Shown here: piece by piece, positions 1-26,610 of the stretch
Layout: every line of letters begins with the position of its first letter
How positions within the stretch are numbered: position 1 is the stretch's first letter
NCBI RefSeq assembly: GCF_004010195.1
Contig: NC_057718.1
Location: 40,871,748-40,898,357, forward strand
Direction of reading: 5' to 3'
Origin: Chiloscyllium plagiosum
Lineage: Eukaryota
Length of the DNA stretch: 26,610 nucleotides
The notes under the pieces: model-generated
Databases searched by the model: none
Seen by the model: only the letters and a program-made list of their open reading frames with translations
Told to the model about the DNA's origin: nothing
Program-made: the position numbers and the translations under genes

Positions 1-142
1 CAAAGGAGATATTAATGGACGTTGGCTTTTTAATACATTTCTGGTGTCACAATTGAGAGTGTGCACATGGACAACTCAGCACTCGTCTTCAATTTTCTGC
101 AAACATCAAATTTGTTGACTTGGTATTACAGTATATTGCTAA

Positions 143-898
143 TTTCTTAATTCATTCACCAGATGTCGGAGTCATTGGCTGGGCCAGCATTTATTCTCCA
201 TCTCTAGCTACCTCTGAGAAGGTGGCAGTGAACGGCTTTCTTGAAAGAGTGCAGCCCATTTGCTGTAGGTGAACACACAATGTGGTTGGGGGTTCCAGAA
301 TGTTGATACTGAAAATTTGGTGACATATTTCCAAGTCTAAGCAGCAAGTAGCTTGGAAGGGAATTTGCAGTTGGTGGTGTTTTCATGAATCTGCTACCCT
401 GGGCCTTCTAAATCATTGTGTTTGTGACTTTAGAAGGTGATGCCTGAGTATGCTTGATGAATTTCTGCACTGCATCTTTTAAGAGAGACACTGCTGTAAC
501 AGACTATCAGTGGCGAAAGACGGATTAAATGTTTGTGGATGTGGTGCCAATCAAATTGGTGGCATTGACCTGGATGGTGTCAAGCTCTCTGACCTTTGTT
601 GGAGCTGCATTCATCTGTATTCCATCACACTTATGACTTATGCCTTGTAGATGGAGGAGAGGTCTTGGGGAGTGAGGAGTTGAGTTACTCATTGCAAGAT
701 CCCTAGCTTTTGACCTTCTCTTGTAGTCACAGTATTTATGTGGCTAATACAGTTCAGTTTCTGGTCAATTGTAAACTCCAGGATGATAATTGTGAGTTAT
801 TCAGTGATGGTGAATTCACTGAGTGTTCAAGGGCAATGGCAAGATTCTCTTTTGTTGGAGATGGTCATTGCCTGGCATTTAGGTGGATTAATATTTGC
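143..898 (-). mobile_element. Decayed 3' fragment of the same LINE-like family as 8806-11703
   Basis: The reverse complement of 151-200 matches the family 3' tail (..ataaatgctggcccagccaatgac..gtgaatgaa; cf. 15060-15110 and 11645-11690). 640-880 is the reverse complement of the RT C-terminal region at 11370-11590. Confidence 0.8.
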
Positions 899-2878
899 CT
901 ATTTTCCTTCCATCCTATTTGGTTCCAATATCACATTTTTATAATTAGTTAGTTATAGCACAAATGAAATCAAACACAAAGTTTCCTCAATGCAATTTTG
1001 GTGTTGAACTTTTCTCAAAACAGGAAACCTTAAATAGGACAAGACGGGGTATACTTTGTCTACATTCGAATGTGTTTCTCGGTTAAAATTAACGCATTTA
1101 GTTTACAGAATGCTATCTTCTACTATGGAGCTGTGAATGAAGAAATTAAGAATAAATGTAATCTTCAGATAAAGTAGAATAGCAGGATATAGGAATAATT
1201 AACCAGACATGCCAAATAGGTAGTCTGGAGGCCTGAAGAAATAACCAAATGTAGGGTTACATTTAAGAGAATAGGAGAAAAAGTGAAAAACCTGATTGCA
1301 AGGACAATGCAGACAGTGATTTGATGGATTAGCACAAAACCTTCTGGGTTTATTCTTATTATAAAGGGCCATAAGAAATAAAATTGCCAGAAGTATTTTA
1401 TTACGTATGTAAACATTTATCATGAATCTCTTGTGACTTTGTTCATAGTTCGTTGGAGTACTTGTTATCATGTCCTAGTTGCTATAACATATTGAAGAAG
1501 GTTAAAGTTTACAGATTTTTAGCATTATGTCTTCTTATTAAAGTAATAGCACTATCAATAATGAATAGAATGATTTTAGCCATAAGAGCATTTTTTGTTA
1601 ACCTCAATGGACTAGATGTATAATATAACAACACATAATGCAAGAATTTTAATTTACCAAGCATCACAATTTTGATAATATCAACAGAAATGAAAGATTT
1701 TATTCATCTCTTCACACTCTAACTAGACTCACAACAAGATAGTTAATAAGTTAAAAACTAATTCAACGGTTCATTTTTTCTGCGGTATTTCTTCCTGAAA
1801 CAGAAAAATATCTGTTGAAATTCTGAAGTCTCCAAGAAACACCAGTTATAATTCTCCTGAAATAGTAACCTCCAACATAAGAATATTACAAAACTGTGCC
1901 AAAGCACAATAAACTTCATTTATAATTGCTTTTAAAACACAATGCAATTAAAGAAATCAAAGAAAAGTTCTCATGCACAGCAATTCAATGCTAGTAACAG
2001 TATTTTAAGCAACTTGTTATAAGGTAAATTACTGCACCTATTTAGTCACATGCTGGCAAAGCCGCCGGCAGTTAGTCATGATGGCGCCTTTTATGTATAT
2101 AAGTACCATGAGATTGGAAAAACTATGCAATTACACATTTTATGTGGTTGACCAATTGATTTTCCTTTTGAAATGACTATTCACAAAGGCTTGGTCAGTA
2201 ATTTACTTTTGTATGGAAAAATCCTGCAATTTGTCTGTCAATACCAAAATCCCTTCTGGTGAGTACTGTAACCATAATACCCTTGTTGACTTCAGCCAAT
2301 ATGTTTGATGACAAACATCCTTATCTGAGGATCTGGATAATGTTTCAGTGGAGCCCAATTTTAACACATTATTTTAATTCATTCTGTGACTGGTACAGTT
2401 TTACATAAGTCAGTCTCAAACTTCATACAGTTTGTCATCAGTTCCTTCAAACATAAAACAACACAAAAAAAACTTTCAGCTTTGTGAAACTATGTGAGTT
2501 TGTTTAGCTTGTTCAACATCAGTTAGTATCCAGCAAAGGCATTTCCTCAATACTGACAATCAGCAAACTTTATCGAAGATCCAGATAACTGCACATCATT
2601 TGTTTCCTTGCGAGGGTTCCTTTCTGACTTCATTCAGTAATACACTGCTTATACATATATAAAAAAACTACCTCAAATTGTATGGGCTCTTAAAGGGAAA
2701 CATCTTTTTATGTACAAGTATAGTCAATGATTTGTTACACATTCCAAAATATAACACAGATTTAATTGTGTAACTGACTCATTATCATCATGCTTTATGC
2801 TTGGAAACATGAGAATAGTTTATTTTAGTGGAAAACCATTAATTTAAACTTCAGAGAATGTGAGCGCTACCCAACCAT

Positions 2879-5800
2879 GGATATTCCTGGGAATACATCC
2901 AGAAAAGTTATTTGGTGGAACTGAGAACTAAGAAAGGGATGATCACCTTATTGGCATTGTACTATAAACTCCCTGAGTAGTCAGTAGGAAATTGAGAAAT
3001 ACATTTGTAAGGAGGACTCAGTTATCTGTAAGAATAATAGGGTGGTTATGGTAGGGGTTTTAACTTTCCAAACCTAGATTAGGAGTGCCATAGTATTAAG
3101 AGTTTGGATGGAGAGGAATTTGTTAAGTGTGTACAAGAAAAGTTTCTGATTCAGTATGTGGACGTACCTACTAGAGAAGGTGCAAAACTTGACCTACTCT
3201 TGGGAAATAAGGCAGGGCATGTGACTGAGGTGTCAGTGGGGGAGAACTTTGGGGTCAGCAACCATAATTCTATTTATTTTAAAATAGTGATGGAAAGGAT
3301 AGACTGGATCTAAAAGTTAAAGTTCTAAATTGGGGGAAGGCCAATTTTGACAGTATTAGGCAAGAACCTTCAAAAGTTGATTGGGGACGGATGTTTGCTG
3401 GTAAAGGGACAGCTGGAAAATGGAAGCTTTCAAAAATGAGATAACGAGTGTCCAGAGACAGTATGTCCCTGTTTGGGTGAAAAGCAAAACTGGAAAGTGT
3501 AGGGAATGCTGGAGGTCGAGAGACATTGAGGCTTTGGCTAGGAAAATGTAGGAAGCATATGTCAGGTGTGAACAGCAAAGCTCGAGTGAATCCTTGGACG
3601 AGTATAACGGTAGTACCAGGGAGATCAGAAGGGCAAAAAGGGGACATGAGATAGCTTTGGCAAACAGGGTTAAGGAGAATCCAAAGGGTCTTTATAAATA
3701 CCTTAAGGACAAAAGGCTAACTCGGGAGAGTTTAGGACCCCTCAAAGAGCAGAAGGCAGCCTACGTATGGAACCACAGGAGATGGGGGAAGATACTAAAC
3801 GAGTATTTTGCATCAGTATTTACTGTGGAGAAGAACACGGAAGATATAGAATGTGGGGAAATAGATGGTGACATCTTATTAAAGAGAAGGTGGTGCTGAA
3901 TGTCTTGAAATGCATAAAGGTGGATAAATCTCCAGGATTTGATCGAGTGTACCCTAGAACTCTGTGGGAAGCTTAAGGAAGTGATTGCTGGGCCCCTTGC
4001 TGAGACATTTGGACCATCGATAGTCACAGGTGAAGTGCTGGAAGACTGGAGGTTGGCTAACGTGGTGCCTATTTAGGAAAGGTGGTCAGGAAAAGCCAGG
4101 GAACTATACACCAATGAGCCTGACATTAGTTGGAGGGAAAGGATTTACATGCATTTGGATAGGCAAGCACTGATTATGGATAATCAATATGGCTTTGTGC
4201 TTGGGGAATCATACCTCACTAACTTGATTGATTTTTTGAAGAAGTAATAAAGAGGAGCAATGAGGGCAGAGCGGTGGACATAGTCTACATGGAATTCAGT
4301 AAGGCATTCGACAAGGTTCCTCATGGTAGAGTGATTAGCAAGGTTAGATCACATGGAATACAGGGAGAACTAGCCACTGGATACAGAACCTGCTCGAAGG
4401 TACAAGAGGGTGGTGTTGGAGGGGTGCTTTTAGACTGGAGGCCTGTGACCAGTGGTGTCCCACAGAGGTCAGTGCAGGGTCCAATGCTTTTAGTCATTTA
4501 TATAAATGATTTGGATGTGAACATTGGAGATATAGTTAGTAAGTTTGCAGTTGACACCGAAGTTCGAGGCATAGTGGACAGCAAAGAAGGTTACCTTAGA
4601 GTGCAACAGGACCTTCATCAGATGGGCCAATGGGCCAACGAGTGGCAGATGGAGTTTAATTTAGATAAATGTGAGGCACTGCATTTTGAAAAGGCAAATC
4701 AGGACAGGACTTATACACTTAGAGTCATAGAGATGTACAGCATGAAAACAGACCTTTCGGTCCAACCCGTCCATGCCGACCAGATACCCCAACCCAATCT
4801 AGTCCCACCTGCCAGCACCCAACCCATATCCCTCAAAACCCCTCCTATTCATATACCCATCCAAATGCCTTTTAAATGTTGCAATTGTACCAGCCTCCAC
4901 CACTTCCTCTGGCAGTTCATTCCATACACGTACCACCCTCTGTGTGAAAACTTTGCCCCTTAGGTCTCTTTTATATCTTTCCCCTCTCACCCTAAACCTA
5001 TGTCCTCTAGTTCTGGGCTCCCCGAACCCAGGGAAAAGACTTTGTCTATTTATCCTATCCATACCCATCATGATTTTGTAAACCTCTATGAGGTCACCCT
5101 CAACCTCCAACGCTCCAGGGAAAACAGCCCCAGCCTGTTCAGCTTCTCCCTATAGCTCAAATCCTCCAACCCTGGCAAAATCCTTATAAATCTTTTCTGA
5201 ACCCTTTCAAGTTTCACAACATCTTTCCAATAGGACGGAGACCAGAATTGCACACAATATTCCAACAGAGGCCTAACCAATTAATGGTAAGGTCCTGGGG
5301 ACTGTTGCTGAACAAAGAGACCATGGAGTGCAGGTTCATAGTTTTTGAAAGTAGAGACGCAGATAGATAGAATAGTGAAGGTGGCATTTGGTGTGCTTTC
5401 TTCTTTAGTCAGAGTGTTGAGTATAGGAGTTGCGAGGTCATAGTGCAGCTGTACAGGACATTGGTTCGGCCACTTTTGGAATATTGTGTTCAATTCTGGA
5501 CTCCCTCCGAGAGGAACAATGTAGTGAAACTTGAAAGAGTTCAGTAAAGATTTACAAGTATGTTGCTAGGGCTGGAGAGTCTAAGCTAATAGGGAGAGGG
5601 TGAATTGTCTAGGGCTGATTTCCCTGGAGCATCGGCGGCTGAGGAGTGACTTAACAGAGGTTTATAAAATTGTGAGAGACATGGACAAGGTAAGTAGACA
5701 AGGTCTTTTCTCTTGGGTGGGGAGTCCAGAACTAGAGGGCGTAGATTTATGGAGAAACAGGGAAGATTTAAAAGGGATCTAAGGGGCAAGTTCTTCATGC

Positions 5801-6020
5801 AAAGGGTGGTGCATGTATGGAATGAGCTGCCAGAGGAAATGGTGGAGACTAGTACAATTACAACATTTAAAAGGCATTTGGATGGGTATGAATAGGAAGG
5901 GTTTAGAGGGATATGGACCAAGTGCTGGCAAATGGGACTTGATTAGGTTAAGATATCTGGTCGGCATGGACGAGTTGGACTGAAGGATCTGTTTCTGTGC
6001 TGTACATCGCTATGACTATG
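2879..6020 (+). mobile_element. 5'-truncated, frameshifted CR1-clade LINE ORF2 (partial endonuclease + RT) with 3' UTR
   Basis: Fragments PTREGAKLDLLLGN (APE C-terminus), LNEYFASVFT, DIVYMEFSKAFDKVPH, VTSGVPQRSVQGP, SKFAVDT (FADD-like) and FFMQRVVHVWNELP. Ends in a ctatgactatg tail. Many stops and frameshifts. Confidence 0.92.
4722..5280 (-). mobile_element. Second CR1 3'-end copy inserted antisense inside the CR1 above
   Basis: Minus-strand ORFs LVRPLLEYCVQFWSP and FTQRVVRVWNELP plus a tail. The host reads through ..tatacactta|atggtaagg.. across the insertion, with tta at 4719-4721 and 5281-5283. Confidence 0.9.
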
Positions 6021-7026
6021 TGGAGGTGTCGGTGTTAGGCTGGGTTGGACAAAGTCAAAAATCACAGAACACCAGGTTATAGTTCAACAGGTTTATCTGA
6101 AAACACAAACTTTTGAAGCCCTGCTCCTTCTTTAGGTGCTACTGAAAGAGAAGACATCGGACACAAGCGGTTAATGTAAAAGTCACTCACAGTTTCAGAT
6201 ATTCAGAATTTAATGTTTTAAGAATTTCTGCATTGATCGGTTCACGTGTCTGAAAATTGATTGGTTTGAATCTATAGACTGAGAATGAAGTGTGGATATG
6301 ATCAAGAACACGATGACAGAAGTCTACATGGCTATTAAAGACTCGAATGTATTGAATAAACCTAAGTTGGCTATTAAATCTTCAATCAATTAGAATGGAG
6401 ATGCAGGTTTTGATTGATTAATATGCAAATCCAATAATTTCTTTCAAGTCACTGCCCCAAGATAACTTAATCTTTTATTAGTATAAAAGAGGTGACATAT
6501 CAGCCCAGACAATGCATTTTAGGTGTGAGGCTTTGTTTAAGATTTGTCTGTGTCTTAACTTGGAGTCAGTCAGGTTCTATTTCCAAAGTAGGAATTTATA
6601 AAATGTCACATTAATTGACTGTCTACAAATCGGATGCTTTTTGTACAAAATAGAATCTGTCTGCAAATAGACACAGACAGATCCTAACAAGCCTCATACC
6701 TAAAATACATTGTCTGACCAGAGTTGTCACCTCTTTTATTCTGATAAAAGGTTGTTATCTCAGGGCAGTGATTTGAAAGAAATTCTGAGATTTGCACATT
6801 AATCAATTGAAACTTCCATCTCCGTTCTAACCGACTGAATATTTAAGTCACCTTAGGTTTGTTCAATACATTTGCATCAGTTGTATTAATTTTTGAATTT
6901 TTACTTATAAATTCTGTGTTGGATGTCTTCGTTCTCACTAACACCAGAAGGTGGAACAGGGCTCTGAAAACTTATTTTTTCAAACAAAGCTATTGGATTA
7001 TAAACTGGTATTGTGAGTTTTGACCT
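6020..7026. mobile_element. Foldback of Penelope-like terminal-repeat sequence (family B) with decayed hammerhead-like motifs
   Basis: 6050-6165 is an inverted copy of 6915-7026, and 6346-6555 is an inverted copy of 6669-6872. The head gtggaggtgtcggtgtt..ggacaaagtca recurs at 26388. Penelope assignment is inferred from the inverted terminal-repeat layout and hammerhead-like remnants. Confidence 0.65.
6163..6340 (-). repeat. Inverted duplicate of local sequence 7328-7543
   Basis: taatgtaaaagtcactcacagtttcagatattcagaatttaatg..catggctattaaag is the reverse complement of 7328-7543, with a ~38-nt internal deletion. Confidence 0.9.
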
Positions 7027-7554
7027 ATAGAATCTATGAAATAGAACACTGATGATGCATCACAGAAGTTACACAACATTTCCACGTGCAAAAGGCCACT
7101 AATATGTACTGAAACATAAAATTCAACAACAAGGACCAACTAAAAGCACAAGTCTACAGACATCTTGCATTATTTATACTTTTCACCAACTCAAATGTGT
7201 TTTATTAATTATTAAGACATAATACTTAAAATATACAGCAATTATCTATATACTGTTGAACACGTACAACTCATTTCCTAAACTACTTCTCAATATATTC
7301 TTTTTATATTATGCTCATATAATACACCTTAAATAGCCATGCAGACTTCTGTCACACCGGTATTTTCATAATTTGATCTGCTCCGTCAGTGATTGTGTTC
7401 TTGATCATATCCACACTTCATTCTCTGCCTAGATTCAAACCAATCAATTTTCAGATGTATTTGAACTGATCAATGCAGAAAGTCTTAAAACATTAAATTC
7501 TGAATATCCGAAACTATGAGTGACTTTTACATTAAGTGCTTGTCTGCTGTAGCC

Positions 7555-7622
7555 ACAACCCTCCTGAGTATCCCTAGCACGTGTTTTCATTTCAGATACA
7601 CAACATTTACGGTATTTTACTT
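7555..7622 (+). repeat. Short decayed repeat; related inverted copy at ~8501-8575
   Basis: ctgagtatccctagcacgtgttttcatttcagata..cggtattttac resembles the reverse complement of gtaaaatactgtgg..tatgaaataaagacaaggtgctggagaaacccactggg. Loosely similar to the family-A terminal repeat. Confidence 0.45.
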
Positions 7623-7879
7623 TTCTATTGCATGAAGCTGCACCATCCAAGTAATATATATGAGGGTTGGCCCGAGTGTCAGCAAGTTAGAAAAGAACCC
7701 TTCTGTTTTGTTGTCAAAGCCATCTGACTCCTACTGTCAAGGAGGACTTCAGGCTCAGATGGAGTCCTCACTGAGAAATTTTCAAAACTGAGGAATCCCA
7801 GCTCGGCAGCAAATTCTCAGAATTAAATTAATGAACATGGGATCAACAAGCCATTCTTCAGGAGTTTAAGGATGCCACA

Positions 7880-8340
7880 ATTGTTCAGATGTACAATGTA
7901 AAGGACAAAACTATATGTGACAACCATGGAAGAATTCCACTGTTTATGATATCTGATAATATTCTTGGAAGAATCCAACTTAACAGACTTGTTAAATCTC
8001 TTGGCAGAATGCATACTGCCAGAAAGTCAAAGTGAGTTCAGGAAAGGCAAAGATGCTTGTGACATGATCTTCAACCTCTGGTGAATATAACAGAAATGTA
8101 ATGAACAATGGATGGAACTTTAATGTGCATTTGCTGACCTAATGTAGGCCTTTGGCATGAAAACAGAGGCGCTTGTGGAAATTCTTAGCCACATTTGGAT
8201 ATTCTGATAAAGCTGTAAAACAGATACTGCAGTTTTACAATGGAATGATAGCCAGAGTCACTGTCTGTGGCAAATACACAGACTGGTTGATGTAACAAGT
8301 GATGGGTCATAATCCCTGCTATTCTGCATTTTCTTTTATG
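7880..8340 (+). mobile_element. Decayed RTE-clade LINE reverse-transcriptase fragment
   Basis: Translates to CDNHGRIPL..LAECILPESQSEFRKGKDACDMIFNLW*I*QKCNEQ..CAFADLM*AF, which matches the RTE pattern LPESQCGFR..DMIF..RQLQEKCREQ..AFVDL.KAFD. Confidence 0.8.
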
Positions 8341-8805
8341 GTATGTTATTTGCTGAAGTTGTAGGGATGGGAATGGCCAAAGTCAAAAATTCTGAAAATT
8401 TCTTAGACAAGCAGTCAAGAAATTATTGCAATTTTTATGATCTGTAGGGAATGCAAATATTTCTAGCCCATTTCAAAAACATTAGGTTTGATGTTAAAAG
8501 TAAAATACTGTGGAAGTTAGGAATATGAAATAAAGACAAGGTGCTGGAGAAACCCACTGGGTCTGGCAGTGTCTATTATGACTGATTTCCACAAATTCCT
8601 TGAATAAAAACTGTGAAAAGAAATATTAATTCAACACACATAAGGAATGAGAAGCAAGTGCAAAGCAAAAACAAAAATCAAATAAGATATACACGCCAGT
8701 CTCTCAGTAACTCAGGAAGATTAGAAGAAAGAATATTGTGACCACCATGGTGGGGGTTGTTATTAGTAACGTTGATGCTGATATTTGAACAGTTAATGTT
8801 TAGAT

Positions 8806-11703
8806 GGGAAGGTGATGGCCTAGTGGTATTATCACTAGACTATTAATCCAGAAATTCAGCTCATGTTCTGGGTTTGAATCCGACCATGGCGGATGGTGGA
8901 ATTTGAATTCAGTAGTAAAAAAATCTGGATTTGAGAATCTACTGCTGACTATGAAATCATTGTCAATTGTTGGAAAAACCCATCTGGTTCATTAATGCCC
9001 TTCAGGGAAGGAAGTCTCACTTGCTCTGGCCTACATGTGACTTCAGAGACACAGCAATGTGGTTGACTCTCAATTGTCCTCTGAAATGACAAAGGGCTTT
9101 TGCCTGAAATGTCGATTTTCCTGCTCCTCGGATGCTGCCTGACCAGCTGTGTTTTCCCAGCACCACACTTGACTCTAATCTCCAGCATCTGCAGTATTCA
9201 CTTCCGCCTGCCCTCTGAAATGGTGTAGCAAGCTATTCAGTTGTACCAATCGCTATAAAGTCTCAAAGAAATGAAACTGGATGGATCAGCTGGCATTTAC
9301 CTAGGCACCAGAAAAGATCTTGGCAGAAACAACCCTGTTGACGCTGCAAAGAACTCTTTACTAACATCTAGGGACTAGTTAGGAGAGCTGTCTCACAGAT
9401 TTGTCAAGCAACAACCTGACATGGTCATACTTACAGAATCACACCTAACAATGTCTCAGACACCTCCATTACCATCCCTGGATATGTCCTTTCCCAACTG
9501 CAGGACAGACCCAGAAGTGGCAGCACAGTTGGGAGGGAGTTGCCTTGGGAGTCCTCAACATTGACTCCAGATTCCATGAAGTGTTGTGCCTTCAGATTCA
9601 ACATGGGCAAAGAAACCTTTCACTGATTACCATGTACCATCCTCCCTCAGGTGGTGAATCGGTTCTCGTCTACATTGAACAACACTTGTAGAAAGTGCTG
9701 AGGATGACAAGGGTACAAAATGTAATCTGGTGGGAGATTTCAACATCCACCACCAAGAGTGGCTCAGCAGCAGTACTACTGATGGATCTGGTCTGGTCCT
9801 AAAGGACATACCTGTTAGACTGGATCTGTAGCAGGGTTGAGGAAACCAACAAGAGGGATAAACATACTTGACTTTAACCTTACCAACCTACCAATGGCAG
9901 ATGCATCTGTCCATGACAGAATCAGTAAGAGCCACCACGAGATAGACTTTGTGGAGACAAAGTCCCGCCTTCACATTGAGAATAACCTCCATCGTGTTGT
10001 GTGGCACTATCACTGTGCTAAATGGGACAGACCTTGAACAGATGTAGCAGTTCAAGACTGGGCATCCATGAGGCGCTATGTATCATCAACAGCAGCAGGA
10101 TTATACTCCAGCACAATCTGTAACTTCATGGCTCGGCATATTCCCCCATTCAACCATTACCATCATGCCAGGGGACTAATCCTGGTTTAATGGATAGTAT
10201 GGGAAGGCATGCCAGCAGCAGCACCAGGCATACCTGAGGATGAGATGTCACCTGGTGAAGCCATCAAACAAGACTACTTGCATGCCAAACAGCATAAGCA
10301 GTAAGTGATAGACAGAGCTAAATGATCCCACAATCAACGGACCAGATCTAAGCTCTGCAGTCCTGCCACATCCAATCATGAATGGTGGCAGTTGGCTAAA
10401 CAATGCACTGAAGGAGGCGGCTCCACAAAAATCCCCATCCTCAATGATGGAAGAGCCAGGCACATCAGAGCAAAAGATAAGGCTGAAGCTTTTGCAGCAA
10501 TCTTAAACCAGAAGTGCCGAGTGGAAGATCCATCTCAGCCTCCTCCAATGGTCCCCAGCAATACAGATACCAGTCTTCAGGCAATTTGATTCACTCAAGA
10601 AATGGTTGGAGACACTGGATACTGCAAAGGCTAAGGGCCCTGACAACTTTCCGGCAATAGTACTGAAGACTTGTGCTTGTCGTTCCCCTAGCTAAGCTGT
10701 TCCAGTTCAGTTGTAACATGGGCATCTACCTGACAATGTAGAAAATTGTCTGAGTATGTCCTGTACATAAAAGGCAGGAAAAGTCCAACCTGACTAAGTA
10801 GTGTCCCTTCAGAGTACTGTTGATCATCAATAAAGTGATGGAAGGAGTCATCAAAATTGCTATCAAACAGCACCTGCTCAGCAATAAATGCAAAATTTGG
10901 GTTTCACCAGAGCCATTGAGCTCCTGACCACATTGCAGCCTTGGTTCAAACATGGACAAAAGAGCTGAATTCCAGAGGTGAGGGAGAATGACACCCCGTC
11001 ACATCAAGGCTGCATTTGACCGAGTGTGGCATCAATGAGCCCTAGCAAAACTGGAATCAATGGCTGTCAGAGGCAAACTGTCAGGTGTCTGGAGTCATAC
11101 CTAACACATAGTGAGATTGTTGTGGTTGGTGGAGGGTCAATCATCTCAGCTCCAGGACATCTCTGCAGAAGTTCCTCAGATTTGTGTGTTAGACCCAACA
11201 ATTTCCAGCTGCTTCATCAATGACCTTTCCTCCAACATAAGATCAAAAGTGGGGATGATTGCACAATGTTCAGCATCCTTCGAGACTTATCAAATACTGA
11301 GCAATCCACATTCAAATGAAACAAGATCCGGACAACTTGGGCTGACAAATGGAAAGTAACATTTGCGCCACACAAATGACCAGGCAATGACCATCAGAGA
11401 CAACCTAACTACTACCTCATGACCTTCAATGGTGTTACCATTATCAACATCCTGGGGCTATCATTGACTAGAAATTCAACTGGAGTCACCATATAAACAC
11501 ATACAAAAGCATGTCAGAGGCTAGAAATACTGTGCTGAGTAATTCATCTCCTGACTCCCCAAAGCTTGCCCACCAACTACAAGGCATCTGCAGTGGTTCA
11601 AGAAGGCAGCTCACCATCACCTTCTCAAGGGCAAAGATGGATGGGCAATAAGTGCTGGCTAGCCAGTGACACCCATACCACACACAAGAGAATTTTAAAA
11701 AAA
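8806..11703 (+). mobile_element. tRNA/SINE-headed LINE-like retroelement (APE endonuclease + RT, CR1-group-like, no ORF1), inactivated copy
   Basis: A box TGGCCTAGTGG at 8816-8826 and B box GGTTTGAATCC at 8871-8881. APE remnants LSHRFVKQQPDMVILTES, VGDFNIHHQEWL and KPTRGINILD. RT remnants GPDNFPAIVLK, IKAAFDRVWHQ, EVPQICVLDPTISSCFINDL. 3' tail and A-run at 11640-11703. The FADD motif appears deleted near 11255. Confidence 0.85.
9089..9208 (+). mobile_element. Penelope-like terminal-repeat fragment (family A) inserted with a target-site duplication
   Basis: Flanked by tgtcctctgaaatg (9075-9088) and tgccctctgaaatg (9209-9222). Homologous to 18343-18427 and 18886-18990. Carries only the 3' part of the hammerhead motif. 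Confidence 0.8.
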
Positions 11704-13031
11704 GATTTTGGGCTTCTATATTAGTCCTGTTTTAAAAAATACACGCTGGACCTTACAAATTCAATACGTCTAAAACTGATCCAGGGATATAATGATTATC
11801 CTGGTAACAGTACGTCACCTAGTTTGACATTTCAGTGAACATCTAAGCTTCACTACTTAGCATTTGTGCAGAATATTTGAATCAGAGAAAACATAACTAC
11901 TGGGACATGTTTTGACTTCCTACACAATGATTACATTTTTCCAACATCCATGATACTGTAGTTTCTCCAAATGTGTATATAAATAGTACAGTTTTAATTG
12001 CAGCACAAATATACAGCTGAGAACTAATGAATCTCAGACCTGATTACAGATGGCCATTCTGAATTTACACTGACTCAAGTTTAGCATGATGTAGGAGCGC
12101 ACTGTGCTGAATGAGAACAAAGAAAGCTATGCTGAAAGGTTGGTAAATGCTTCAACTTCCAGACACTTATAAATTGGCTAACCCTGATGTCGATGATGCT
12201 GCTTGCACTGCTAAAGATTTATGCTATCTTATAAAAGTTGTTGCTGCTGCAGAATAATGTTACTATCTACAACAACTAATAGAGAATTAAGCTATTGACC
12301 TCCTTATTTGTGTTTCTTCTTAGCCAATTTACTAATGGTTTCATTCCAAATATCAGCTGTAACTTTTCAACAGTTTTGGATGGCAAGTACAACACATCAT
12401 TTAATTAATACCAGATATATTTGTCAGTATAGATAATAAACAAGAATATATGTTTGCCAAAATAACATCTGGCATATGTTGGTCATGTTAAAAGTTATGT
12501 AAAGCTGATGGTTAATTTTTGACACCAAACTAAAAGACAAAATCAAAAGAATATTACCCTTAGTTTAATTTATTACTTGTGTATGTTAAAAACCACTAGA
12601 TCCATTTGAGTGAAGTTATAGCAATACCAAATTTACCAATCCGCTGAAATTGTGTATTTCCTCTCACCAGAGTTGACATGATGGTGTAAGGTTTCCTCAG
12701 TATCAAGAAAAGAAATCACATTAGGAGGAGAACGTTAGACAAGTGCACATATTTTCTAAAGTAAAACAATCCTCTTTGCCTAGAAGATATAAAAAAAATT
12801 GACTTCAAAACCTAAATGATATGACCAAGGTTCTAAATGCAAAGGGAGATGATCAACTATATGCATCTTTATTTTTAGACGGTGAACCCGTGATACAATC
12901 CAGCGACTGTGCCAGCATAAATATGTTTGATAGAAGGATAGCAGACAGGAAACAGGAATAGAAAAGAAAGGTAGATTCTCAGATTACTGCACATTTTTTC
13001 AAATGTTAGGAAAACTGATAACATATCTTAC

Positions 13032-13201
13032 CTAAGATTATTCTGTCCTTTGCAACTCCAGCATTGACCTCTTCCTCTACAAAGCTACTCAATGTTTGGC
13101 ACATTGAATCTATTGATTCAAGATGTTCTGGGCAGTTTATGGCAATTTTGTGCCTGTCAAACCACACATTTGACATAGATTGATTCATTGGTGTATATGG
13201 C
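13032..13201 (-). CDS. LYPLAL1: LYPLAL1 coding exon 3 ([58 protein letters not shown])
   Basis: Acceptor tttttcag ending 13202, donor G|GTAAGA at 13031. 170 nt. Motifs [19 protein letters not shown] match LYPLAL1. Intron 3 runs past the window start. Confidence 0.96.
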
Positions 13202-14799
13202 CTGAAAAATTGAAAATAAAAATGTTAAAAGCACAAAGCAAATGTAGGACAGTAAAGGAGCAAGAATCACTACCTGAATTGAAGACTTCAAAAATAATGC
13301 AAAGCATGAAAAAGTTAAACTGGCTATGTTTTACATATCAGTATGAATACATAAATATAATTCTTTAAAAAGGTGACTTTTGTGCTTACTTGAGCAGTAT
13401 TATAAACATATTAACCTTGAAACCAACTAATTATCTTGGTTGTGTTGAATCTATGAATGTAAATTAGCCTGTTGTTGAGAACCAACTGTCTCCTGTTCCC
13501 TGTCTCCTGTTGCAAGGAAGAGAGTCTGAAAAAGAGCTCAGAGCCAAAATGCGAGGCAAGCAACTGCGATAATGTAGGAGGGTGGCAACTGAAGTGGTGG
13601 TTAGGTTGACCATAGGAAAGTGAGTGGGGAACGACATGGGTGTGAGTGGATGAGCAACTGGATGGTGAGCGGGCTAAGGGGGCAGGAGGTGGAGCAGAAG
13701 AGCAATAGGAAGGAGTGTCAGTGAGCACCAGGAGGCATGTGGGTGAGTGAGTGAGTGACGTGATAGCAGGCGAGCAAGCATCAGTGGGGGTAAATGAGAG
13801 TTGCAATAAGCGATGTGGCACTGGTAAATGACTGGGACTGAATGCACAACAGCAGTTAGGCTGAAAACATTCTGGGCAGTGTCCCCTCTATGCTGAGTGC
13901 CTGTTGGAAAGCACTGCACACATTAACTGGCACGTCAATGGTTGGGAGGTTGCCACTCATTTACCTTGGAGGTCTCTGGACAGGAAAAATTACAGGGAGC
14001 AGTGGGGGAATGAAGGAGGCAAGAGACAATGGAGGAATAAGTGATGGGGCAAACAACGGAAGGGCAAGCAATGGGTGGAGAACGAGAGATAGAGATGAGT
14101 GATTTGAGGCAAATGAGCAAAGGACTCAGAGTGATGGCTAACAAGCAGATGGGTGGGATTGCAACTGAGGTGCTAAAGTTGGGGAGGGACCAGGGGTTGA
14201 GAAAGCGAATCTTAGGGAGGGCAAATGTGAGGAAAGAGGAGTAGACACAGCACGAGATGAATAGATGTGAGGTAAAGTAGTGGTGAGTGCTGAGGGTGGG
14301 GTGGGAACGAAAGAATCATGAGGGAATTGAATTAGAGAGTATGGAAAATGGGAGTGTTACAGATGGTAATAGTGAAGTAGGCTTCCTCCTCTTTATCATT
14401 CCAATTTCTCCATAATCAAATTTGTAAAGCATACAAAGTCGCTGAAGGAAAAGGGTAGAAATGGAAGGATTCTGGGAGGTAAACCAACTTCCATCTAAAA
14501 AGACTGAGTCCATGTATTTGAAGAAACAAAAAATGAAAGAGAGACCAAGCCAGATTAGAACTGAAGAGAATCAGACGTATAGAGTATATAACCCACAATT
14601 CACTGGGAGAAATGCATGGGAATCCAACAGTATTTTTAAATAAGCATTTCTATAGCATTTCGATATCAGAAAACACCAACAAGTTGAATATTTATACTCA
14701 AAATAACTGTTGAAGGAAGGGATCAAGAAACAGTCTGATAATCTTGTGAATTTATTGTGATTCAGATAAGACAAAACAGCATTTATAACTCAATCTCCG

Positions 14800-15122
14800 A
14801 GTGGTATTATCATTGGACTGTTAATCCAGAGACCCAGGAAATGTTCTGGGGACTGAGTTTGAATCCTGCCAAGGCAGATGGTGGAATTTGAGTTCAACAA
14901 ATATCTGGAATTAAGAGTTTAACGATGTCCCTGAATCCATTGTTGATTGTCGGGGAAAAAAACAATCTGGTTCATTAATGTCCTTTAGGGAAGGAAACTG
15001 CCATCCTTACTTGGTCTGGTCTACATGTGGTTGACTCTTAATTGCCCAATTAGGGATGGACAATAAATGCTGGCCTAGCCAGTGACACCCTCATCCCGTG
15101 AATGAATAAATTAAAAAAAAAA
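14800..15122 (+). mobile_element. tRNA-derived SINE sharing head/core and 3' tail with the 8806-11703 element
   Basis: 14800-15047 aligns with 8822-9080 (B box AGTTTGAATCC at 14856-14866; core ctggttcattaatgtcctttagggaaggaa). 15050-15110 aligns with 11630-11690. Ends in an A-tail. Confidence 0.88.
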
Positions 15123-15229
15123 CAAAATGTTATTTCTTTCATTTTCAATTCTAGCTGAGAGAGTGAGTCATTCTAATTGGATGTTAAGCAAACTTGCAAT
15201 GCATATCTATTCTCATGTATTTTAAATAC

Positions 15230-15329
15230 CTTAAAGGTGCTGTTGGATAAATTATACGTATGTGCTGAAAATTCAGATCTTGTTTTAATACATCTTTTAT
15301 CCATGCTCTTATACCTTGTCCAGTATCAC
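15230..15329 (-). CDS. LYPLAL1: LYPLAL1 coding exon 2 ([34 protein letters not shown])
   Basis: Acceptor ttttag at 15335-15330, donor AG|GTATTT at 15229. 100 nt; phase 1 in and phase 2 out fit exons 1 and 3. Peptide closely matches vertebrate LYPLAL1 ([32 protein letters not shown]). Confidence 0.96.
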
Positions 15330-16805
15330 CTAAAAGACACAAAAAGGTACAGTACAGAATAATATGCAATTTTCAAGCTACTAACAGTTGAAAAAGTTGA
15401 ACTCAGCAATAGCATGTCTACAGCAATATCTGAAATACAGGCATCTCCGCCTGAACTAAATTAAGAGTATAGTCATTATTTTCCACTTCAGCAACTCATT
15501 GGCTAACAGCAAATTCCAGGACTTTTCTTGCAGCAAATCGATCAGAAATGAATGTATCCAGGTAGCTTGCAGTCAACCTGAATTGCAACCTCAAGAACCG
15601 CAAACACCTGTAAAAGGGTTTCAGAAAAAGACCAAAACACAAAGAATAAATATTATCCAGAAACTAGCACTTTTAGTGCTGTTAGCATTCTTCTCATGTA
15701 CAGTTCAGCAGAACACTGCTCCCCAGTGTGGGTTGAAAGCAGCTACACAGAATACTTGGACACTGTCCTCCACACATCAATGTGGATTATTAATGATATG
15801 CTCAGATCAACACCTATGCAATGCATACAGTTCAGTATCGGTGATGTAAGGACTTCAGAAGGGATTTAGTGATTGACTTTTGCACTAAATGAGAAAGACT
15901 TCCTTCAGTGTAGTTAGGGTTTTGCTTTCATTGGGTAGAGTTTTACAAGTGAACAAACATATGTGCATCAGGTTTCAGATAGGACTACCGACAGGTGGAT
16001 TTTGTTTTGACTTCAGGGAAACACCCATAGCTTGAAAGCCATTTTGGTTTCAGGGTTGCACAATCTTGGCTGAAGCTAGACACGTAAAACACTTACTCTT
16101 AATGAAGGAAAATAGTTTCGAGCTGTTATGAAATAGATTATCTTCTGCAATGCTCCCCTTAAAAATACCAGCAAGAGGGTCAGGAGTTCCATATCACTAT
16201 ATTTGGGGGACTGGGCCACAGTCAGTCCTGTAGGTCTAGTGCAACTAGTATGAGGATTCAAGGGAATTCAGTCAGGGAACTGCACAGATATCAGTCAAAG
16301 GTCCAGTAACTCATCAGGCAGAGCTGTCCTTCCAGGTTGTTCCAAAGAGTGGACCATAATCAAACATGGGGGTCTGATCACCGAAAGTGAAAGGGGATTA
16401 TCATCAAGGGCCACTACAGTGATAAAGAATTGTGGGAATTAGAAGCAGTATTCAAGGATGCAGACAGGAAAAATTATGAAGAGAGGGAACTTAACATATT
16501 TTTGGGGTGGCGGTGGGTCAAGAGAGACGATAGTGTATGGATAGTGTAGGCAGGGAAGGGAGGGAAGAGGGATGGGGGTACCATACTCTGACCTTGCCGT
16601 GGGAATCAAGAGAGATAGCACAGTGTGTTGATCTAGCGTGGATAAGCTGTTTGGCTCAGAGCTCAGGGGGTAATGTTGGAAGATGTAAATGAAAGTGTGT
16701 TGGGAACATGTGGAGGCTCACATGTGATTGGGTTAACAGAATGCAAAGAAGAACGAAACATTAACATTTATGGGAATCTAGATTACAAGGATGAGCCTTT
16801 GACTT

Positions 16806-16890
16806 AGTCTTAGAGATCTACAGCACTGAAAAAGATTCTGTGGCCCAGTGGGTCTGTACCTGATTAAAACCGACCATCTAACTTGTTCTA
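16806..16890 (-). mobile_element. Short CR1/HE1-type 3' tail fragment
   Basis: agtcttagagatctacagcactgaaaaag resembles agtcatagagatgtacagcatgaaaacag at 4723, the antisense CR1 tail. Confidence 0.55.
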
Positions 16891-18254
16891 TGAAATGTGA
16901 CCTATGTTGCCTTTTATCTTTATCTGAAAGACAAATGTGAAGTTGAAATGGAAAATGGCTGTAGCCACATCCAGAGTGGGTGAACAGTGTTTTGTCTACC
17001 TGATCATGTAGGATCTACTTGTCAGTGATGAGATGCCCTTCGAGGGGGCAACTATATCAACTAGACACTTTCACAGTACAGGCTGCAGACATCTGCAATC
17101 ATAGTACCTTGAGTGTGAAATGCATGCAGGACCCAAATATTTGCATACAAATCCTGCTCTCAAGCAGGATCTCACTTGTCAATACAAATTGGTCATAGTC
17201 ATCGCTGTGAAGCAGCATCAATCACAAGTGAACTTAAAAAAAGGGTGACCTGAAGGCCACAATTCACAAAGACAATCCAAGGTTTCAAAGTTTAGGGCAT
17301 GGAACTGATTTCCTCTAGCCTTGAATTTGAAGTTATCTCAAACATGCTTGGAGGCAATGCTGCTTTTCTTGGGTGAGGTGGGGATGGGGGTGAGGTTGAT
17401 GAGGTGGGGTTGAGGGGTGAGGTTTGTGAGAAGTGAGTTGAGGCTTTTTAGTGGGAGGCCGGAGTAAAGTGTCAGTAGTCCTACTGTACTTACAATTAGC
17501 TATGGTCTGTGCAGCATGCATCAAATAAGGTCCACTACGTCAAAAGTGCATGAAGAGATCATCCTTGGCAGAGTCCTCCAAGACCCACTGTATGGATGAC
17601 TGCGTGAAGCCCTCTTTTGTGTGTGAAGCAAATGCTGTCAATGTTATTAAGAACATATTTTGATTCCAATATTCCCCACACAGGTTCATTGAAGCATGAC
17701 CAACACAGGATCCAGCCACAGCAGTGATAATTGCAGCGATGGTCATGGTGCAACAAAGGTATAGAGAAATCAAGGAGGATCAGATGCGCCAACAAGTCCA
17801 GGATCAGCAGCAACTTGCAGCGGCTGACAAACTGACTGCACATCATGAGGTCACAGCTTCAGATCCCCTTCGGATGTGGAGGGAGTATAGAAGACTGAGT
17901 GTTTATTATCCTCAATGCCTTTTCCTCCAGATAAACTAGGCACATTGCCACCTCAGTCTGAAAATCTCCCGGGACACCATCTGAAAACTGTGCCATTTGT
18001 TGAATCAGGACTAGCAACTTGAAGGGGTTAGTGGCCATCAAGGTTATGGCTGCGTTAAATTTTAATGCAACAGGTTGCTTCCAAGGATTCACTGGGGACC
18101 TATGTAGGATCTCTCAATCCTCAAATATATCAAGGCTCCTATTGATTCAATTTGTGACAATTCACACCACTTTATAATGTTTCACCATGACACGATCGGT
18201 GCTGCAACCTGGGCTTTAAGCTTTGACGACATAGCTGGCTTCCCTTATATGTTG

Positions 18255-18427
18255 AGGAGAAAGTGAGGTCTGCAGATGCTGGAGATCAGAGCTGGAAATG
18301 TGTTGCTGGAAAAGCGCAGCAGGTCAGGCAGCATCCTGAAGAAGGGCTTATGCCCGAAACGTCGATTCTCCTGTTCCCTGGATGCTGCCTGACCTGCTGC
18401 GCTTTTCCAGCAACACATTTCCAGCTC
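18255..18427. mobile_element. 173-bp Penelope-like (family A) inverted-repeat insertion with a 16-bp TSD
   Basis: TSD cttcccttatatgttg at 18239-18254 and 18428-18443. Perfect 48-bp inverted arms at 18289-18336 and 18380-18427. Confidence 0.88.
18333..18366 (+). ncRNA. Minimal type I hammerhead ribozyme motif
   Basis: AUC-CUGAAGA-A-GGGC(UUAU)GCCC-GAAA-CG-UC/GAU. Complete catalytic core, 4-bp stem II, palindromic ACGU stem III, 3-bp stem I, and GUC cleavage triplet ending at 18363. Confidence 0.75.
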
Positions 18428-18480
18428 CTTCCCTTATATGTTGCCTTGACAGTGTCATATCATATCATAGCTGACTACAT

Positions 18481-18994
18481 CAGCAGTTGAAAGTGTGTTG
18501 CTGGGAAAGCACAGGAGGTCAGGCAGCATCAGAGTGGGCGGCACGGTGGCCCAGTGGTTAGCACTGCTGCCTCACAGCGCCAGAGTCTGGGGTTCAATTC
18601 CCGCCTCAGGCGACTGACTGTGTGGAGTTTGCACGTTCTCCCCGTGTCTGCGTGGGTTTCCTCTGGGTACTCCGGTTTCCTCCCACAGTCCAAAGATGTG
18701 CAGGTCAGGTGAATTGGCCATACTAAATTACCCGTAGTGTTAGGTTAGGGGTATGAGTGGGTTGCGCTTTGGCGGGTCGGTGTGGACTTGTTGGGCCGAA
18801 GGGCCTGTTTCCACACTGTAATGTAATCTAATCTAAAAGTAGCCGGAGAATCGACGTTTTGGGTGTAAGCCCTTGATCAGGATTCCGAAATGTCGATTCT
18901 CTTGCTCCTCGGATGCTGCCTGACCTGTTGTGCTTTCCCAGCAATGCACTCCAGACTCTAATCTCCAGCATCTGCATTCCTCACTTTCTCCGAC
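18481..18994. mobile_element. Second family-A inverted-repeat insertion with a 10-bp TSD, hosting an HE1 SINE
   Basis: TSD ctgactacat at 18471-18480 and 18995-19004. The arm 18492-18534 + 18841-18882 is inverted relative to 18886-18950. Degenerate minus-strand hammerhead at ~18848-18882. Confidence 0.82.
18536..18835 (+). mobile_element. Full-length HE1-like (V-SINE type) tRNA-derived SINE with a CR1-derived tail
   Basis: A box TGGCCCAGTGG at 18547-18557 and B box GGTTCAATTCC at 18591-18601. V-domain-like ctgtgtggagtttgcacgttctccccgtgtctgcgtgggtttcctc. Tail ggtcggtgtggacttgttgggccgaagggcctgtttcc resembles the CR1 3' end at 5959-6000. Ends taatctaatct. CpGs are retained, suggesting a young copy. 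Confidence 0.9.
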
Positions 18995-19036
18995 CTGACT
19001 ACATTAGGAGAAAATGCTTCCATTCCACCAACACAG

Positions 19037-19160
19037 AAGTTAGAGAAATATAAAAACTAGGATTAGGAGTAGATCATTTAACATTATCACAGCTTTTCCT
19101 CTAACTCAGAGCTTTATTCAATGTTTTCTCTCCATAATTCTTGATGCCTTTAATCATCAG
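19037..19160 (-). mobile_element. Decayed CR1-type 3' UTR fragment inside the Harbinger fossil
   Basis: tagagaaatataaaaactaggattaggagtagatcattt..ttctctccataattcttgatgcc resembles antisense CR1 3' ends and interrupts the transposase reading. Confidence 0.45.
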
Positions 19161-19989
19161 AGATGTGTGCCAGTCACATTGGAAGCAATTATGATATCTA
19201 TATCCTTGATAATGCTTCGGTTTTTGCTTTGTTTCATTGACTGCATGCCTATCAAGGGTGGCTGGAGATCAGGGTTACCCTCTTCAATCTGGATAGTGAC
19301 TCCATTAAATATTCCCGAGGCCTAGCATAGGTATAATGGCATCCATTCTTCCACCAAGGCTATCAAGAAGTAGATGACAGACATCTTGAAGATGAGGTTC
19401 TGGCACTTGGATCAGTTCTTGGGAGCTTTGCAGTACACTCCAGACAGAGTGTACCACACATAATCCTTGCACTTTGTGCCCTGAAATGGTCAAAGAGAGG
19501 ATGCGATGGATACTGAAAAGCTGGGAGAGAAGCAATAGTCTTCTGAGAAGGACATTGTTCTTTCTGCACATCACGTTCAGCATTAAGTGCAACAGCTAGG
19601 CAGGACTTAAGTGACACTCAATTCTAACAGATACAAGTTGGGTGAAGTGATTATTTATTTCCTGTAAATTTGTTGTTGTTTGAAGGGCAAGCAGCACACG
19701 TTTGTTTCAAGAAACAAATCCATTTTTTTATCTGTCTTTTTTCCTTTGTTTTTGCTGTTTGTTCAATAAAAGTTAACATTTTCAATAAGACTTTCCAACA
19801 TGTGCTGCTCCATGAATGAATAAAAACAAGATGCTAGGTTATGTTGGGCATTAGGAAAACAGTTGCACTCCTTTAGACTACTAACATGTTCTAACATGGT
19901 GTGGTGTTAACGACAGGTATATAACTTGATACTTGTAGTGGTGTTACAACGATAGTCGTTCAGACAAGTGCCAACATTAAATATAAATA

Positions 19990-20188
19990 TGGGCAGCCCC
20001 TAGTTTGCAAACAGGTTCCGTTCTTGAGTCCGTTCACACGTTGTTTTCCAACTTGCATACAAATCAATGTAGGACAATTTAAGAAGCTGTTTATAAGTGC
20101 AGAAAATGCTTGTATATCAGACCGCTAAAATGAAACACCTGCATATTGCGTTTGTAGGTATGACAGTTTGTAAATCAGGGACCTCCTG
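19990..20188. mobile_element. Old Tigger/pogo-like MITE
   Basis: Flanked by TA at 19988-19989 and 20189-20190. Degenerate 23-bp TIRs tgggcagcccctagtttgcaaac and gtttgtaaatcagggacctcctg match at 15/23, with mismatches mostly transitions. Confidence 0.55.
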
Positions 20189-20430
20189 TATATTTGCAAT
20201 CGTGAGCATCTATTTGTTACGAACTATCAACTCTACCATCTACGTGACTTAGAAGCTGATCTTTTTTTTGTTTCCTTCCTACTACATGTACTGTGAGAAC
20301 TATTCCTGGCTGACGTTTGATGACTGGCGCAGAAAGGTTCAGTTGAATGTTCTGTTTGCATGCTGTAAAAACTCTGACTCTGTATGGCTGGCAGTATTTT
20401 AACTGGTGCACAGCTGGACTTAAACTGAAA

Positions 20431-20490
20431 CCATCAACACACTCTTGACTCTGACCTCCAGCATCTGCAGTCCTCGTTTTCTCCACCTTG
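20431..20490 (+). mobile_element. Terminal fragment of the family-A Penelope-like repeat
   Basis: caacacactcttgactctgacctccagcatctgcagtcctcgttttctcc matches 9160-9205 and 18942-18991. Confidence 0.75.
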
Positions 20491-20639
20491 AAAATAACCT
20501 GACTATTCTTGCTGTACCAGTCCTCAACCACACTAATATATTACTCCCAATTTTGTTAATATTAATTTTGCACAACAACCTTCAGTGTAGCAACTTATCA
20601 ATGTCTCCTGAAACCCAAATACATTTGTCAAAGTTGTCG

Positions 20640-21030
20640 AATTTCCAAGTGCTCTGATACTGTATTATTTATGATAAGATTCTGCCATTTCTCTACTGGT
20701 ATGAAAGCTCATGTAATCTGATTCCCTTGATAGTCTTGATTTGTCACACTTTATGGTTTGTTCCTTGTAGCCTTCACTGTGAAGGCAAACACAAAATATT
20801 TGTTTAACACCTCTTCCATTTCCTTTTCACATTATTCCTCCTGTGTCTAAGGGACCCAAGGTTTACTTTAATTGCTCTGTTATTGCAGACCTGTTAAAAG
20901 CCCTTACAATGTGTACTGTTTGTGTCTGCTCACATTCTATTTACACCCTCTATCAACATTTTGTTGATTTTTTAAAATCCTCCTGATCCTCATATTTGCT
21001 CTTTTTTTGGCAACAATGCAAGTTTCTCTT
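20640..21030 (-). mobile_element. Old CR1 ORF2 fragment
   Basis: The minus strand around 20775-20825 reads KEMEEVLNKYFVFAFTVK, homologous to CR1 ..ILNEYFASVFTVE at 3790-3830. Confidence 0.6.
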
Positions 21031-21078
21031 TTAATCAAGTTAATCTTAGCATACGACTTTTACAGTTTTTTTAAAAAA

Positions 21079-22436
21079 AATCATTCATGGTATGTGGATA
21101 TTACTAGCAAGGTGAAATTTCATTAGCCATCTCTAATGGTGCTGGGGAAAGCGAATATTGCCTTGTTGAACACAGCTGCCATTCACATAGTGAAGGGATT
21201 CTCAACAACTCTAGTGTTCAAGAAGTTTGACCAAATGACAATGGTGGAATTGTGACATGTTTCCAAGTTGGGGCAGTTTGCATTTCCCTGAGAAGAACAT
21301 GGAGGGAATGGTGTTCCCAAGTGCCCACAGGACTTGTCTTAGGGGTTAGAAGTTGCTGCCGAAGAAGCCATTTAATTTGTTGCAGTCTATACTTTAGATG
21401 CAGACATAATTCACCAATGGTTGAAACAGTGAATGTTGAAGGTGGTTACTGTGTACCTTTGAAGAGGGATGCTTTGTCTTAGATGGGGGTTGAGCTTCTT
21501 GTCTATTTTTGGAGTTGTACTCATCTAATCAAGTGGAAAGCATCCTGTCACACTCCTGACTTGTGCTTTGTCGAGAGTGAAAAAGCTTTGGGGAAATCAG
21601 GAACTCTTTATAAAATTAACAGCCTCTGATCTGGCTACGCAATGACAGGATTAACATGATTGGGCTAGCTAAGTTTATAGTCAATGGTGACACCTGAAAA
21701 TGTGGGTAGTTAGGGTTGCAGTAATGTCAAAGAGAGATAGTAAGATTGTCTTAGAGATGGTCATTACCTCGCACTTCTGTGGTATGAATACGACACTATT
21801 TACTAGACTAAGCCTAAATTTGGGGATAATCATGAGTGAGTTTGTTGTTAATACCTCACCCATGTTTCATTTTAATATTTTGGAGGCAATATTCAGTTCT
21901 GTGAAGGTTATTTTTGTAAAGATAGGATAATTAAAATTCTGGGCTTTAGTGATTACCAGGACACCTAAAGAAATTGCAGTTCAGAAAGTCTCACAACACA
22001 AATGATATGCCCTCAGTGTGAAGATGGGACTTTGTCTTGTCAGCTACTGTCGTGATTGAGAGTGTCTCTATGCCATGAGAATGCAATCAGGTGGGTTTTT
22101 CCTTCATTTTAGTTTTCTCACTACTTTTCACAAGTATAGTCTGAAAACTATGTTTGGGACTCAGCCAGCTGGGCAGTAGTGATGATGCCCAGTTACTCTT
22201 GTTGAGGACACTGAAGTTCCCAACCCTAAATGCATTCTGTCTCTTTGCTGTCCTCAGAATTTTGTCCAGGTAATTTGGTAAGTACAGATTCCTCACCCAT
22301 GTGAAGATTGTAAATAATGGTAAAGCAGGAAATTCCTTCAACCACTTGCTACCATGAGATATTAAGGGATCGGAATTAACACTGAGGAGCATCAGGCTAT
22401 CTTGGGTGCGCTATACATCACGGTACTGCCATTCCC
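21079..22436 (-). mobile_element. Old, internally deleted copy of the 8806-11703 family
   Basis: 3' tail at ~21080-21140, and the RT C-terminal region to ~21790 parallels 151-880. The APE remnant LDKILRTAKRQNAFRVGNFSV (ORF 22087-22392) corresponds to 9685-9745. Confidence 0.7.
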
Positions 22437-22899
22437 GTTAAAAATGTACTTTTTACTTTCGTGTATTTTTGATTGCAAATTGAAATGGGAAATGGACAAG
22501 ATTAAAGAGGGAATTGCTGCTATTTTAAAAGCAAGTTACTGAAACTGGAAGCTGTGCATACATTGCCGCTTTGTCCAAACAGCAGGGCAGGATGTCTGTA
22601 AATGGGCCGGAACCAGGGGCGTGCACAAAATGAGATTCGGCTAGCAACAGGTTATTGATTGGTTTATTGTGTTGTGACCAGTTGTAAATGACATAGGCCA
22701 TCAACCTGACAAGAATTTTCTGAATGGTAGTTGAAAATTTTGTGCATACAAATGAGAATGGTAGAAGCTTTTGGACTGCTGCAAGGGCAGATTGTATGTC
22801 TTACTCTCTAGTAAAATACCTAAAGACTGAAGAAAGCCAGTTTATTTTCCCTCAACTGTTGCTATAAACTGTGGTTCTGAACCAGGTAATTATTTTCAG

Positions 22900-23545
22900 T
22901 TATTGTGCCAATCTCCTGTGCCTCCTGACTTAAACATAGTCAATGATTTGGTTTCCACAGCCTCTGCAGCTGTGATTCCCACAGATCCACCACTTTCTGG
23001 CAGAAGAAATTCCTCATCTCAGTTCTAAAGAGTTGCCCCCTCAATCTGTGGCTGTGCCCTCAGGTAGTAGTTTCTCCTACCAGTGAAAACATCATCTTGA
23101 TGTCTAGTTCCTCTTGCCAGCATTTGGCCCAGATCCCTCGAAACCCTTCCTATTCATGTACCCATCCAGGTCCCTTTTAAATGTTGTAATTGTACCAGCC
23201 TCTGCCACTTCTCTGACCGTTTGTTGCATACATGCACTACCCTCTGCCTCTATTCTTCCTACCAAAGTGCATAACCTCACACTTTCCCATACTTGTATTC
23301 CATCTACCACTTTTTTGCCCACTCTCCTAGGCTGCCCTAGTCTTTCTGCAGCCTCCATGCTTCCTCAACAGTACCTGCCTCTCCACTCATTTAATGTCAT
23401 TTGCAAACTTGGCAACAACGCCCTCGAATCCTTCGTGCAGACTGTTAATATATAACACAAATAGTTGCCGTCCCAACACTGACCACTGCACCCACTGGCT
23501 CTCTTCCTGAAAAAGACCCCTTGACTCCTACTTTCTACCTTCTGC
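22900..23545 (-). mobile_element. Composite of CR1 fragments (3' ends and RT core)
   Basis: Minus-strand SVLGRQLFVLYIN..EGVVAKFANDIK (23390-23485). 23104-23210 matches the CR1 3' region at 4799-4905. 22940-23095 is an older CR1 3' segment. Confidence 0.75.
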
Positions 23546-24079
23546 AGATCCTTGACAGTTTGTCAACTATTTAGAAGCACCTTGTATTTCACTACCAGAT
23601 GTGTGCTGATGTATGACTCTAGGTTGCCACTATTAGAAATATCCAAATGATCAAAAAGAATTGTTCATTAAATGCCACCAAAGAATTAATAAGAAAAATA
23701 TTTGAACCAATCAGATTTTGCTGCTTTTTCATGCTTGATGGTTGAAACATTTTCCAAGATGACGTCTTTAGAAGACGTGACATTTCCATTTGGAAACAGA
23801 ATAACTTTTATAAAACAATCTTAATAAACCACTGATACCATCAATAATTCTCAGTGCTGGATGATTAGCACACTTTATTAGAAGTATGGTGAGCACGGGA
23901 AAGAGGAATCGGAACTGGATTAAGAAGTGAATGTTTAACAATCCACCTTAAAGCGTTGAGCATATCTACTACCAAAGGAAGCAAAACCCTAACCACAGAA
24001 GCATTATAATGGTAAAAGTGAAGAACAGGTGGAAGGGGGACACGAACATATTGGCAATTGTGTGCGAAAAATGGCAAAA

Positions 24080-24510
24080 TACAAGAGTCGCTGTTTAAAT
24101 GCTCCGGCAGGATTCAGCGGTCAGACACTTTCTGACATGACACGGTGATGGGTGACAGGAAGACCCGCAGTGGGCGGCCGGAGCCAGACGAGGTTGGTGG
24201 GGGGTGGTTTCACTTCCTACACCAGGTCCTCAGGCCTTGTACAGTCATGAGATAAATCAGCGAGGTCTAACCTGAGCCGTGCAGGAAGATCACGGACGCA
24301 GTGGGCTTCTTAGCCTGAGCGACAACGGTCCTCTGTAAAATGGCCGCCATCTTCGCATCGGCCCCCTCCTCTTCGGGGTAGGCTGAAAGGGGTCAGGTGA
24401 CCAGCCACGCGCTGCTTGACGTCGCCTGGAAACGTCACCGTGCTGACGACACGACGTGCTCTCGCTGGCGGTTTGGTCGGCTGTAGTTGCGCGCATGCGC
24501 ACCAGCGCTA
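24080..24510 (-). promoter_or_regulatory. CpG-island promoter / 5' end of LYPLAL1 with NRF1-like, CRE-like and YY1-like sites
   Basis: The most CpG-dense non-repeat stretch in the window. GCGCATGCGCA (NRF1 consensus) at 24491-24501; TGACGTCG at 24417-24424 and AACGTCAC at 24431-24438 (CRE-like); AAGATGGCGGCC (YY1-like) across the start codon; ACTACA half-site near 24482-24488. No obvious TATA box. Confidence 0.8.
24272..24350 (-). CDS. LYPLAL1: LYPLAL1 coding exon 1 (MAAILQRTVVAQAKKPTASVIFLHGS-G)
   Basis: ATG at 24350 in strong context (aagATGG). Translation matches the LYPLAL1 N-terminus (..SLIFLHGSG). 79 nt, ending phase 1 at donor G|GTTAGA (intron starts 24271). Lies in a CpG island. Confidence 0.95.
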
Positions 24511-24621
24511 ATTTTTCACCAATTATTTTTATAAAATTTCAAGAGCGTTATTTTCTTTGTCAAAGGCAAGATTTCTTTCTCTTCATTTGTTACATTACGT
24601 GAGCGTGAAAATCCAGGCTAT

Positions 24622-25169
24622 TGTGAGAAACAGAACTCACAAATCAATCAGCCTGAGACAAAGCCTTGGAAACAAGAACAGTTTATTACAGCCTTGCAAG
24701 GACCGGACGCTTCTGCAATAAAGCAGAAATGCGCGCCAAAACAGAGCCTGTTAGCTTTCTTAGTCAGTTTACAAGTTGCGGAATCACGCCTCCCTTTTCC
24801 CATTCTATCATAAGCCAATTACCTCACTTGTTAGTTATTTTCTTACCTGGCCATCCTGCTGTACTTGTCTGCATTCTTTGTTCCTTGTTTGTTACAGCTT
24901 GTTCTTTTATCCAGTTTCTCTTATCATACTATAAGCTTTATTGTGAAATGCCCTTGCTGCTTCTTTTTGTGTTCAGCTACAACCCTTCATAGTTATTTCC
25001 TAGCTTAAAACTATTTTCTTCAAAAGACCCTCTATATTCATTAAAGTCTTAACTTTAAGTATGCTACATGCTACAAGAATTCTGCGACCGTTTGTATAAT
25101 GTTCCCCTTCCCTTCCCCCCACTACACCCCCTCCCCCACCTGCAAAAACAACATTTCTAATCTCCCACA
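24622..25169 (-). mobile_element. Solo LTR (548 bp), probably retroviral or gypsy type
   Basis: Begins TGTGAGAAA and ends TCTCCCACA (TG..CA, 7/9 inverted match). 4-bp TSD CTAT at 24618-24621 and 25170-25173. Minus-strand AATAAA at 24687-24682, ~60 nt from the end, suggests the orientation. Confidence 0.7.
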
Positions 25170-25272
25170 CTATCACTACGAGGGTGCTGGACTGTCTCTT
25201 TTTGGATGAAAAATTATATCAATTACATCTGCATTAGATATTTTTAAATCACTCTTTTCACAGAGATTATTA

Positions 25273-25340
25273 CACACTTCTGGAGCATGTGGGACTTGAA
25301 CCAGGAACGATGCAGTAGGGATACTACAACTTGCACCACT
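25273..25340 (-). mobile_element. Decayed tRNA-derived SINE head
   Basis: Minus strand gtggtgcaagttgtagtatccct..cctggttcaagtcccac has A-box-like and B-box (GGTTCAAGTCC) motifs but no complete cloverleaf. Confidence 0.6.
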
Positions 25341-25645
25341 TGAGTCCTCTCTCCTGGCTGTTCTCAGCTTGTCAACTCTCCAGGATAGGTCTGGACTCTC
25401 TGGAATAGAATATCCTCATATTGAATACACCTGACAATAAAAGAACACTGAAAAGTGTGCATCGTCGCTCGTACATCAACACTATTCTCATTAATTTGGA
25501 AAAAAAAATTTAAAGATAAAGAGAGTCCAACATTTTCTTCTCCACTACTACAACAGGCCGCTAACAGAGTCCTACTCCGGGCTTCCCAGCCCACTCCATG
25601 CCGACGCCATGCTGCCAAATGTGTCTGAAAAGTTTCAGAAGGGAG

Positions 25646-25648
<3 letters not shown>

Positions 25649-25676
<28 letters not shown>
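25649..25676. repeat. (AT)14 microsatellite
   Basis: Read directly from the sequence. Confidence 0.97.
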
Positions 25677-25681
<5 letters not shown>

Positions 25682-26121
25682 GAAATTGATGAATTTAGAG
25701 GGTAACAGAGATAGGACTGGAGAATGGGACTAGTCTGGACAACTTTTTCGGTGCGATAATTGAGTGGTGCCCTTCTGTACTGTAAAATGTAATTATTGCA
25801 AATGATATAATGAATCATCCTGGAGTACATTTAATCGCGACATAGTAAGCTTAATTTATCCTCTCAGATAGACTTGAAATATCTCATTATACCACTTTGA
25901 AAATAGAGTGTGACCCCTATTTTGGTTGTATTCAGTATTTATCTCACAATCATAATCCTCCAAGCAGGTTACCTTGTTAATATCACATTCGTGATTATGA
26001 GAGCCTGCTGCATGCAAATTGGTTGTGCTTTGACAACAGTCTCTCCTATTGTGTATATATCAATATCTTGTATTCATGAAAGGCACTATAAACATGCAAG
26101 TGCTTTTTATGTATAAAGGCA

Positions 26122-26365
26122 TCCTCTAATTCTAGTTTCACATGTATCCATTGGCTGATATGGCCCTAAGCACCGGAGTTCTCTTGGTACATCTTTGCCT
26201 CTCTATCTCACTCTCCTCCTTTAAGCCGATCTGAAATTTACTTTGACAGTTTGTCTTAATAGCTCCTTATGTGGCTTGGTATCATATTTCATCTTAATGC
26301 TCGAGGAAAGTGCATTGGAACATTGCTTTATTATGTTAAGGGATTTATGCAATGTAGGATTGTAT
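26122..26365 (+). mobile_element. Decayed L2-type LINE 3' end
   Basis: cctctctatctcactctcctcctttaag..ctccttatgtggcttggt..aagtgcattggaac..atgttaagggatttatgcaatgtagg resembles L2 3' termini. Recognised by pattern only. Confidence 0.55.
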
Positions 26366-26387
26366 AGCTATTTGGATTTCATGTGAT

Positions 26388-26610
26388 GTGGAGGTGCCAG
26401 TGTTGGACTAGAGTGGACAAGGTCAGAGTTGAGGTGTGGTGCTGTAAAAGCACAGCAGGTCAGGCATCATCCGAGGTGCAGGAGAATCAATGTTTCGGGC
26501 AAGAGCCCTTCATCAGGAATGAGGCTTGTGAGCCGAGGGGATGAAGAGATAAATGGGGAGGGGTTGGGGCTGGGGGGAGGAGGTAGCTGAGAGTGTGATA
26601 GATGAATGGA
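26388..26610 (-). mobile_element. Family-B head (26388-26426) joined to a family-A Penelope-like terminal repeat running off the window; hammerhead motif at 26485-26520
   Basis: 26388-26426 matches 6020-6058, and 26427-26518 matches the family-A arms. The minus strand reads AUUC-CUGAUGA-A-GGGC(UCUU)GCCC-GAAA-CAUU-GAUU. Confidence 0.75.

Follow-up and report, generated by a model that had tools for sequence, protein, structure and literature searches.

In the textbook division, LINEs are coding elements transcribed by Pol II and SINEs are non-coding elements transcribed by Pol III. The stretch of DNA analysed here (the window, 26,610 nucleotides of Chiloscyllium plagiosum) holds at 8806-11703 a LINE that opens with a SINE-type, tRNA-like head, and the question that it raises is which polymerase makes its RNA. 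It was originally predicted that the family is transcribed from end to end by Pol III, either as an autonomous LINE or as a "giant SINE" carrying a captured ORF2.

The window copy and its surroundings

The element is one decayed copy, 88% identical to the consensus, of a multi-copy 3.3-kb family. Its parts, and other sequences of the family in the window, are as follows:

143..886, minus strand: older, 5'-truncated copy (consensus 2520 to the end, 73% identity)
8806..8891, plus strand: tRNA-like head (consensus 1-94), beginning sharply 10 nt upstream of the A box
8816..8826, plus strand: A box TGGCCTAGTGG, read from the sequence
8871..8881, plus strand: B box, GGTTTGAATCC in this copy through CpG decay of GGTTCGAATCC
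8892..9242, plus strand: conserved core (consensus 95-317), common to the short SINE forms and split here by an insert
9089..9208, no strand assigned: later insertion of another repeat, foreign to the family (120 nt, target duplication of roughly 13 bp on its flanks)
9271..9376, plus strand: AUG conserved at consensus 346, preceded by an A-rich leader, and the 35-codon frame that it opens, in -1 overlap with the APE frame
9354..9935, plus strand: APE endonuclease remnant (motifs at 9354-9930; Pfam PF14529 on sister copy L071)
10796..11586, plus strand: reverse transcriptase (RT) remnant and start of the C-terminal region (RT motifs at 10796-11253; PF00078 on sister copy L121)
11588..11703, plus strand: end of the ORF, short 3' UTR common with SINEs, A tail
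14791..15121, plus strand: companion SINE, LINE 1-292 joined to LINE 3218-end (a family of 30 loci)
21462..22257, minus strand: weak similarity to the family in two short stretches, 21462-21602 and 22087-22257 (68-77%)

Both boxes lie where they had been predicted, the insert is real, and the mapped motifs bear out APE remnants from about 9350 with RT remnants farther 3'. The initial reading overlooked a deletion of about 410 nt of the ORF at 11586/11588. Of the two related copies that it listed, the one near the start of the window is a 3' fragment of the family, but the other, given as 21079-22436, matches in the two short patches only.

No tRNA is called in the window by ARAGORN (default settings) or Rfam, and the family consensus yields an ARAGORN cloverleaf, at 7-94, solely with the relaxed threshold -ps90. 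At E<=1, Rfam finds no ribozyme (HDV-like, as at the 5' end of R2, RTE, and Ingi LINEs) in the window or in three copies with full heads, where decay may hide some, and on seven family loci it gives chance miRNA-type matches only. Such chance matches also arise from a near-palindromic pair (18289-18427) of the short repeat that is inserted at 9089-9208. This repeat, which we presume resembles a Penelope-type terminal repeat, recurs in the window at 18239-18534, 18845-18996, 20431-20488, and 26420-26518, and it is found inside many family copies as well.

The head-ORF junction and the identity of the family

A query spanning the join between core and APE gave a nearly whole-length match in 40 of 40 scored hits (the window included; 3,699 first-look candidates). 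A second set of loci was chosen on the APE body alone, so that the choice was independent of the join; 20 of these 29 extend in register to the head or core, 13 of them to the tRNA part (in three of the 13, the head is joined at an internal position), and the remaining nine begin downstream, with upstream sequences unrelated to one another. When loci were selected on the head, 22 of 28 ran on into the LINE body. The family has a sharply defined 5' end 10 nt ahead of the A box, beyond which the flanks are unrelated, and no other 5' end, other 5' UTR, or ORF1 was found in any family copy examined. The junction is consequently family-wide rather than specific to this locus. At two loci, L078 and L095, the 5' part including the head is inverted relative to the rest, like twin-priming inversions; L095, where the inverted head adjoins the body, is one of the nine that begin downstream. 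Another two, L079 and L080, share a contig, a 5' start, and a near-identical variant pattern, and are probably a segmental duplicate.

After removal of three duplicates, 120 copies were available. The 105 with at least 900 aligned nt form subfamily A (87 copies, 88% to consensus, heads in 43) and subfamily B (18 copies, 92%, heads in 9), and sub-clustering within A shows weak linkage only.

Whether the family is catalogued had been left undecided. By its likeness to published consensuses, it is the elasmobranch Zenon of the CR1 group and is already catalogued (PMC13343379, available in part). The comparison was made by eye on the first 400 nt of each consensus, leaving the ORF aside. All seven shark and ray consensuses of Supplementary Table 2 open with the head and core of the window copy and have no T4 (a run of four T) in these 400 nt, RhiTyp_Zenon-1 (3,293 nt) being the nearest, whereas two hagfish Zenons and one from coelacanth lack the head and have T4+ runs there. 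On this comparison the tRNA-like head is a trait of sharks and rays. In five of their species the A and B boxes conform to the Pol III consensus, except that the stingray B box is one base short; the A boxes vary at tolerated positions, and the dogfish B box is the variant AGTTCAAATCC. By eye, the core at about 170-320 of the consensus (window 8965-9245) is nearly invariant across stingray, dogfish, catshark, white shark, and whale shark, and is more conserved among them than the tRNA part. At consensus 204, 227, and 283 (window about 9004-9070), T-to-C changes leave subfamily A with shorter TT or TTT runs than the SINE and other sharks have, and the whale-shark consensus shares these changes.

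The catalogued elements (RhiTyp_Zenon-1, CarCar_Zenon-1, ScyCan_Zenon-1, SquAca_Zenon-1 to -3, and HypSab_Zenon-1) are, like the window family, single-ORF APE+RT elements with a poly-A tail; six of the seven consensuses measure 3.24-3.31 kb, the length of the window family, and one measures 2.89 kb. The family consensus likewise has a single APE+RT ORF and no ORF1, and short A-rich tails occur in 10 of 11 listed copies (L048 ends early). The family does not have the traits of a canonical CR1 of the HER1 type, since its protein shares only 27% identity with the canonical CR1 found in this genome, the esterase ORF1 is missing, and an A tail replaces the microsatellite tail. As for SINE2, the tRNA-derived head with both boxes is there, with a cloverleaf that is found only below the ARAGORN default threshold, but the LINE, at 3.3 kb and with a selected ORF, is neither short nor non-coding, as its short derivatives are. 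The predicted absence of ORF1 is thus real. However, every Zenon in PMC13343379, which draws on five elasmobranchs, lacks ORF1; absence is therefore a clade-wide trait and no evidence for Pol III.

In the available parts of PMC13343379, the text mentions neither tRNA nor Pol III, the supplement no tRNA, and the preprint neither tRNA nor a promoter; the head, the terminator loss, the out-of-frame AUG, and the derived SINEs discussed below are not described in those parts. A whale-shark preprint names CR1-Zenon once, without tRNA. No tRNA-headed autonomous LINE was found in the literature searched, which did not extend to Repbase, Dfam, most subscription journals, or bioRxiv supplements. The Pol III head of elasmobranch Zenon is apparently unreported.

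T runs on the sense strand and the case for Pol III

Near-absence of T4 from the window copy had been taken as a mark of Pol III. Outside the insert, this copy indeed has T4 runs at 10490 and 11693 alone, compared with 6.8 expected by base shuffle (P=0.024), while T3+ runs, in this decayed copy, number 23 against 28.5 expected (P=0.12). The full-length tests were made on the two subfamily consensuses of this one genome. On the sense strand of both, T4, T2VT3, T3VT2, TVT3, and T3VT are all at zero and T2VT2 occurs once, but the antisense strands hold 12 and 14 T4 runs. In vitro, human Pol III terminates at T4 and at the non-canonical T classes (PMC3141230, seen in part).

Against synonymous codon shuffles, the consensus has three T3+ runs where 10.7 are expected (P=0.001) and a single window with four T in five nt where 5.9 are expected (0 of 300 shuffles as low). 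For T4 by itself, zero compares with 1.5 (P about 0.18), or with 3.5 by base shuffle (P about 0.03). The prediction that T4 counts would fall below codon-shuffled controls and other LINEs therefore holds for T runs as a class but not, by codon shuffle, for T4 alone. In 69 natural copies there are 88 T4 runs compared with 293 expected. The observed/expected ratio of TTT is 0.17 in A and 0.22 in B, compared with 0.83-1.30 in controls (28 natural RT frames of 30 loci, four LINE groups) and 1.51 in a CR1 consensus. None of these five LINE groups, all from the same genome, is depleted of T runs, and 20 metagenome relatives (26-48% protein identity; most of them without a 5' end, and of unassigned clade) show neither depletion nor a B box. 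One of these, L218 (34% protein identity), has an in-frame AUG directly before its APE domain; its leader of roughly 620 nt (1-620) shows no ORF1 and no B box. At aligned positions, Phe numbers 161 in the family compared with 296 in 12 relatives, so that it is about halved.

The CR1 at 2879-6020, to which the element had been compared as rich in T4+, does have 15 such runs, but it contains a nested, inverted 3' fragment of a younger CR1 (4720-5281, 94% to consensus) and is thus an impure control. A clean control, the 30-copy consensus of that CR1 family, has 16.

Two of these observations count against a Pol III reading, namely that T4 alone reaches only P about 0.18 and that TTC is preferred over TTT in two low-T control groups as well (1/13 and 8/20). 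Furthermore, the strongest signal is TTT, and an isolated T3 is almost inactive as a human Pol III terminator (PMC3141230, in its available part), so the depletion exceeds what human Pol III would need. The excess loss may be due to mutational buffering or to a more sensitive Pol III in sharks.

Taken together, these sequence signatures, a junction that is family-wide and a loss of terminators, make it reasonably probable that the family is an autonomous, Pol III-transcribed, single-ORF Zenon LINE of sharks and rays; the predicted end-to-end Pol III transcription is then the best reading, founded on signatures of this kind only. In this model, the 5' UTR would consist wholly of the tRNA-derived SINE head and core. 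TFIIIC would bind the A and B boxes, and Pol III would start about 10 nt upstream of the A box, read 3.3 kb, and stop at the first flanking T run, as for Alu; each full-length insertion would bring its own promoter. The RNA, which would have no normal cap, would be translated from the AUG at consensus 346, a -1 shift or re-initiation would then be needed to enter the APE-RT frame, and the LINE protein would bind the 3' tail for target-primed reverse transcription and would move SINEs too. Pol III RNAs retrotranspose with ORF2p alone (PMC2666806, seen in part), and an ORF1-less LINE would therefore suit a Pol III head. On the other hand, the statement of Kojima that SINEs cannot encode protein and are limited in length by Pol III processivity (PMC5786205, seen in part) counts against a Pol III LINE. 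As for RNA, a raw single-cell poly(A) run searched at 85% likeness gives low depth on both strands and no pile-up at the start, and the contigs of three other runs cover all bins with no head-ORF bridge among the pieces listed; on a decayed, high-copy repeat such data carry no information.

Alternatively, the family might be a Pol II-transcribed Zenon that captured a SINE head by template switch and draws its promoter from the core or from flanking read-through, the T runs having been lost because they resemble U-rich decay or splice signals, because they would pair with the element's own poly(A) tail, or through a biased RT. We consider this unlikely, though it deserves to be taken seriously. 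LINEs are as a rule Pol II units, a capped RNA would ease translation, and the TTT loss does go beyond human Pol III needs. In addition, base composition differs among LINE clades, seemingly through selection that is independent of coding (10.1101/788562, seen in part). Yet other poly(A)-type and Zenon-like relatives have no such loss; here it is specific to one strand and includes precisely the non-canonical classes of terminator. Furthermore, the A and B boxes are kept across sharks and rays, and the LINE-specific sequence that separates the SINE-shared part from the AUG is only about 28 nt long.

Translation, selection, and derived SINEs

Pol III RNAs can be translated. How this one would be is less plain, because the APE domain has no AUG in frame ahead of it (Met first occurs at residue 170) and no significant fold is found in the 5' region (z -0.25 to -1.5), which weighs against the Pol III reading. 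The AUG at consensus 346 is nevertheless kept in most copies and in six of seven published consensuses, and the exact spacing of its frame to the APE frame in 35 of 54 copies. The stingray consensus has the same -1 overlap, and one dogfish consensus is in frame through deletions. In the AUG frame, the A/B differences of codons 11-12 are silent, and in the APE frame those of codons 19-31 (4/4); these are small numbers, with which the published Zenon sequences agree by eye. This silent-site pattern would point to a -1 shift or re-initiation.

These difficulties have a possible answer in a split cycle, in which Pol III makes the template for reverse transcription, whereas the protein is translated from capped read-through transcripts that Pol II makes from sister copies. 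Such a cycle would account for the terminator loss and the missing cap alike; ORF2p moves Pol III RNAs efficiently in trans (PMC2666806, in the part seen), and the two SINEs described below show that the LINE protein works in trans. However, a supply in trans should let broken masters amplify, and both consensuses keep an open frame with a dN/dS of 0.16, which fits action in cis better, so we regard the split cycle as improbable.

The evidence for that frame is as follows. A MAFFT majority consensus of 66 copies (3,249 nt, ending about 40 nt before the tail) has one APE+RT frame, and its three stops lie in columns mixed for T/C and then G/A, which marks CpG decay. Frameshifts in an earlier BLAST-pileup consensus, which might have meant a broken master, were due to deletions in its seed copy, and the MAFFT consensus is free of them. 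With CpG sites restored, subfamily A has an open frame of 976 codons with the catalytic motifs in place; the subfamily B consensus retains one stop, at a column of six T and six C. Shared non-CpG variants are distributed over codon positions 3/1/2 as 75/30/18, and singletons as 689/723/673. Between A and B, dN/dS is 0.16, and for 12 of the 87 A copies against their own consensus it is 0.51-0.77. The ORF of the window Zenon family is under purifying selection, and the family is autonomous, so that of the two predicted forms the autonomous LINE stands and the giant SINE is rejected. Indeed, a non-coding giant SINE with a dead captured ORF2, or a chance SINE beside a truncated LINE, is very improbable: although all natural copies found are broken (longest frame 543 aa among 141 scored candidates), all consensus stops are at CpG-decay sites, the third-position bias and dN/dS speak for selection, and a chance neighbour is ruled out by the identical junction genome-wide and the same head in five species.

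No intact or young copy was found among the 141 scored of 215,168 candidates; for whale shark and stingray, a small number of copies are listed whose ORF is intact. Open frames are long in other non-LTR families of the genome (L236-L265), exceeding 1,000 codons at several loci, and some of its LINEs are thus much younger than the window Zenon family. By their motifs these other families look L1- and Tx1-like. A protein collection gave no close full-length protein, which is a weak test; the family protein is 82-87% identical to proteins annotated in Heptranchias and Mobula. Several annotated shark proteins (P0004, P0005, P0013, P0026, P0041, P0051, P0053, and P0063) contain pieces of the family ORF and are either exonised copies or annotation errors.

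An autonomous Pol III LINE may be set beside several known systems. Persaeus, a SIDE of lepidopteran Zenon (PMC6740152, seen in part), is likewise a short, non-autonomous element in which the 5' end of a single-ORF Zenon is joined to its 3' end, but it has no tRNA homology or Pol III promoter, whereas here short form and LINE both carry one. Bipartite SINEs from RTE and Vingi (Bov-tA and SINE2-1_ACar; PMC5786205, in its available part) also combine a tRNA head, a LINE 5' part, and a LINE tail, with the head on the short non-coding form alone, unlike the autonomous coding element here. The shark tRNA SINEs (HE1/V-SINE with HER1; SacSINE1/Deu-SINE) have a type-2 Pol III head and a LINE-shared tail but, unlike the window LINE, are non-coding and share the tail alone with their LINE. 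TRIMp3 elements (Cassandra, Helenus, and Ajax; PMC10886601) are also non-SINE retrotransposons with a Pol III promoter, but they are LTR-type, under 1.3 kb, and non-coding. What is apparently new in this catalogued family is the Pol III head together with a strong, strand-specific, family-specific loss of terminators.

To the fuller claim we would give an even chance: that this is the first natural coding retrotransposon transcribed wholly by Pol III, a LINE retained in sharks and rays alike, with codons and amino acids shaped against terminators, uncapped RNA translated by way of a conserved out-of-frame AUG (through -1 recoding or re-initiation), and SINEs born by one-step internal deletion. 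If true, a self-sufficient Pol III LINE would break the division of polymerases between LINEs and SINEs, Pol III could make a 3-kb message in nature, and the family could serve as a model of cap-independent translation and would show how a SINE can arise from a LINE in one step.

Besides the companion SINE, a second short form joins LINE 317 to 3214 (17 of 18 exact pattern matches; 0 in the reversed control). It looks older than the 292/3218 SINE by a rough dating on a poor head consensus (58% mean identity). The LINE may have captured its head from a SINE, may have spawned the SINEs, or both; the 5' region of the family has no similarity to the upstream DNA of six metagenome relatives. In five single copies (L075, L077, L082, L141, and L142) the head or 5' part runs directly into an internal or 3' position, at differing breakpoints, and such joins are possible raw material for new SINEs.
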